64,000 nt of DNA, taken from contig CBDDIJ010000003.1 of NCBI GenBank assembly GCA_965228855.1, positions 832,001 to 896,000 on the forward strand, read 5' to 3'. This stretch comes from Candidatus Obscuribacterales bacterium. GTDB lineage: Bacteria; Cyanobacteriota; Vampirovibrionia; Obscuribacterales; Obscuribacteraceae. Shown here piece by piece: positions 1-64,000 of this stretch. The position numbers and the translations under genes are program-made. Under the pieces are notes generated by a model. That model worked only from the letters and a program-made list of their open reading frames with translations, searched no databases and was not told the origin of the DNA. Position 1 is the stretch's first letter; every line of letters starts with the position of its first letter.

Positions 1-729
1 GCACGGGAATCCGGTGACCTTCAGTGCTGAGGCTAGCGATGTTCCTTCTCCCTTATCCTCTGCGTTTAGCTTCACGCACACGAAGTGGTCATTCATGAAC
101 TTGGCGACAAATGGGTCTGAAAATGTCTTCTGGTCCATGACTTTGCACCATCCACACCAGTCGGTGTAGACGTCGATCAAGATCAATTTGTCGGTTTTCT
201 CTTTGCCATCGATAAGGGGCGCAACATCCTTTCGCCAGGTGATCTTTGCATCCGGACGTGTCTCTGTTGTTAGACGTTCGAGCTTTGTGTCCATAACAAT
301 TTCGCCGGCCACGTCTTTCCGGTCAACGCAAAGTTGTTTCACCTTTCTCAGGTCTGCGATAGCCTTTTCCTTTTGATTGTCACCGAGATAGGCTTCGGCT
401 CTCATTATGTAGAGATTGTCTTCATCCGGGCTGTTGGTGATCGCGATGTTCAACGAATCAACTGCCTCTTTGAACTTTTTGTCTTGCGTTAAAATCAGTG
501 CTTTGGCCGCATATGCCACGAAGAATTTCGGGTCTATCGCGATGGCACTATCCAGTTCTTCCAGCGCTTTCTTTGCATCGCCGGCTTTATGGCTCGCGAG
601 GGCCTGTTTGACTAATTCACGATACTTCGGGTCCGATTCCTTTTGCTCTTCAGCGAACGCTGCACCTGTGGTCAAAAGAACTGAGACTGCCAGGCAGGCT
701 AGTGCGCGAGCGAATGGAGCTAGAAACAT
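1..729 (-). CDS. Secreted TPR + thioredoxin-fold protein (runs off the left edge)
   Basis: Read manually on the minus strand (not in ORF track): GGAG RBS, ATG at 729, signal-like MFLAPFARALACLAVSVLLTTGAAFA, TPR-like helices (AIAIDPKFFVAY), then LILIDVYTDWCGWCKVMDQKTFSDP thioredoxin motif; open to base 1. Confidence 0.85.
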   Translation of the reverse strand, partial: MFLAPFARALACLAVSVLLTTGAAFAEEQKESDPKYRELVKQALASHKAGDAKKALEELDSAIAIDPKFFVAYAAKALILTQDKKFKEAVDSLNIAITNSPDEDNLYIMRAEAYLGDNQKEKAIADLRKVKQLCVDRKDVAGEIVMDTKLERLTTETRPDAKITWRKDVAPLIDGKEKTDKLILIDVYTDWCGWCKVMDQKTFSDPFVAKFMNDHFVCVKLNAEDKGEGTSLASALKVTGFPC

Positions 730-848
730 GATGATCTCCAAAGTAGGTTTATCTGTGCAGCTTAGCAGGTTTGCGCAAACTAATCCCATTCAACCTGCGG
801 CGCTTCGTGCCTTCTTTTCAGTGGCACGATTGTGTGGTGGCAGGCCAT

Positions 849-2075
849 TTATTCCTGTGACGGGCGGAGAAGCGAATCCAGTTTTTCCTGCAGCTTTTCC
901 ATGAAAACTTCTCGCAGTTTTCGAACCGCCGAGAGCTTGTTTTGAGTGTATTCCTCTACAAATGGTGAGACGTCGATGGCTTCACCGGGCGAGATGACGC
1001 ATGATTGGCGGCCCTTCGGCGTAATCAGTCCGTTTACTTCGCTCTCTATGAAATCCAAAATTCTGCAGTTTTGAATTGGTTTTTCGCGGTGCAAAAGCAT
1101 CCGTTGAAGAATGAGGAGACGCTCTATGCGCTCGAAGTCGCTTCTCAAGCTCGGCTTGGGAAGACCTGCACAGTGAAATGCTTTTGGGTTGGTTGCCACG
1201 GAATTAATTTCTAAATCGCCTTCAACGTGGTTGCGAACGAAATAAAGCTTCTCGATCAACGATAGTGATTCTTCCGGCTCAACATTTTGACTAATAGAAA
1301 TGCGCTCGAGAATCTCTTTGCCAGCCAATTCCGAGAGATGTTCCAGGCTGCCATCCGGTCGTTGGAGACCGTATGAGCTGAATACTTTTGACAGGTAAGC
1401 ATCGATGACAGCATCGATTTGCTCGACTATCTTTTTGTTTTTATCGTGCTTGATTCCGAGTCGCTTACCAATCTCTTTAACGGCGGGGGAAACTGCGATT
1501 TCTAAACTATCTTCCAGTGAAAATTTGATGGCCGCAGGAATGAGCACGACCGGCGCTTCTCCCTTAACCGAGTTTTTGTCCTTCTTGTTCAAATCATCCT
1601 GAACGTCAAGCACTATATGGAAAATGGCTTTCTGCATATGATGCAGTTCTTCATAGTCTGCTGTTATTTCCGCTTCTGGAAAAACAACCAGCTTCTTTTT
1701 TGCCTCCGTCAGGATTTTTTTTGTTCTGGAAATGGAGTGAAAGTCAGCCTTTCCGCGAGCGACGGAGTAGCAACCGAGGCTTTGGAAGAGCCAACCGCGC
1801 CAACCGTTGTCCCAGTCAAAGCATTCTCTGGCGACGATCACGTAGAACTGTTGGTTGAGGTGATCGGCTAGTTTGAATAATGCGAATGGATCCTGGCGGT
1901 CAGGATGGTTTAAAAGAATTACTGCGCGTTTGTGTTGCTTTACGGCTTCGAGAAGTTCTTTGCTGCCGCGAACCTCGATCGAAAGTCGCTCTCTATATTT
2001 CAGCCAGAGAGGAAAGACGAGTCTGAAAAAGCCGATTACTAACTGGTTTGGTTTAGGCTCTTTGAACTCGGACAT
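849..2075 (-). CDS. 1-acyl-sn-glycerol-3-phosphate acyltransferase family (PlsC-like)
   Basis: NHPDRQD (HxxxxD) and VVFPE acyltransferase motifs; ORF extends to 2162 but ATG 2075 preferred because the divergent gene starts at 2184. Confidence 0.8.
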   Translation of the reverse strand: MSEFKEPKPNQLVIGFFRLVFPLWLKYRERLSIEVRGSKELLEAVKQHKRAVILLNHPDRQDPFALFKLADHLNQQFYVIVARECFDWDNGWRGWLFQSLGCYSVARGKADFHSISRTKKILTEAKKKLVVFPEAEITADYEELHHMQKAIFHIVLDVQDDLNKKDKNSVKGEAPVVLIPAAIKFSLEDSLEIAVSPAVKEIGKRLGIKHDKNKKIVEQIDAVIDAYLSKVFSSYGLQRPDGSLEHLSELAGKEILERISISQNVEPEESLSLIEKLYFVRNHVEGDLEINSVATNPKAFHCAGLPKPSLRSDFERIERLLILQRMLLHREKPIQNCRILDFIESEVNGLITPKGRQSCVISPGEAIDVSPFVEEYTQNKLSAVRKLREVFMEKLQEKLDSLLRPSQE

Positions 2076-2183
2076 CTGGATTGCTTGGAAACCTGTTTTG
2101 CTTTGGCGCCTATAGGCTACGTGCGTTTTGGCTGTCATGAATGATAGAGTACTAATCTGCATTTAGCACAAGGATGGAGAGCT

Positions 2184-2618
2184 ATGAAAATTCAGCTCAT
2201 TCGGCAACTCTCGGAGCTCGATGGCGGAGAATTCTTAGAGATTTTTCCAGGTCCGTATAAGGGACGATCATGGAATGAGCAGTCTGTTTATGTCGAGGAT
2301 CGCGCCTTCTCGTTGTTTGAGGGGCTAGTCAAGCGTCATGCGGATAATTTTGACAATCGAGCGAACACTCAGATTTCAAAAGAGCAATGGGAATCCATTA
2401 TCAATGATTTAGATGCTCTCAGCGCAGCGCTTGCAAAATCAAGCCGTATAGACGATTTGACCGGTCACGTTTCTTTTCGAGATGCCACTATAAGTGGTGA
2501 GTTCGCTGCCGACTTCCAGGGTAATAAGGCGAAGCTCTTGTCGTTGATAGGCGATTGGAAAACGTGGCTGAAGCAGGAGATGGACAACCAAACCGTGATT
2601 TCTATTTTAGGAATTTGA
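2184..2618 (+). CDS. Hypothetical protein
   Basis: 144-aa ORF with GGAG RBS; globular composition. Confidence 0.7.
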   Translation: MKIQLIRQLSELDGGEFLEIFPGPYKGRSWNEQSVYVEDRAFSLFEGLVKRHADNFDNRANTQISKEQWESIINDLDALSAALAKSSRIDDLTGHVSFRDATISGEFAADFQGNKAKLLSLIGDWKTWLKQEMDNQTVISILGI

Positions 2619-2759
2619 AACGTGTGCGGACAACTTGCGCAGAATTTGCAGGCGATCGCGCCTTATTCATAAATCACCGCGTTTTGAACAATTGCCTGGT
2701 ATGTTATTTGCTGCCGGTCTAACCGGTTTAGAATATGGCAGTCGGCGAAGGTTTAGACA

Positions 2760-4430
2760 GTGAAAATTACCAGGGTTCAATCGTGGACGTTAATGCTTGC
2801 TTCGACTGTTTTTATGGTTGGGAGCGATGCAATGGCGTCGTCCATGCCGCGAACTTCTGTGGGGACGGGTATCTCGCAAGAGGAGAATGATGCTTCGTCC
2901 GTCGGGTCCTTATCCGACATCGATCAATTTACTAATGCTCAAACCGTTGGTCGTGCAACCGCATCTGATACCACTTCGCATTTCAATCTGGATGAAAGTC
3001 AAGTTCTGGCAGCTGAAACACCAATCCTGGATGCCGCATCAGACGGTTTGATTGCACAGGGCGATATACCTCAGACACCAATTCTCAGGGAAGGCATCAG
3101 CACTAGCCCGTCTAACCTGGAAACCCAGATCGATAATTTGTCGCTGCAGATACTTTTGAAGCAGGTCGACCTGGAGCGCTATAGTATCCATTACAACCAG
3201 GAGGCTGTGAAACAGGGGCGCTGGAAGGGCTGGCGATACGGCTTTTGGAATGAAGTGAACTCCGGCCTCGCGCTTGGTGGTGGTATCACATCCGTGGCAA
3301 ACCGGGGCAAATATTTGCACAATCCTGGCGGTGTGAGGCGTCGGACTCAAGAAGGCGCCAACATAGTGCCGATGGTTGGTTCCATTATCGCAGCAAGCGC
3401 TGCTGGTGGCGAATTCGGTATCAACTTGATGCACGAGTTTCAGGCTCACCAGAAGGGTTATGGCTCTAACCAGGCCAAACAGAAAATTCTGGCTTTGCGC
3501 GGCGAGATCAATGAGTTGTTGGAGAAGCGCGACAGCCTGGTACGAGTTGAGGCTTCCGATCCGACTCTGGCTGGTCGCTTTGAAATCGACCAGATTGAAG
3601 GACGAGTTTTGCGCGATATGCGCGATCAGAAATTACAGCAGTTTGAGCGCTTCCATCTAGCCAAGCGAAGGCAGTATTGGTTTCAACAAATGCAGTACCT
3701 CTTCGACATTGCGAAGAACGTGACGAATGCGGTCGGCTGCGAACAAGCCTATCAGTCCTTACACAAACGGCATCGTTACTATAACGGCAATGCCGGTGTA
3801 CTTTTCGTCGTATCGGGTGGATTGACGATGGTGGGTCCGGTCGCCAGTCGCGTGTTCGGGAAAGTGATGGTGGAGCAGCAACGGCGATCCCTGCGAGGTA
3901 TTACCCGAACAAACGAGGATGCCACACTTGCTCAACTCAAGAGCGATCACGCGGCCCTGGATCAGCTGACGAAAAGCGGAAAGATACCGGCAGAAAAGGT
4001 TGATGTCGTGTTGAACAGATCAGCTGTTTATGCCAATGGCGAGAAACAGTTTGAAAACGAAATTCGGAAAAGCGAATCTGCAAACGCCAGAGCGAAACTG
4101 GTGGCAACACAGAATATCGGTGCTGCCCAGTACGTTGGTGGCTCCAAGGTGGCAAGCGGCATTCTGTTCATTTTGCCGGGGTATGACAGTCGCTACAACA
4201 CCAAGGGGTACCGGTCCGACCGCGCCACCAACAACGATCTGTTCGCATCTGCGGTCGTCGGATTGCCGGCAACGACGTTCTCCATAATCGATACATTGAG
4301 AATCAATATTCAGGGCGAAATCGCACGCCAGAAGCAGCTTAGAGCCGGAACCCATCCAAGCCAACTTGCTAAGAAACGATTGCAAGAGTTAGATGAGCTT
4401 GAAGCTTCAATAAAGGCGGATATGCGCTAG
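2760..4430 (+). CDS. Hypothetical exported helical protein
   Basis: 556-aa ORF; signal-like N-terminus; coiled-coil stretches alternating with Gly/Ala-rich hydrophobic segments. Confidence 0.75.
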   Translation: MKITRVQSWTLMLASTVFMVGSDAMASSMPRTSVGTGISQEENDASSVGSLSDIDQFTNAQTVGRATASDTTSHFNLDESQVLAAETPILDAASDGLIAQGDIPQTPILREGISTSPSNLETQIDNLSLQILLKQVDLERYSIHYNQEAVKQGRWKGWRYGFWNEVNSGLALGGGITSVANRGKYLHNPGGVRRRTQEGANIVPMVGSIIAASAAGGEFGINLMHEFQAHQKGYGSNQAKQKILALRGEINELLEKRDSLVRVEASDPTLAGRFEIDQIEGRVLRDMRDQKLQQFERFHLAKRRQYWFQQMQYLFDIAKNVTNAVGCEQAYQSLHKRHRYYNGNAGVLFVVSGGLTMVGPVASRVFGKVMVEQQRRSLRGITRTNEDATLAQLKSDHAALDQLTKSGKIPAEKVDVVLNRSAVYANGEKQFENEIRKSESANARAKLVATQNIGAAQYVGGSKVASGILFILPGYDSRYNTKGYRSDRATNNDLFASAVVGLPATTFSIIDTLRINIQGEIARQKQLRAGTHPSQLAKKRLQELDELEASIKADMR

Positions 4431-4592
4431 CGCAAAAGCTGAAGATTAAACACCGGTCACAAGCGATTGTGCAGCTTGGGCAACTGGTTTCGCCGCCAAG
4501 TGTAATCAAGCCTGCATTCGGGGGTTCTCAGTCGTCCGGAATTCAGACTTGTCATACTACGAGGGGAAAAAAAATCACCCTTTCGTCCGATT

Positions 4593-4931
4593 GTGGATCG
4601 ATTATCCAAATGCGAATATGCAATTGGTTACCAGTCCCGCATGTCGGCAAATACCATGGAAAACGACCGCCAGCCATATCTTGAGTGTGAAACCCAGACA
4701 CGGGACCGTCCTGAGTTTTGGGAAACCATAAGCATTAGCAATTCCAGTCGCAGCATAGAGCGAATCGTCAACGGTCAGCAGCGTCGCCTATACGACATTG
4801 ACCATCCGGATTACGATATGGTTATTGAGAACGCCAAACGCTACTACCCGCAGTTAGCGCCTGGGCGAATTTGCTATTACTATCGCTTTGCCGATGGCCG
4901 CGAAAAGGTCGAAACAAAGAATTTCGACTGA
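4593..4931 (+). CDS. Hypothetical protein (start uncertain; ATG 4641 or 4656 possible)
   Basis: 112-aa ORF filling the gap between co-oriented genes. Confidence 0.5.
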   Translation: MDRLSKCEYAIGYQSRMSANTMENDRQPYLECETQTRDRPEFWETISISNSSRSIERIVNGQQRRLYDIDHPDYDMVIENAKRYYPQLAPGRICYYYRFADGREKVETKNFD

Positions 4932-5060
4932 GCCACAGAGGGCTTATAATGTCTTGGCGCTATAGAAGCGTCAGGCAAATCCTTTTCGGCAAGATTTTTG
5001 AAACATCCACATCTCCAGCAACATATTTGCTCTCACTGTTCGGCGCGTACTGAATCAGGC

Positions 5061-5495
5061 ATGACCGATCACGAATTTGCACAACTGCTATCGCTTTGCG
5101 ACCGTGAATTTGTAGAGAAGCAAGAGAAATTTCAGATGTGGATTGCCACTAGCGGGATGTGGTTTTACGACCTTGAAGAATGTACTCTCACCTTGGGCGA
5201 TACGAAGTTTGATGTAACGCCGATTGGAACTTTCGGCACAAACTCCGGTACGTGGCTCTGGGCCTGGGCAAACAGTGAATTTCCGCCGAAAGCTATCGAG
5301 CGCTCGGAAAAATTGAAGTGTTTGTACGAATTGACGGGATGGGAAGTGTTCGAAAATCCCGGCACTCATGCGACCATTGATGAGTTGCAAATATTCAATT
5401 TGCTGGCTATCCATATTCTGGACGCAGTCGGTTTGTTTAAGGATGGGGAGGGCGGCGAGCCGGCTATGTACCTTGCAGTTCACGAGGCGCAATAA
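5061..5495 (+). CDS. DUF6882-like protein
   Basis: WFYD...IGTF...TWLWAWAN pattern recalled for DUF6882; ATG 5061 chosen within ORF 4998-5495. Confidence 0.65.
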   Translation: MTDHEFAQLLSLCDREFVEKQEKFQMWIATSGMWFYDLEECTLTLGDTKFDVTPIGTFGTNSGTWLWAWANSEFPPKAIERSEKLKCLYELTGWEVFENPGTHATIDELQIFNLLAIHILDAVGLFKDGEGGEPAMYLAVHEAQ

Positions 5496-5550
5496 CCTTT
5501 GCAGTTCGCACCACCAACGGTGCTTTTCCTTCAATTGTCCCAAGCGTGAT

Positions 5551-6405
5551 CTATGGATCTTCTTCCTCCAGATTGATTTGAAAGCGTGCGCCATGCTTTG
5601 CCAGATTATCCAGATCTTGTTTGTCCTTGATGGTGCTCTCTGCAAGGTCGCCGTCACTCTCGTAACGTGGCGGGCCAAGAGCGTTTAGCAGAAACTCGTA
5701 TTGGCGACGGCGCTGTTGGTCGGTGATATCTTCGATGTTCATTCTGATCAAGTGAAATGTAATCAGTTCGCCATCGCGGAGTACAGTTACATCCACTGGC
5801 GTTCCTGCGCGTCCACCTACTATCTGCCAGAGCACTCGCTGAGCCTCTCCATGTTTGAAAACATGATTTTTTGCTTTGACAAGCAGGTCGCCTTTTCGCA
5901 TTCCTGCTCGCTCGGCAGGTCCATCTTTCAGAAGACCCGTAACTGTCGGACCACCGGAGCCGAAAACTGGAGTAAGCGCGTCGAGTCCGATGATTCCGTA
6001 TTCCATTTTTCTATACTCTTCCGGTGAGAGCATCGGTTTTCGCTTGCCCAGGTCAAGTGCCGGATTCGTGCTGGTGCCGGCCATTAGTTTAAACAGTCCC
6101 TGTGAGTTGCGAATCAGTTCGCGAAGGCTTTGCTTCTCAATTTTGACTGTTCTAGTTTCTACCAACTCCGTGTCAACAGTAGAATCGTTTTGCTCAACCC
6201 CACCATTCAAAACTTTTTGCTGTTCGCTCTGAGTTTTCGCTGGTGCAGTCGTGTCTATCGCGCCTGTCTGTTCTTCGATTTGGGCAATCGTTTCTCCGGC
6301 AAAGGCTGAGCTATGAAGTGAAAAGCAAATCAGCAAAGACATGGCAAAGCTGGTGCCATGAACTGACCCTCTTGAATAGCTGCTGACTTTGGACGCTCTG
6401 TCCAT
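5551..6405 (-). CDS. Exported PDZ-domain protein
   Basis: YGIIGL...GPAERAGMRKGDLLV...GTPVDVTVLRDG PDZ signature; signal-like segment; GGAGGAG RBS before ATG 6405. Confidence 0.8.
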   Translation of the reverse strand: MDRASKVSSYSRGSVHGTSFAMSLLICFSLHSSAFAGETIAQIEEQTGAIDTTAPAKTQSEQQKVLNGGVEQNDSTVDTELVETRTVKIEKQSLRELIRNSQGLFKLMAGTSTNPALDLGKRKPMLSPEEYRKMEYGIIGLDALTPVFGSGGPTVTGLLKDGPAERAGMRKGDLLVKAKNHVFKHGEAQRVLWQIVGGRAGTPVDVTVLRDGELITFHLIRMNIEDITDQQRRRQYEFLLNALGPPRYESDGDLAESTIKDKQDLDNLAKHGARFQINLEEEDP

Positions 6406-6653
6406 TAGGGGCTCCTCCTCCACTCTGCAACCTAAGGTGCTTTACAGCGCGGAATTGAAAAATAGGAAGGAATTCATAACTCATCCAGGACAAAGCCGCA
6501 ACCGCGCTGGGAGGGGGATAAACTGAGATTCGAACTTGTGAAAATGGCTGCTGTTTCACAGAGCTTTCTATCGAGCCTGCGTTAATTCGTTATACTTCAA
6601 AACGATTATGGATACCGGAGTTCCTTTCAAAATCTCACGCAGATGGAGGTTGT

Positions 6654-6992
6654 ATGTTCAGCAGAGTGGTACTAATCACGATATCGGTGGCGCTGCTGAT
6701 GTGTGCCGGATATCTGGTCAGCGACTTTCTTGCCAAGGAACGCTCCTTAAGCGTCCAAGCCATTGTTCGGGATTACCTAAAGCGAGGCCCGACACCGATG
6801 TATCAGAGCGAACCCAAAGTTGTTGCTCAGAAATACGGAGGAGCGGATCCTCACGGCGATGATCCACATGGCGACGATCCTCATGATGAAGTTCACGATT
6901 CCAAGCTTCCGGCTAATCAGGCTAAAAGCAGTGCTAAAGCACCCCGCGATGTTTATGGTGACACGGTTCCAAATAGTCAACAGCCTTACTAA
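6654..6992 (+). CDS. Small membrane-anchored protein with DPHGD repeats
   Basis: GGAGG RBS; N-terminal hydrophobic helix; DPHGD-DPHGD-DPHDE-VHD. Confidence 0.65.
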   Translation: MFSRVVLITISVALLMCAGYLVSDFLAKERSLSVQAIVRDYLKRGPTPMYQSEPKVVAQKYGGADPHGDDPHGDDPHDEVHDSKLPANQAKSSAKAPRDVYGDTVPNSQQPY

Positions 6993-7009
6993 GGTTTTTA
7001 CGCAAAATA

Positions 7010-7036
7010 AAAGCAGCGGCTTTTGACCGCTGCTTT
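7010..7036. terminator. Probable bidirectional intrinsic terminator
   Basis: aaagcagcgg-cttttga-ccgctgcttt 10-bp stem between convergent genes. Confidence 0.75.
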
Positions 7037-7057
7037 CAACAGATAAATTTGAGATGT

Positions 7058-7573
7058 TTATGACTGTTTGCGTTGAATGTGCGATTCAATAAACCAGAGT
7101 TTTTTATCTACTTCACGCGAGATTTCGACGTAAAGGTCGTTGGTGTCCTGGTCTTCCCATTCGTCACACTTTTTGATGCCTTCACGCAAGTGCTTGCCGA
7201 AAGCTGCAAGTCTTTCTGCGAGTGCATTGAGATGGTCCTCTTCGCTCATTTTAGATACGTCCGGGTATTCTTTGATAAATGAGTGCTCGGCGGCATTGCG
7301 CGCGGTACCATGAGCGATGCTACCAAGTGCGGTGGCACGCTCTGCAATCATGTCGATAGGCTCGTAAACTGCAGCGGCAACGTCGTCGAATAGCAGGTGA
7401 AGCTGGTAGAAATCCTTTCCTTTGACATTCCAATGGGCTTGTTTGGTTTGGGTCCAGAGGTCGAGACAAGCTGCTAGAGTTTCGTTCAAAAGTTCGGCCA
7501 CTTTTGAGCGGGTGGTTTCGGGCAGGTCGATTCTACTTGAATAAAGATGTGTAGCTTTGGTTTTGGTACTCAT
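7058..7573 (-). CDS. dps: DNA protection during starvation protein (Dps)
   Basis: TKQAHWNVKGKDFYQLHLLFD and IDMIAERATALG ferroxidase-centre motifs; DKKLWFIESH C-terminus. Confidence 0.95.
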   Translation of the reverse strand: MSTKTKATHLYSSRIDLPETTRSKVAELLNETLAACLDLWTQTKQAHWNVKGKDFYQLHLLFDDVAAAVYEPIDMIAERATALGSIAHGTARNAAEHSFIKEYPDVSKMSEEDHLNALAERLAAFGKHLREGIKKCDEWEDQDTNDLYVEISREVDKKLWFIESHIQRKQS

Positions 7574-7885
7574 GGCAATACGTCCTTGTATATACAGCGG
7601 CTAAGAAGTGCATATTCTTTCAGACCGGAACCTACGTGTAAAGTCGTTGGTTCTTGTGTGTGGCAGCGCCGTTCAGCTGTGCCTCTGCCGACGTCATGGA
7701 CCTGGACTTTCGCCTTCGAGTATACCGGTGTGCTTGCCAAGCGGCGTGGGTTTTCACCTTCATGATAAGCTAATCTCGCTTCAGGCAATTTCGGCATGGT
7801 CGTTGTGGTTTTCACCGTTCTATAAGTGAAGCCCGCTTGCATAAAGCTTCGATTGTAGTGCCGTATCTGGTGGCACATTAGGTTA

Positions 7886-8836
7886 ATGGTGAGCGATTCA
7901 ACCCATATTGCGACGCTTATTACTCGTCTTCATGCGCTGGCTGACGCGGACACGCCGGTTCTTGCAGACGGCCTGGTTCAACTGATGATGTCCGGCGCTC
8001 GCTGGAATGGTTTCTGGAGCGGTGAAATAATTGCTCCGGCTGGTGCGCACGGCATTAAGGAATGGCGACTAATCGAGCGTTTCGAGTTTGAAGAGCAGGC
8101 TTTGACATGGAAGGACTGTAAAGAGCGACATGATTTGTTGTCGAGTCTACAAAGTCATGTCAGCGAAATCTCCGACGAATTATTCTTAGGACCGCAGGCG
8201 GGCGGTAGCGCTGCCACCTCTATAATCACGGAAGTGAAGCCTGGTACGGAAGAGGCTTACTTCAATTGGGAGCTAAAAATTCAAAGCGCTCAAGCCCGAT
8301 CTCCCGGTTACGAGGGAATCTTCGTACAGCCACCCTTGCCCGGGCGACCAAACGTCTGGACAAAACTGTTGCGCTTCGATTCGCCTGCCGCGCTCAACAA
8401 CTGGTTCGAATCGGAAGAGCGGAAGCGGCTCGTCGCCGAGGGGCGAGCATTCATGGAGTCCTCGAAGCTGGAGCAACTGTCGAGCGCCTTTCCGGGCTGG
8501 TTTCCAGTCGATAAGAAGAGTGGAAAAGGTCCGGCAAAATACAAGACAGCCTTTATGGTCGTGCTCGGCTTGTTCCCGTGTGTCATGTTTGAAGTCTGGT
8601 TATTTGGACCACTTCAAGCATCATGGAATCCGACTCTCAAGACTTTTATGAATCTGACCTTGAGTGTTTCATTTACGACCTTTATATCAATTCCGCTTTG
8701 TATCAAATGGTTTTCGTGGTGGCTACTTCCAGCAGAGGATGCACCATATTCGGTGCAGCTCAAAGGACTCGCGATTGTTTTGATCGTTTTGGCCCTCGAA
8801 GTGGTGGCTCTATGGAATCTTATCAAGGTCAATTGA
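7886..8836 (+). CDS. Antibiotic biosynthesis monooxygenase (ABM)-domain membrane protein
   Basis: VKPGTEEAYFNW...PGYEG...RFDSPAALNNWFESEER ABM pattern; degenerate first ABM copy; C-terminal TM helices after PAKYKTA. Confidence 0.75.
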   Translation: MVSDSTHIATLITRLHALADADTPVLADGLVQLMMSGARWNGFWSGEIIAPAGAHGIKEWRLIERFEFEEQALTWKDCKERHDLLSSLQSHVSEISDELFLGPQAGGSAATSIITEVKPGTEEAYFNWELKIQSAQARSPGYEGIFVQPPLPGRPNVWTKLLRFDSPAALNNWFESEERKRLVAEGRAFMESSKLEQLSSAFPGWFPVDKKSGKGPAKYKTAFMVVLGLFPCVMFEVWLFGPLQASWNPTLKTFMNLTLSVSFTTFISIPLCIKWFSWWLLPAEDAPYSVQLKGLAIVLIVLALEVVALWNLIKVN

Positions 8837-8844
8837 AATACAGT

Positions 8845-9396
8845 TCAGGACCGGTTCGTGAAGCAGACCCCGATTGGCCCCATCAATCCTCCGGAATGCC
8901 AGACTCGAATATTCAACGATAATTCCGGATAGGTTACATTTTCTGCAGCTGCGATGTTCTCTGACTCTTCCTTGCTCACGTTTTCGGCATTAATTTCGCC
9001 GGTTTCACCTAGCCGCTGGTTGACTGCGTTGATAAAGCTTATCAACGCGCGTTCTGAGTCTGCAGGCACAGGACCTGCACTTTTGTATTCATCAATCATC
9101 GACGTGCGAATTACGTTCCACTTATCGAAGTTGGTTGAGAGCTGCTGAACCGCGGCTACGCAAGCTGCAACTCGTTTGTCGCACGGTTCGGAGCCATTGG
9201 TCAGTTGAAATGACGGCACTTCTCTCATCATGCCGATGCGGTCGCCGACATCAGCGCCGACTTCCCCACCGTGGCGAGCTTTATCAATCGCTTTCCAGTC
9301 TACCCGTCTGTCTAGAAAAGGATGGCGCCGCCCTCTGAAGGCGCCTGAATCGCCTCCATCTCTGCGTTTTTCACCGGTTCCATCGAATTGTGACAT
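8845..9396 (-). CDS. Hypothetical protein
   Basis: 183-aa ORF filling the gap; no recognised motif. Confidence 0.55.
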   Translation of the reverse strand: MSQFDGTGEKRRDGGDSGAFRGRRHPFLDRRVDWKAIDKARHGGEVGADVGDRIGMMREVPSFQLTNGSEPCDKRVAACVAAVQQLSTNFDKWNVIRTSMIDEYKSAGPVPADSERALISFINAVNQRLGETGEINAENVSKEESENIAAAENVTYPELSLNIRVWHSGGLMGPIGVCFTNRS

Positions 9397-9570
9397 GAGC
9401 TACCCTGGATTCCGTTTGACACCTACCATTGTGCCGGAAACCGAGCTTCTGAGCAACAGTCGAATTAAGCAGTTTGACCAAATTCGCCGGTTCCTGCCCG
9501 GTTGTTTGTTTATCGCTTTGAGGTAAAGACATTGGACCTGGGTAAAAGGCTTAAGAGGCTTTGCAATTAA

Positions 9571-10668
9571 ATGAAAAACAACCATACCTTTTGTTGGCTT
9601 CCGTTGGTTGCGACGAGCGCGATCTTAATCGGAACTACCTATACCTCCACCGCAAGTGCACAACCGCTGAGAAAGCCATTGCCGGGATATTCAGTCATTG
9701 GAGACTCGACCAAAACCGATGCAAAAGCTGATGGTCCAAAAATCAGCGCGCCATCTGCTAATGGGTATTCGAGTAATGGAGCGAGTTGGCGCGGTCAAAG
9801 TCAGAATCAGGGTTCGTCTCGTGGCGGTGGCGCAAATAACAACGTTCGTTCTCGAAACACCGCTGCTCCAGGCGCAGCGGCATTGTCTTCTCTAAAACCT
9901 GGTCAATTGAAAAAATTGACAGCGGATGCCCTTCGATATGAGAAAGAGGGCTTAGCGGAGGAGAAAAAAGGCAATTTAAACGGCGCGCTGTTGAAATTGA
10001 AACAGTCGCTAAACATGCGCGAATATTATTGGGGACAGCGAGATAAAGCCGTACCCGTCTTGCTGGAGCGCATCGCCGCCGTTCAAGCCAAGCAGAAGAA
10101 ATATTCAGAAGCGATCGCCTCGACCGAGAAAGCTTTGTCTTACTACTCGAAGATTTACGGTCCGGGGACGACCGATCGCATACCTTCTCTATTGCTGCTA
10201 GGTCGGCTCTTCCAGGAGAACAAGGAGTTCGAGAAGAGCTTCGAGCAATATAAACAAGCGCTCGAACTCACGGAGCGTTCCAGGGGCAGTAAATCTTCAG
10301 AAGCCGCTAAACTGCGTCTTCTTCTTGCTCGGCAGTCCGACAAGCTGAACTGGGACAGGACCACCGATGAATTTTACAAGGGATGCCTGGAGGCTGATGC
10401 AAGCATTCTTGGAGCCGCCGAGTATGCAAAAGCCGGAGAAGAGTATGCGGCATTCCTGACTAAGCTCGGTCGATTGGACGACGCGAAACTGGTTCTTGAA
10501 AAAGCTCATCAATCAAGCGCTTCATCTGCGCCCTCGTCGTCGGTGGCGGAAAACAAGACGCAGGAATCTTCTTCTGAATCAACGAAGTCCGCTACATCGG
10601 ACCAGAGTGCGCCGACCGCAACTGCCGATCCTCTTGCGCCTTCAGGAAGCGTACCCGCTGCTAAATAA
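9571..10668 (+). CDS. Exported tetratricopeptide-repeat protein
   Basis: Signal peptide; kinesin-light-chain-like TPRs (KYSEAIASTEKALSYYSKIYGP); S/A-rich tail. Confidence 0.8.
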   Translation: MKNNHTFCWLPLVATSAILIGTTYTSTASAQPLRKPLPGYSVIGDSTKTDAKADGPKISAPSANGYSSNGASWRGQSQNQGSSRGGGANNNVRSRNTAAPGAAALSSLKPGQLKKLTADALRYEKEGLAEEKKGNLNGALLKLKQSLNMREYYWGQRDKAVPVLLERIAAVQAKQKKYSEAIASTEKALSYYSKIYGPGTTDRIPSLLLLGRLFQENKEFEKSFEQYKQALELTERSRGSKSSEAAKLRLLLARQSDKLNWDRTTDEFYKGCLEADASILGAAEYAKAGEEYAAFLTKLGRLDDAKLVLEKAHQSSASSAPSSSVAENKTQESSSESTKSATSDQSAPTATADPLAPSGSVPAAK

Positions 10669-12016
10669 AGGACCTGCAGACCTGGTAGAAATACTTTTGA
10701 AACAAAGACAGGTGCATTTTAAAGACGCCGTCTTCCTTCATCTCGAATTGTCTATGAGACGGGTCGTCCGCTAGATCGAATTCTTGAGAGCCTCTTCCAT
10801 GCGGATTGCGGATGGTGATCATGTTGCTTGCCGGATCGAAACCGATAATCGTGTAAGCGTGAGTCGACACCACGAGCGGTGGCAGGTGTCCAAGGTGCAT
10901 GTCGTCCCAGGTGCCGCAAACTATCGGATTTTTCGACGAGATAGCACCGCCTATGAAGCTGGAGAGCTCTTGCGGATCGGCTGAGCCGGGGGACATGGTC
11001 TGCGCCTTGCATCCTGTAATGCAGCCTAGACCAACAGCGAGTCTGGACTGGTCTCCCGTTGCTCCTTCGGCGCCGCGATTATTGGGAAACTTCATTACCT
11101 GTGCGCAAGAGATCAGCGACGCCCACTGCGCCGTATCACGTATCCCGTGGCGGTCTAATGTTTCCTCGTCGATTTTGTACTCTTCTCCGTCACCAGGGAA
11201 ACGTACAATGTAAATGCCATTGCCACCATACGTGATCATGCTTGCGAGCAATCTCTGACCTCGGGGTAGCTCAGCTAGAGCGGCCATCGATGCCTCGAAC
11301 CAACAGTTTGGATTTGCTCCCTGATCGATTCCCTTTGCTCCATCACTTGCAACCTGTGTCGCTGAAAACGGATGGTCTCCGCGTTTTAGCGTGGCTTCCG
11401 GTGGGAATGGCGAGGTCTTGGTACGAAGGTGCTTGTTCTTTGAAACAATCACCTTTTCCGATGGACCGCCGCTCGGGGGCACTTTTGATGCTGCCGCCAT
11501 CATGCGTTTATTGTAATCTGCGATCGCTGCTCGCAAGGCGATTTTGCCCTGAGGCGTCTTCAAACGTTGCCGTACGTCCGGAGTCATACCGTCAAAAAAG
11601 TTGGGCGGCAAATTGTTTTCGTCCAGCAACTTTGGCGCTTGTCCGCCCGCTGCGTCGGCCGTACTCGCTGCGGTTGCAAGTTCCGGAAACAATCTTGTGC
11701 TGTGCGCCGCTTCCTGCGTAGATTTGAAATTCTTCACAACATACGTGCAAAGCTGCCGGGCCCGGGCTCTTCGGTTCGCAGCATAGTTAGCGATTGCTGC
11801 CTGGTAATAAAGTCGCGCAGAGGGCGAGCTTTTCTTCAAGACGGCTTCGAACATATCTGCAGAATCTGCGAACTTATTAGCCGTGTAAAGCGCCCATGCA
11901 GATGAGCTATTGGGCGCCGTGTCCGCTTGTCCGTTAACGGAACTTACACAGAACGGCATTATAAAAAGCGCGGCTAAAATAAATCGGTTGTGATGGTTAC
12001 GTAAAGAATCCTTCAA
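10661..12016 (-). CDS. Exported calpain-like (peptidase C2) cysteine protease with N-terminal TPR-like region
   Basis: IDQGANPNCWF (Cys), HAYTIIG (His), IRNPHG (Asn), DGVFKMHL tail matching the calpain catalytic core. Confidence 0.8.
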   Translation of the reverse strand: MKDSLRNHHNRFILAALFIMPFCVSSVNGQADTAPNSSSAWALYTANKFADSADMFEAVLKKSSPSARLYYQAAIANYAANRRARARQLCTYVVKNFKSTQEAAHSTRLFPELATAASTADAAGGQAPKLLDENNLPPNFFDGMTPDVRQRLKTPQGKIALRAAIADYNKRMMAAASKVPPSGGPSEKVIVSKNKHLRTKTSPFPPEATLKRGDHPFSATQVASDGAKGIDQGANPNCWFEASMAALAELPRGQRLLASMITYGGNGIYIVRFPGDGEEYKIDEETLDRHGIRDTAQWASLISCAQVMKFPNNRGAEGATGDQSRLAVGLGCITGCKAQTMSPGSADPQELSSFIGGAISSKNPIVCGTWDDMHLGHLPPLVVSTHAYTIIGFDPASNMITIRNPHGRGSQEFDLADDPSHRQFEMKEDGVFKMHLSLFQKYFYQVCRSFI

Positions 12017-12258
12017 GACGCTTCTCCGTCATGCTCCTTTCATTATCAAACCACAATGCGCGCTTTAAGTAACAGTTATTGATGTCTGAGTAACAGTCTC
12101 TTGAAACCATGCGGCAAGCCTCGGAACATCGTTTGCATGATGTCGTCAAACATAACCAAGGAGCCGTAAGGCAGCGGTTCTCTAAGAATCTACACTAAAG
12201 AATTATGCGAAGGAATCGACGGAACCGCCGATGGTACCATCGCGCCAAGGAGGCAAAA

Positions 12259-12639
12259 ATGATCAGGTCTATGAAAAATGCTGTTTTAGCCGCGGCGGTG
12301 CTTGCGTCCACGGTCGCAGGTGGTTTAACTCAGCCTGCCGAAGCGCGCAATTATTTCAATCCGTATGGCTACAACACTAATTACGTTAACCCATATTACA
12401 ATCCCTACAACGGCAACGCCTACTATGGTCGCCCCAGTATCCTCAAGCCTACTTTAGTCGGTGCGGCTATCGGTGGCGCTGGTGGGCTCGGGGTGAGTCT
12501 CTTGAGCGGGCGTGATAAACACTACGTACGCAACATCGGTATCGGTGCCGGTATCGGGGCTGGTGTCGGCGCAGGAATTGGCTTGATTCGCAGACATAAC
12601 TTCAATAAAAATCTCAACTACGGTGGCTACTACTATTAG
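12259..12639 (+). CDS. Exported glycine-zipper protein
   Basis: AAGGAGG RBS before ATG 12259; signal ending AEA; N/Y/P-rich linker; GAAIGGAGG and GIGAGIGAGVGAGIG zippers. Confidence 0.75.
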   Translation: MIRSMKNAVLAAAVLASTVAGGLTQPAEARNYFNPYGYNTNYVNPYYNPYNGNAYYGRPSILKPTLVGAAIGGAGGLGVSLLSGRDKHYVRNIGIGAGIGAGVGAGIGLIRRHNFNKNLNYGGYYY

Positions 12640-12689
12640 CCTGTAAAAATCACCCGGGTGATGTTTACTCCTGAAGCTTTGAAGATATG

Positions 12690-12721
12690 AGAAAGAGGCA
12701 CTCGTCAGAGTGCCTCTTTCT
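12690..12721. terminator. Bidirectional intrinsic terminator
   Basis: Perfect 14-bp stem agaaagaggcactc-gtca-gagtgcctctttct between convergent genes. Confidence 0.8.
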
Positions 12722-12742
12722 AAATCAAGGAGATAGGAGGAA

Positions 12743-13084
12743 CTATTTCGCTATCTTGATTGATTTCGTAACTTTCTGCTCTTCTTTGTCTTTCACGACA
12801 GTTACGATGATTGGCATTTCATCAGCTTTATAGTCCTTTGGAATTTCGAAGGTCCAGGTTGCTTTGCCATCAGCTCCTGCGTCCTGATCTGTGAGCTTCA
12901 ACAGCTGAGTGACGCCTGCATCTTGAGCTTCGATTTTGCACTTGAGTTTTGCATCGGTTTTGACTGAAACCGATACTTGCTCACCGAGTTTCGCGGATTC
13001 CGGCGCTTCTACCGTCGCAGAAACGGCGGCAAAAGCCGGAAGCGTCATTAACGACAGGGCGAGTGCAAGAATTCTTGACTTCAT
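12743..13084 (-). CDS. Small exported beta-sandwich (Ig-like) protein
   Basis: AAGGAG RBS; signal peptide ending AFA; alternating beta-strand pattern. Confidence 0.7.
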   Translation of the reverse strand: MKSRILALALSLMTLPAFAAVSATVEAPESAKLGEQVSVSVKTDAKLKCKIEAQDAGVTQLLKLTDQDAGADGKATWTFEIPKDYKADEMPIIVTVVKDKEEQKVTKSIKIAK

Positions 13085-13321
13085 GTGTATTCTCCTTCAG
13101 TTTGTTTTCTTAAAAGTGAGAGTTTCTATCACTTCGTTTCTAGCTTCTTTCTTCCTTGTAAGTCTGGAGAAGCCCGCTAGATGAGGGCTGAAAGACTATA
13201 CCACGCAAGGTTTTTGAAGGAGATTCGCAAGTCTCGACAAAGCTTGAGTCTTTGCGATCTTGAAAGTTGTTGGTATCGTATACGGTGGCGCAGGTGGGCG
13301 TCGTTTTTCTGATCGAAAACC

Positions 13322-13816
13322 TTAAATCCATTCCGGAGGTGCCTCTGGTAACGGAAGTGCGATCGATCCAGTACCGGCGCTGGGATACGGTTTTTTTCGC
13401 ACGCCAGGGTTATCGTCGGGAGGTGGCGGAGGCGGTTGCCACCAGCTGTTCCCTGAAGAACCCGGAGGGCGAGCCTGATTCGGTATTTCTACATAGCGTC
13501 GATGGAGTTTGTACTGATCCGCGAGAAAGTCGACTCCGTTTACCGTTATTTGGAGTATAGTTTCATCGAGCTGATTGAAAGCTGCAAATCCTTGCTGTCC
13601 AAGCCAATCAACAGCTTCTTTAATATGTTCTTCCGACCAGGAAAATAGAAGAAAGTGCAAGCGTGAGAGTGATGCGCCACCAAAGGCCGCATCTTTGCGC
13701 CTGAGTGAATTCAACATGGCGAGAATGCTTAGCTTCAGCTCAAGGTCATCCCAACTCACCGGAGTAGTTAAGTCAACCTGAGAAGAGTCTGTTTCAAAAG
13801 AATCATTCGCACTCAT
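13322..13816 (-). CDS. Hypothetical protein, winged-helix-like core with polyproline tail
   Basis: IKEAVDWLGQQGF...ILQITVNGVDFL resembles a wHTH recognition helix and wing; PPPPPP tail. Confidence 0.55.
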   Translation of the reverse strand: MSANDSFETDSSQVDLTTPVSWDDLELKLSILAMLNSLRRKDAAFGGASLSRLHFLLFSWSEEHIKEAVDWLGQQGFAAFNQLDETILQITVNGVDFLADQYKLHRRYVEIPNQARPPGSSGNSWWQPPPPPPDDNPGVRKKPYPSAGTGSIALPLPEAPPEWI

Positions 13817-13936
13817 GGTTCTACCTGTTTCACTCTCTCCATCATAGCAGGCGTGGTTGTTCCTCCTTTCTTGCCTGGTTTTGCTATTTTTGCAATGATG
13901 GAGGTGGATGCCTTGGCTTGGTCAGAGGGCTTTGAG

Positions 13937-14641
13937 ATGTGTGACACCGATGAGATAATCGAAAGTGCATTGGCTAAGTATCGGCATTGCAACTCCTACC
14001 TTGATCGAGGTTGTATTCGAACTAACCGTTGCAACAACGAAACGGAAATCAGGTTTGAAACCTATTTCCTGAGACCAGCCTATTTGCGCAGCGAGTGGCA
14101 GCAATATAACGGTTCTAAGGCAATTGGACCGAAGGGCGGTTTCTGGAGTGACGGAGAAATTGCTCGCATACGGCTCAAAACCGGTATGCAAACATGTGCT
14201 CCGCGCGACGTTCTCAGTATCAATTCAGTGGAGATAAGTCGATTTCTTCTACCAAGCTATCGTTTGAGTTTCAGCCCTAACATCGTACCTCTGCTGGGGG
14301 CTGTTCTAATCGCTGAAGAAGAACTCGAATCCGGAGAATGCTACGTTCTGGAATGCAACGAAGACCGAATATGGACAAGACGCTATTGGGTCTTGAAGTC
14401 TAATTTTGCCATCGTACAGGCGGAGGTTTTGTACATTCGGAACGGCGCGGAAATAGCTCGGAGTGAGCGTGAACTCGCCCAACGTGAAAGGAAAATGGCT
14501 GCGCTTTTAAACCGCCCGGCGATCGACTTGCCGGAACCGGAGACCCTAGAGGATGAGATTCTCCTGACCAGATATGAATTCTATGATGTGATCTTCGATG
14601 CACCGCTAGTTGAAACAGTTTTCGAATTTCCGGTGGCTTAA
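13937..14641 (+). CDS. Hypothetical protein, possible LolA-like fold
   Basis: FETYFLRPAYLRSEW...FWSDG...EEELESGECYVL...RYWV pattern; ATG 13937 within ORF 13853-14641. Confidence 0.5.
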   Translation: MCDTDEIIESALAKYRHCNSYLDRGCIRTNRCNNETEIRFETYFLRPAYLRSEWQQYNGSKAIGPKGGFWSDGEIARIRLKTGMQTCAPRDVLSINSVEISRFLLPSYRLSFSPNIVPLLGAVLIAEEELESGECYVLECNEDRIWTRRYWVLKSNFAIVQAEVLYIRNGAEIARSERELAQRERKMAALLNRPAIDLPEPETLEDEILLTRYEFYDVIFDAPLVETVFEFPVA

Positions 14642-14712
14642 ACATCTAAAAATGAGACCTCACGGAAATTGATTTCGCGGGATAATGTTCGGCGAAACCG
14701 ATCGAGTGCTGA

Positions 14713-16050
14713 TTGTTGACTTCCTTGACGCAAATATTTAAACCGGCGCCGCCTATCGAGCGTTTGCCGGAGGGGCAGATTGATTCTGCCTACATGCGTT
14801 ATCGTGCCCAGATGCTGACGACTATTTTCGTCGGATACGCGGGCTACTACCTGGTTCGTTCAAACATAAACATCGCGAAGCCTTATCTAATAAGTGAGCT
14901 GGGCTTGACCAAAGGTGACGTGGGATTACTGGCCTCTGCTCTAACGATTGCATATGGTCTGAGCAAGTTTTTAATGGGCAACGTCTCGGACCGATCTAAT
15001 CCGAGATATTTTCTCGCTACCGGGCTCATTCTTGCGGGGCTTGTGAACCTGTTTTTCGGCTTCCTGCCGAGTTTGTCGTTGATGGTGGTGTTCTGGTCTT
15101 TGAACGGGTGGTTTCAAGGAATGGGTTGGCCACCTTGTGGTCGAACCATGGTTCACTGGTTTTCCGATCGCGAGCGCGGCACAAAAATGGCGATCTGGAA
15201 TTTGGCTCACAATGTAGGAGGCATGCTCGCCTTCAACATTGCGAGCTACTCCTTGCTGTGTTTCTCATCGTGGAAAAGCGCATTTTTTGTGCCTGCAATT
15301 TTTGCTATTGCCACCGGTTTCCTGGTCCTGGTTTTTTTGCGCGATACTCCGCAATCGGTCGGTTTGCCTCCCATTGAAGAGTATAAGAACGATTATCCAG
15401 CTACTGCTGTGGAGGACAGAGAGCGCGAGCTAAGCTCAAAAGAGATTTTCTTCAGTTATGTCCTAAACAACAAATTCTTATGGATTTTCGCGTTCGCGAA
15501 TGTGATGGTTTACATCGTCCGTTATGGTGTCGTTAATTGGGCGCCGACGTACTTGACTGAAGTGAAGGGCTATTCCATCACCGATTCTGCATGGCAATCG
15601 ACACTTTACGAGTTTGCCGGCATTCCGGGAATGCTTTTCTCCGGATGGGCGAGTGACAAAATATTTCACGGCAGGCGTTCACCAATCATGGTGATTTCTA
15701 TGGCGCTTGTGGTGGCAGCAGTTTTTCTGTATTGGTTCAACCCGAAAGGAAACTATCTGATCGACTCAGTCGCTTTGATTGCGATTGGTTTTTTGATTTA
15801 CGGACCAGTAATGTTGATCGGAGTTGCCGCACTGGATTTGGTGCCGAAAAAGGCTGTCGGCACTGCTGCCGGTTTAACCGGTCTATTCGGCTATCTTGGC
15901 GCCACGCTCGCAGAACTGGGAATCGGTTTGATTGTTCACCATTACGGCTGGGACATGGGGTTTACGTTTATCGTCGTAGCAGCTTTGCTGGCGATCTTAT
16001 TACTGGCATTAACGTGGAATGTTCACGACCGCAGGAAAACTGATCACTGA
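14713..16050 (+). CDS. glpT: Glycerol-3-phosphate transporter (MFS, OPA family)
   Basis: IFVGYAGYYLVR, AYGLSKFLMGNVSDRSNPR, NGWFQGMGWPPCGRTMVHW, WNLAHNVGG, LRDTPQSVGLPPIEEYKND: close to GlpT consensus. Confidence 0.92.
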   Translation: MLTSLTQIFKPAPPIERLPEGQIDSAYMRYRAQMLTTIFVGYAGYYLVRSNINIAKPYLISELGLTKGDVGLLASALTIAYGLSKFLMGNVSDRSNPRYFLATGLILAGLVNLFFGFLPSLSLMVVFWSLNGWFQGMGWPPCGRTMVHWFSDRERGTKMAIWNLAHNVGGMLAFNIASYSLLCFSSWKSAFFVPAIFAIATGFLVLVFLRDTPQSVGLPPIEEYKNDYPATAVEDRERELSSKEIFFSYVLNNKFLWIFAFANVMVYIVRYGVVNWAPTYLTEVKGYSITDSAWQSTLYEFAGIPGMLFSGWASDKIFHGRRSPIMVISMALVVAAVFLYWFNPKGNYLIDSVALIAIGFLIYGPVMLIGVAALDLVPKKAVGTAAGLTGLFGYLGATLAELGIGLIVHHYGWDMGFTFIVVAALLAILLLALTWNVHDRRKTDH

Positions 16051-16129
16051 TGAATGCACCTTTTGGCAGGTTTGAGAATCTAAACCTCATCACCTTTTTG
16101 AACCAAGTTTAAACGAGCGTCGGCGAGCG

Positions 16130-16897
16130 TTACTTATCAAATTCGAAGAGAACGTCGACACCTGTTTTTCGCATTTTCTTTGCGTCACCAACGACTATGC
16201 GCGTGACTGATTTTGTCGGTGTCAAACCGGACGGCACATCAAATTCGGACGTTGGAACCGGCATGTAAGAAATTTTGCTGGTTGATAGAAACACTCGTCG
16301 TTGACCTTCCTCGCTCAGCTGGGTCATCCAATCTTTCCCGGTCAAGTAGGTTTTGAGGCCGATCGGAATTTTGCCGGACGTTGGTAGCTTGTAGGCGTAG
16401 TACAAAAACTGCTCTGCCTGCGGCGCTGCATAGTTTTTGCGATCCATAGTCTGGTAAGTGGTGGTGCCTTGTTGAATTTGTGTTATCGGGAAGTTGTTTA
16501 TTTTCCTGATCGTGATCTTTCCGCCTTTTGGAATTATTCGTTCCTTCTGGAGCAGAACCATATTTGAAAAAAGACCCTGCTCACAGAATTCTTTTAAGCT
16601 TTGAGTCGCGATCAGCCGGTCGTCCAGGCGGAAAGTATTAACATCCCAAGTCGGCGCTTTTAAAATGACGCTAAAATGGAATTTCCCAAGTCCATCCAGG
16701 CGCACCGCAGTTGGTGTCAGCATCAACTTTGTTTTTCCGAGATAAACATGCTCTTGTTCGAGCACGAGGGCATTAACCGTACTGGGTGTTTTGGCTGATG
16801 CGACGCCATGAGCAGTCGGAATAGTCGTTGCGGCAACTAAACAGCACAAAGCAGATGTGGTCTTAGCCTTTGATATATTCAACTTAAACCGATTCAA
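16130..16897 (-). CDS. Hypothetical exported protein
   Basis: 255-aa ORF, signal-like N-terminus, beta-rich. Confidence 0.65.
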   Translation of the reverse strand: MNRFKLNISKAKTTSALCCLVAATTIPTAHGVASAKTPSTVNALVLEQEHVYLGKTKLMLTPTAVRLDGLGKFHFSVILKAPTWDVNTFRLDDRLIATQSLKEFCEQGLFSNMVLLQKERIIPKGGKITIRKINNFPITQIQQGTTTYQTMDRKNYAAPQAEQFLYYAYKLPTSGKIPIGLKTYLTGKDWMTQLSEEGQRRVFLSTSKISYMPVPTSEFDVPSGLTPTKSVTRIVVGDAKKMRKTGVDVLFEFDK

Positions 16898-17008
16898 GTT
16901 AGGTGCTGGGATATCGGTTGGTCCGCGATATCCTCATCATACCTGAAATCTGGAAACCTGCATCTTTTATCGGTACTTGCTGCGTGACCGATGGAAATGC
17001 GCTTTGGG

Positions 17009-20000
17009 TTAATTGAGGGGCTGTTCGGGCTTTCTGTTGCATACTATCGGATACAAACTCGGCAAAACAACAAGAGTAAGAAGGGTTGATGATACAAGAC
17101 CAGCAATCACCACGGTGGCTAGAGGGCGCTGGACTTCGGCGCCGACTGATGTCGCGATTGCCATTGGTACGAAACCTAAAGATGCAACCAGAGCGGTCAT
17201 CAATACCGGTCTGAGGCGCTGTTTTGCCGCGATCATAGCCGCTGCCCGCGGTTGTATCCTCATATCGTGTTCGAGATGGCGGATAGTGGAAACCAGCACC
17301 ACGCCGTTGAGTACGGCTACGCCGAATAGAGCGATAAATCCAACTCCTGCGGTGACTGATAGCGCCATGTTGCGCACGTAGAGTGCGACTATACCTCCTG
17401 AGAATGCCAGAGGAATGTTCAAAAAAATTAGAAATCCGGGTTTCCAGTCGTTGTATAAACCGAAGAGCAAGATAAAGATGAGCAAGAGGGAGAGTGGAAC
17501 TAATACCGCTAGCCGCTCCTGGGCGATGCGCATGTTTTCGAACTGCCCACCCCATTCGATGTGGTAGCCGGCTGGAAGGCGAACGTCTCTACCCACGGCT
17601 TTCATTGCCTCGTTCACGAAACCTCCGAGGTCACGCCCGCGTACATTGAGCTGCACGGTAAAGGTCCTATCTCCCTGAAAATGAGTTATCTGGGCTGGAG
17701 ACATCTCTCTGCGAACATCCGAGATTTGACTCAACGGTATCAATTCACCACTTGCAGTTGCGACAGGTAGTGAGCCAATATCCTCGGCTCTCTTTACGCT
17801 ATCCGGAGCAAAGCGGACAGCAAGTGGATAACGCGGCTTGCCTTCGTATATGGTACCGACTATCTTGCCTTCGATGGCAGCTGATACCGTATTCAGTGCA
17901 TCCAGGCTGCTAATACCGTAGGATGCAAGGGCTGGTTCCTTGAGTTTTGCTGTGACAATCGGAAGACCCGATGTCTGTTCTAATTTCAAGTCCCTGCAGC
18001 CTGTGACTTTGCGAACTGAGACCGCAATCTGATTTCCGATCTTTCGCAGGAGTTCCAGATCGCTTCCAAACACACGGATGGTCACATCGCTTTTGGCACC
18101 GGCGATAAGCTCATTCATGCGCTGCTCGATTGGTTGTGACATTGAGAAGATCAAGCCTGGGATGCAATCCGTCAGGTCATTTTCTATCTGTTCTTCTATA
18201 TCTTTCTGTGTCGTGCCAGTTTCCCATTGCGACGGTGGTTTGAAGACTATGAACACATCGGTTTCGTCCGGACCCATCGGATCGAAGGCGATCTCTGAAT
18301 GACCGGTTCTCGATACTATTCGCTCGACATTCTTATTTCTTTTAACGACCTGCTCTATTAGCGTGGTTTGCTCTTTTGCCGTGATGAGAGAACCGGAAAC
18401 CGGACGATTGACAGTGAGCACTATTGAACCTTCCTTCAAGACCGGCATGAATTCAGTGCCGAGCACAGGAACTGCCAGTAAGCTGCCGGCGAATATGAGT
18501 AAAGCCGCACCAGCTGTTAGGAACGGATGGCTTGCCGCCTGTAAAAGAATCCGGTGGTACGGTCTTTTCAAAATGCTCATGAACAAACTGTCCTTCTCCT
18601 GAACATTGCGTTCAAGAACGAAGTAACAGAGCGTAGGAGTTATGAATAATGCGACGAATAACGCGGTAATCAAGCCGAAAATAACAGTTAGAGCCATGGG
18701 GTGGAAGGTCTTTCCGGATACTCCGGGTAAGCCTAAAATTGGCAAGTATACGACTGTTATGATCAGCACCGCAGTTAGTACCGGTGCTGCTATTTCGGCA
18801 GCGGCGGTTTTAACTATTGCCAGTCGCTGGTTCTCCGGTAACTCGCTTGCCGGAGCATTATTTTTGTCTACTTTGTTAACGTCATCTATGTCGAATTGAA
18901 CAGGTGTATTGGCTTTTGCGTGGGCAAGGCGACGCATTATGTTTTCAACCATAACCACGGAACCGTCGATCAAAATTCCGAAGTCTATGGCTCCCAGTGA
19001 GAGTAAATTACCTGGAATTTTGCTCAGGTTGAGAAACAATAGAGAACCGGCCATTGCCAGCGGAATCGAGATGGCCGATATCAGGCCTCCTCGAAGACTT
19101 CCCAGTACGACCAGGAGAACAATTAAAACCAGAACCGCTCCGTGCTGCAGATTATCCTTGACGGTTTCCATCGTAAGGTCGATGAGGTCGCCGCGATCGT
19201 AGAACGTTTTAATAGACACATTTGTCGGTAAAGTCTTTTCCAGCGACTTAATTTTGGCGTTGATTCGATCAACGAGTTGTTTCGAGTTTTCACCTTTTCT
19301 CATTATGATGATACCAATCACGGTTTCACCATTCGCATCAGCAGTGACAATGCTTTGCGGCAGCGAATGACCAATCACGACGCTTCCAACGTCACGAACA
19401 CGAAGAGCTCCATTGGTAGACCGGCGAATGACGACGTTTTCAATGTCGGTTGTATTGCGCAAGAGACCGTCGGCACGCAGAAGAATTTGATCGCTGTTTT
19501 CAACTATGTATCCGCCGCCGGCATTTGAGTTCGTCCTGGTTAGAGCGTTAAACACCTCTGTGATCGTGCAAGCGTAACCATGCAACTTTTCCGGGTGCAG
19601 CCAGACTTGAAACTCTTTGGCTTCACCGCCCATGGATTGAACTTCGTCAGCACCCGCAACTGTTTTCAATGCTGGAATTATTTGCCAATCCAGAATGTCG
19701 CGCAATTGCATCAGCGAGTAACCCGGGCCTTTGACCTCGAATTGATAGACCTCGCCCAATCCGGTGGCAATAGGACCGAGCATCATTTTGACCTCGACCG
19801 TCTGCGGCATTTGTTGTTCCGCATTTTTCAGGCGCTCGTTCACTTGCTGGCGGGCCCAGTATATATCGGTGTCGTCGTCGAAAACCGCGGTCACCTGCGA
19901 TAACGCGTACTTGGATATGGACCTTTGTAACTTCAATCGCGGCATGCCCTGCAATGCCAGCTCGATGGGGTAGGTAATGTATTGTTCAACCTCCGAGGGG

Positions 20001-20179
20001 GCTAAACCGCGGGCGGTGGCAGTCACGGTTACCTGTACGTTTGAAATGTCCGGGACCGCATCCACGCTCATTTCCTTGAAGGCCCAGATCCCGGCTGCGA
20101 AAAATAGGAGTGTGCCGAAGAGAATCAAGACGCGTTTATCGAGCGCAAACTTAACTAAGCGTTCGAGAATACCGTCCAT
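17009..20179 (-). CDS. czcA: Heavy-metal efflux RND transporter, CusA/CzcA family
   Basis: VDAVPDISNVQV, GAIDFGILIDGSVVMVENI (HME-RND TM4), RLRPVLMTALVASLGFVPMA, GAEVQRPLATVVI. Confidence 0.9.
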   Translation of the reverse strand: MDGILERLVKFALDKRVLILFGTLLFFAAGIWAFKEMSVDAVPDISNVQVTVTATARGLAPSEVEQYITYPIELALQGMPRLKLQRSISKYALSQVTAVFDDDTDIYWARQQVNERLKNAEQQMPQTVEVKMMLGPIATGLGEVYQFEVKGPGYSLMQLRDILDWQIIPALKTVAGADEVQSMGGEAKEFQVWLHPEKLHGYACTITEVFNALTRTNSNAGGGYIVENSDQILLRADGLLRNTTDIENVVIRRSTNGALRVRDVGSVVIGHSLPQSIVTADANGETVIGIIIMRKGENSKQLVDRINAKIKSLEKTLPTNVSIKTFYDRGDLIDLTMETVKDNLQHGAVLVLIVLLVVLGSLRGGLISAISIPLAMAGSLLFLNLSKIPGNLLSLGAIDFGILIDGSVVMVENIMRRLAHAKANTPVQFDIDDVNKVDKNNAPASELPENQRLAIVKTAAAEIAAPVLTAVLIITVVYLPILGLPGVSGKTFHPMALTVIFGLITALFVALFITPTLCYFVLERNVQEKDSLFMSILKRPYHRILLQAASHPFLTAGAALLIFAGSLLAVPVLGTEFMPVLKEGSIVLTVNRPVSGSLITAKEQTTLIEQVVKRNKNVERIVSRTGHSEIAFDPMGPDETDVFIVFKPPSQWETGTTQKDIEEQIENDLTDCIPGLIFSMSQPIEQRMNELIAGAKSDVTIRVFGSDLELLRKIGNQIAVSVRKVTGCRDLKLEQTSGLPIVTAKLKEPALASYGISSLDALNTVSAAIEGKIVGTIYEGKPRYPLAVRFAPDSVKRAEDIGSLPVATASGELIPLSQISDVRREMSPAQITHFQGDRTFTVQLNVRGRDLGGFVNEAMKAVGRDVRLPAGYHIEWGGQFENMRIAQERLAVLVPLSLLLIFILLFGLYNDWKPGFLIFLNIPLAFSGGIVALYVRNMALSVTAGVGFIALFGVAVLNGVVLVSTIRHLEHDMRIQPRAAAMIAAKQRLRPVLMTALVASLGFVPMAIATSVGAEVQRPLATVVIAGLVSSTLLTLVVLPSLYPIVCNRKPEQPLN

Positions 20180-21525
20180 TAGTTATCGCCTCCGACGAGC
20201 GCTTTAACGGCTTCTGTTTTCAACACGAAAGCTCCGCTCGATACAACTCGATCGCCGAGCTTCAAATTTCCTGAAACTAAAGTCCTCTCCCCGACGGTAG
20301 AAATCCTTTGTACGGCGGTTTTTTCAAATTGATTGTCGCCACGAGCGACGAAAACAAAATCGCTGCCCTCTATGTTTTGAATCGCTGACGTGTCAACAAT
20401 TAGCCCGCTCTCGCCGGGTCTCTGCGTGTGAACTTTGGCTATGACCATCATTCCTGGTTTTAGTAAACCGCTGCGATTTTGGATTTGGGTTCGCACTAAA
20501 ACTGAGTGACTATTTGGATCAAAGTTTTCACCCAAGCGTGTGATATGTCCGTCGAAGGTCATTCCAGGCGCAACTTCCGACGTGAACTTCACAGGGGTAC
20601 CGATATGGAGCTTCGAGACTTCCAGTTGAGGGACTTCAAGCATGACCCAGACGGTCTTAAGGTCGGCGATGCAGAGCAGGGAGTTGTGCTGCGCTTGTGT
20701 TGTTCTCGGTGCCATTGTCGTTGATAAAGGGCTCACGCCCTGTCCGGCGATGACATTGCGCTCTACGACCGTTCCTGACCTTGGACTGTAAAGCGGCAAC
20801 TCGGTTGTGATGTCATCCGGCGTCTTGCTTGGGCTATTGATACCCAGCGCTGCAAGTCGCACTTTAGCAGCACTCAACTGTGCCTTAGCTGCGTTGCCTG
20901 CGGCTTCCGATGCGACCAGTTCTGCACTTGTGGAGGCGACCTTCTCTTGTGCGATCTCGACATCGCGCTTTGCGGAAATGCCTTCATCAACCAAACCTTC
21001 AAGGCGCGTTTGGTTTTTCATCGATAATTCGAGTCGGGTCTTGATCAATCGTGTTGCAGCTTCGACTTCCTGCAACTTGGACAACGCATGGTAGTAGTTT
21101 GCCTGCGCTTCGGCGACGTCCGGGCTGGTGACGTACATGAGAATTTGACCCTTTTTTACGACGTCCCCTACGTCGACGAGAACACGGCTGACGACGCCAT
21201 TCATTTGCGGCGAAACGATACCTGTGTCGTCCGACGGCGCCTGTACTATTGAAGAGAAATCGAGGTCTTGCGATAGATGGCTCACTTGCACGGGGACTGA
21301 CTTTATCTGCGCGAAGTCGATTTGTTGTTGGGTCAGGTGGAGGAACATTGGGGCGGAAACCGTCCCGGCGGTCCTCGCCGCTCCACCCGTGGTGCTGAGT
21401 TTTTTCGTTGCTGATTCCGACGATGTTTTATTCGCCCGCGCAAACGTCGGGACGGTCGAATGACTGTCACAACCGGCGGAAAACACCACGGCAAGCGCCG
21501 CTAGCAAGAACCTGGTTCTTGTCAT
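20179..21525 (-). CDS. czcB: RND efflux periplasmic adaptor (CzcB-like)
   Basis: Lipoprotein-like signal (FSAGC), lipoyl half-motifs (VDVGDVVKKGQ; SPRSGTVVERNV), LKPGM; translationally coupled to czcA. Confidence 0.85.
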   Translation of the reverse strand: MTRTRFLLAALAVVFSAGCDSHSTVPTFARANKTSSESATKKLSTTGGAARTAGTVSAPMFLHLTQQQIDFAQIKSVPVQVSHLSQDLDFSSIVQAPSDDTGIVSPQMNGVVSRVLVDVGDVVKKGQILMYVTSPDVAEAQANYYHALSKLQEVEAATRLIKTRLELSMKNQTRLEGLVDEGISAKRDVEIAQEKVASTSAELVASEAAGNAAKAQLSAAKVRLAALGINSPSKTPDDITTELPLYSPRSGTVVERNVIAGQGVSPLSTTMAPRTTQAQHNSLLCIADLKTVWVMLEVPQLEVSKLHIGTPVKFTSEVAPGMTFDGHITRLGENFDPNSHSVLVRTQIQNRSGLLKPGMMVIAKVHTQRPGESGLIVDTSAIQNIEGSDFVFVARGDNQFEKTAVQRISTVGERTLVSGNLKLGDRVVSSGAFVLKTEAVKALVGGDN

Positions 21526-21633
21526 AATTTTTATTCCAATCGTAGAAGTTCTGGCAGAAATCGAAACAATCGAAATTGAAACCTGGTGTGCCAGGTATAG
21601 ACTTTCGCGGTTTCGAAGAAGGACGACTGGTTT

Positions 21634-22044
21634 TTAAATCAATAGTGCGCGTTTTAAAATATATAGCGGCGGTGATGCGCTTAGGATCTTGCGATGACTG
21701 GTAAACAGCCTCTTCGGAATGAGATCACGAAGTGCGAGCGCTGCCGTCAAGATTTGATGAAAGATAAGTAGGGTAACGGCTTGGAGCATTGCGACCGAGC
21801 CCGAAGGGTCTTCGGCAGACGACTCGACTAAGGGACTGTGAAAATGTGGACTGACGCGGCAAGGAATGCTGCCAACCAGGTTTTCAATTGAACGTTCGCA
21901 TTCGATGAAACTGTCGCTCAGCAAGCCGCCTGTCGAAAGATCGTGTAGGAACGTATTTGTCCAAACCAACGTGAATATGATCAATGCCGAGAAGAACGAT
22001 GTCTTCCCCCATACGGCGATTTTTGGTGTATGTAATGTTGGCAT
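21634..22044 (-). CDS. Small membrane protein with His/Cys residues upstream of czcBA
   Basis: N-terminal TM helix; HD, C, CRVSPHFH; C-terminal SASPPLYILKRALLI. Confidence 0.55.
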   Translation of the reverse strand: MPTLHTPKIAVWGKTSFFSALIIFTLVWTNTFLHDLSTGGLLSDSFIECERSIENLVGSIPCRVSPHFHSPLVESSAEDPSGSVAMLQAVTLLIFHQILTAALALRDLIPKRLFTSHRKILSASPPLYILKRALLI

Positions 22045-22118
22045 TTGATCCTTATCCTAGCAAAAGTCCCGGCTGATGAATACTCTAAATAACGAAGTTT
22101 TCGCTACCAGGAAAACAT

Positions 22119-22145
22119 AAGAGCAACGATTCGCTCGTTGCTCTT
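22119..22145 (-). terminator. Intrinsic terminator of the hsp20 operon
   Basis: 11-bp stem aagagcaacga/tcgttgctctt followed by atgtttt on the minus strand, 28 nt after the last hsp20 stop. Confidence 0.7.
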
Positions 22146-22172
22146 GCTGTCCAGAGTCGGATGGACTCAAAG

Positions 22173-22847
22173 TTATTGGGTTTGGAGCTCCAGTTTTTTG
22201 ATTGGAGCGGAGGCTAGCTGACTTTTGGGTACCGTGATTGTGAGCACTCCATTTTTCAGCTGTGCGTCTGCTTTTTCCAGATCAACTTTATAGGGAAATT
22301 CCATGCGCTGCTCGAATCGCTGAGTGCAATGCTCCGCCGTCTGTCTTTTGGACTGGGCATCGCCTGCATCAGGCGACTCCATTTTTTTCTCCCCAACAAG
22401 CGTGAAACCATTGTCATTCAACTCGATGTTTAGCTCAGACTTCTCGTAGCCAGGGACTTCGACCCGAACTTTCAGAAGGTCGCCCACCTCAGATGTCTCC
22501 ATTCTTGGACCGGCGAATGCCAGTTCGCGAGACATCGGAAATGAATGCATATCGTCCCAGAGTGACCCGAATTTCCGCATCATAACTGTAGGAATGAATT
22601 CGTCACTCAGAAGCCAGCCCGTCCAGCGATTATTTGAATCTTGCCGGTCAGGTGAGCGTGTTTCTGTCTGAACTCGACCGCTTTTGCTGTTTTCTTGTAT
22701 TTTCGACGGTGTTATCTCCAGGTTTTTGCCTGCGGCAGGGACCGTCAAAAGGCAAGATGCCGCTGTGAATAACCCAAGTGAAATAGCGACCCTCATGAGT
22801 TTCCATCGAAAGTTTGGGGCGGCTATGTTTATCCGAACTCTACTCAT
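22173..22847 (-). CDS. Hsp20/alpha-crystallin protein with signal-peptide-like N-terminus
   Basis: VRVEVPG, FEQRMEFP, AQLKNGVLTITVPK; GGGAGG RBS before ATG 22847. Confidence 0.85.
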   Translation of the reverse strand: MSRVRINIAAPNFRWKLMRVAISLGLFTAASCLLTVPAAGKNLEITPSKIQENSKSGRVQTETRSPDRQDSNNRWTGWLLSDEFIPTVMMRKFGSLWDDMHSFPMSRELAFAGPRMETSEVGDLLKVRVEVPGYEKSELNIELNDNGFTLVGEKKMESPDAGDAQSKRQTAEHCTQRFEQRMEFPYKVDLEKADAQLKNGVLTITVPKSQLASAPIKKLELQTQ

Positions 22848-22866
22848 AGAACCTCCCGTGATTGGA

Positions 22867-23277
22867 CTAATCAACGCTTACTTCTATTTTTCTGGGTAGT
22901 GCGCGTTTGCTTTTCGGTAGGACCAGCTTGAGCACGCCGTTCTTCACCGTCGCCTGAATGCCCTCACGGTCTATCTCATTGGAGAGCGAGAAAACGCGCT
23001 TATAATCGCCGACACCGTATTCGGTATATGTTTGCGAAAAACCGCTGACTTCAGACTCTTCGACTCGTCCGTGGATTGTCAAAATGTTTTGTTCCAGGGT
23101 GATATCGATGTTGTCTTGCTTCACGCCAGGCATGTCAGCGAGAACTACTATCTGTTGGGTTGATTCGTAGATGTCCGCTCTTGGAACAAAGTATCTTCTT
23201 TCGGAATTGGTCGGGCGCTCCAGTTCTGCGTGTGCCGGCGTTTCGGATTTCTTGGTTTCTAACAATGCTGAAGACAT
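22867..23277 (-). CDS. Hsp20/alpha-crystallin small heat-shock protein
   Basis: PRADIYE, LADMPGV, YKRVFSL, ATVKNGVLKLVLPK, PRKIEV. Confidence 0.93.
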   Translation of the reverse strand: MSSALLETKKSETPAHAELERPTNSERRYFVPRADIYESTQQIVVLADMPGVKQDNIDITLEQNILTIHGRVEESEVSGFSQTYTEYGVGDYKRVFSLSNEIDREGIQATVKNGVLKLVLPKSKRALPRKIEVSVD

Positions 23278-23310
23278 ATTTCTGTTTCCTCTCTAAAAAA
23301 AAACGGTGTG

Positions 23311-23748
23311 TTACTGAGAACTGACGCTGATTTTTCTCGGTTTATCAGCTTCTGCTCTGGGCAACTTGATTTCCAGAATTCCGTCGTTGAAGCGAGCTTT
23401 TACCCCGTCACCGTCCACTGTGAAGGGCAGTTGAAGACTGCGTGTGAAGTGTCCGAAACGACGTTCTTTACGCGTGCAGGAGTGCTCCTCCTCAAAGGTT
23501 TCTTCGTGTCGAGAACCGCGGATCGTCACCGTATCGTTCACCAGCGAGATGTCTACCTTCTCTGGTTCTACGCCAGGTATTTCAGTTCTAACAACCGCTC
23601 CATCTTCGGAGGACCACACGTTGATAGGTGGGAACTCGGAGTAAGATGACTCGTGATTTGTTAGCCAGCGATTTAATTGCATCTCCAATTGTTTCATGTC
23701 TCTGAGCGAACGATAAACGTCATGTTCAGCCAATCTCTGAAGCAACAT
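23311..23748 (-). CDS. Hsp20/alpha-crystallin small heat-shock protein
   Basis: FPPINV, EIPGV, ERRFGHFTRSLQLP, ARFNDGILEIKLPR, PRKISV; GGGAGG RBS before ATG 23748. Confidence 0.93.
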   Translation of the reverse strand: MLLQRLAEHDVYRSLRDMKQLEMQLNRWLTNHESSYSEFPPINVWSSEDGAVVRTEIPGVEPEKVDISLVNDTVTIRGSRHEETFEEEHSCTRKERRFGHFTRSLQLPFTVDGDGVKARFNDGILEIKLPRAEADKPRKISVSSQ

Positions 23749-24011
23749 GGATAAGTCCTCCCTTTGGAAAAACATCGCTGTTTAGAAAGAGAGCGCTAGA
23801 TGATTGAAGTTCGATCTCTTTCTCAAGCCAGTGAACAGCAGTTGCTTTTGGCTTGTGGCAGCGATTGAAAATGTCACGTTTTTATTTTTATCGAACTTCA
23901 GTTTTGAGTCCAAATTTTTGCATCATTTTTTAAGAATTTTATGCTTCGAACCGGGCGTGGCCCGATATAACCTCGATCCTCATATATGCGATGTAGTTTG
24001 ATCATGATTTT

Positions 24012-27000
24012 TTAGATGGGCGAATTCGTGACAATCTGATTGTTGCCGGAGAAATCGATGCCCTGTCCTGTCGACGATTGATTATTGAGGATAATCTTCT
24101 TGTCATTGGCTGTGAAGGTCGTTGGTCCCGCGGAGCCGTCGCTTGAAATGGCAGTTGGGTTTTCACCGAAGTAGGTTTGACCTTTGCCGTTGTTTACAAC
24201 GATGATCTCGGCAGGAGGAGTGAACTCGCTTGGAACGGGGGTTGTTGGTTTCTTCGGCAACTCTCCGATTGCAAGAACTATATTTCCGGCTTTCTTGCCT
24301 CCGAAGGTTCTCATAGAACCTCCGTTAGCTGTCCAGATGGAACCAGTGGTGGTGCTTTTGGCTTGAAGTGTAATTCCACCGCTGGTAGCTATAATCTGTG
24401 AGCCGCTATTGCTGGAGATTCCTCCATTTTCACTTACTAGATTAACGCTGCCTTTGGTTAAGACCCGCACTGTTTGGTAGGTAATATTTCCGGTATTTGT
24501 TATGTCAACACCGCCATTCGCAGTCACATTTTGTCCTATCGGAATGCCTAGATTGGAAGAATCGTTGTTGATTGTCAGTGACGAATTTGTGAATGCATCT
24601 AGGGTCGTAGCCTGCGTATTCAGTGAGATCGAACCAGTGTCGGAGACGAGGCGAAGATTGTCGCCTGTGAGTACGACTCCTTTGGATGCTGAAATTTTCC
24701 CTTTGCCAGATGCCTCCAGCGAGACATTTGCCGAGTTGATGCTGTTCATCGCCAGCAGTGTGATGCCGTTTCCGCTTTCGATAGCTATTGAACCTCCCGC
24801 GGCGGAAAGAGAACCTTGAATTCCATTTTTTGGCGTCTTGGTACCACCAACGGTGAATGCCTTAGTGTATGCGGACGATAACTGGATAGTCCCACTGTTA
24901 CCGCCATTGACTCCGTCGACGTTCAAGTCGCCTAGCACGACTAACTTTCCGACTTTGTTGGATGGTGCTGCTCCAGCCTTCAACGTTATATTACCGCCGT
25001 TGTGAGCCCCGGCACCTGCGGAAGATGCAACATCGATGGCGCTAACGTCGACTGTGAGGTCTCCGTTTACATCCACGGTTACAGAACCTCCGTTGCCGTT
25101 GTTGGGACCTGCATGAGCGCTCAATTGTAGATATGCTACCTCGCCCTTCGGCGTTTTTGAAGGAACGCCCAAGTAAGTAGGCTTAGTGCTCTGGTCCGTA
25201 TAGCTTATGGAGCCGCCATTCCCGTTGTTTGCTCCGTTGGCGGTTATGACCAGCGGTGTGAGCGGCGTGCTCTGATTATTTGTGATTGAGTTTGCGCTGA
25301 GGGAGACCGTCCCACCGTTTGTGGTCGAGGAATTGGCGTTGATCGCATTAGTTGAAATGTCGAGATTCAAGTCTCCACTCGATGCTATGTTCAAAGTGCT
25401 TCCGTTCGTCGAGATACCACCACTAGTGGTGCTTATTGAAACAGCTGCATCCTGAGCGAGTGATGGTGTCGATTCATTTGCAGATATATTTGTAGAGCCG
25501 CTAATCATCAGGTTCGCGGAAGACAAACTGATCCGCCCTGCTTGTGTGTCAGTTGATAAACCTGAGCCATCGGAGGAAAGTGTTACTCCGCCGCCGCCGA
25601 ATTCTAAAAGCCCGCTCGAATTGATGGTTATGCTTCCCTTATCGCCGAATTCAGAGACGATGCCGCTTATAAAAACACCACCGGTCCCGCTGTTTTCGAT
25701 CAGGATGTCGCCGCCATTTTTTCCTGCCGTTATTGCACCGATTACCGTCAACTTTGTGATGTCTTCGTGACCGCGAACAGTAATATTACCGCCGTCAGCA
25801 GTGGGGGATGCTTGCGCTCTCAAAAGGTTCTGGGCTAAGACTCTTCCCGAGTCTGAGATGATGCTGATATCTCCTGCGTTGATCGTGCCACCACCAGGGG
25901 TGCCGTCAGTGATTACCGTCGAGGAGAGTGTGACTTGTGTGCCTCCGTGAATGAGGACATCTCCGCCGACGGTGGTTATACTCTGGTTGATTTGAATTCC
26001 GCCGGCGGGATTTATATCAGCTGACGGAACGATCGTGTTTCCCGATGTGATTGCTCCGGTCGTATCGAATGTCATCGATGTTCCGCTGCTGAATGCGGGC
26101 TGAGCCGTGGCGATTGTCACACCGCCATTGCTATTGGTGCCTCCGCTCGAGATCACCGCTGTGCCGATTGTGATTGCAGTACCGTTGCCACCGGCGATGA
26201 TATTAATGGCTCCATTTCTTCCATTCTCTCCAACGCCACTGCTGTCTATTAGTCCGGCGCCTAAGTTGATTATCCCTTTATTTCCGTTGCTGTCTGCGTA
26301 TGCTGCAATGGTGATGTCACCGCCCGCGGTGTCCTGGTTGGTTCCGTTCGACTCAATGCGCAAGTTGATTCCGCTAAGCGAGATGTTGCCACCTGTCGCC
26401 GACGCGCCATCAATCGTAACTGCTCCGGTGGCGGCTGTTCCTGGAACAGTAGTGGAAGGCGTTGTCCCGGATACGATGTTGGCTCCAGCGATGATCGTGA
26501 TATCCTGCCCGACACCGTTAGCATCAACGGCCCGGATGTTATTAAGACCCGCGCGGAGAATGTCACTGCTGGCGATGATTGCCAACTTCTCGCCTACCGT
26601 AATGTCGCCTGTTAACGAGATGTCACCTGTATTGTAATAGGTTGGATCGCCGACCAGGCACTGCGTACCGATAGTCAACATATCGGTATTGGCGCTTACG
26701 TGTGCCGCTGACCCCGTGGAATTGACCACGCCTGTGAGCTGGTTGACGAATACGTCAGTTGTTCCCATTCCGGTGAAAAGATTGAGCTCGCGCGAAATCA
26801 GATCTCCGCCGTAGACGGTAGTATTGCCGGTCCCGCTGTAATCTCCGGAGCGAATATTAATTGCGCCATTCTGAGCGAGAATGGTTCCTCCTGCGTTTGT
26901 CACGCTCAAGTCACTATCAGCAGTGCCGCCTAGCGTGATATTTTGGTTTGAAATAATCGAGCCAGTGTTGTTTATCGCGCGACCTGCTGTAATTTCCAGA

Positions 27001-27896
27001 TTGCCTGAGGCGGAAATCAAGCCTGCATTGTTGATATCACGGTCCGCATGCAGCGACAGGTTTAGTTGTTCAGCACTGGTTCTGATTGTTGCTCCACTGT
27101 TATTCGTGATATCTCTCGCCGCAATTCTTGCCGTATCGAATTGTTTATCTGTTGAAAAGGCGTTGACAGAACCAAAGTTGATCAAGTCATTTGTGACTCG
27201 AATTCCGTCTGAATGTTTTGAGAAGTCACCACTAGCGGTGACAAACTCAGGAATTACCAGCTGATTGGCTCGGATGGTTTTGCCACCATCATTAATACTA
27301 TTGAGGCTGAATTCTCCTCCGACACCACGTCCGTTGGCGTCAATGTTAAGCCCCTGAGAACCTTCATTGAGTACTTGCTGCAGAGCGATGTACTCAGCGG
27401 CTGTTACGCGATCTCCGCTTGAGAGTGTTCTTTGCTCGCTCCCAACCTTGATGGAATGGGTTTCGCTGTCAATAAAGAGATTCTTGCCAAGAACGATCGA
27501 GCGATCGCTGGAGGTAAGGTCCAGTTCAATTCCGTTCACGACTGCTTTGGCGCGACCATTGTCGCGAATGAATGCCGATTGGTCGCTCAACTTCTGCAGT
27601 CGGTTTTCGATATGGGAATGTGTCGAGTTATTAGCTCCGAGTGTTTGCGCCGACGAGTTCTGTGAAATAGGAGAGTGCAGCGAGGGGACTGAATCAGTGA
27701 CCGGTCGAGCGATGACGTCGCGATGAATCATCCGGCGAATTTCGCGATTGCTCAAACCTGGATTTGCTTGCTGCATTTGACGCATAAGACCGGCGCCGTC
27801 GCCGGCGTGAGCTGCCTGTGACAGGCATACACTGCCGGCCAGCATGAGCACCGAAATCAAAGGACGAACGGGCGAACTCATTTTATTCATGAACAA
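24012..27896 (-). CDS. Large secreted G/N/S/T-rich beta-helix (filamentous haemagglutinin-like) protein
   Basis: 1294 aa; signal ending AHA; repeated GGxIxI and NGGxIxL strands; shares N-terminal domains with 44399-53515. Confidence 0.75.
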   Translation of the reverse strand: MFMNKMSSPVRPLISVLMLAGSVCLSQAAHAGDGAGLMRQMQQANPGLSNREIRRMIHRDVIARPVTDSVPSLHSPISQNSSAQTLGANNSTHSHIENRLQKLSDQSAFIRDNGRAKAVVNGIELDLTSSDRSIVLGKNLFIDSETHSIKVGSEQRTLSSGDRVTAAEYIALQQVLNEGSQGLNIDANGRGVGGEFSLNSINDGGKTIRANQLVIPEFVTASGDFSKHSDGIRVTNDLINFGSVNAFSTDKQFDTARIAARDITNNSGATIRTSAEQLNLSLHADRDINNAGLISASGNLEITAGRAINNTGSIISNQNITLGGTADSDLSVTNAGGTILAQNGAINIRSGDYSGTGNTTVYGGDLISRELNLFTGMGTTDVFVNQLTGVVNSTGSAAHVSANTDMLTIGTQCLVGDPTYYNTGDISLTGDITVGEKLAIIASSDILRAGLNNIRAVDANGVGQDITIIAGANIVSGTTPSTTVPGTAATGAVTIDGASATGGNISLSGINLRIESNGTNQDTAGGDITIAAYADSNGNKGIINLGAGLIDSSGVGENGRNGAINIIAGGNGTAITIGTAVISSGGTNSNGGVTIATAQPAFSSGTSMTFDTTGAITSGNTIVPSADINPAGGIQINQSITTVGGDVLIHGGTQVTLSSTVITDGTPGGGTINAGDISIISDSGRVLAQNLLRAQASPTADGGNITVRGHEDITKLTVIGAITAGKNGGDILIENSGTGGVFISGIVSEFGDKGSITINSSGLLEFGGGGVTLSSDGSGLSTDTQAGRISLSSANLMISGSTNISANESTPSLAQDAAVSISTTSGGISTNGSTLNIASSGDLNLDISTNAINANSSTTNGGTVSLSANSITNNQSTPLTPLVITANGANNGNGGSISYTDQSTKPTYLGVPSKTPKGEVAYLQLSAHAGPNNGNGGSVTVDVNGDLTVDVSAIDVASSAGAGAHNGGNITLKAGAAPSNKVGKLVVLGDLNVDGVNGGNSGTIQLSSAYTKAFTVGGTKTPKNGIQGSLSAAGGSIAIESGNGITLLAMNSINSANVSLEASGKGKISASKGVVLTGDNLRLVSDTGSISLNTQATTLDAFTNSSLTINNDSSNLGIPIGQNVTANGGVDITNTGNITYQTVRVLTKGSVNLVSENGGISSNSGSQIIATSGGITLQAKSTTTGSIWTANGGSMRTFGGKKAGNIVLAIGELPKKPTTPVPSEFTPPAEIIVVNNGKGQTYFGENPTAISSDGSAGPTTFTANDKKIILNNQSSTGQGIDFSGNNQIVTNSPI

Positions 27897-28050
27897 TACT
27901 CTTGGTTAACCAATCCGCAAGGAGCGAATTAGGGAAGTCGCGATGGGATGCCTGCGCGTCTCAAAAGAGTATCGTATTTCCGTCGCTTGGATATTAACAA
28001 AATTAAGCTTGCGGAAGACTGTTTTGCGCGACGACTGGAGGCATCTGGTT

Positions 28051-29187
28051 TCAAGCGACTAGATTTTTTCTTATACGACCGTTGCCCAGGTGCCAGATAG
28101 CCGCATCAGTTGCAAACTGGTGAAAGTTTACGACGGCAAGTGTCAATCCAAGTGCTTCGTCGTAACCGGTAAGATCGACGAGTGATACCACATGGGGCAA
28201 GATGACGTAAACCGCACATCCAACCAGCACCGCCTTGCCAAACCAGTTGATCGCCGGCCAGTCCACAAGCTGCTTTGAAATTGTTTTTGCACTTGCATCG
28301 ACCAGACCACGCTCACGAAGACTGTATGAGAGGTTCAGCGCCATGTACTGGCTTCCATGATACAGAGCCGGAATATAGAGCCAGAGCAGGACATTCATCG
28401 GTTTCTTGGTCAAACCGAGGGCTGCGATTGTTGCGAGCATCAAGAAGATTGGGGCTGGAAGCAATCTTTTATCGATAAACAGTTTGCGCACGATTGCGAA
28501 AACGAACACAACAGCCGAGATGCACATAAGCACCATGCTTACTTGTAAAACTGCCTGCGCTGCCAGGCTACCAGATGGTGCCATCCAAAAGGGTGTCGCA
28601 GCGCCGTAAAGAGTGTATGGCGAAAATGTTTCGTCGGTAAAGAAGCGAACTCCTGCGTGCAAGGAAAGCATTGTCATGAAAGCTCGAAAGCTCGCTTTTT
28701 CAAATCTGGAAACTGTGTATCCGCGCTTTTCGCAGTAAACCAGCGCAATGCCGTAGGTTTGCATCGCCCAGTGCCAGAAAGTGGTTACGAGGTAGACTGT
28801 GACCAGGACGCCTATGAGTTTCTGCATAAAAATTGCAAGCACGTACAGCGCGACGGCAGCGTATAGAAGTCTTGTTCTGTAAAACTTGAAAGCCTGCTGG
28901 TCGGACTCGCTGCCCCATAAACGGAAATAGGTCGCCACGTTGTGTGCATTGAAGAAAAGATGCTGAGAGACGATGATCACGGTCAGCAAGCCGATGTGGC
29001 GGGGGTCTGTCTTATCGAAGGGCAGTTCGCTTCCGAGAAGTAGTTGGTTGGCGAGGATCGCGAGCCAAACGGCTCCACCGGCGACGAAAAGATAATCGAG
29101 GACGGGATTCAGAACCCATGGTGACGGCTTGACGCCTTGAGGTGACGCGTCAGTCGACTGCTTAGTTGTGGCGGGATCGTTGGTCAA
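28051..29187 (-). CDS. Multi-pass membrane protein with conserved His motifs (paralogue A)
   Basis: Many TM helices; motifs HNVATY, WHWAMQTYG, HGSQY, FHQFATDAAIW. Confidence 0.75.
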   Translation of the reverse strand: MTNDPATTKQSTDASPQGVKPSPWVLNPVLDYLFVAGGAVWLAILANQLLLGSELPFDKTDPRHIGLLTVIIVSQHLFFNAHNVATYFRLWGSESDQQAFKFYRTRLLYAAVALYVLAIFMQKLIGVLVTVYLVTTFWHWAMQTYGIALVYCEKRGYTVSRFEKASFRAFMTMLSLHAGVRFFTDETFSPYTLYGAATPFWMAPSGSLAAQAVLQVSMVLMCISAVVFVFAIVRKLFIDKRLLPAPIFLMLATIAALGLTKKPMNVLLWLYIPALYHGSQYMALNLSYSLRERGLVDASAKTISKQLVDWPAINWFGKAVLVGCAVYVILPHVVSLVDLTGYDEALGLTLAVVNFHQFATDAAIWHLGNGRIRKNLVA

Positions 29188-29421
29188 AATGTCGCCTGGT
29201 AAAGTTCAGCTCTCTATCCGTATGACTGCACCGGCATTCATTGCGGTTCAAGTATTGATCCGATTTGGGGGGTTGTTTTAACTCCTGTGCCCGTTTTTGA
29301 AAGATACCTTGCGCCTGGCTGAAAGTCTATTTTTTTCACGTCCACTTCACGCTGGCGAGATAAGGTTTTCGTATGGTCCCTTTTGGGGCATGATAAATGT
29401 GGGCTTTTTGTAGGCAAACGA

Positions 29422-30600
29422 ATGGTCAGTAGCGCTTTTAACGACAACCGCGCCTTCCCGGAAATTCCGAGCGATAACGCCGACGCGAAACCCGCCGAGA
29501 AGGCTGATGCGCCATATCCGTGGGTAATCAGTCCGGTTCTCGATTTTGTGTTTATTTATGGTGGCGTTTTCTGGCTGATGTGCGTCATGCACGTGATGTT
29601 GTTCGGTTTTAATGCCGCGAATCTGGAAAATTTGAAATATCACGTCGGAGGACCGATAGATTGGGGCGTGTCGCAGTGGTGGGTGCTGATGGCGATGGTG
29701 ACGCCCGTCCTCATCAATAACACTCACACCTGGGCGACCTACATGCGGATCTATGGCTCTACAGAGGATCGGGAGCGATTCAAGTTCTACGGCCGGTATT
29801 TGATCTGGGCTCCGTTAATTTTGTTTGTATCGGCGCTAATTTATCCGCCGCTCCAGGGGTGGGTTGTCTATGTGCACATGGGTTGGGTCTTTCAGCATTA
29901 CACGTCGCAGACTTATGGCGTCGGTTTGATTTATTGCTATAAACGCAACTACGTCATGAGCGCTCGTGAGAAGCAAATCTACAAGCTATTGCTGGCGTCC
30001 ATATCGGGCTATGTGATCACGCAACTTGCATGTATGCGCGAAGCAGTGCCCGCCGATATGTGGGGCGTTCCACTACCGTTTCTCGGCTTGCCGCGCGAGA
30101 TACACACTGCGGCTGTTGGCTTTCTGATCGTGATGTCTGTGATGTTCACTGGCATGGTGATTGTTCACTACTTTAAACATAAGCGCATGATGCCGTTTCC
30201 AACATTGACCATGACGCTCGGTGTCGGGCTTCTCGGGATGGCGACTGATTATGGTAGTTTGATTGCCTGGCTCTGGGCTCCACCGTTCCTTCATGGAGCG
30301 CAGTATTGCCTGATTTCGCTATCATACTATTTGAAAGAAAAGGGACTACCGAACGGTTGGAGTTCTGCCGATATATCGAAGGCGTTGTTGACTAAGCCGG
30401 CGATCAAGTGGATGGCATGGGCGATTATCGGCGGCAATTTCATCTATGTTGTGATACCGCACATAATGGCGGACTTCGGATGGAGCTTCATGGCGATAGT
30501 TAGTGTTGTGCAGGGATGCGTAAACTTCCATCACTTCTTAACCGACGGCGCCATTTGGAAATTGCGTGACGCGAAAACACGGCAACTACTTATATCGTGA
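29422..30600 (+). CDS. Multi-pass membrane protein with conserved His motifs (paralogue B)
   Basis: Motifs HTWATY, QHYTSQTYG, HGAQY, FHHFLTDGAIW; ATG 29422 within ORF 29383-30600. Confidence 0.78.
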   Translation: MVSSAFNDNRAFPEIPSDNADAKPAEKADAPYPWVISPVLDFVFIYGGVFWLMCVMHVMLFGFNAANLENLKYHVGGPIDWGVSQWWVLMAMVTPVLINNTHTWATYMRIYGSTEDRERFKFYGRYLIWAPLILFVSALIYPPLQGWVVYVHMGWVFQHYTSQTYGVGLIYCYKRNYVMSAREKQIYKLLLASISGYVITQLACMREAVPADMWGVPLPFLGLPREIHTAAVGFLIVMSVMFTGMVIVHYFKHKRMMPFPTLTMTLGVGLLGMATDYGSLIAWLWAPPFLHGAQYCLISLSYYLKEKGLPNGWSSADISKALLTKPAIKWMAWAIIGGNFIYVVIPHIMADFGWSFMAIVSVVQGCVNFHHFLTDGAIWKLRDAKTRQLLIS

Positions 30601-31286
30601 CGACTTCTGTAAGAAATAAGGATACCTCGACACTGAAGGACTATCTGCAACTTCCGTTGATAGCTGTTTTCGTCGTAGCGTCCGTTGGAATGGTAGTCCC
30701 CGAAGTAATCGACTACATGCTCGACGAAAAGGCAAAGTCGTGGCCGACAGTCAATGCTTTGATTACAAAATTTGAGGCACCGATTACGGTATCACTGAAG
30801 GATCCATATTTTGATTGTCAGATTGAGTATAAATATACGATTGGCGATAAGGAATATTCAGGTGCTCGCCTATCCTACAGCAAGCGCAGTCCGCAGTTAG
30901 GATACGACATGGGCAGATTCGAGGAGAATCACAAACCGGGCGTCGAGGTCCCGGTTCATGTAGAGCCTGGTAATCCAGCTAATTCCGTCATGGAGCCTGT
31001 TGAGAATCCGGTAAACGTGATCTGTCACCTTATAGCCGTGGCTGTATTTTTTTCGATTGTTTATTTCGCTGCTTATCCGGTGATCGAAGAGGTTGCAGTT
31101 TCAAATCCAGAGGATGAAACGCTTGATACCGTTGTCGGTGGCACCACTGGCAGCGGTGATGACGAGAACCAGAGAGACAGTGGTGAATCAGGCGGTGTTG
31201 ATAAAGAGTCTAGCGGTAGCGGTGGTGGAACTGGAACTGGTGTCACCGGTGATGGCGGTGATGTTACTGCCGAAAGTCAGAACTGA
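30597..31286 (+). CDS. DUF3592-like membrane protein with acidic G/S/T tail
   Basis: AKSWPTV...IEYKYTIGDKEYSG...PGVEVPVHVEPGNPANSV between two TM helices; GTGA overlap with the upstream stop. Confidence 0.75.
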   Translation: MTTSVRNKDTSTLKDYLQLPLIAVFVVASVGMVVPEVIDYMLDEKAKSWPTVNALITKFEAPITVSLKDPYFDCQIEYKYTIGDKEYSGARLSYSKRSPQLGYDMGRFEENHKPGVEVPVHVEPGNPANSVMEPVENPVNVICHLIAVAVFFSIVYFAAYPVIEEVAVSNPEDETLDTVVGGTTGSGDDENQRDSGESGGVDKESSGSGGGTGTGVTGDGGDVTAESQN

Positions 31287-31990
31287 CTAACACCCGAGCC
31301 GTCTTCGTCTATAAGCAGTTTTGCACTGCCTCCGCATCTCATATTTATTTGTTCTGCCAATAATTCTGCATCGACCGGTAAAAAGATTTCAGGAATTTTC
31401 AGCAGCTCGTTATCTCTGTTAAAAGGACTGTAGAACTTCTCAGCACGTAGCAATAGAAGGGTTTCAGGATCTTGCATTTTGCCGTCGAGAACTTTGGATA
31501 CGAATTGATCAATTTTGTCTGAGTCGATCAAATTCACGCAAACGTAGGTCCCCAACTGTTTTTTTACGCGAGCGCTCCTAATGCATTTCCATGGAACTTG
31601 CTCGAAATTTCTGTAGCGGAGCCTAGTGGTTAATCCCTGAACAGTTAGTTCGACGATCGGACGTGTTTCGCTCTCTGTTTTTGAGCGCACTCGACTTACA
31701 AGGAAGGCAGTGTAAACCATAGAAAGAACAATAGCCGAGAGAACGCAGACGAACAGGGTGCCATTTGGAATCGCTGCGTTTCTGTACAAATCGTGAAGGA
31801 GAGCCCACTGAACGAGATATGCTGCTCCGGAGAGTATTACGAAACCGAAGAACGAGCACTTGCGCAAATAGCGATAGTATCTCTCGCGGTTGTAATAAAG
31901 AGCCAGCGGACCAGCGGGATCTTCAAGGCTCAAACCATGGACGGAGTCGAAACTTGGCTCTAGAAAGACTTCGTTTGAATTTAGTGTCAT
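31277..31990 (-). CDS. Hypothetical membrane protein
   Basis: Two TM helices then a beta-rich (PH-like) region, VPWKCIRS. Confidence 0.6.
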   Translation of the reverse strand: MTLNSNEVFLEPSFDSVHGLSLEDPAGPLALYYNRERYYRYLRKCSFFGFVILSGAAYLVQWALLHDLYRNAAIPNGTLFVCVLSAIVLSMVYTAFLVSRVRSKTESETRPIVELTVQGLTTRLRYRNFEQVPWKCIRSARVKKQLGTYVCVNLIDSDKIDQFVSKVLDGKMQDPETLLLLRAEKFYSPFNRDNELLKIPEIFLPVDAELLAEQINMRCGGSAKLLIDEDGSGVSQF

Positions 31991-32096
31991 CCCAACAGTC
32001 CTATGGTGTCACAAACTATCTTAGCATCAGGAACTAGCTTGCCAGTAGTTTATACTCTGCAAATGATTTTGTTTCAGGTTTTCCCAAGGAACCATC

Positions 32097-33725
32097 GTGA
32101 GTGTATTGATGAATAAACGAAGAAAGCGGGCTACTGCAATTCTGCTCGCTGCTGGATTACTTGCGGGCGTAAACACGGGTTGTTTTGCCGCTGGCCAAAC
32201 TACATCTGTTCAAGGCAAGTCAAAACTGAACTCGAACAGCGAAAAGCACGTGAAGGTCAATGCCGGTTCCGGTTATTTAGAGGTGGCAATTGACACAGTT
32301 GAGTTGATGGCACAGAAGGCGATCGATGATAAGACTGTCGTTGGAATGGCTGTCGCGGTGGTCAAGGACGATAAGGTCGTTTATTCCAAAGGGTTTGGCC
32401 TCCGTGAGGCCGGCAAGGATGCGAAAGTGGATGGCGATACTGTTTTTCAACTGGCGTCGGTTTCAAAACCGATTAGTTCCACCGTGGTTGCGGTGCTAGT
32501 CGGTGAAGGCAAAATCAACTGGGACTCGAAGATTTCAGATCTCGATGCGGGTTTTGAAATGTCTGAACCCTGGGTGACAAGGGAGATCACGCTGCGTGAT
32601 TTGTACGCTCATCGTAGTGGGTGGCCGGAACATGCGGGTGATTTGTTGGAAGATATTGGATACAATCGCGAACAAGTGTTGCACCGTATGCGGTATCAAG
32701 AGCCTGAAGCGAGTTTTCGCTCGCATTATGCCTACACCAATTTTGGTATCACGGAAGCCGCCGTTGCGGCCGCAAAAGCTTATGATACGACGTGGGAAAA
32801 GGCATCTGAGGAGCGCCTATACAAGCCGTTGAAGATGAACTCGACGAGCTCCAGGTACAGCGATTTTGAGGGACGACCTAACAGAGCGCTGAATCACGTT
32901 TCCATTAACGGAAATTGGGCGCATAAGTTTCAACGCCAACCTGATGCTCAGTCTCCGGCAGGTGGTGTGAGTTCGTCCGTTAACGACCTGGCGCAGTGGG
33001 TTCGCTTACAAATGGGTAAGGGCAAGGTTGATGGTGTGCAGGTTGTAGACGCTGCCGCATTGGCTGAAACGCATAAGCCTCATATGATGACGTCCTACAG
33101 TCCGTTGAATAATTTGCCCTGCTTCTACGGGCTGGGTATGAATGTCAACTATGACGAAAAGGCGCGTTTGCGCCTAAGTCATTCGGGCGCGTTCGCGATG
33201 GGGGCGGCGACAAATGTTTCCATGGCGCCTGAGCAGCAAGTGGGAATTGTAGTCTTGACCAATTGCTACCCAATTGGCTTCGCCGAGGCAGTTGGAAGCA
33301 CATTTATGGATGTGGCACTGGATGGCAAATCGAGCCGCGATTGGGTCGCTCTATACAAGAAAGTATTCGCGGACCCGACAACTCTGGGATTGAATCCGGA
33401 CGCGACTGATTATGGGAAGCCGCCGGCAAATGCGGTGGCGCCCATGGCTAACGACGCTTACGTTGGTACGTTTGCGAACGAGTTTTTCGGTGACGTTTCT
33501 GTTGCTACTAAGGACGGTGCTCTCGTAGTTAGGCTTGGTCCGAATGAGAGCGAACGGGCTCTGAAGCACTTCAATCGCGACGTCTTTTCTTTTGAAACCT
33601 TTGGAGAGAACGCGTCCGGTTGGACTGGTGTAACATTCACGGTGGGCGCCGATGGCAAAGCCAGTTCAGTTCAAATTGAAGCGCTGGATATTCACGGTCA
33701 GGGGAAGTTCAATCGCAAGAAATGA
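32097..33725 (+). CDS. Serine hydrolase, beta-lactamase class C/AmpH-like, with C-terminal DUF3471-like domain
   Basis: FQLASVSK (SxxK), YTN (YxN), HSG triad motifs; signal peptide; YVGTFANEFFG C-domain. Confidence 0.88.
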   Translation: MSVLMNKRRKRATAILLAAGLLAGVNTGCFAAGQTTSVQGKSKLNSNSEKHVKVNAGSGYLEVAIDTVELMAQKAIDDKTVVGMAVAVVKDDKVVYSKGFGLREAGKDAKVDGDTVFQLASVSKPISSTVVAVLVGEGKINWDSKISDLDAGFEMSEPWVTREITLRDLYAHRSGWPEHAGDLLEDIGYNREQVLHRMRYQEPEASFRSHYAYTNFGITEAAVAAAKAYDTTWEKASEERLYKPLKMNSTSSRYSDFEGRPNRALNHVSINGNWAHKFQRQPDAQSPAGGVSSSVNDLAQWVRLQMGKGKVDGVQVVDAAALAETHKPHMMTSYSPLNNLPCFYGLGMNVNYDEKARLRLSHSGAFAMGAATNVSMAPEQQVGIVVLTNCYPIGFAEAVGSTFMDVALDGKSSRDWVALYKKVFADPTTLGLNPDATDYGKPPANAVAPMANDAYVGTFANEFFGDVSVATKDGALVVRLGPNESERALKHFNRDVFSFETFGENASGWTGVTFTVGADGKASSVQIEALDIHGQGKFNRKK

Positions 33726-33773
33726 GTAATAGAAGTTAGCCCTCGCGCTAATAGATGAATGGAGGGCGACTTC

Positions 33774-34850
33774 GTGGATGGGCTGTTAGAAAAACTTGCA
33801 ATTCGCTTGCCGATTGTTCAAGCTCCTATGGCTGGTGTCTCTACGCCGGAAATGGCGGCGGCTGTTTCAAACGCGGGCGGTTTAGGTTCTATTGGAATAG
33901 GAGCGCAAACCGCAGCCCAGGCGCATGACACCATAGCAGCTACCCAAAAATTGACGTCCAACTCAATAAATGTGAACGTGTTTTGCCACCAACCGGCTTC
34001 TTCGGATTCTAGTCGCGAATCTGCATGGTTGGCTTATCTTGCCCCGTTTTTCGAGAGGTTTAATGCTCAGCCCCCTGCTCGATTGACCGAGATTTACAAA
34101 AGCTTTCTTGTTGATGATGACATGCTAAGTGTCTTGTGTGAGTTGCGTCCCAGAGTAGTTAGCTTTCACTTTGGCTTGCCTGAGCAAAGCCGAATAGAGA
34201 AGTTGCAGGAGAATGGAATCGTACTGCTTGCGACAGTTACCAACCTGGTGGAGGCGCTTGAAGCGCAGGAAGTTGGCGTTGATGCAGTTGTTGCTCAAGG
34301 CTTCGAAGCTGGTGGACATCGAGGTGTGTTTGATCCGGATGCAATCGATGATCAGATGGGTACCCTTGCATTGACTCGCTGGCTAGTTGCCAATCTGGAT
34401 GTGCCCGTAATTTCGGCAGGCGGTATCATGGATGGTGCTGGCATTGTGGCTTGTTTAAATCTTGGCGCTGCCGCTGCGCAACTTGGTACTGCATTCGTAG
34501 CTTGTCCTGAATCTGCTGCCGATGATTTTTACAAGGGGGCACTCTGTTCGGAAGCCGCGATGCATACAACGATGACTCGCGCGATCTCTGGAAGACCGGC
34601 GCGATGTCTAGCGAATGTTTTCACCGCGATAGGAAAGGAAACGGTTTCTTCCTCGATACCGGACTATCCGATTGCCTATGATGCAGGGAAGGCGTTAAAT
34701 GCCGCAGCAAAGAAAGCTGGCGAAGGCGGATACGGAGCGCAGTGGGCTGGGCAGGGAGCGCCTCTATCGCGCCCGCTCCCAGCGTCCGAGTTGATTGCGT
34801 TATTGGAAAGTGAGATGAATGACGTGCTCAAGCTCCAGTCCAGCATTTAG
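33774..34850 (+). CDS. Nitronate monooxygenase family flavoprotein
   Basis: PIVQAPMAG, VSFHFG, QGFEAGGHRG, SAGGIMDG, AQLGTAF, ISGRPAR; GTG 33774 after GGAGG (ORF from 33759). Confidence 0.9.
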   Translation: MDGLLEKLAIRLPIVQAPMAGVSTPEMAAAVSNAGGLGSIGIGAQTAAQAHDTIAATQKLTSNSINVNVFCHQPASSDSSRESAWLAYLAPFFERFNAQPPARLTEIYKSFLVDDDMLSVLCELRPRVVSFHFGLPEQSRIEKLQENGIVLLATVTNLVEALEAQEVGVDAVVAQGFEAGGHRGVFDPDAIDDQMGTLALTRWLVANLDVPVISAGGIMDGAGIVACLNLGAAAAQLGTAFVACPESAADDFYKGALCSEAAMHTTMTRAISGRPARCLANVFTAIGKETVSSSIPDYPIAYDAGKALNAAAKKAGEGGYGAQWAGQGAPLSRPLPASELIALLESEMNDVLKLQSSI

Positions 34851-34982
34851 CTCTCGATTGCGGTTTTTCTGGCGATGGTTTGGTTTTGAAATCGCCTAAA
34901 TATGGTTCAATCTATTAGTAGGCAGCGTTTCAGTTACAAGCTGCCTGGAAGCAGACGGTAGTTGGTTCAGACGTAACGGCTC

Positions 34983-36323
34983 ATGATTACGTGGGATTCC
35001 GGAAAGGTATTTCGTAAGCGAAGCACTGTGGTGGTGGTCGCTCTCTGCGGCGCGATTCTAAACAGCCAGGGCGCTTTCGCAATCGATGATAAGGATTTGC
35101 CCTCTTTCTTAAGACCGACCAAGACTGAAGAAAATGAGAGTGCAAAGGCTGACGAGATGTCTGATGCGCCGGAGGAGAAACCTTCAGAGAGGCGCGGAAA
35201 GAAAAGAAAGCGACTAAAGTCGGAAGACTCCCATGCTGAGCGGTCTTCCAGGAAAACAGGAGAGCCTATCGAGTCCGGTTCCGGTAGCGCGGAAGATGTT
35301 TCATCCGATAGAAATGGCTACGAGTCTGAGTTAGGGGCGGCATCACGGCCCGTAATGACTGCTGATCCGATTGAGACCGCGGCTGCCGGATCATCATCGA
35401 GACCGCCTTTGCAGGGTTCCGCTGAGGTGATGGAGGTAATTCTGGATGAACAACCTCTCTTCAAAGAAGCTCGTGCCTCAATCGAAAAGGAGGATTACGG
35501 CAGGGCGATTGGATATTTGCAGCAACTGGAAGCGCAGTTCGGCGAGGGCTACGAGCCGCTCAAAGCGGAGTGCATGTACTACGAAGCCGGCTGCCATCAG
35601 AAACTAAGCCGCCAGAATGCAGCAATGGACACGTATCATAAGGCGTTCGAATTGTTCGAAAAATATGACTCGTCCAATCCATTGAAGGGTAAAGCCTGGA
35701 ATGATTATTTTCGCTTGAAGCATCCGACAAAGCTCCAGGGAAATGTCGCAGAACAGGCTCCTTTAGGTATTTTGATGCCGCAGCGGGCGCAAATTGCAAT
35801 CGATCCGAACGCTGTCTTGGAAGTTAGGGACAATAATCGCGATATTCCTGTGCTCGCTGTGAATGATAAGGCGGTTCTACCGCTAATCGTCAAAGAATGC
35901 TTTTCGGACATGAATTGTTTGGAAACCGCTGAAATCGGTTCAAACGTAACCAACGCAACGCAGCGCTGGATGCCGCTCATGGTCTACGGTAAAGCAGCAG
36001 CGTTCGGCATGAATAGTTCTGGTACGGGACATCCCGCGTTCAAAGCCAAGGTGAACGGCCGCATGTACACGTTTGATGTCGTCCTCCCGAATATGGGGCA
36101 AGGCCTGCGAAAAATTTTGCTTGTGACGAACATGGAGAAGATATGCGCTGTCGATGTCGATTCTTTTGATACCTGGCTTTTGCGGATGACAAAGGCCAAG
36201 GATGGCAGAATTTTGACGGCTCGCTGGTTTAAGCTGACGCATATTAAACCGCATGTGCCTGTCGTTTCCCCTGCCGCGAATCCGCAGCAGCTCCTTCATC
36301 CCAATAGCAAAAGAAACTGGTGA
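34983..36323 (+). CDS. Exported TPR-containing hypothetical protein
   Basis: Signal ending AFA; disordered charged linker; TPR helices; beta-rich C-domain. Confidence 0.7.
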   Translation: MITWDSGKVFRKRSTVVVVALCGAILNSQGAFAIDDKDLPSFLRPTKTEENESAKADEMSDAPEEKPSERRGKKRKRLKSEDSHAERSSRKTGEPIESGSGSAEDVSSDRNGYESELGAASRPVMTADPIETAAAGSSSRPPLQGSAEVMEVILDEQPLFKEARASIEKEDYGRAIGYLQQLEAQFGEGYEPLKAECMYYEAGCHQKLSRQNAAMDTYHKAFELFEKYDSSNPLKGKAWNDYFRLKHPTKLQGNVAEQAPLGILMPQRAQIAIDPNAVLEVRDNNRDIPVLAVNDKAVLPLIVKECFSDMNCLETAEIGSNVTNATQRWMPLMVYGKAAAFGMNSSGTGHPAFKAKVNGRMYTFDVVLPNMGQGLRKILLVTNMEKICAVDVDSFDTWLLRMTKAKDGRILTARWFKLTHIKPHVPVVSPAANPQQLLHPNSKRNW

Positions 36324-36342
36324 GGGTTTTCCGTCCAAATGT

Positions 36343-36374
36343 ATGAAAGGACAGTCCTTCGACCGTCCTTTCAT
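36343..36374. terminator. Probable terminator hairpin between convergent genes
   Basis: atgaaaggac...gtcctttcat 10-bp outer stem. Confidence 0.6.
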
Positions 36375-36464
36375 TTATCGCGTGGTGCTAAGGTCGCGAT
36401 TTAACCTGTGCGCTTAATCACTGGGGTATGATTTATGAGCGCGTGCGAAGTGTTCGATTACCGG

Positions 36465-39329
36465 TCAAAGCCCGCCTCCGAGACCTCCATAGTTGTTTAT
36501 GATGAATGTTCCGACTAGGTGAGCGGCGATTGGTGCCACCAGAATTAGTATCGCTGCTTTCGCGAGGCGTTGGTTGCTGAGCGGTTTTTTCCCGTTTACA
36601 AAGAGAAATCCGACGATGCAAGCAATAACAAATGTCAGAGCGGTCGCAAACCGAGAGATATCACGGGCGGTATCATAGCCGAAATCCGCAATCTGACCGA
36701 TTTCGTTAGTCTGTCCATAGCGTGGATCGACGGGAGCCCCTACCAATCCTCCTCCTCCAAGTGTCTGCGGATGGACGTAGCTAAAGACCTTTTGTCGATT
36801 CAACTCGAATTCTCTTTGTTGTTTATCGTTTTCGAAAACGATGGCTCCTGTCGCTGGGGTCACGATGCGGTAGGTTGAGGCCAATGCTATTGCTGTGCCG
36901 TCTTCATCCTGATTGATTAGTCTCGACACTTCGTCACGTGCCCACAGCGCTGTAATTTGATTGGCAATCGTTGGATCTGCAATTAGAGTCTGAGGTTGTG
37001 CGGTCGTAACTGAACGCTGCAACACCATCGAAGAAGTTCCTCTATCTAAGCGGGAAATGAAAGTCGTCAGTTCCTTTCCGCTATGCACTGTGACTGATTC
37101 GATTGTTAGTTGATTCGAAACATCATCATTGTCGATCGAGTCGAGGAGTGCGTTTGGCTCTTTGATTGCGTTGTGGTTGACATCACGTTCCGACCTGGCA
37201 GGCGACATGCGCAAATCATACAGTCGGACGGGGTTGACTAGATCAAGTGCCTGTTTCTCCTGCGCACCGTAGGACATAGCCTGCGGACCGTGAATCCATA
37301 CGACGGCGCTGGCTGGCTTCTCTGCCGCTACCTCAAGAGCTTCTCTAAGTTGATTTCGGTTGTCCTGACCTCCGATGAATGCGTCCTCCGTGAGTTGAGC
37401 TAACGCTTGGTGTCGCGATTTGGGGACAATCTCTATTGTGTCTTGGTCTTTCTTGCTTTGTTCATGAACCAAATAAACTTTTGGATTCAGTTTCTGAGGA
37501 ATGCTGCTGAGGAGCTGCTTTATTGGCTCTATATCGGACTTGAGTGCGTCAGACATGTCGATAACTATTGACAAATTGCGGACTGCGCCGGCTGAGACCT
37601 TCTGGATCTGTTGCACTATGTATCTTTTACTTGGGGCGGTTACGTCCGGAACGGTCACCACCTGTGGTGCATCAGGGCGTCTCACTTTTATCGACTTCAT
37701 GCCCTTCAAGTTATCGTTAATCTTCAAAATTCCATTGAGTACATAATGGTTCGATTGCTTGGAACAGGTGACTCCCGGAATTTCTTCTGCAAGCATCTCT
37801 CCTGATTGCAGCGTGAAACGGTGGCGCTTTGGCTGAGAGAAATTGCTGCTCACGATGCGAGGTAAGCGCATGCTAGCTGCGTTCGCTTCAGTTGTCGTCA
37901 GGGGAAGTTTGAAACCAATCCTGATTTTCATATCTCGACCTTCGCCAGGAACCGGGAAACAGCGAACCAGAATTTTATCCTCTGCCAACATTTTGACAAG
38001 AAGTGAATCGCGTCGTGTGTTTACAATGTCCTCGGAAGCAGCCGTGGTCCGTCCAGCCGAGGCGAAAATTGCTTCTCGTTGTTTACCGTCCACCCATAGT
38101 GTCGCCTGCGATACCACGGCACCAGGAGGAAGTTCTAATTCAGCGCGTGCCTCTTGCTCGGTACCGGTTGCGTTGTGAAGAACAAGCGTCCAGCTCAAGT
38201 CTCCCGAGAGGCTTGCGGGATTCATATTTCCGGTCAACTGGGATTTCGCCAGCGCCAAGCCACTGATTTCGCTTCCGACATATTGATTGTAAGGCTGTGC
38301 ACTGTCCTCAAAGCGCGAGAGCTTGAATGGTTTACCTGTAACTCTAAAGTATAAGTTGCGGTCCAAATCTGTTGCCGCATCGAATCCGCGGTTGGGAAGC
38401 AGCATCTCTGCAAGTGCGAAACCGCTTGTGGGACTTGATGATGGACGGAGATCTTCATCGGTAGCTAATTTGCGTAAGCTCGCGATCGCTTCGATTTGTT
38501 TTTCTGTAGAACCGTTTTTCGCGTCGGACACTAGCGATTGAACATAAATTGATCGCCCCATCGGCGTGAGGACAAACAGCAGCGCAAGTAGTCCACCAAG
38601 AATCGAAAAGGTTGTTGTGATGCGGCTTATATTTGTTTCGGTTTTTCTCCAGAGTTCGATGTTTAGACAAGTGGCGGCAAATAGCAGGGCTGGGGATGCG
38701 CAAAGAAGCAGCATCCATCCTAATTTGCAGGATGGAGCGCCTGTCGTAACGAACATAGACGCTATCCAGATTAGTGTCCACGAAGCTGAGAGCCCGAGCG
38801 CGAGACCGTTCATAAGCCCGACCACGCGCGGATGCGCGATGTAGCGTTTTCGGACAGAACTCCAAACTGCAAAATTAAAGAATGGAACAATCAATAGAAG
38901 CAGCAACTTCCCCACAAGTTCAACCATGTTGCCTGGAGGCGAGGTTGCTAGAGAGAAAACGCCATAGCTCAGAAGACTGATGCCAGGAATAATAACGCCA
39001 AGCGTAAGAACAAAAACGCCTTCGAAAGGAGGGGCGAATGCATCATATTCTTTGTTCGCTCGGAATAAGAAACGCTCGGCAATTACGTGAAATGCGACAG
39101 CCAAAGCTGACAAGATCGTAAATGCTGCGAGAAAAATAACTGGTGTTTTCAGCAAACACACTGAGGTTGCGAAAAATATCGCGATAATTGAAAGGTACAG
39201 TGACGGCTCTTTGAAAATAGTTTGCTTGCCGCCTTCGTAGCCACTGATCTTGATTTCCGTGATTTCTAGATTCTCTGATGCTTCAGACGGGGTGTCAGGC
39301 TCTGATGGCTTGTCTATTGTGGTGGTCAT
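36465..39329 (-). CDS. Integral membrane VIT (vault inter-alpha-trypsin)/vWA-like domain protein
   Basis: About 7 N-terminal TM helices; EQEARAELELPPGAVVSQATLWVDGKQREA VIT motif; vWA-like IVIDMS; YRIVTPATGAIVFE; GGAGG RBS before ATG 39329. Confidence 0.8.
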   Translation of the reverse strand: MTTTIDKPSEPDTPSEASENLEITEIKISGYEGGKQTIFKEPSLYLSIIAIFFATSVCLLKTPVIFLAAFTILSALAVAFHVIAERFLFRANKEYDAFAPPFEGVFVLTLGVIIPGISLLSYGVFSLATSPPGNMVELVGKLLLLLIVPFFNFAVWSSVRKRYIAHPRVVGLMNGLALGLSASWTLIWIASMFVTTGAPSCKLGWMLLLCASPALLFAATCLNIELWRKTETNISRITTTFSILGGLLALLFVLTPMGRSIYVQSLVSDAKNGSTEKQIEAIASLRKLATDEDLRPSSSPTSGFALAEMLLPNRGFDAATDLDRNLYFRVTGKPFKLSRFEDSAQPYNQYVGSEISGLALAKSQLTGNMNPASLSGDLSWTLVLHNATGTEQEARAELELPPGAVVSQATLWVDGKQREAIFASAGRTTAASEDIVNTRRDSLLVKMLAEDKILVRCFPVPGEGRDMKIRIGFKLPLTTTEANAASMRLPRIVSSNFSQPKRHRFTLQSGEMLAEEIPGVTCSKQSNHYVLNGILKINDNLKGMKSIKVRRPDAPQVVTVPDVTAPSKRYIVQQIQKVSAGAVRNLSIVIDMSDALKSDIEPIKQLLSSIPQKLNPKVYLVHEQSKKDQDTIEIVPKSRHQALAQLTEDAFIGGQDNRNQLREALEVAAEKPASAVVWIHGPQAMSYGAQEKQALDLVNPVRLYDLRMSPARSERDVNHNAIKEPNALLDSIDNDDVSNQLTIESVTVHSGKELTTFISRLDRGTSSMVLQRSVTTAQPQTLIADPTIANQITALWARDEVSRLINQDEDGTAIALASTYRIVTPATGAIVFENDKQQREFELNRQKVFSYVHPQTLGGGGLVGAPVDPRYGQTNEIGQIADFGYDTARDISRFATALTFVIACIVGFLFVNGKKPLSNQRLAKAAILILVAPIAAHLVGTFIINNYGGLGGGL

Positions 39330-39559
39330 TGAATATCCTCCAAATCGGAGTGAGAAACGAGGGCGCGAGTATGCCAACGCTCGATCATTTTGAGATCGGG
39401 CAAAAGCCGCACTTAGAGCTAATCTCTAAGCGTCAAATTTGAGGTGGGTGTTTGCATTATGAGTCCTGGAGGCATGTCTCGCAAGTCCGCCGCTGCGAGC
39501 CTAGTCGTATAACCCGCATGGCCAGAGAGGTTTTGCGAAGTCTATTCGCGCCTTGACGC

Positions 39560-39592
39560 GTGATTACACGATGGGCGTCGTCGTGTAATCAC
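39560..39592. promoter_or_regulatory. 12-bp perfect inverted repeat in a divergent intergenic region
   Basis: gtgattacacga-N9-tcgtgtaatcac. Confidence 0.45.
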
Positions 39593-39775
39593 TACTGATC
39601 GAACGTTGTTTGAATCGGACCGGAAGCGTTACGGATTTCTTGAACATGAGCACAAAATCATAAGTCGTTCAATGCCGCTGTGAACTGGCAATCGGGCTTA
39701 ACAGATCACATACCCCACACAATTTATTGATAAAGGAACGCGATCCTCTTTAATACTGCTACGCAGTTTGGTAGT

Positions 39776-41503
39776 ATGTCGAACCTCTGCTGGTTGGTGT
39801 TTTCGCAGATTAATATGTTGCAGTCTTCTAAAGCTTATACGCGTAGCAACTATCAACAGTCCGATCGGGTCGACTCTTCAAAACGGTCGGACCTGAAGCT
39901 CATGAGTTTGATTGTTGCCGTTGGCTGTTTGATGTTTTTACCGGGGCTGGGCGCGACCGGGATTTTGAACACCACCGATGCTTACTATGCGGAAGCTGCG
40001 CGGGAGATGTTGAATCGTGGCGATTTCATCACGCCCTATTTAAACTACCAGCCGTATTATTTCAAACCGATTTTGACCTACTGGGTGATAATCGCATCCT
40101 ACCTCACGTTTGGCATAAACACCTTCGCTTCGCGTCTGCCATCGGCCCTCTCCTGCATTGCAACCTCGCTTGCAATTTTCTCTCTGACCAAAGCTTTCAT
40201 TGGACGCAGAGCCGCTTTGATGGCAGCTCTTGCTCTGCTGTCTATGCCCTTAGTATCCGTGGTTGGTCATGTTTCAATTCCGGATACACCGCTACTTCTT
40301 CTCACGACGGTTTCCAGCTTGCTCTTGCTCGGCGCCCTCATACGTGGCGACAGCAAGGGTTTGATTCCAGCTTACGCATGCCTGGGTCTGGCAATGTTGA
40401 GCAAAGGACCGCTGGCGCTCGCGTTTGTTGGTGCGTGCGTGGGCGGCTTTCTCCTCGTAAGCAGCCGGTCCCTCGATCATTTTAAGCAGAGACTTCTGTC
40501 TCTTAAACCGATTCTCGCCGTTGCGGTATCGCTTCTGGTGGCACTTCCCTGGTTTGCCGCCGTGCATTTGTCATCTAACGGAGCTTTCACGCAATTCTTT
40601 TTCATTCAGCAAAACTTTGGGCGACTGTCCGGGCAGTTTCAATCGCACAATAATCCGGCATGGTTTTACATTCCCTATCTGGCTGGTGGCTTTCTGCCAT
40701 GGCTTCCAATGCTGCTCAGTGCGCCAGTAATTCTCCGCCCTCGATTCGAGAAGCGTCTGTCGGACAGCCCGCGAGTACAAATGACCGTAGCGTCGCTGTG
40801 CTGGTTGTTTGGAACGCTCGGGTTATTGCTTGTCTCGTCCTCGAAAGTCGCCCACTATTTGCTTCCAATCGCCTCTCCAATCGCAATTTTGAGCGGATTG
40901 TATTTTGACGCTGTTCTAAAACTCGGCCGACGCCGATTTGTTCTGTGGGTGGCACCGGTTATGGTGCTTGCTTGTGTCGGTAGCCTTTTCGCGTTCCCTC
41001 GCCTATTTGAAAACGAGGGGCAGTTGCAAACCCTCGCTTCAGTTTTTGTTTCTCTGCTCATAGTCGGCTACACCGCATATGGTGCGTTTATCTACAAATC
41101 TCAAATGCGGCTTGGCGTGGCTCTTTTGTTTGCCTGGAGTTTGCTCGACTGTGGATTGTTGGTGCCGGTTGCGATTCAGCAGACCTACCGCCGTGCTAAC
41201 GAAGAGTTTGTTTCTCTCGTAAAGCAAGCCAGTAAGGACAAGAATTCAGTAATTGCCGTTCGCGCGAATGACAGCGCTACCGCCGCTTTCTATGCGGGCA
41301 AGAAGATTTACGAGATTGAAGGACCGTTAGATTGCAAGAAAATTGTGGACACCACCCAGGGACCGCACTACTTTATTTTTGATGATAAGACGAATTCTCT
41401 TTTGCATCCATTTATCCCGGGGTCTCCTCGTGTAATCAGTACGGATGGTAAATGGAACTTGATCCTCGTTGAAAACGACTCAGCATCAACTTCTTCAAAC
41501 TGA
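39776..41503 (+). CDS. ArnT/GT39 (PMT-like) glycosyltransferase; start may lie downstream
   Basis: DAYYAEAAREMLNRGDFITPYLN...KPILTYW, RLPSAL, LSKGP, LPWF, PAWFYIP, HYLLP. Confidence 0.88.
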   Translation: MSNLCWLVFSQINMLQSSKAYTRSNYQQSDRVDSSKRSDLKLMSLIVAVGCLMFLPGLGATGILNTTDAYYAEAAREMLNRGDFITPYLNYQPYYFKPILTYWVIIASYLTFGINTFASRLPSALSCIATSLAIFSLTKAFIGRRAALMAALALLSMPLVSVVGHVSIPDTPLLLLTTVSSLLLLGALIRGDSKGLIPAYACLGLAMLSKGPLALAFVGACVGGFLLVSSRSLDHFKQRLLSLKPILAVAVSLLVALPWFAAVHLSSNGAFTQFFFIQQNFGRLSGQFQSHNNPAWFYIPYLAGGFLPWLPMLLSAPVILRPRFEKRLSDSPRVQMTVASLCWLFGTLGLLLVSSSKVAHYLLPIASPIAILSGLYFDAVLKLGRRRFVLWVAPVMVLACVGSLFAFPRLFENEGQLQTLASVFVSLLIVGYTAYGAFIYKSQMRLGVALLFAWSLLDCGLLVPVAIQQTYRRANEEFVSLVKQASKDKNSVIAVRANDSATAAFYAGKKIYEIEGPLDCKKIVDTTQGPHYFIFDDKTNSLLHPFIPGSPRVISTDGKWNLILVENDSASTSSN

Positions 41504-41540
41504 CCCCTTCTCTTTGTTTTGGTTTCGTGTTTACCTTTCG

Positions 41541-41569
41541 TTGACAAAGGCGAGTTTCGCTCAGATACT
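41541..41569 (+). promoter_or_regulatory. Sigma70-type promoter of the serS leader
   Basis: TTGACA (41541-46), 17-bp spacer, GATACT (41564-69); predicted +1 at 41576. Confidence 0.75.
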
Positions 41570-41575
41570 GAGAAT

Positions 41576-41620
41576 ATGAACAAAGCAGCACATCGCAACT
41601 CGTCTTCCTCGTCCCCATAG
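41576..41620 (+). CDS. Ser-rich attenuator leader peptide MNKAAHRNSSSSSP
   Basis: ATG AAC AAA GCA GCA CAT CGC AAC TCG TCT TCC TCG TCC CCA TAG directly upstream of serS. Confidence 0.8.
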   Translation: MNKAAHRNSSSSSP

Positions 41621-41623
41621 GAC

Positions 41624-41669
41624 GCGGGAGTTTGTTCATCTAATTGTGTTATTGAACAAAGAAGCCCGC
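41624..41669 (+). promoter_or_regulatory. Antiterminator hairpin of the serS attenuator
   Basis: GCGGG(41624-28)/CCCGC(41665-69) plus TTTGTTCA(41631-38)/TGAACAAA(41653-60); overlaps the terminator 5' arm. Confidence 0.75.
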
Positions 41670-41692
41670 TTTAACCGAAAGCGAGGCTTTTT
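41662..41692 (+). terminator. Attenuator terminator upstream of serS
   Basis: AAGCC-CGCTTT / loop AACCG / AAAGCG-(A)-GGCTT, T-run 41688-41692. Confidence 0.75.
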
Positions 41693-41726
41693 GCATTGTA
41701 GTGCCTCGCGTATCATTGGAGGTACT

Positions 41727-42989
41727 ATGATTGATTTGGAAGAAGTAAAACGACAGCAAGCTAATTATCGAAAGGCGATTCTCAGCAAGCGAATTCCGCT
41801 CGATTTCGACACTCTTTTGCGGGTCGCAGAGGAGCGGAGGACCGCTCGCCGAGTCGTCGATGATCTCAGGCGGGAACGCAACAAGATCACTGCTCTGGTG
41901 GCAGCTGGAACTGCGCGCGCAGAGAACATCGAGAAAGGTCGTGCTGTCGGTGAAAAGCTAAAGGCGGAGGAAGCGCAACTGTTTGAATTGGAAAAAAGCT
42001 ATCGCAAATTAGCGGCGCTCTTGCCTGGAATTCCGGCTCCGGAGGTTCCAGAGGGTGAAACAGATGCGGATAACGTAGAAGTCAGAAAGCACGGAATACC
42101 AAGAGTCTTTGATTTCGAGTTTCGAGATCATCTGGAGCTGACCGCGTTGCATAAGATGGCAAACTTCGGTGGTGCCAGAGAAATTGCGGGTTCAAGAGCG
42201 TATGCGCTGATGGGAATTGGAGCGTTGCTTGAAAATGCCGTTCTGCAGTTTGCTCTGACCCACATTGTGAAGAAGGGCTTCACTGCGGTTCTTCCGCCGT
42301 TGTTGGTGAACGAAACCGCAATGTTCGGTACAGGATATTTTCCTCTCGGAGAGGACAGTGCCTATCATCTCGAAAAGGACAATCTATTTTTGACCGGCAC
42401 CTCAGAGGTCGGCGCTGTCGCGATACATGCGAATGAAACCGTCAATCAAGTCGATTTTCCACTGAGGTATGTTGGAATTTCGCCGTGTTTTCGCCGCGAG
42501 GCAGGTGCAGCAGGACGAGACACCAAGGGCTTTTATAGAGTGCATCAGTTTCAAAAAGTGGAGCAGGTTGTCTTTTGTTCAAATGATCCTGAAGTATCAC
42601 GTGTGGAGCATGATGCGCTTCTGCAAAACGCCGAGGAGATTGTGCAAGCTCTTGAGCTTCCCTATCGCGTGGTGGCAGTTTGCACAGGTGACATGGGGCT
42701 TGGTCAAGTGCGCAAGCATGACATCGAAACATGGATGCCCAGCCGAAATAGCTACGGCGAAACGCATTCATGTTCAACCTTCCATGACTTTCAGGCTCGT
42801 CGTTTGAACATTCACTATCGCGATGCCGATGGTAAGAAACACTTCGTGCATACGTTGAACAATACCGCTATCGCCTCACCTCGGATTTTGATAGCTCTCC
42901 TTGAGAATCATCAAAACAAAGATGGGACCATCAATGTGCCGAAAGCGCTCCGACCATATCTGGGTGGGACGGAATTGATGGAGCCCTAG
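41727..42989 (+). CDS. serS: Serine--tRNA ligase
   Basis: N-terminal coiled coil; LTGTSEV, CFRREAGAAGRDTKGFYRVHQFQKVEQ, YGETHSCS, HTLNNTAIASPR; GGAGG RBS before ATG 41727. Confidence 0.97.
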   Translation: MIDLEEVKRQQANYRKAILSKRIPLDFDTLLRVAEERRTARRVVDDLRRERNKITALVAAGTARAENIEKGRAVGEKLKAEEAQLFELEKSYRKLAALLPGIPAPEVPEGETDADNVEVRKHGIPRVFDFEFRDHLELTALHKMANFGGAREIAGSRAYALMGIGALLENAVLQFALTHIVKKGFTAVLPPLLVNETAMFGTGYFPLGEDSAYHLEKDNLFLTGTSEVGAVAIHANETVNQVDFPLRYVGISPCFRREAGAAGRDTKGFYRVHQFQKVEQVVFCSNDPEVSRVEHDALLQNAEEIVQALELPYRVVAVCTGDMGLGQVRKHDIETWMPSRNSYGETHSCSTFHDFQARRLNIHYRDADGKKHFVHTLNNTAIASPRILIALLENHQNKDGTINVPKALRPYLGGTELMEP

Positions 42990-43082
42990 TGTATGACGCG
43001 CCGATAACAATCAAGGGTGCTGAGGTTTGGGCTGTGATCCGCAGGGGCGCGAATGCGCGCCGACGGTCACGGCAGGGGGCAG

Positions 43083-43649
43083 CTACTGCATAAGCGAACC
43101 CAGGAACGTTAGAAAAAGCAAACCGCCACCAATGACGATGGCAACCCAATTCATCACAGAGAACTTGGAGTTGGGTTCGCCTTCACTCGTTGTCGTTGCC
43201 ACGCGGTTAATCAATTGAATTGCAGGAAGCAGAGCGATGAAGGCAAACGTTGAAAGGTGGGAAATCGGCTCCGGTGCTTTCCAGGTGAGAGTGACGATGA
43301 TCCAAGCGGCAGCCAGCATTCCAGCAGGCATAGTATTTATGACACCTCTGTCGTTTGCTACTTGTCTGATTTCTTTCAACAGTTCGTATATAAAAACGTA
43401 CGCAAAGAATGCTCTCCAGAAGGAATGTAATTTGCGACCTGTTCGTTCGCTGATAAGCTGCCAGTTTTTGTACTGCCAAAAAAGTTCGTAAAGTCCAAAT
43501 GTGCACATGGACATCACAATAAATTTCAATGGCGAGACACTGAAGAACAAACGTCCATTATATAGTTGAGGTTCAAGCGTGCCCTCCTCTCTCGATGATT
43601 GGCTTGTTTTGAGCTTTTCGCTAACCTTTTGTTCTTGCTCGTTGTCCAT
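43083..43649 (-). CDS. Membrane protein (DUF4234-like)
   Basis: MSMCTFGLYELFWQYKNW motif; about 4 TM helices; ORF extends to 43748, start uncertain. Confidence 0.65.
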   Translation of the reverse strand: MDNEQEQKVSEKLKTSQSSREEGTLEPQLYNGRLFFSVSPLKFIVMSMCTFGLYELFWQYKNWQLISERTGRKLHSFWRAFFAYVFIYELLKEIRQVANDRGVINTMPAGMLAAAWIIVTLTWKAPEPISHLSTFAFIALLPAIQLINRVATTTSEGEPNSKFSVMNWVAIVIGGGLLFLTFLGSLMQ

Positions 43650-44398
43650 GGTGGTGCCTGCTGATTTGATTTGCGTTTGGGACATTATATAAGTGTGCGC
43701 TGAAAGAGAATGTTTGATGTTCGTGCTCGTGAATGTTTTCTTCCTCATATATAGCCATGTCTCGGTGCCATGTTCCGACGAGCCGCCTGACCACGCATCG
43801 CCGAGAGCTGATATATAAGGAACACACTTGGCGTGTCGCTAGTAAGTTTTCTGAGCGTAAGTCTATTTCATTGAATGAACGCTGAAGGATGTGACCAGAT
43901 GTGCACCTTCGCGATCGGCGTGTGATCGGAACAAAAAACAAGCCTGGTAATGAAAAATGACATTCCTATTCGCCGATCGAGTAATTGCGTTAGAACGCTG
44001 GAAATTCCCAGTGGGTAAGGCTTTTGCCGCGCTTGTTGGATTCTCGCGCAATTAATATTGCTTGCTGGGATCCTTCAGAATCCGAGTACTTTAGAGGTCA
44101 AGATATATGCTGTTGCCAATTGTAAACGAGAAATTTTTCAGAACCAATTTTGATAAATCCAACAAGGGCTCAGAACAAATAGACGAAAGTTTTTTTGAAA
44201 AGGCAATTTGAATCCTTCGCTTGACGACCGGTGGTAGGAAACGGTTTAACAGCGTGTTATGTTTTGCAGCGAATTAGACGGCGGTATTCTCGAGATTCCG
44301 CCGCCCAAAAACCTTTTGATTAGCTCCCGGCGACGGGAGCCTGATTTGTATTGGCGTACTAGTCGCCGAAATCGAAGTGACACCTTAGAGGATTGAAA

Positions 44399-47300
44399 AT
44401 GAGTAAGAAAGTGGTGCGAAGTCGGGAATCCTACATCAAAAACTGGACCGCAGCTATCTGGGGATCGGTGATGGTCGTAGCGTCTGGAGCCGCAGCTCAA
44501 GCCGAAGACCATCAAAACTTCAGAGATTTCCGCGATGCGAATCCCGGTTTCGATCGTCATACGCTTCGTCAGATGTATCGCGCTGAGTTTGGTCGTGGTG
44601 GCGCAGGTGGTGCTTCAAACGTTCCTGACGCCGGCACCTTTAACATCATGCCGGTACCGAATGTACCTTCGACCAGTAACGTCACAATCACAGAGTCGCG
44701 CGGCAAGTGGGCTAACCGTCTCGAACGCAATAATGGCGTCATAAAGCAATCCGTTCAATCTAATGACAGCGGCAAGCTGGTGACACTGAATGGCGGCGTC
44801 AATCTCGACCTCACGTCACAAGCACGCAATATCACCCTCGGACAGAAGCTGTTCAGTGGTGTTTCATCAATTGAAATTCAAGTTGGCGGCGAAACCAAAA
44901 CTCTCACTGCTGGTTCACAAGTCACGGCAGCCGAGTATATCGCTGCAAAACAAGTTCTCGCAGGAACCGCTCAGAAAGTTGCAATCAGCTCTAACGGCGT
45001 TGCGACTGGCGGTGAAGTCGACCTTTCCGCTATCACCTCTCGCGGCGACGTGATGAGAGCATCCGACCTCGTCGTTCCGGTCAATGTCACCACACTCGGT
45101 GACTTCTCAAAAGGTTCCGAATTCAAACTTCAAGGTGACTTGAATAACTTTGGTACCGTTCATGCTCTGGACGGTTCCGGTAATGGACGCGGTGGCACGA
45201 TTAGAGCCGTTGATATCAACAACAATGCAAACGCTTTGATCTCATCCGACGTTGATCTCACGCTACGCGCAGACGGCCAGCTCACCAACCTCGGCAACAT
45301 TACTTCGAATGGCAGTTTGACGTTGACTTCTAGCAACGTCACTAACCGCGGCAGCATATCCTCCGCTAAAGACGTCAATTTGAATTCGCCGACCGGCGCT
45401 ATGAATGTTGACAGCGCAGGTGGCACTATCTCCGCTGCCAACAATATTAATGTCGATGTGAACGCTGACTCGACATTGGCAGGCGGTAACTACCTCAGCC
45501 AAAACCTGAACCTGAATGCTGGTGCTGGAACAATCACCGCCAATCTGGACAATGTGACCGGCACAGTCAATGGCACAGGATATGCGGTTCACTTCGCATC
45601 GCAATCCGAGACTTTGAACCTGGGCGACCTGAACTTGATCGATCCCACGTTCTACAACATTGGAAATATCAATTTCACCGGTGACGTGATAGTCGCTGGA
45701 AACGCGTTGACTATCATCGCGACCGGCAACATCACCGAGTCTGTGGTGGGACCGTTTACAGTGAGCACCGCCAATGGAGCCGGCAATGGTGGCGACCTCA
45801 CAATGATCGCTGGTGCGAATATCACAGCTGCGGGTGGTCCGGGTAACAACACCGTAGGAGCAGGTGCTCCTACACAAGTCACCTTCAATGAAGGTTCCAT
45901 CGGCGGAGGAAGCATCCTTCTTAACGAAGTCCAACTCAACACGACAGGTGCTGGCGGTGGTAATGGCGGAAACGTCCTCCTCGCTGCGTTTGCTGGCACC
46001 ACAGGTGGTTCCGGAAGAGTTGATCTCGGTGTCGGAGTTTCCACTATTCAAACTTCTGGAGACGCCGGTGTCGGTACAAACGGTAACGTAACAGTCATTG
46101 CATCGAGAGGCATAAATCTTGGCGGTGCGGGTAGTTCAATAAATGCTGACGGCGGACTTGCTGGAGCAGGAACGGGCGAAGTCCGAATCACTTCCGCTCA
46201 GCCTGTGACGGGTGGACCTGTCACGTATGCTGCTGACGGAAGTCTTGTGTCCGGTCAGGTCACAGCTGGAACAACCTTGACCAATTTCACTGTGAACGTA
46301 CCCAGCATTACGGCCAGTGGAATTGTCAGAGTGGCTTCCGGCGGCGACGTCAATGTATCTGACATCACTACAAGCGGACCTCTCGCTAACGTTGTGCTCT
46401 TGTCAGGTGTCGACCAGTTTACGCTTGCGCCTACAAACCCCTCGGCGAACCTGACCATAAACGGAGATGTAACCGCGAATGGTGCTGGTAGCCAAATCCT
46501 TGCTGCTTCCGGAAACAACCTCAGCACCGTCGATGGTGCTGACTTAGTTGCTGATGGCAATATCGGTTTCGTCGTTGGCGGCAATTTCAGCCAACTCGGA
46601 GCGATATTTGCTCAAAACGGCGCCGTCAATGGAACCGTTGATGGTGACTACACACTCGGCACTGACCTGCTTGATTTTGTCGCTGGAGCGTCCGGCGTGA
46701 CGGTCGCCGTGAACGGCGACTTGATTCAATCCGCAGTCATCGAGGCTGGTGCTGGGGCTAGCCTGGACGGTAGCGTCAACCTTCTGATCGGTGGAGACTA
46801 CACTGCGACGTCGGCAGCTGCCAGCGTGCTGGCTGGACAAGGTGATCCCGGTTATGTCGGCACTGTGACAATTTCCGCTCAGAATTTCTCAACGGCATCA
46901 GGCTCGACCATCAGAGGTCGTAACGTCACGCTGACTTCGGATAGCACCAATTTCGGTTCTTTCAATCTCAACGGTCTGGTCGACGCTAATGGAACCGGTG
47001 CGCAAGGCGTATTGACCTTGACGCAAAACGGTACTGTTCAAACGGACATGACTGATACGAACTTCTCGGGTGGTTTGCAGTCACGCCAACTGACGATCAG
47101 CAACAACACTGGTGGCAACATTCAGTTCCTCAACAACACGGCTACTTCATTCGACTTCAACAACGTCACGGCTAATGCTGGTGGCGACATCACGTTCATT
47201 GAAACCACGCTCGATGGTGATGGAAGTATCAACTTCACAGGTTCCAGCTTCGCTGGTGGTTCGTTTACCGCACTTGTCGATACTGACCTTTCAACCGATA

Positions 47301-50300
47301 TCGCTTCGATAGTTGGCGGTTCCTCGGGTGAACTCAGAAGCAGCAACGGTAACATCGGTTCGACCGGCAACTTCTTCGAGACAGATTTCGGAAGTATCAT
47401 CGTACAAGCACTGGGCGGACCATCGCCGACTGCGGGCAACGCTTACATAGGCGGCGCGAACGGTTTGAACTTCGCCGGCGGCAATTCGCAAATTACGGCT
47501 GATCTAGCCGCAGTTGCGCTCACCGGGGATATCACAACGGACGCGACTTCGACTGTCAGCGTCGGTGGAGCTGCTGATTTGGCAGCTCAAGTCGGTAACA
47601 TCGGTACTGGATTGCTGAACCCATTCCGTATCGACGTCGGTACCGGAGTTGGACAAGGCGTTCTTGCAAATGCATCGGGCGATGTGTTCCTCTATGACGC
47701 CAACGGCGCTGCTATTGCAAATGGAAGCGCTGCAACTTCGACAGCAGGAGGAACCTTCAGCTTCGTAGTCGATGGTGACCTCGCTGTCAGGAACAACGTG
47801 TCTGCTTCCACTGGTGACTTGATTCTTCAAGCAAATGCTGGTGGTGACTTGACGCTAGACCCAACAGTTCAAGTCAGCGCCGCAGGTGACGTAAACCTCG
47901 CTGGAACAAACATCTCTGGTGGCATCGATACTCTGGTCTCAGGTAACAACCTCACGGTTGAGCTCTCCGGACTGGGCAACATCTACACCAATGTGAATTC
48001 GATAAGCACCGATATTGGTGCAGGTGATTTGACCATCAATGAATATGATGGCATCACGATCGGCTCCCAATCGGTCGGCGACCTGACCGTCAATGCATCG
48101 CTTGTCTTTGGTGGAGATGTTGATACCACTGCTGACTTCACGATGGATACATTCACCGTCACCAATGACGGTGGTTACATCAACATCAACAACCAGATCA
48201 CTGCTAACACTGCTGCTTTGCTCGATACGACCGGTGGTACCGGCGGAATCGGAGGGCTGGGCACACTGTCAACTCCTCTGGCTGGTTTGTTTAGCGACAG
48301 CGGCGATATCGTTCTTACGGTCAACGGCGTCGCAGGTGGCGACACGACAGTCACAGCGCAAGCTGGCGCCGGCGGAAATGTCGACCTGACCTACGTAGGC
48401 AGCGGTACTCTGACCCTCGATGGCAGCTCCGGTAACGGTGATTACTTCGTCGCTACCACGGATGGTGCCGCTTCTGTCGAAATCTTCGATAATATCGACG
48501 GAACGGGTGTGTTGGACATCACGACTAACACACTGGCGTTCGTCAACCCTGTCACTCTCGCTTTCGACAGCGCTAGCGTTCAAAGCTTGGCTGGCAGCGG
48601 TCTAACGCTTGACGGTGGCGATGCCATCAACGGTGGTAACTTCGTGACTACCGTAGGCGGCGCTGGCGTGAGCTTCACGGCTACCGACGGCGACTTCACT
48701 GTTTTGAACAAAACCAACTTCGTTGGTGGCGATGTTTTCGTGACCCTCGCAAACAACAACGGAATCAACGCAGTTGACCTCACCGCCATGGGTGCGAACC
48801 TGAACGGTGATGCTCAGCTGTTCCCACCGGGTAACGACATCACAATTAGAGCCGCCAACATTCAAGGGAATATCGGTACTGCGATTACGAACTTCAACCA
48901 AGTAACTGTTTTGGGTAACACAATCCACAACAGCAATGGCGACGTTCTTCTGCCCACCAACCTGGTATTCTTTGGACAGAACCTCTCGATTATCGCCTCC
49001 GGCAATGTAACCGCCACTGGTGCCACATTGATTGATCTGTCATCCAACGTCGGCAACGGCGGAAGTTTGATTATCCTGGCCGGTTTCGCAAATACTCCCC
49101 CGACTGTTGGCGCCGAGAACACTGCTAACCCTGTGGTAATCACAGGATTCAGCGGAACTGGCGGTAGCGTAGATCTGACCGGGGTCAACATCATCACCAG
49201 CGCGACAGGTGTCTCCGGTGACGCCGGCGACGTGACCATCATCGCTGCAGGTGGCAGCACCCTCGGCAGTGGAGCCGTGACGGCCGGGAACATTACTGCA
49301 ACGTCAGTAAATGGTTTCGGCGGAATGGTTTCGCTTGCTGGTTCTGCTGGTGTCACCGTAGGTGATATCACCACTACTGGTGGAGTCGCTGGCGGTGACG
49401 TACTTCTAGGAGTCGGAACGGTCGCGATCATCGGAACTCCAACCATCACCAATGGTGTACTGAGCGGAGGCGGTTTCATCCCTGATGCACTCGCACCGGG
49501 CAACCTGACATATGGAGCTATCAACGCCGGCAATGGCGACGTCGCTCTGGCGGGCGCACTCACTGCTGGCGATACCGTGAGTGGTGGATTCATTCAAGCG
49601 GATAATCTTGAAGTGGCCATGGGCGACGGAACGGTTTCGCTGAATGTTGACGCTAACGAAGTTCAGGCCGATGCCACAGCTGGCGTAGGCGGCGGAACGT
49701 TGACGGTGAACGAAGCCGGCAGCATTAACGTCGATCACATCGATGGAAATCTGGATGTAAACATCAATGCCTTTGCGACCATCAACATCATTGGCAGCAT
49801 CAACGCTGGAACCGGTGCTGTTGAACTTGGCGCTCAGGACATCACCACGAATGCTTCCAAAGTCATCGCTGATAGTCTCGATCTCAATGTACTGAACAAT
49901 GCAACGGTCAACACCAGCGTGAACACGCTGACCACGACCACTGGCACTGGTTTCAGCATTGTGAACGAAGACAATGGTATCGACCTCGGTTCGCAGGCAT
50001 CCGGCGCATCGCTGGTCGTGAATGCGAGCCAAGTTGCCTCCGGTGATGTGACCACATCAGCTGATTTCGTCCTTGACTCCCTCACCGTCAGTAACGCTGG
50101 TGGTGATATCGTCATAAGCAATGACATCACCGGCACGAACGGTGTCGCACTCGACACCACTGGTGGACCTGGTGCCATCACTGGGTTGGGATCTGTTTCT
50201 TCGCCGATCATCGGACTCAATTCCGGAGCGGGCGGCATCGACCTGTCAGTCAATGGACTGCTGGATGGGGACACGAGCCTCAACGCTGCAGCTACCGGCG

Positions 50301-53300
50301 GTAACGTCAATGTCGACTATGTCGGTACCGGAGTTCTGACGCTTTCGAATAACAGCACCGGCAACGTTGATTACAACGTCTCCGCTCTTGGTGGCAGCAT
50401 CGTGATTCGTGGAGACATCGATGGAACCGGTGATGCCACTTTGACCAGTGACGATATCTCGTTCTCAGATATCAGTGCCTACTCACTGACCTTCAACGAG
50501 ATCACTCTCAACAGCGTAACTGACCTGACTGTGAGCGGCGGTGTCAATGGTGGTACGTTCAATTCGACCGTGGCCACGAACTTCAACGCCACCAATGGCG
50601 ACCTCACCACCAACGACCAATTGAACTTCAATGGTGGCGATGTCTTCGCGACATTGCTGGTCAATAACGGAAGCAATGCGTTCGTGAACAACGGAATCCT
50701 TAATGGAGATGGCGCATTTGATGGAGACCCAACGGCAAACTCGTTGACCATCACAGCTGCTCTCATCACCCCAGGAACGATTCAGAACTTCAACAATGTG
50801 TTCTTCCTCCAAGGAAACACGATCATCAACACCACCGGTGATGTAGTTCTCCCGACCAACCTGGTGTTCCAAGGTCAAGATCTCGCGATTATCGCCTCTG
50901 GCAATATCACCGCGACCGGAGCAGTATTGATCGACCTGTCTTCTACAACTGGAGACGGTGGCGATTTGCTGGTCCTGGCTGGTTATGATGCTACCGGCGT
51001 CACTGGCGGTCAGCAACAGACCCAAGACCCGGTCACCGTGACCGGCGTCAGCACGACCGGCGGAAGTGTTGACTTCACGGGAGTCAACATCATCACGAGC
51101 AGTTCGTTCGCAGGCGGCAGCGCCGGCAGTGTAACCATCATTGCAGGAAGCACCACTGGTGCTACCAACGCAGGCGATGTGACAGTCGGCAACATCACGG
51201 CTGAAGGTGACTTGAACGGTGGACTGGTAGTCGTCGGTGCATTCGGCAACGCATCTGTCGGAAACATCAGCACGATTGGAACGAACGGTCAGGGTGGATC
51301 CGTTGTTCTCGGCAGCGGTACGGCAACATTGGTCGGACCTGTAGTCGTGACAAATGGCAGTCTTACGACTGGCAGCTTCGTTCCTGGAGTGCTCTCCGGT
51401 GGTGATGTCGCTTACGGTACGATCAATGCAGGAACCGGCGACGTCGACCTGGCAGGCGCTCTGGATGCCGGCAACAGCATCGCAGGCGGTGCAATCACAG
51501 CCGACAGAATCGGTTTCGTGATCGGATCCGGAACGGCTTCAGCAACCGGCAACTTCAACAGAGTAACTGTTGATGCCACCACCTCAGCTGGTGGCAGCGT
51601 GACGGTCACTGAGAACGACGACATCATCCTGGATGACGTCTCCGGTACTCAAGTCAACGTCACGGTTAATGCGTCCGGCGATGTCTCCGTTGATGGAGAT
51701 GTGAGCTTCGGTACTGGAACACTCAACGTGAGTGCCGCCAATATCGTTCAAGGTATCGGCGGATCGGTCACAGGTTCCAACCTGAGCCTCACTGCAGTTA
51801 ACGATGCTACGTTGACAACGAATGTCACAACCCTGCTGAATAGCTCAGCTGACAATCTGACGCTATTCAATACCGGTAACTTGACGGTTAATGATTTGAC
51901 CATCGGCACGGATCTCAACCTCACCAACACAGGAACGCTTACCTTCAATGGTACGACTACCGCTGTTGATGTGAATGTCACCAACACTGGTGCACTGACG
52001 ATCGGTGATATCACGGCTACGGGTGCGATAAATGTCGACAACACCGGCGACGCCACTGTTGCTGGTGCGCTATCCGGAGCAACTGGTCTCTCCATCGATG
52101 CGTCGGGAACGTTGGCTGTGAATGCGGCTGTTTCCTCTACCCTGGATGTGAACCTGCTGGCTGATGGCAACGTCACGGTCGGAGCCGATGCCACCTCTCT
52201 AGATGGTGACCTCAACATCGTCTCCCAAGCTGGCTCTATCACCACTGCAGATGACGTCACGCTCCAGGGCAATGATTCGATTCTCATTCAGACGGTCGGT
52301 GGCGGCACAATCACGATTGGTGCAACGAACAACATCTTCACCGATGCGGCAGTGAAATCTCCCGGAATCGGAAACGTCACCATTCTGCAAGGTGCAACTC
52401 TTCCAGCTAAGACCAAAAACCTCAAAGGTAGGAACATCATCGCCATCACTCAAGATGACGGAACTGTCCTCACCGGCAGAGGTAAAGGGACCAAGAAAGT
52501 TGTGTTCAATTCCCCAGACAATACATTGTCCGGAATCGGCGCTCAACTCTTGATCGTCGCATCGGCAAAGAATGGTGTCATCATCGGCGGTGGTGCCACG
52601 ATTACAGCTGACCCACCGGTTGCAGCAGGTTCGGCTATCACAGTATCGACCTGGGGCAAGGCGGATGCAGCTCAACAAGCGGCTCCTACCACTTCAACCG
52701 AACTGCCCGCATCGCTGGCAAGCATCACCGCACCAGCAACGGTATCATCGGTCAATATGGTGACTGCAACCAACGCGACCACAACGACTGGCAAAGATGC
52801 TCTCAAGGGCACGCTTTCCAATCTGGCTTCAGCCAACAACCTCAGCATCTTCGCAGCGCAGGAAGATGACTCGACCATCACCGGTTATGCGCCGGTCGGT
52901 CAAGTGGTTGACGGTAAGGTCTGCAGCGATATCGAATTCGGTTTCGCTACAGGTGCGGCCGGTAACGGTGTTTCGACAATCAAACACAGCGACATCGTCA
53001 CTCTCGACAATGGCACCGCTCTGTTCGTACCGTCGAAGGACATGATGGTCGTAACGCCGAAGGGCAAAGTCAAACTTGGCGCTAACTCGGTAGCTGTGGT
53101 CAGCATCGACGGTAATCAACTCTCGGTGTACGACATCAACGACAACCACAAAGGCAGCGTAGTAGTTGCCGCCGGCGGTCGCGAATTGTCGCTCTCACCA
53201 GGACGTCACCTGATCGTCACCAACGATCGCGCAGCATCCTTCGCGGAAGCTAACCCGATCGAATCGATCATGCACCGCGCAGTCAGCCGTCATGAACTCG

Positions 53301-53515
53301 GCAACGGACATAGAGCATTCACCACAGAATTCTCGATTCCGTCGGCAGTTCAAACGGTCAAACCGCTCGGCGCAATGATGCATTCTAACCACGCAGCAGC
53401 CAAGAAAGTTGCTCAGAATGTCATCAAGACTTCTGCCGTTATGATGCACATCGGTGGTGCGGCTCCTTACGAGTTCCACACCAAACCGAGAACAGTTGCA
53501 ATGAACATGAACTAA
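44399..53515 (+). CDS. Giant secreted beta-helix surface protein/adhesin (about 3040 aa)
   Basis: Signal ending AQA; long G/N/T/V/D-rich repeats; internal ~633-aa duplication; distinct C-terminal globular domain; AGAGGA RBS before ATG 44399. Confidence 0.8.
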   Translation: MSKKVVRSRESYIKNWTAAIWGSVMVVASGAAAQAEDHQNFRDFRDANPGFDRHTLRQMYRAEFGRGGAGGASNVPDAGTFNIMPVPNVPSTSNVTITESRGKWANRLERNNGVIKQSVQSNDSGKLVTLNGGVNLDLTSQARNITLGQKLFSGVSSIEIQVGGETKTLTAGSQVTAAEYIAAKQVLAGTAQKVAISSNGVATGGEVDLSAITSRGDVMRASDLVVPVNVTTLGDFSKGSEFKLQGDLNNFGTVHALDGSGNGRGGTIRAVDINNNANALISSDVDLTLRADGQLTNLGNITSNGSLTLTSSNVTNRGSISSAKDVNLNSPTGAMNVDSAGGTISAANNINVDVNADSTLAGGNYLSQNLNLNAGAGTITANLDNVTGTVNGTGYAVHFASQSETLNLGDLNLIDPTFYNIGNINFTGDVIVAGNALTIIATGNITESVVGPFTVSTANGAGNGGDLTMIAGANITAAGGPGNNTVGAGAPTQVTFNEGSIGGGSILLNEVQLNTTGAGGGNGGNVLLAAFAGTTGGSGRVDLGVGVSTIQTSGDAGVGTNGNVTVIASRGINLGGAGSSINADGGLAGAGTGEVRITSAQPVTGGPVTYAADGSLVSGQVTAGTTLTNFTVNVPSITASGIVRVASGGDVNVSDITTSGPLANVVLLSGVDQFTLAPTNPSANLTINGDVTANGAGSQILAASGNNLSTVDGADLVADGNIGFVVGGNFSQLGAIFAQNGAVNGTVDGDYTLGTDLLDFVAGASGVTVAVNGDLIQSAVIEAGAGASLDGSVNLLIGGDYTATSAAASVLAGQGDPGYVGTVTISAQNFSTASGSTIRGRNVTLTSDSTNFGSFNLNGLVDANGTGAQGVLTLTQNGTVQTDMTDTNFSGGLQSRQLTISNNTGGNIQFLNNTATSFDFNNVTANAGGDITFIETTLDGDGSINFTGSSFAGGSFTALVDTDLSTDIASIVGGSSGELRSSNGNIGSTGNFFETDFGSIIVQALGGPSPTAGNAYIGGANGLNFAGGNSQITADLAAVALTGDITTDATSTVSVGGAADLAAQVGNIGTGLLNPFRIDVGTGVGQGVLANASGDVFLYDANGAAIANGSAATSTAGGTFSFVVDGDLAVRNNVSASTGDLILQANAGGDLTLDPTVQVSAAGDVNLAGTNISGGIDTLVSGNNLTVELSGLGNIYTNVNSISTDIGAGDLTINEYDGITIGSQSVGDLTVNASLVFGGDVDTTADFTMDTFTVTNDGGYININNQITANTAALLDTTGGTGGIGGLGTLSTPLAGLFSDSGDIVLTVNGVAGGDTTVTAQAGAGGNVDLTYVGSGTLTLDGSSGNGDYFVATTDGAASVEIFDNIDGTGVLDITTNTLAFVNPVTLAFDSASVQSLAGSGLTLDGGDAINGGNFVTTVGGAGVSFTATDGDFTVLNKTNFVGGDVFVTLANNNGINAVDLTAMGANLNGDAQLFPPGNDITIRAANIQGNIGTAITNFNQVTVLGNTIHNSNGDVLLPTNLVFFGQNLSIIASGNVTATGATLIDLSSNVGNGGSLIILAGFANTPPTVGAENTANPVVITGFSGTGGSVDLTGVNIITSATGVSGDAGDVTIIAAGGSTLGSGAVTAGNITATSVNGFGGMVSLAGSAGVTVGDITTTGGVAGGDVLLGVGTVAIIGTPTITNGVLSGGGFIPDALAPGNLTYGAINAGNGDVALAGALTAGDTVSGGFIQADNLEVAMGDGTVSLNVDANEVQADATAGVGGGTLTVNEAGSINVDHIDGNLDVNINAFATINIIGSINAGTGAVELGAQDITTNASKVIADSLDLNVLNNATVNTSVNTLTTTTGTGFSIVNEDNGIDLGSQASGASLVVNASQVASGDVTTSADFVLDSLTVSNAGGDIVISNDITGTNGVALDTTGGPGAITGLGSVSSPIIGLNSGAGGIDLSVNGLLDGDTSLNAAATGGNVNVDYVGTGVLTLSNNSTGNVDYNVSALGGSIVIRGDIDGTGDATLTSDDISFSDISAYSLTFNEITLNSVTDLTVSGGVNGGTFNSTVATNFNATNGDLTTNDQLNFNGGDVFATLLVNNGSNAFVNNGILNGDGAFDGDPTANSLTITAALITPGTIQNFNNVFFLQGNTIINTTGDVVLPTNLVFQGQDLAIIASGNITATGAVLIDLSSTTGDGGDLLVLAGYDATGVTGGQQQTQDPVTVTGVSTTGGSVDFTGVNIITSSSFAGGSAGSVTIIAGSTTGATNAGDVTVGNITAEGDLNGGLVVVGAFGNASVGNISTIGTNGQGGSVVLGSGTATLVGPVVVTNGSLTTGSFVPGVLSGGDVAYGTINAGTGDVDLAGALDAGNSIAGGAITADRIGFVIGSGTASATGNFNRVTVDATTSAGGSVTVTENDDIILDDVSGTQVNVTVNASGDVSVDGDVSFGTGTLNVSAANIVQGIGGSVTGSNLSLTAVNDATLTTNVTTLLNSSADNLTLFNTGNLTVNDLTIGTDLNLTNTGTLTFNGTTTAVDVNVTNTGALTIGDITATGAINVDNTGDATVAGALSGATGLSIDASGTLAVNAAVSSTLDVNLLADGNVTVGADATSLDGDLNIVSQAGSITTADDVTLQGNDSILIQTVGGGTITIGATNNIFTDAAVKSPGIGNVTILQGATLPAKTKNLKGRNIIAITQDDGTVLTGRGKGTKKVVFNSPDNTLSGIGAQLLIVASAKNGVIIGGGATITADPPVAAGSAITVSTWGKADAAQQAAPTTSTELPASLASITAPATVSSVNMVTATNATTTTGKDALKGTLSNLASANNLSIFAAQEDDSTITGYAPVGQVVDGKVCSDIEFGFATGAAGNGVSTIKHSDIVTLDNGTALFVPSKDMMVVTPKGKVKLGANSVAVVSIDGNQLSVYDINDNHKGSVVVAAGGRELSLSPGRHLIVTNDRAASFAEANPIESIMHRAVSRHELGNGHRAFTTEFSIPSAVQTVKPLGAMMHSNHAAAKKVAQNVIKTSAVMMHIGGAAPYEFHTKPRTVAMNMN
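48030..51860 (+). repeat. Diverged tandem duplication, period about 1.9 kb, inside the giant gene (boundaries approximate)
   Basis: GNTIHNSNGDVLLPTNLVF at 48914 vs GNTIINTTGDVVLPTNLVF at 50813 (1899 nt apart); flanking blocks also colinear. Confidence 0.8.
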
Positions 53516-53537
53516 GTTCACTGACAGCAAGCTAGTG

Positions 53538-53570
53538 GAAAGGGGCGCCGCAAGGTGCCCCTTTCTGTTT
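53538..53570 (+). terminator. Intrinsic terminator after the giant gene
   Basis: gaaaggggcgcc-gcaa-ggtgcccctttc then tgttt. Confidence 0.85.
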
Positions 53571-53587
53571 GGAGTTACTTCTAATTA

Positions 53588-54865
53588 GTGGTACTCTGTC
53601 AAATTCGATTTCGGAGCGAATTTGATTTGGCTGATGACAATATAAAGCTTATCGACGGCGTGCCATTCTCATGGAAAACATATCTGCCGATTATTCTTGT
53701 TGCCGGGCTGGGATTTCTAGTCGACGTCTATGATGTATTGCTGTTTGCGATCTTGCGCGTTCCCAGTCTGAAAGACCTGGGAGTGAGCCCAGCCGATACG
53801 CTTGAAGTCGGCGTCGGTTTGTTGAACGCGCAAATGGTTGGTTTGATTCTGGGTGGTATCGTATGGGGGGCCATTGGGGACAGGAAAGGAAGAAAGGCTG
53901 CTCTTGTAGGCTCGATCCTTTGTTATTCGATTGCTTCGATTTTGAACAGTTTTATCACTGATGTTTCCATGTACGGTGTATTGCGCTTCGTGACTGGTTT
54001 TGGTCTGGCTGGTGAAGTTGGGGCTGCTATGACCATTGCAGCGGAAGTCACACCCGCTCGCTATCGCACGTATGGAACGGCCGCCGTTTCACTCATGGGA
54101 GTTCTGGGCTCTGTGCTGGCTAGTATCGTGGGTAGTGCCATCCAGTGGAGAACAGCTTACTTTATAGCCGGTGTGGCAGGTCTGGCTCTGCTTTGCATAC
54201 GAATTAAGATGAATGAAACAGCCCTATTCGAGAAGGCTAAGTCAGAAGGTGGCTTGAATCGCGACGGCTTGATGAAACTGGCTCGCCCGAAGAAGTTGCT
54301 GAAAGTATTGAGATGCGTGCTAGTCGCACTGCCTCTGTTTTTTGTGTTTGGTGTGCTGGTGACGTTTGCGCCTGAAATCATGCCAAATGGTGCGGAGGCA
54401 TCGTATCTGGTGGCGAAAATCGCAGCGTTCTATTCAATAGGAGAGGCGCTTGGAGAGGCGGTTTGTGGTGTGACTAGCCAACTTCTGCGCAGCCGCAAGA
54501 AGGCTATATTACTGTTTCAAGTTTGCGCATTGGTTTTAACTATCTTTACCGTGAGAAGCACTCCGGATGTTTACGCTTTTCTTTGTTTGCCGCTCGGTTT
54601 CTTTGTTGGATACTGGGCTATAGCCATTACAACCACTGCAGAACAATTTGGCACCAATGTCAGGTCGACTGTGACGACAGTGGTGCCGAATCTCATGCGT
54701 GCCTGTCATATTCCAATAAACTTGACGTTCGCAGCACTCGTGAAAACTTATGGAACCAATACTGCCGTTATTTCGCTCGGAATTTGCAGTTATGTTCTCG
54801 CGTTTATCTCATTGTTTTTGATGGAAGAAACATTCGCACGAGATCTGGACTTCCTGGAGTCGTAA
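53588..54865 (+). CDS. MFS transporter (start may be slightly downstream)
   Basis: GFLVDVYDVLLF, GAIGDRKGRK, RFVTGFGLAGEVG, AEQFGTNVRST. Confidence 0.88.
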   Translation: MVLCQIRFRSEFDLADDNIKLIDGVPFSWKTYLPIILVAGLGFLVDVYDVLLFAILRVPSLKDLGVSPADTLEVGVGLLNAQMVGLILGGIVWGAIGDRKGRKAALVGSILCYSIASILNSFITDVSMYGVLRFVTGFGLAGEVGAAMTIAAEVTPARYRTYGTAAVSLMGVLGSVLASIVGSAIQWRTAYFIAGVAGLALLCIRIKMNETALFEKAKSEGGLNRDGLMKLARPKKLLKVLRCVLVALPLFFVFGVLVTFAPEIMPNGAEASYLVAKIAAFYSIGEALGEAVCGVTSQLLRSRKKAILLFQVCALVLTIFTVRSTPDVYAFLCLPLGFFVGYWAIAITTTAEQFGTNVRSTVTTVVPNLMRACHIPINLTFAALVKTYGTNTAVISLGICSYVLAFISLFLMEETFARDLDFLES

Positions 54866-54868
54866 TGA

Positions 54869-56212
54869 TCAAGGTCGCTGAACCCACAAAAAGCTCGTGA
54901 AGTTGGAATCCAAGTCCTGAAGGTTGTCTTCGATGATCTTCAAATCGTTTATTTCCGCCAGGGTGCGGCTACCCATCACTGCAATGTTCTTTGGTAGTTC
55001 GCCGCTAGCAAGTAGTTCCGCTACTTTTGCGTGATCTACCAGATCTCCTTCTCCACTAGTTTGCTTCAATTTGCTGTACTTTTGAAGTAGATTTGTGTGA
55101 CATTGCCTGAGCACTTGAGGATGCGTCATTATGGTGTCGACCTCACTGAAATCGGCTTCCTTTGAGATCATCAGAGCATGCGATATTTTAATGCCGAATT
55201 CTTCGATAATGTCGAATCGATATTTAGCTGAAGCCTGGACTGTTTCGGTAACGATACCACCGAGTGAATTGTGGATTGCAAACTGACCGCGATCCACAAC
55301 GCCTTCGTGTAAGGCGCGGAGGACGTTTTCAGTTGTGTGCAAATAATGAAGTTCGAATTTGCATTCCGGTGTCCTGCTCAGATAGTAGCGTGCTGCTTCT
55401 TCGTTAAAACTGCCACGACCACCCTGAATTCCGATTACCAGCTTGTCTTTATAGATTCTATTCGGCAAAAGTTGATCGAATATTTTGGTTTGCGCTTCCG
55501 AAATTTTCAGTCGCATCCCACGCGTGTGTGGGTTGTACGTTTGCAAGTCGACGAAGAGTTGCCAGGTATCATGACAAACTTGGGTTTTAATTTCTTGCAG
55601 TTTCTGGGCGCCTAGAGTATCAATCGAGGTTGGCTCCAAACCAAATTCGCCGAGAATCCGACCAACGAAATGCGTGACGCCCTGGCTCTGCGCGGCGAGT
55701 CGATCATGTTCGTCTGCATCCATTTCGATTACTCGCATTTGTTTTTGCGCGAAATAATTTTTCCAGAACTGGTAAATTTGCTCGCTGACCTTGAGTTTGT
55801 CTATAACAATTGGCTGGTTCGTTAAACCGTTTGAATTGACGCTGTCCGGTCCAAACATCGGGTGAGTAAGAATAGCGTGAATGCCCTCGGGCAAGTACTT
55901 TTCGAAAACAGCCTTCGGATGAAGCTTAACCGAAAGCACGTCAATGAGCGTACGGGAACCTCCTAGACGGGCGAGGATCTGGCTGTGCTCACTGATAACT
56001 TGTTCGAATGAAGAAATTGGAACGCAGTAGAAAATAGTGTCGCAGCTCAGCGCCTCCTCAAGTGATACAAGGCTGGCTCCATGCGGCGTCGCTGTCTGCG
56101 CTGCATCTGTTGAGAGGTCGAATACCTTCACCGTAAAGTCGTCTTTGAGAATCGAGGACCATAGCTGACCAAAGCGACCAAATCCGATTATTGCGACGTT
56201 GAGCTTATCCAA
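54869..56212 (-). CDS. Prephenate/arogenate dehydrogenase (TyrA) fused to a prephenate dehydratase catalytic domain
   Basis: IIGFGRFG, DVLSVK, THPMFGP, EHDRLAA, THFVGR (TyrA); then IQGGRGSFNEEAA, NSLGG, HPQVLRQC, QDLDSNFTSF (PDT); no ACT domain. Confidence 0.88.
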   Translation of the reverse strand: MDKLNVAIIGFGRFGQLWSSILKDDFTVKVFDLSTDAAQTATPHGASLVSLEEALSCDTIFYCVPISSFEQVISEHSQILARLGGSRTLIDVLSVKLHPKAVFEKYLPEGIHAILTHPMFGPDSVNSNGLTNQPIVIDKLKVSEQIYQFWKNYFAQKQMRVIEMDADEHDRLAAQSQGVTHFVGRILGEFGLEPTSIDTLGAQKLQEIKTQVCHDTWQLFVDLQTYNPHTRGMRLKISEAQTKIFDQLLPNRIYKDKLVIGIQGGRGSFNEEAARYYLSRTPECKFELHYLHTTENVLRALHEGVVDRGQFAIHNSLGGIVTETVQASAKYRFDIIEEFGIKISHALMISKEADFSEVDTIMTHPQVLRQCHTNLLQKYSKLKQTSGEGDLVDHAKVAELLASGELPKNIAVMGSRTLAEINDLKIIEDNLQDLDSNFTSFLWVQRP

Positions 56213-56306
56213 GTTGTATTTTTCCAGAATTCGTCAGTAGATTCCGCCTATTTTATCAGGGGGCGGCGTAGATGTTTTGTTGGGCAACTGGCGGTTTTAA
56301 ACGGGA

Positions 56307-56708
56307 ATGAGTACGCGGATGGTAAAAGCGGTTCTGGCAGCGGTGATTTCAGTTATCGGCGCCGGAGCAATTTGCGACTCTGGGCGATGCGAAGGGTCTC
56401 GCCAATCCGTGTCCCATGAAGATTCCTTGTCAAATAGTCGGTATGTGGATACCGTCCGAGAAACGGTTCTAGAGAATTGGGCGAAGAATCAAGCCTCTTT
56501 GGCGGCTAAGCGTACGACGACAGTTTCTTTCTCCATCTCGAAAAACGGAACGGTTTCGCAACTCTCGATCAAGACTTCGTCGGGAAATTCGCACCAGGAT
56601 TATGCAGCGATCGAAACAATCATTGCTTCTTCGTTTTCCCCACTTCCAAACGATGGTCCGGATGCTGTAAGTGTTGAGATGCAAGTTGGTGCGCTGCACA
56701 AAAAGTGA
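56307..56708 (+). CDS. TonB C-terminal domain protein
   Basis: TM anchor; VSFSISKNGTV...KTSSGNSHQDYAAIETI...FSPLP. Confidence 0.75.
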   Translation: MSTRMVKAVLAAVISVIGAGAICDSGRCEGSRQSVSHEDSLSNSRYVDTVRETVLENWAKNQASLAAKRTTTVSFSISKNGTVSQLSIKTSSGNSHQDYAAIETIIASSFSPLPNDGPDAVSVEMQVGALHKK

Positions 56709-56724
56709 CCATCGAACGATCAAT

Positions 56725-57138
56725 TCAGTAGTCTGCGAAACCTTCCGGACCTTGTGTAAACCTGCGCAGCAAAAAGATTTCCAATTCGGATTTGTCGTGA
56801 ATCACCGCAGGCGGTGTCGCACTCTGAAACACCGGGAGGCTCACGCCATAGATATCCTTTGATGCCTCTTCAAATTGTTCGAGAGTAACAATCTCATCAA
56901 TCTGGTGAATTCCCATCGCCGACATTTCGGTGAGATCTCCTGGACCGTCGTGGGTTGAATCGCTGAAACCTTCGTTATCTAGCCAGCCTTGGACCTTCTC
57001 GTAAGCGGTCTCCTCATCATCGGCTGCGAATAACTGACTGTGAATCGCGTAGCTCTTTTCGCTTTTCTTCAGTTTGTTTGTTTCGTCAAACCACTTATCT
57101 TCGAGCATCACGACAATTTGTGCCACGAATAATCTCAC
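56725..57138 (-). CDS. DUF4288-like protein
   Basis: LFAADDEETAYEK pattern recalled for DUF4288; GGGAG RBS. Confidence 0.55.
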   Translation of the reverse strand: MRLFVAQIVVMLEDKWFDETNKLKKSEKSYAIHSQLFAADDEETAYEKVQGWLDNEGFSDSTHDGPGDLTEMSAMGIHQIDEIVTLEQFEEASKDIYGVSLPVFQSATPPAVIHDKSELEIFLLRRFTQGPEGFADY

Positions 57139-57416
57139 TGTGACTAGTTCTCCCTGATTGCATCCATCTTTTCGCGGGCGTTGTTGCGACCGATGTACTT
57201 GATGTGAATCAAATCCTTTCCGCTACTGCCAGTTCCGACGTTTCCAAAAATTCAACATCGGACCTCCAGATAAAAGGCCGCGCCGATTTCGGTTTCGGCG
57301 CCAGCTCGCACCGCAATCAATCTACCGTAGAATGATGCTGCGCTGCGAACGAAATGATACCACAAATGCCTCTTCGTTCCCTTCGTGTCCTTGGCTCAGG
57401 CAAGGCGTCTTGGTGA

Positions 57417-57983
57417 CTAGACTCTCAGGAGACCGCGGAAACCTCGAACGGCGTAATAAGACTGTGCACCGTTGTGGTAAACAAATACTTTGCCATAGCG
57501 ATAGTCGCAGAATAGCGCGCCGCCTAGCTTGCGAACGTCGGCAGGAGTTTTCACCCAACTGGAAGTCTTTTTGTCGAACTCACCGAGACTTTGCAGGTCT
57601 CGATATTCGTCTTCTGTCAGGAGCTCAATTCCCATTGAGACGGCGGTTTCAACGGCGCTTCCTTCGGGCTTATGCTCCTTCCTTGAATCGAGACCTTGTT
57701 TGTCGTAGCAAAGACCGCGCCGGCCAATCGGACTTTCTGGGGAGCAATCGACGAAGATTATCTCGCCACGCTCTTTGTCTTCACCGACTACATCAGGCTC
57801 CCCACCGGTTTTCTGCATTTGATTGAGCGACCAGAGTTTTTCCGGATGTGCTGAGAGTCTGGCCTCGACATTTTTCCATTCGACTTCCTTGTGACGCTTC
57901 TGATTCTTCTCGAACCGAGCCTTTAGAACTTCCAGCAGTTCTTCTTGCTGTTTCGATGTTAGCGCTTTCTGTTTACTGGACAT
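57417..57983 (-). CDS. DUF4256 protein
   Basis: LKARFEKN..RH, KLWSLNQMQKTGGEPDVV, DCSPESPIGRR, YHNGAQSYYAVRGFRG. Confidence 0.85.
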   Translation of the reverse strand: MSSKQKALTSKQQEELLEVLKARFEKNQKRHKEVEWKNVEARLSAHPEKLWSLNQMQKTGGEPDVVGEDKERGEIIFVDCSPESPIGRRGLCYDKQGLDSRKEHKPEGSAVETAVSMGIELLTEDEYRDLQSLGEFDKKTSSWVKTPADVRKLGGALFCDYRYGKVFVYHNGAQSYYAVRGFRGLLRV

Positions 57984-58062
57984 GGTTTTCTCAAATTGGA
58001 TGCTGGTGACGTTTCTGAGTTATTATAGCGAGGTTTTCTAAACAGTCTCTGCGGGAGAACTA

Positions 58063-58869
58063 ATGGGCATCAAAGTTTGTGTTGCAGGTGTGACGGGCTG
58101 GACGGGTCAGTGTGTCGCTCGTGCGATCATTGAATCGAGCGAATTCGAACTCGTATCCGCGATCGCAAGAAAAACTGCTGGTCAGGATATTGGCGAGGCA
58201 TTGGGTCATGCTCGACTTGGTCGCTTGATTTCGGGGAGTGTCGAAGAAGCGCTTGCGGAGCCGGTGGACGTTTTTGTCGAATACACTAGCGCGACAGCGG
58301 CGAAGGGGAATGTTCTAGCGGCAATCGCAAAAAAGGTAAACGTAGTCATTGGAAGTTCTGGATTGACCGCGACGGATTATGAAGAGATTGAAAAGGCTGC
58401 AATTGCGAATAGCGTCGGCGTAATTAGTGCGGGAAACTTCTCTGTAACAGCGGCTCTTGCTAAGCGGTTTGCGCTGATGGCAGCGGAGCATCTTCCGCAG
58501 TGGGAAATAATTGATTACGCATCGTCCACAAAACCGGATGTGCCGAGTGGTACCACGCAAGAGTTAGCTGAAGAACTTGGGACGGTGCGTGAGAACAAAC
58601 AGGGCGTAGCAATCGGCGATTTGCATGGACCGAAAGAGGCGCGAGGAGCACAGATTGCAAATACTCCCGTGCATTCGTTGCGCCTGCAGAGCTATGTAAT
58701 CGCTTTCGAAACTATATTCGGTTTACCAAATGAAAGGCTGACTATTCGCCATGATGCAGGAAGTGGAGCAGAGCCTTATGTTCAAGGTACGCTGCTTGCC
58801 GTGAAGAAAGTGATGACAGTAAAGGGTTTAATTCGCGGTTTAGATAATCTACTGTTCGCGAAGTCTTAA
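58063..58869 (+). CDS. dapB: 4-hydroxy-tetrahydrodipicolinate reductase-like protein
   Basis: VAGVTGWTG Rossmann motif, VVIGSSG, AGNFS, KPDVPSGT, HSLRL, LTIRHD. Confidence 0.8.
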   Translation: MGIKVCVAGVTGWTGQCVARAIIESSEFELVSAIARKTAGQDIGEALGHARLGRLISGSVEEALAEPVDVFVEYTSATAAKGNVLAAIAKKVNVVIGSSGLTATDYEEIEKAAIANSVGVISAGNFSVTAALAKRFALMAAEHLPQWEIIDYASSTKPDVPSGTTQELAEELGTVRENKQGVAIGDLHGPKEARGAQIANTPVHSLRLQSYVIAFETIFGLPNERLTIRHDAGSGAEPYVQGTLLAVKKVMTVKGLIRGLDNLLFAKS

Positions 58870-58879
58870 CGACCTCGCT

Positions 58880-59899
58880 CTAGTCCTGGTGGAGCGATTG
58901 CGATTCATCGCTCTTGAGGTTCGAAGATACTTCTGCAATAGGGTTGACAGTGGTGCGTGGTCGAACCGACGTTGCAAGCCAGTTGTTCATCACTTCGAAA
59001 ACCTCGTCGCTCGGCTTCTGGTGCTCGACAAGCAGATGTCCGCGGTTCTTTAGCACAACGAGTTCTGCTTTCTTCGTCGCCATCCTCGATACCATTTTGT
59101 GCAACTGGTTTGTCTTTTGGATTTTATCCTTTTTTCCTGCGACTATGAGAATCGGCATGGACTCGGGAAGTTGGTGAAGGTACTGCACGGTTCTGCGATT
59201 GGTGACCGCTGCTTTGATCAGATCTTCGACGCTCATTTCCTTGCAAGTATCTTCGTGTGCAAGACATTTTTTTACTAGCTGTTTATCTTCTGAGAGCGTC
59301 GGCTCCAGGTAGGGCACGATGTTCATGGGCGTCTTCGGGTGAGCCAGACCCTGGAAGAATGTTTTGACCCACAGCGGTCGAGGATGAACTGCGACTTTGT
59401 AAGAGATGCTGAACAACATTGCTCCGTCCAGAAGGTCTGGACAGGTCGAAGCTTCCCACAGGCAATAGTTTGCGCCCATGCTTTCGCCTAAACCGAAAAT
59501 CGGAACATCCGGATATTTTTCTCTGAGAGTCGAAAGCAGTTTTGATAGATCATCTTTGCTTTGAGTGAAGTGAAAGCGCTTATCGGCACCGAAGTTAGCG
59601 TTCGGCTTGAGCCATTCACCGAGCCCGCGAAGATCGATGGTGTAAACGTGGAAATTTTTCTCTGCGAAATGCTTTCCTAATTCCTCGTAGGCTTTGCCGC
59701 TGAAAACCAATCCTGGTACCGCAACTATTATGCCTTGCGGTTTTGAATCGGTATCTTTCACCCATCGGTGAACGGGCAAATTTAGCTCTTCTCCAATCGG
59801 GGCTCGCTCTTCGAACAGGCAATCCGCATGTGCTGGAGCGCCAAGACCGGCGACCAGAGCCACGATAGAGAATGCAGTTTTTAGTAAGCGTGAACTCAT
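58880..59899 (-). CDS. Exported alpha/beta hydrolase (lysophospholipase/monoglyceride lipase-like)
   Basis: DLRGLG, GESMG nucleophile elbow, GKKD, GHLL; signal ending AHA. Confidence 0.85.
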   Translation of the reverse strand: MSSRLLKTAFSIVALVAGLGAPAHADCLFEERAPIGEELNLPVHRWVKDTDSKPQGIIVAVPGLVFSGKAYEELGKHFAEKNFHVYTIDLRGLGEWLKPNANFGADKRFHFTQSKDDLSKLLSTLREKYPDVPIFGLGESMGANYCLWEASTCPDLLDGAMLFSISYKVAVHPRPLWVKTFFQGLAHPKTPMNIVPYLEPTLSEDKQLVKKCLAHEDTCKEMSVEDLIKAAVTNRRTVQYLHQLPESMPILIVAGKKDKIQKTNQLHKMVSRMATKKAELVVLKNRGHLLVEHQKPSDEVFEVMNNWLATSVRPRTTVNPIAEVSSNLKSDESQSLHQD

Positions 59900-60344
59900 T
59901 TAGGTTTCCTCGGACCAACAAAACCGGCAGCAAAAATTTGCTGCGCAATCGCTACATGAGTCTGGTGTAGCACCTGTTTTCGGTTCATTTGCCGCAATCC
60001 GAACTCGAGGTTTGGATTAGCGGGTAGTAAATAGCTTTTGGACCGCGGACATGATACCAAGATGTGGCGTTGTTTGCAGTAGTATCTTTACGGAAACTAT
60101 GATCACAACTCGATCACGAGCTGCATGAATGCTGACCATCGCCTGCTTTCGGGACACGAAATTTCAGCGCTTGGTTACTTGTGAATTTGAAACTATCTTA
60201 ACGAATCAATCGATATCGGAAATGCTCATGAATGGCTTGGCTTTCCGACTGTGCACGATTATTTAAAACGCCGGTGAGAAGACCCCGGAGATTTGCTAAG
60301 TACACCGAGCGTTCACTGCATCAAACCTTTTGCGGACGTGGCGA

Positions 60345-60734
60345 CTACTCTTGTAAAAGCCCGAGTTCTCGACGTTTCTTTTTCGACACTCCGGAGAGTA
60401 CGATGTCGTAGGATTCTTTCAAATATTTTTTCAGTTGTGCATCGTTGAGTCCGGGTTTATCGTAATGCTGAATCCACTTCAAGCCTCGTGATGCCAGATA
60501 CGGTGCCGGGCGAAGACCTGGCTGTTCTTGAAGGACTTCAAATGCCCAGGGGCTGACCTTGAACGTGTAGGACTCATGGTCGTTCTCCCAACCGCCGATT
60601 GCGAAAACCTTCTCTGCGACTTTCCATACGTGGCATCCGCCCCATTGCATCACGTAGGTGGTGCCGGGTAACGCTTTGCAGAATTTATTGAATTCCTTGT
60701 ATTTCATCTGACCTGTCCTGACTGTGCGACTCAT
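60345..60734 (-). CDS. MmcQ/YjbR family protein
   Basis: WGGCHVWKVAEKVFA, PAPYLASRGLKW, LKESYDIV. Confidence 0.85.
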   Translation of the reverse strand: MSRTVRTGQMKYKEFNKFCKALPGTTYVMQWGGCHVWKVAEKVFAIGGWENDHESYTFKVSPWAFEVLQEQPGLRPAPYLASRGLKWIQHYDKPGLNDAQLKKYLKESYDIVLSGVSKKKRRELGLLQE

Positions 60735-60740
60735 AGTCTA

Positions 60741-60920
60741 TCAAACGAATTCGGGGGATTTCTCTCCAGGATAGGCTTGCTTGCCTGATGCGTTTGCATC
60801 CCCTGATTTGTCTGCATTCGCTCGTGTGTTTGCATTCCATGGCGTGTTTGCCTCAGCTGGTGTGTCTGCATCCGATGGTGTGTCTGCATCCGATGGTGTG
60901 TCTGCATCCGCTGGTGCCAT
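60741..60920 (-). CDS. Putative 59-aa repeat microprotein
   Basis: ATG 60920: MAPADADTPSDADTPSDADTPAEANTPWNANTR...; stop 6 nt before the mmcQ start. Confidence 0.35.
   Translation of the reverse strand: MAPADADTPSDADTPSDADTPAEANTPWNANTRANADKSGDANASGKQAYPGEKSPEFV
60786..60911. repeat. Seven-unit 18-bp tandem repeat
   Basis: tggtgtgtctgcatccga at 60858 and 60876, one-mismatch copy at 60894, degenerate copies at 60840, 60822, 60804, 60786. Confidence 0.85.
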
Positions 60921-60978
60921 CTTTTCGGTATAAACAGTCCTGTATTCTTGATATACTCCCGTGGAAGTGGAGAAAAAA

Positions 60979-62493
60979 ATGAAAATGCATCGTAAAAAGA
61001 CCGCGAGAGAAGTTGACGTTGTTTTGATAGGCGCTGGCATTATGAGTGCCACGCTGGCTTCGTTCCTGAAGCATTTGGATCCTAAGTTGACCATCGAGGT
61101 TTACGAAAAGCTTGATAAGGTTGCCGAGGAGAGTTCCAACGCCTGGAATAATGCAGGGACAGGTCACGCGGCGCTGTGCGAGCTTAACTATACGCCTGAG
61201 AGAAACGGAAAAATCGATATCTCGAAGGCGCTGGAGGTCAATACCGAATTTGATATCTCGAGGCAATTCTGGTCTTATCTGGTATCGCAGGGAGAAATCA
61301 AAGATCCAAAATCGTTTATCTATCCGGTCCCGCACATGAGCTTTGTGCGAGGCGCGGAAGATGTTTCATTCCTGAAGAAACGGTTTGAGGCGCTCTCGGC
61401 GCACCACTTGTATCGCGGTATGGAATTCACGCAAGATAAGACTGATATCGAAGAGTGGATTCCACTTGTTATGGAAGGGCGAAATTTTAACGAGGATGTT
61501 GCCGCGACGCGCATGGCGACCGGCACCGACGTGAACTACGGTGCGCTTACGAAATTATTGTTTGAATCACTTGTGACGAAGGATGGTTTTGCCATTCACT
61601 TGTCTCAACGTGTGGTGGACCTTGATCGAGAGGGTGCCAAGTGGAAGGTACAACTGCGCCATGAAACATTTGGGGAGCGTCAGGATGTGCTCGCCAAGTT
61701 TGTATTTATCGGTGCCGGTGGTGGCGCGATCCCCTTACTTCATAAATCTGATATCCCGGAAGCAAGAGGCTTTGCCGGATTTCCGGTGAGTGGTTTGTGG
61801 CTTCGTTGTGATAATCCCGCGCATACTGCGCGTCATAATGCGAAAGTCTACGGGAAGGCTTCGATTGGATCGCCACCAATGTCGGTGCCTCATCTTGATA
61901 GTCGACACATAGATGGAAACATTTCGCTTCTCTTCGGACCATTTGCCGGCTTCTCGACAAAGTTTTTAAAGCATGGGTCTTATCTGGATCTGTTCACATC
62001 CGTGGACCCGGACAATATTCTGCCACTACTGGCGGTGGGGCGAGACAATATGACGCTGACCGAATATCTTGTCGGTCAGGTTCTTGAAACCGACCACGAG
62101 CGCTTTCTTGCGCTGCGAGAATTTTATCCGAATGCCAGACCGCGAGACTGGAGACTTGAGGTCGCCGGTCAGCGCGTTCAAATTGTGAAGCGAGATCTTG
62201 AGCACGGTGGAATTTTGCAATTTGGAACAGAGGTGGTGAGTTCCGCTGATGGAACACTTGCTTCTCTCCTGGGAGCTTCTCCGGGTGCATCAGTTGCGGC
62301 ATGGATTATGTTGCGCGTTCTGGAGACTTGTTTCAAAACTCAGATGAATGACGGCTGGTCGAAAAGGCTAGCCGAAATGATTCCGTCTTATGGCAAGTCT
62401 ATTGCGGACGATCCGGCGCTCTGCGATAGAATTCGCTCTGAAACTGCCGCTGCACTCGGTTTGGATCAAGCAGTGCCTGCGATGACCCATTGA
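60979..62493 (+). CDS. mqo: Malate:quinone oxidoreductase
   Basis: [60 protein letters not shown]. Confidence 0.96.
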
Positions 62494-62594
62494 TATGGAC
62501 GACTTAGATCGTGCGTATCGACTCCTAGAAGACTGCTGCGTTAGAAACAAAACACGTTCACTTCTTATTCATTTCCGAGATGTATCATTAAATT

Positions 62595-63056
62595 ATGGGC
62601 TCTCGAAAAACACTCGTGTTCAAGTGCAGAATCGCGGCTTCGGCCGAGAAGGTTTTAAAATGGCATTTCTTGCCAGAAACAATCGATAAGCTCATCCCTC
62701 CTTGGGAGAACGTGGAGGTTGTTAAAGCTGCGACAGGTCCGGAGGACGGTCAACAAGCAATTTTTCGAATGCACTTGGGACCAAGTCATTTAGACTGGGT
62801 GGCAGAACATTGTAATTACATTGAAGGTCGGCAGTTCGCTGATAAGCAGCTGCGAGGACCATTTGCGTATTGGTTGCACACGCATATTTTTCACAAGCTT
62901 TCGGATAGTGAATGTGAACTGGAAGACCGCATTGAGTACGAGGTTCCATTGGCGCCACTGACGCAAATGTTTATAGGTGGATTTGTTCGTTCGAAAATCG
63001 AACGGATGTTCGCTTACCGACATAAGGTGACAAAAACCGAATGTGAAAAGCTGTAG
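62595..63056 (+). CDS. SRPBCC (START-like) family protein
   Basis: LIPPW, WVAEH, FADKQLRGPFAYWLHTH, LEDRIEY, RMFAYRH. Confidence 0.85.
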   Translation: MGSRKTLVFKCRIAASAEKVLKWHFLPETIDKLIPPWENVEVVKAATGPEDGQQAIFRMHLGPSHLDWVAEHCNYIEGRQFADKQLRGPFAYWLHTHIFHKLSDSECELEDRIEYEVPLAPLTQMFIGGFVRSKIERMFAYRHKVTKTECEKL

Positions 63057-63078
63057 ACCGCAGGACTCTGTGTAGGTC

Positions 63079-63630
63079 TCAGCCCTCGCTCTTTACGAGC
63101 TTTGACACATCAAATCCTTCGGCTTTGGCTTTATCCACCATGGCATCGTATATGGTGCTATCCATATTTTTGTCTCGTGAAAGAATCCACAGATACTTCC
63201 GTGATGGTTCACCCACCAGTGCGTGTCTATAATTTTCATCGACGGAGATGACCGTATAATTGGCCCAAACGAATGGTATGAAGCGAAGCATCTTAGGTGC
63301 GAACGTAACTCGTAACGTGACTTCGGGGTCGGTGGCGACGTTCGCTAAGCCTGTAGCGACCTCAATCTTTCCACCTTTCTGCTTGCAACTGTTTCTTACA
63401 ATGATTTGATTGGCGCTCGTGACTTCGTATTCCGCAGTCACATCGCTCTCGCATTTTCTCTCGAACCAGTTAGGGAACCTTGCTATTTCGTACCACTTGC
63501 CTGAATACTTCGAGAGATCGATGTCTTTTCTCGCTATGAGCTTTTTCAAAGCTGCGCGGCTAGGCTGAGCACAGGCCACTGCGAGCAGAGTAAGTGCAGT
63601 TACGGCTAGAATGATCTTAGTTACTTTCAT
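63079..63630 (-). CDS. blc: Lipocalin (Blc-like)
   Basis: DLSKYSGKWYEIARFPNWFE, YLWILSR, AKAEGFDVSKL. Confidence 0.9.
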   Translation of the reverse strand: MKVTKIILAVTALTLLAVACAQPSRAALKKLIARKDIDLSKYSGKWYEIARFPNWFERKCESDVTAEYEVTSANQIIVRNSCKQKGGKIEVATGLANVATDPEVTLRVTFAPKMLRFIPFVWANYTVISVDENYRHALVGEPSRKYLWILSRDKNMDSTIYDAMVDKAKAEGFDVSKLVKSEG

Positions 63631-63694
63631 GCATGCAATTATATACTTGATACGAAAGTCTGTCAGACGGTTGCGACTGGGTTCCGTCGCAAAT

Positions 63695-64000
63695 TTACCG
63701 GCTGAAGTAAAACCACAGAAGTGCAGCCGTAAAGACTATGCATGCCATGCCTATTGCCGCGCCATTATTTCCGTTCGGGTGCGGTCTCTCTGAAAGCTCT
63801 CGCTCGCAGGTGGCACCATCCATAGTGGCAGCCTCAGCGACCAAAATGTCATTTGAAAAGTGCCCAGCTGCTCTGTCTCTTGCCTGTCGTACTTGCTTCT
63901 TTGTATAAGCTCGTTCGACCTCTGATTCCAGCGAATCAAGTTTGTCTTCCAGCAATTTTATTTTGGCTCTAGTTTTCGCAAGCTGTTCGAGAATCGTCGC
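63695..64000 (-). CDS. Partial coiled-coil protein with C-terminal TM anchor
   Basis: Frame open from the window end (ATILEQLAKTRAKNKLLEDKLDSLE...) to the stop at 63695; terminal hydrophobic helix. Confidence 0.6.
   Translation of the reverse strand, partial: ATILEQLAKTRAKIKLLEDKLDSLESEVERAYTKKQVRQARDRAAGHFSNDILVAEAATMDGATCERELSERPHPNGNNGAAIGMACIVFTAALLWFYFSR

Follow-up and report, generated by a model that had tools for sequence, protein, structure and literature searches.

The window analyzed here, a 64,000-nucleotide stretch from a Candidatus Obscuribacterales genome, carries a gene for a second seryl-tRNA synthetase, serS2 (41727..42989, + strand), and the leader features discussed below lie upstream of it on the same strand. 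A sigma-70-like promoter, TTGACA-17 nt-GATACT (41541..41569, 10/12 matches), has a -10 box that ends 6 nt before the ATG of a 14-codon upstream open reading frame (uORF; 41576..41620), which reads MNKAAHRNSSSSSP and then stops. Five consecutive Ser codons, TCG TCT TCC TCG TCC (41600..41614), are contained in this uORF, and positions 41604-41614 of the run double as RNA segment 1; the first-pass annotation had described this Ser run upstream of serS, and the sequence is as it said. In 44 of 46 related leaders the ATG follows a sigma-70-like -10 box at a distance of 6-7 nt; the uORF therefore looks leaderless, and transcription would start at or beside its ATG (41576). Among long genes of the source genome, leaderless starts are uncommon and form no clear peak. 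Scans of the window alone for promoters and terminators did not rise above chance, with 1 promoter found against 0.6 expected and 2 terminators against 0.7.

The promoter lies 37 nt beyond the end of a gene for an ArnT-like membrane glycosyltransferase (39776-41503, + strand; its match is below the family cut-off). There is no terminator-like site on that strand between this gene and the promoter, and read-through could also feed the leader. Further downstream, a repetitive open reading frame of 3040 aa (44393-53515, + strand) is rich in Gly, Ala, Thr and Asn and may encode a secreted adhesin or surface protein.

A second seryl-tRNA synthetase and its leader among relatives

The first-pass annotation placed serS directly downstream of the leader. 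The gene does encode a seryl-tRNA synthetase (420 aa, catalytic motifs intact; TIGR00414 at 427 bits versus a cut-off of 302), but it is the second serS of the genome, and the other copy is only 38% identical to it. The best solved-structure match of the SerS2 protein is entry 1ser, which we take to be the Thermus thermophilus enzyme. Genes of the serS2 type occur in 47 of the 104 genomes of the family, at 48 loci with catalytic motifs present in nearly all copies, and 400 further genomes from the phylum gave none at E<=1e-105. A canonical serS was also seen in 45 of these 47 genomes, and completeness is 85% and 65% for the remaining two. We built a tree from 116 proteins by a quick method, omitting duplicates and a copy with a frameshift. 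In it the 47 full-length serS2 rows group on a single branch (SH-aLRT 97), separate from the canonical genes; the serS sequences of Peribacteria, Planctomycetota and Bacillota lie next to this branch. The gene serS2 may have been gained horizontally; we name no donor, since the outgroup rows were picked by likeness to the query. Protein identity among leader-bearing loci falls to about 50%, and the nearest neighbors of serS2 differ between genera (39 loci, some of them second records of the same genome), which points to leader and gene traveling as a unit. No location in a seryl-nucleoside biosynthetic cluster was seen among the neighbors of these 39 loci. One genome (G011) has two serS2 copies (L010 and L141), each with its own leader, and in another (G067) the serS2 copy (L143) has a frameshift near codon 125 and an intact leader.

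A Ser-rich uORF precedes 46 of the 48 serS2 loci, in 20 genera, so the loss of the uORF or its Ser run among relatives that would have spoken against a sensor is not what we find. Within about 600 nt of repeat-rich upstream DNA, no Ser leader was present at the two other loci, G093 (L164) and G088 (L165), where a longer open reading frame and short tandem repeats occur instead. In their sister branch, G090 and G091, the leader is unusually long at about 295 nt. The Ser block begins at codon 9-11 in 42 of the 46 leaders and at codon 8-13 in all of them, and the run comprises at least four Ser codons in 38 and at least three in 43. It ends 5-25 nt before segment 2 in 45 of 46 (median 14.5 nt). 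Conservation is limited to the Ser codons, the place where they lie and the cores of the pairings, and the rest of the peptide varies. The genomes are related by descent, so leader counts such as these are not independent.

TCN codons make up 215 of the 218 codons in the longest runs (TCA 87, TCG 59, TCT 40, TCC 29; the total includes four codons of two rejected candidates) and, counting one leader per genus, 85 of 87 Ser codons, versus 66.6% in the genome. In B. subtilis, TCN are described as the starvation-sensitive Ser codons (PMC3862929). The preference seen here is confounded, however, as the same codons are needed for pairing with segment 2. With default settings, ARAGORN reports tRNA-Ser with anticodons CGA, GGA and GCT in the source genome, whose assembly is 95% complete, and none with TGA, yet TCA is the commonest codon in the Ser leaders of the family.

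The leader appears to be confined to serS2. No promoter-linked Ser uORF was found at 16 canonical serS loci or at 53 outgroup serS loci (3 of the 53 lacked usable upstream DNA), and the sole outgroup candidate, L093, was rejected as a Ser leader because it is a T-box. A profile built from the Ser leaders matches only the serS2 locus in the source genome. A pattern search of 401 genomes of the class matched 67; among the matches listed, those outside serS2 lacked, by eye, the -10 box or the frame and were taken as chance. One further Ser leader (G105) runs off the end of its contig.

Predicted competing folds of the leader RNA

The naked leader is predicted to fold into a hairpin of segments 1 and 2 (the Ser codons with 41620-30), a middle stem-loop, a terminator of segments 3 and 4, and a hairpin over the Shine-Dalgarno sequence, and the region 41576-41700 is more stable than all of its shuffles (z -4.7, 0/200). 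Segment 2 (41620..41630) has two possible partners, segment 1 and, by way of GCGGG (41624-41628), segment 3. The middle stem-loop (41631..41660, 41631-38 with 41653-60) is present in both states and brings segments 2 and 3 together; its sequence and length vary among relatives. In the predicted intrinsic terminator (41662..41692), a stem with a bulged A (41662-41689) leads into five T at 41688-92; the switch core CCCGC lies at 41665-41669 and the core of the 3' arm at 41681-41687. A terminator-like hairpin is found in all 46 leaders.

Several of the pairings first proposed for this locus are recovered by folding. Segment 2, drawn as 41624-38, pairs with segment 3 at 41653-69 (minimum free energy -22.6 kcal/mol for 41605-41670, z -3.8), the terminator hairpin and T-run at 41662-92 are predicted as described, and segment 2 can pair back onto the leader ORF through both CGTCC/GGACG and ATGAACAAA/TTTGTTCAT. 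The claim that 2:3 pairing competes with the terminator holds for one part of the duplex: GCGGG (41624-28) on CCCGC (41665-69) would exclude the terminator, but the TTTGTTCA/TGAACAAA stem forms in both states. The ATG region pairs with 41631-39 in the source leader, a pairing that is not general among leaders.

To represent a translating ribosome, bases up to 12 nt from the P site were held unpaired, and folding used a transcript that stops short of the terminator's 3' arm. Under these constraints the 5' arm of the terminator is paired upstream with a mean probability over the 46 leaders of 0.79 when the ribosome is stalled at the second Ser codon, 0.47 in the naked RNA, 0.39 with the ribosome four codons past the second Ser and 0.27 with it at the stop codon. 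Upstream pairing is higher stalled than at the stop in 42 of 46 leaders, and in these masked folds the switch runs as first proposed while the terminator is still incomplete. The 2:3 score of stalled leaders is 0.78 versus 0.54 for shuffles, and 41 of 44 leaders (two long ones left out) lie above the shuffle mean. Taken singly, only 20 of the 44 reach p<=0.1, and the leader in our window does not stand out from its own shuffles (0.58 versus 0.54, p 0.34). Covering of segment 2 had been tied to a ribosome that reaches the stop codon, and this part of the scheme does not carry over to most relatives. The stop precedes segment 2 in 14 of 46 leaders, but the uORF runs through segment 2 in the other 32, so that passing the Ser run, rather than reaching the stop, would be what matters.

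Equilibrium folds of the full leader present a different picture. Only 12 of 46 stalled folds bring the terminator below 0.5, and in the source window it stands at 0.98; masking there narrows the gap between states from 11 to 1.4-4.4 kcal/mol without reversing it. The terminator thus survives at equilibrium in most cases, and the model has to assume kinetic control, which is how classical attenuators work.

Comparisons between relatives bear on the individual pairings to different degrees. When each arm was offered partners from other genera, its own partner came out ahead for 3:4 in 42 of the 46 leaders, for 4:5 in 39 and for 5:6 in 35; for 1:2 it did so in 39 leaders and in 18 of 20 genera, and for 2:3, whose core hardly varies, in only 26. 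A complement to the 5' arm of the terminator is conserved 6-30 nt after the Ser run. The expectation of covarying stems was borne out as to pairing and not as to compensatory change: in a plain MAFFT alignment of 26 of the 46 leaders, with about seven rows out of register at the terminator 3' arm, 85% of cells pair (34-43% in slid controls), but two-sided changes occur in just 3 pairs (26/500 shuffles), and the mean covariation score of the shuffles is higher than that of the alignment.

The first-pass annotation missed a hairpin over the serS Shine-Dalgarno sequence (41700-41726). Inside it lie GGAGGT, the Shine-Dalgarno sequence of serS2 (41718..41723), and segment 5 (GCCTCGC, 41703..41709), which is an exact complement of the terminator 3' arm and also an anti-Shine-Dalgarno sequence. 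In 39 of the 46 leaders the 4:5 duplex scores better than its shuffled versions (p<=0.05). A bulged-A terminator and a downstream GCCTCG are found in 34 leaders each and together in 33 of the 46, a co-occurrence that could stem from shared ancestry; pairing of segment 5 with the 3' arm would explain why the terminator keeps a destabilizing bulge. In the source leader 4:5 and 5:6 are about equal in energy, and in folds with 2:3 held, 4:5 forms before the Shine-Dalgarno sequence is made. At equilibrium, a stalled ribosome raises access to the Shine-Dalgarno sequence by over 0.2 in just 8 of the 46 folds. We give an even chance to a second, translational tier of control, modeled on these folds, in which the freed 3' arm would draw segment 5 off the Shine-Dalgarno sequence, and transcripts that leak through the terminator would keep it hidden. 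The ability of segment 5 to pair with either the terminator arm or the Shine-Dalgarno sequence suggests one switch acting on transcription and translation together.

A putative serine-responsive switch and its alternatives

The Ser leader has counterparts in the same genome. A scan of the source genome for a promoter, ATG, short open reading frame and terminator in that order yielded 612 short open reading frames, 27 of them with a terminator-like hairpin. Three of the 27 combine a promoter score of at least 10 with an amino-acid run, and in each the run matches the next gene. In addition to the Ser leader, a Thr-rich leaderless-type uORF and a terminator precede a second, divergent thrS of 637 aa (thrS2; G000:C3:2639751, +, L144), and a Met-rich leaderless-type uORF with a strong terminator precedes the genes for cystathionine gamma-synthase (metB) and aspartokinase (G000:C2:1924127, -, L145). 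The Thr leader was present at 11 of 12 related thrS loci, the twelfth lying at a contig end, and the Met leader at 20 of the 20 best loci, some of which also have Thr codons. Both place the ATG behind the -10 box as the Ser leaders do and have clear predicted terminators. The Ser-leader profile touches the Thr leaders only at E 0.12-0.17, a level that does not show a common origin. No such leader was seen before the canonical serS, the canonical thrS or serA of the source genome; serA (L216, G000:C5:277547-279115, -) closely follows its upstream gene. Elsewhere in the genome (G000:C3:3285017, -), a promoter-linked short open reading frame ends in a Cys-rich run and is followed by a terminator-like hairpin, and no gene was found immediately behind it. 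The match between run and next gene for Ser, Thr and Met is the strongest argument for reading the runs as amino-acid sensors.

The analysis directly shows the uORF with its Ser run and a set of complementary segments, all of which are conserved and confined to serS2. From these and from the modeled folds we favor a model in which the conserved Ser-codon leader is, very probably, a ribosome-mediated transcription attenuator that would turn on the accessory serS2 when Ser-tRNA is scarce. A Ser-sensing attenuator had been the reading of the first-pass annotation, and it is supported by conservation at 46 of 48 loci, by the spacing of the Ser run and by the masked folds. We envision that a ribosome loads on the uORF without a Shine-Dalgarno sequence and follows RNA polymerase. 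With Ser-tRNA plentiful, it would move past the Ser codons and cover segment 2, the terminator would form, and an RNA of roughly 117 nt would be released near 41692. With no ribosome on the uORF, the 1:2 hairpin would hide segment 2 and termination would follow as well. When Ser-tRNA is scarce, a ribosome stalled on the UCN codons would leave segment 2 to pair with the 5' arm of the terminator before the 3' arm is made, and serS2 would be transcribed.

Three other accounts of the leader have to be weighed. In the one that survives best, the uORF senses Ser-tRNA and the output is mainly translational, with a weak terminator and a Shine-Dalgarno sequence opened through 2:3 and 4:5 pairing. The joint presence of a bulged-A terminator, weakened by its bulge, and GCCTCG in 33 of 46 leaders fits this account, as do the mere five U in the source window and the mycobacterial poly-Cys leaderless uORFs that are reported to act in this way (bioRxiv 10.1101/834739). 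However, all 46 leaders have a GC hairpin followed by a U-rich tail, including the 7 without a significant 4:5 duplex, and the sister Thr and Met leaders have clear terminators; we consider a mainly translational output improbable. Still less probable is that the uORF is no sensor, with TCN repeats kept only for RNA pairing and a switch worked in some other way, such as by binding of SerRS or tRNA, as in E. coli thrS autorepression or a T-box. Pairing of segment 1 with segment 2 does give the Ser codons a structural role, but the ATG, the promoter distance and the run's frame have all been conserved despite the variation in third positions counted above, and in each of three separate leaders the amino acid of the run corresponds to the gene that follows. 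Moreover, Rfam families including the T-box gave no match in the window (and nothing at L002, L144 or L145), in contrast to T-boxes at 6 of 7 outgroup Bacillota serS loci, which served as a positive control. The idea that a constitutive terminator silences an acquired gene, and that the locus mainly yields a small RNA or peptide, draws on equilibrium folds that favor the terminator in all states for most leaders and on the two genomes whose serS2 has no recognizable leader, but it can hardly be credited, as it leaves unexplained why a run of Ser codons precedes the gene for a Ser enzyme, why a complement is conserved after the run and why the remaining peptide is not conserved.

Likeness to known systems and possible biological meaning

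In its sequence-level features the serS2 leader is like the trp, his and pheM attenuators. It shares with the trp, his, thr, leu and pheM-pheST systems a short uORF of cognate codons and, as predicted, alternative 1:2, 2:3 and 3:4 pairings and an intrinsic terminator, and pheST, like serS2, encodes a synthetase (PMC1262725, PMC1183508). Unlike these classical attenuators, it would respond to serine, has a predicted leaderless start and an additional choice between 4:5 and 5:6 over the Shine-Dalgarno sequence, and belongs to the Vampirovibrionia. The leaders reported before alaS, thrS, trpS and leuS in Streptomyces (PMC8079986, PMC1262725) provide a closer parallel: alaL-alaS, thrL-thrS, trpL2-trpS and leuL2-leuS likewise place a cognate-rich uORF before an aminoacyl-tRNA synthetase, and thrL, trpL2 and leuL2 are described as leaderless (PMC8079986). 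They differ in that Table 4 of that report holds no Ser leader, several lack a U-tract terminator, and the phylum is another (PMC8079986). His leaders are also reported before hisS paralogues in bacilli (PMC2965389). With T-box control of Bacillota serS, the proposed switch shares the signal (uncharged tRNA-Ser), the target and the terminator output, but no T-box was matched here and sensing would be by the ribosome. The mycobacterial poly-Cys sORF attenuators are similar in their leaderless uORF, amino-acid run and control of a downstream Shine-Dalgarno sequence; there, by contrast, it is the codons of the run that pair with the Shine-Dalgarno region, and switching involves no terminator (bioRxiv 10.1101/834739). 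Searches of openly available full texts, largely outside the subscription literature to which the large comparative attenuation surveys belong, turned up neither a leader peptide for serine nor an attenuator of serS, and none of any kind from Vampirovibrionia; supplements to attenuator surveys such as PMC2965389 may contain serS leaders.

Auxiliary synthetases of other bacteria offer two further comparisons. An auxiliary, antibiotic-resistant TrpRS of Streptomyces is under ribosome-mediated attenuation, going by the title of Vecchione and Sello 2010 as cited in PMC4787780; as here, a second synthetase copy is placed under a cognate-codon attenuator, there with Trp and here with Ser. Albomycin producers have AbmK, a resistant and divergent second SerRS beside the housekeeping enzyme (PMC8323819, PMC9032320). 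The likeness of AbmK to SerS2 lies in this description, and AbmK sits in a biosynthetic cluster, whereas serS2 has no conserved neighbors. We tentatively raise the idea, itself rather unlikely, that Obscuribacterales keep horizontally gained serS2 and thrS2 as inducible, inhibitor-tolerant backups, with the Ser leader as a sensor of antibiotic as well as starvation and a cascade of 2:3 and then 4:5 pairing that opens both terminator and Shine-Dalgarno sequence. Blocking of the housekeeping SerRS would stall the ribosome and bring about this refolding. The absence of the leader from serA and the parallel with thrS2 fit the idea; serS2 as a starvation backup is the simpler reading.

In the source genome the canonical serS and thrS and serA lack these leaders, which instead mark the second serS and thrS. 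This pattern points to a reserve of charging capacity, and leaders on second synthetase genes raise the question of natural synthetase inhibitors. If the inhibitor-tolerant reading were true, the leader would be the first serine leader-peptide attenuator, in a family of leaderless attenuators of the phylum Cyanobacteriota, and a marker for resistant synthetases and for the inhibitors they answer. One comparative attenuation survey reportedly found no attenuators in Cyanobacteria. At about 150 nt, the Ser leader could also serve as a compact biosensor for Ser-tRNA, suited to a laboratory reporter. A serine-sensing leader would extend ribosome-mediated attenuation to serine and to the Vampirovibrionia, an uncultured lineage whose gene control has barely been studied.
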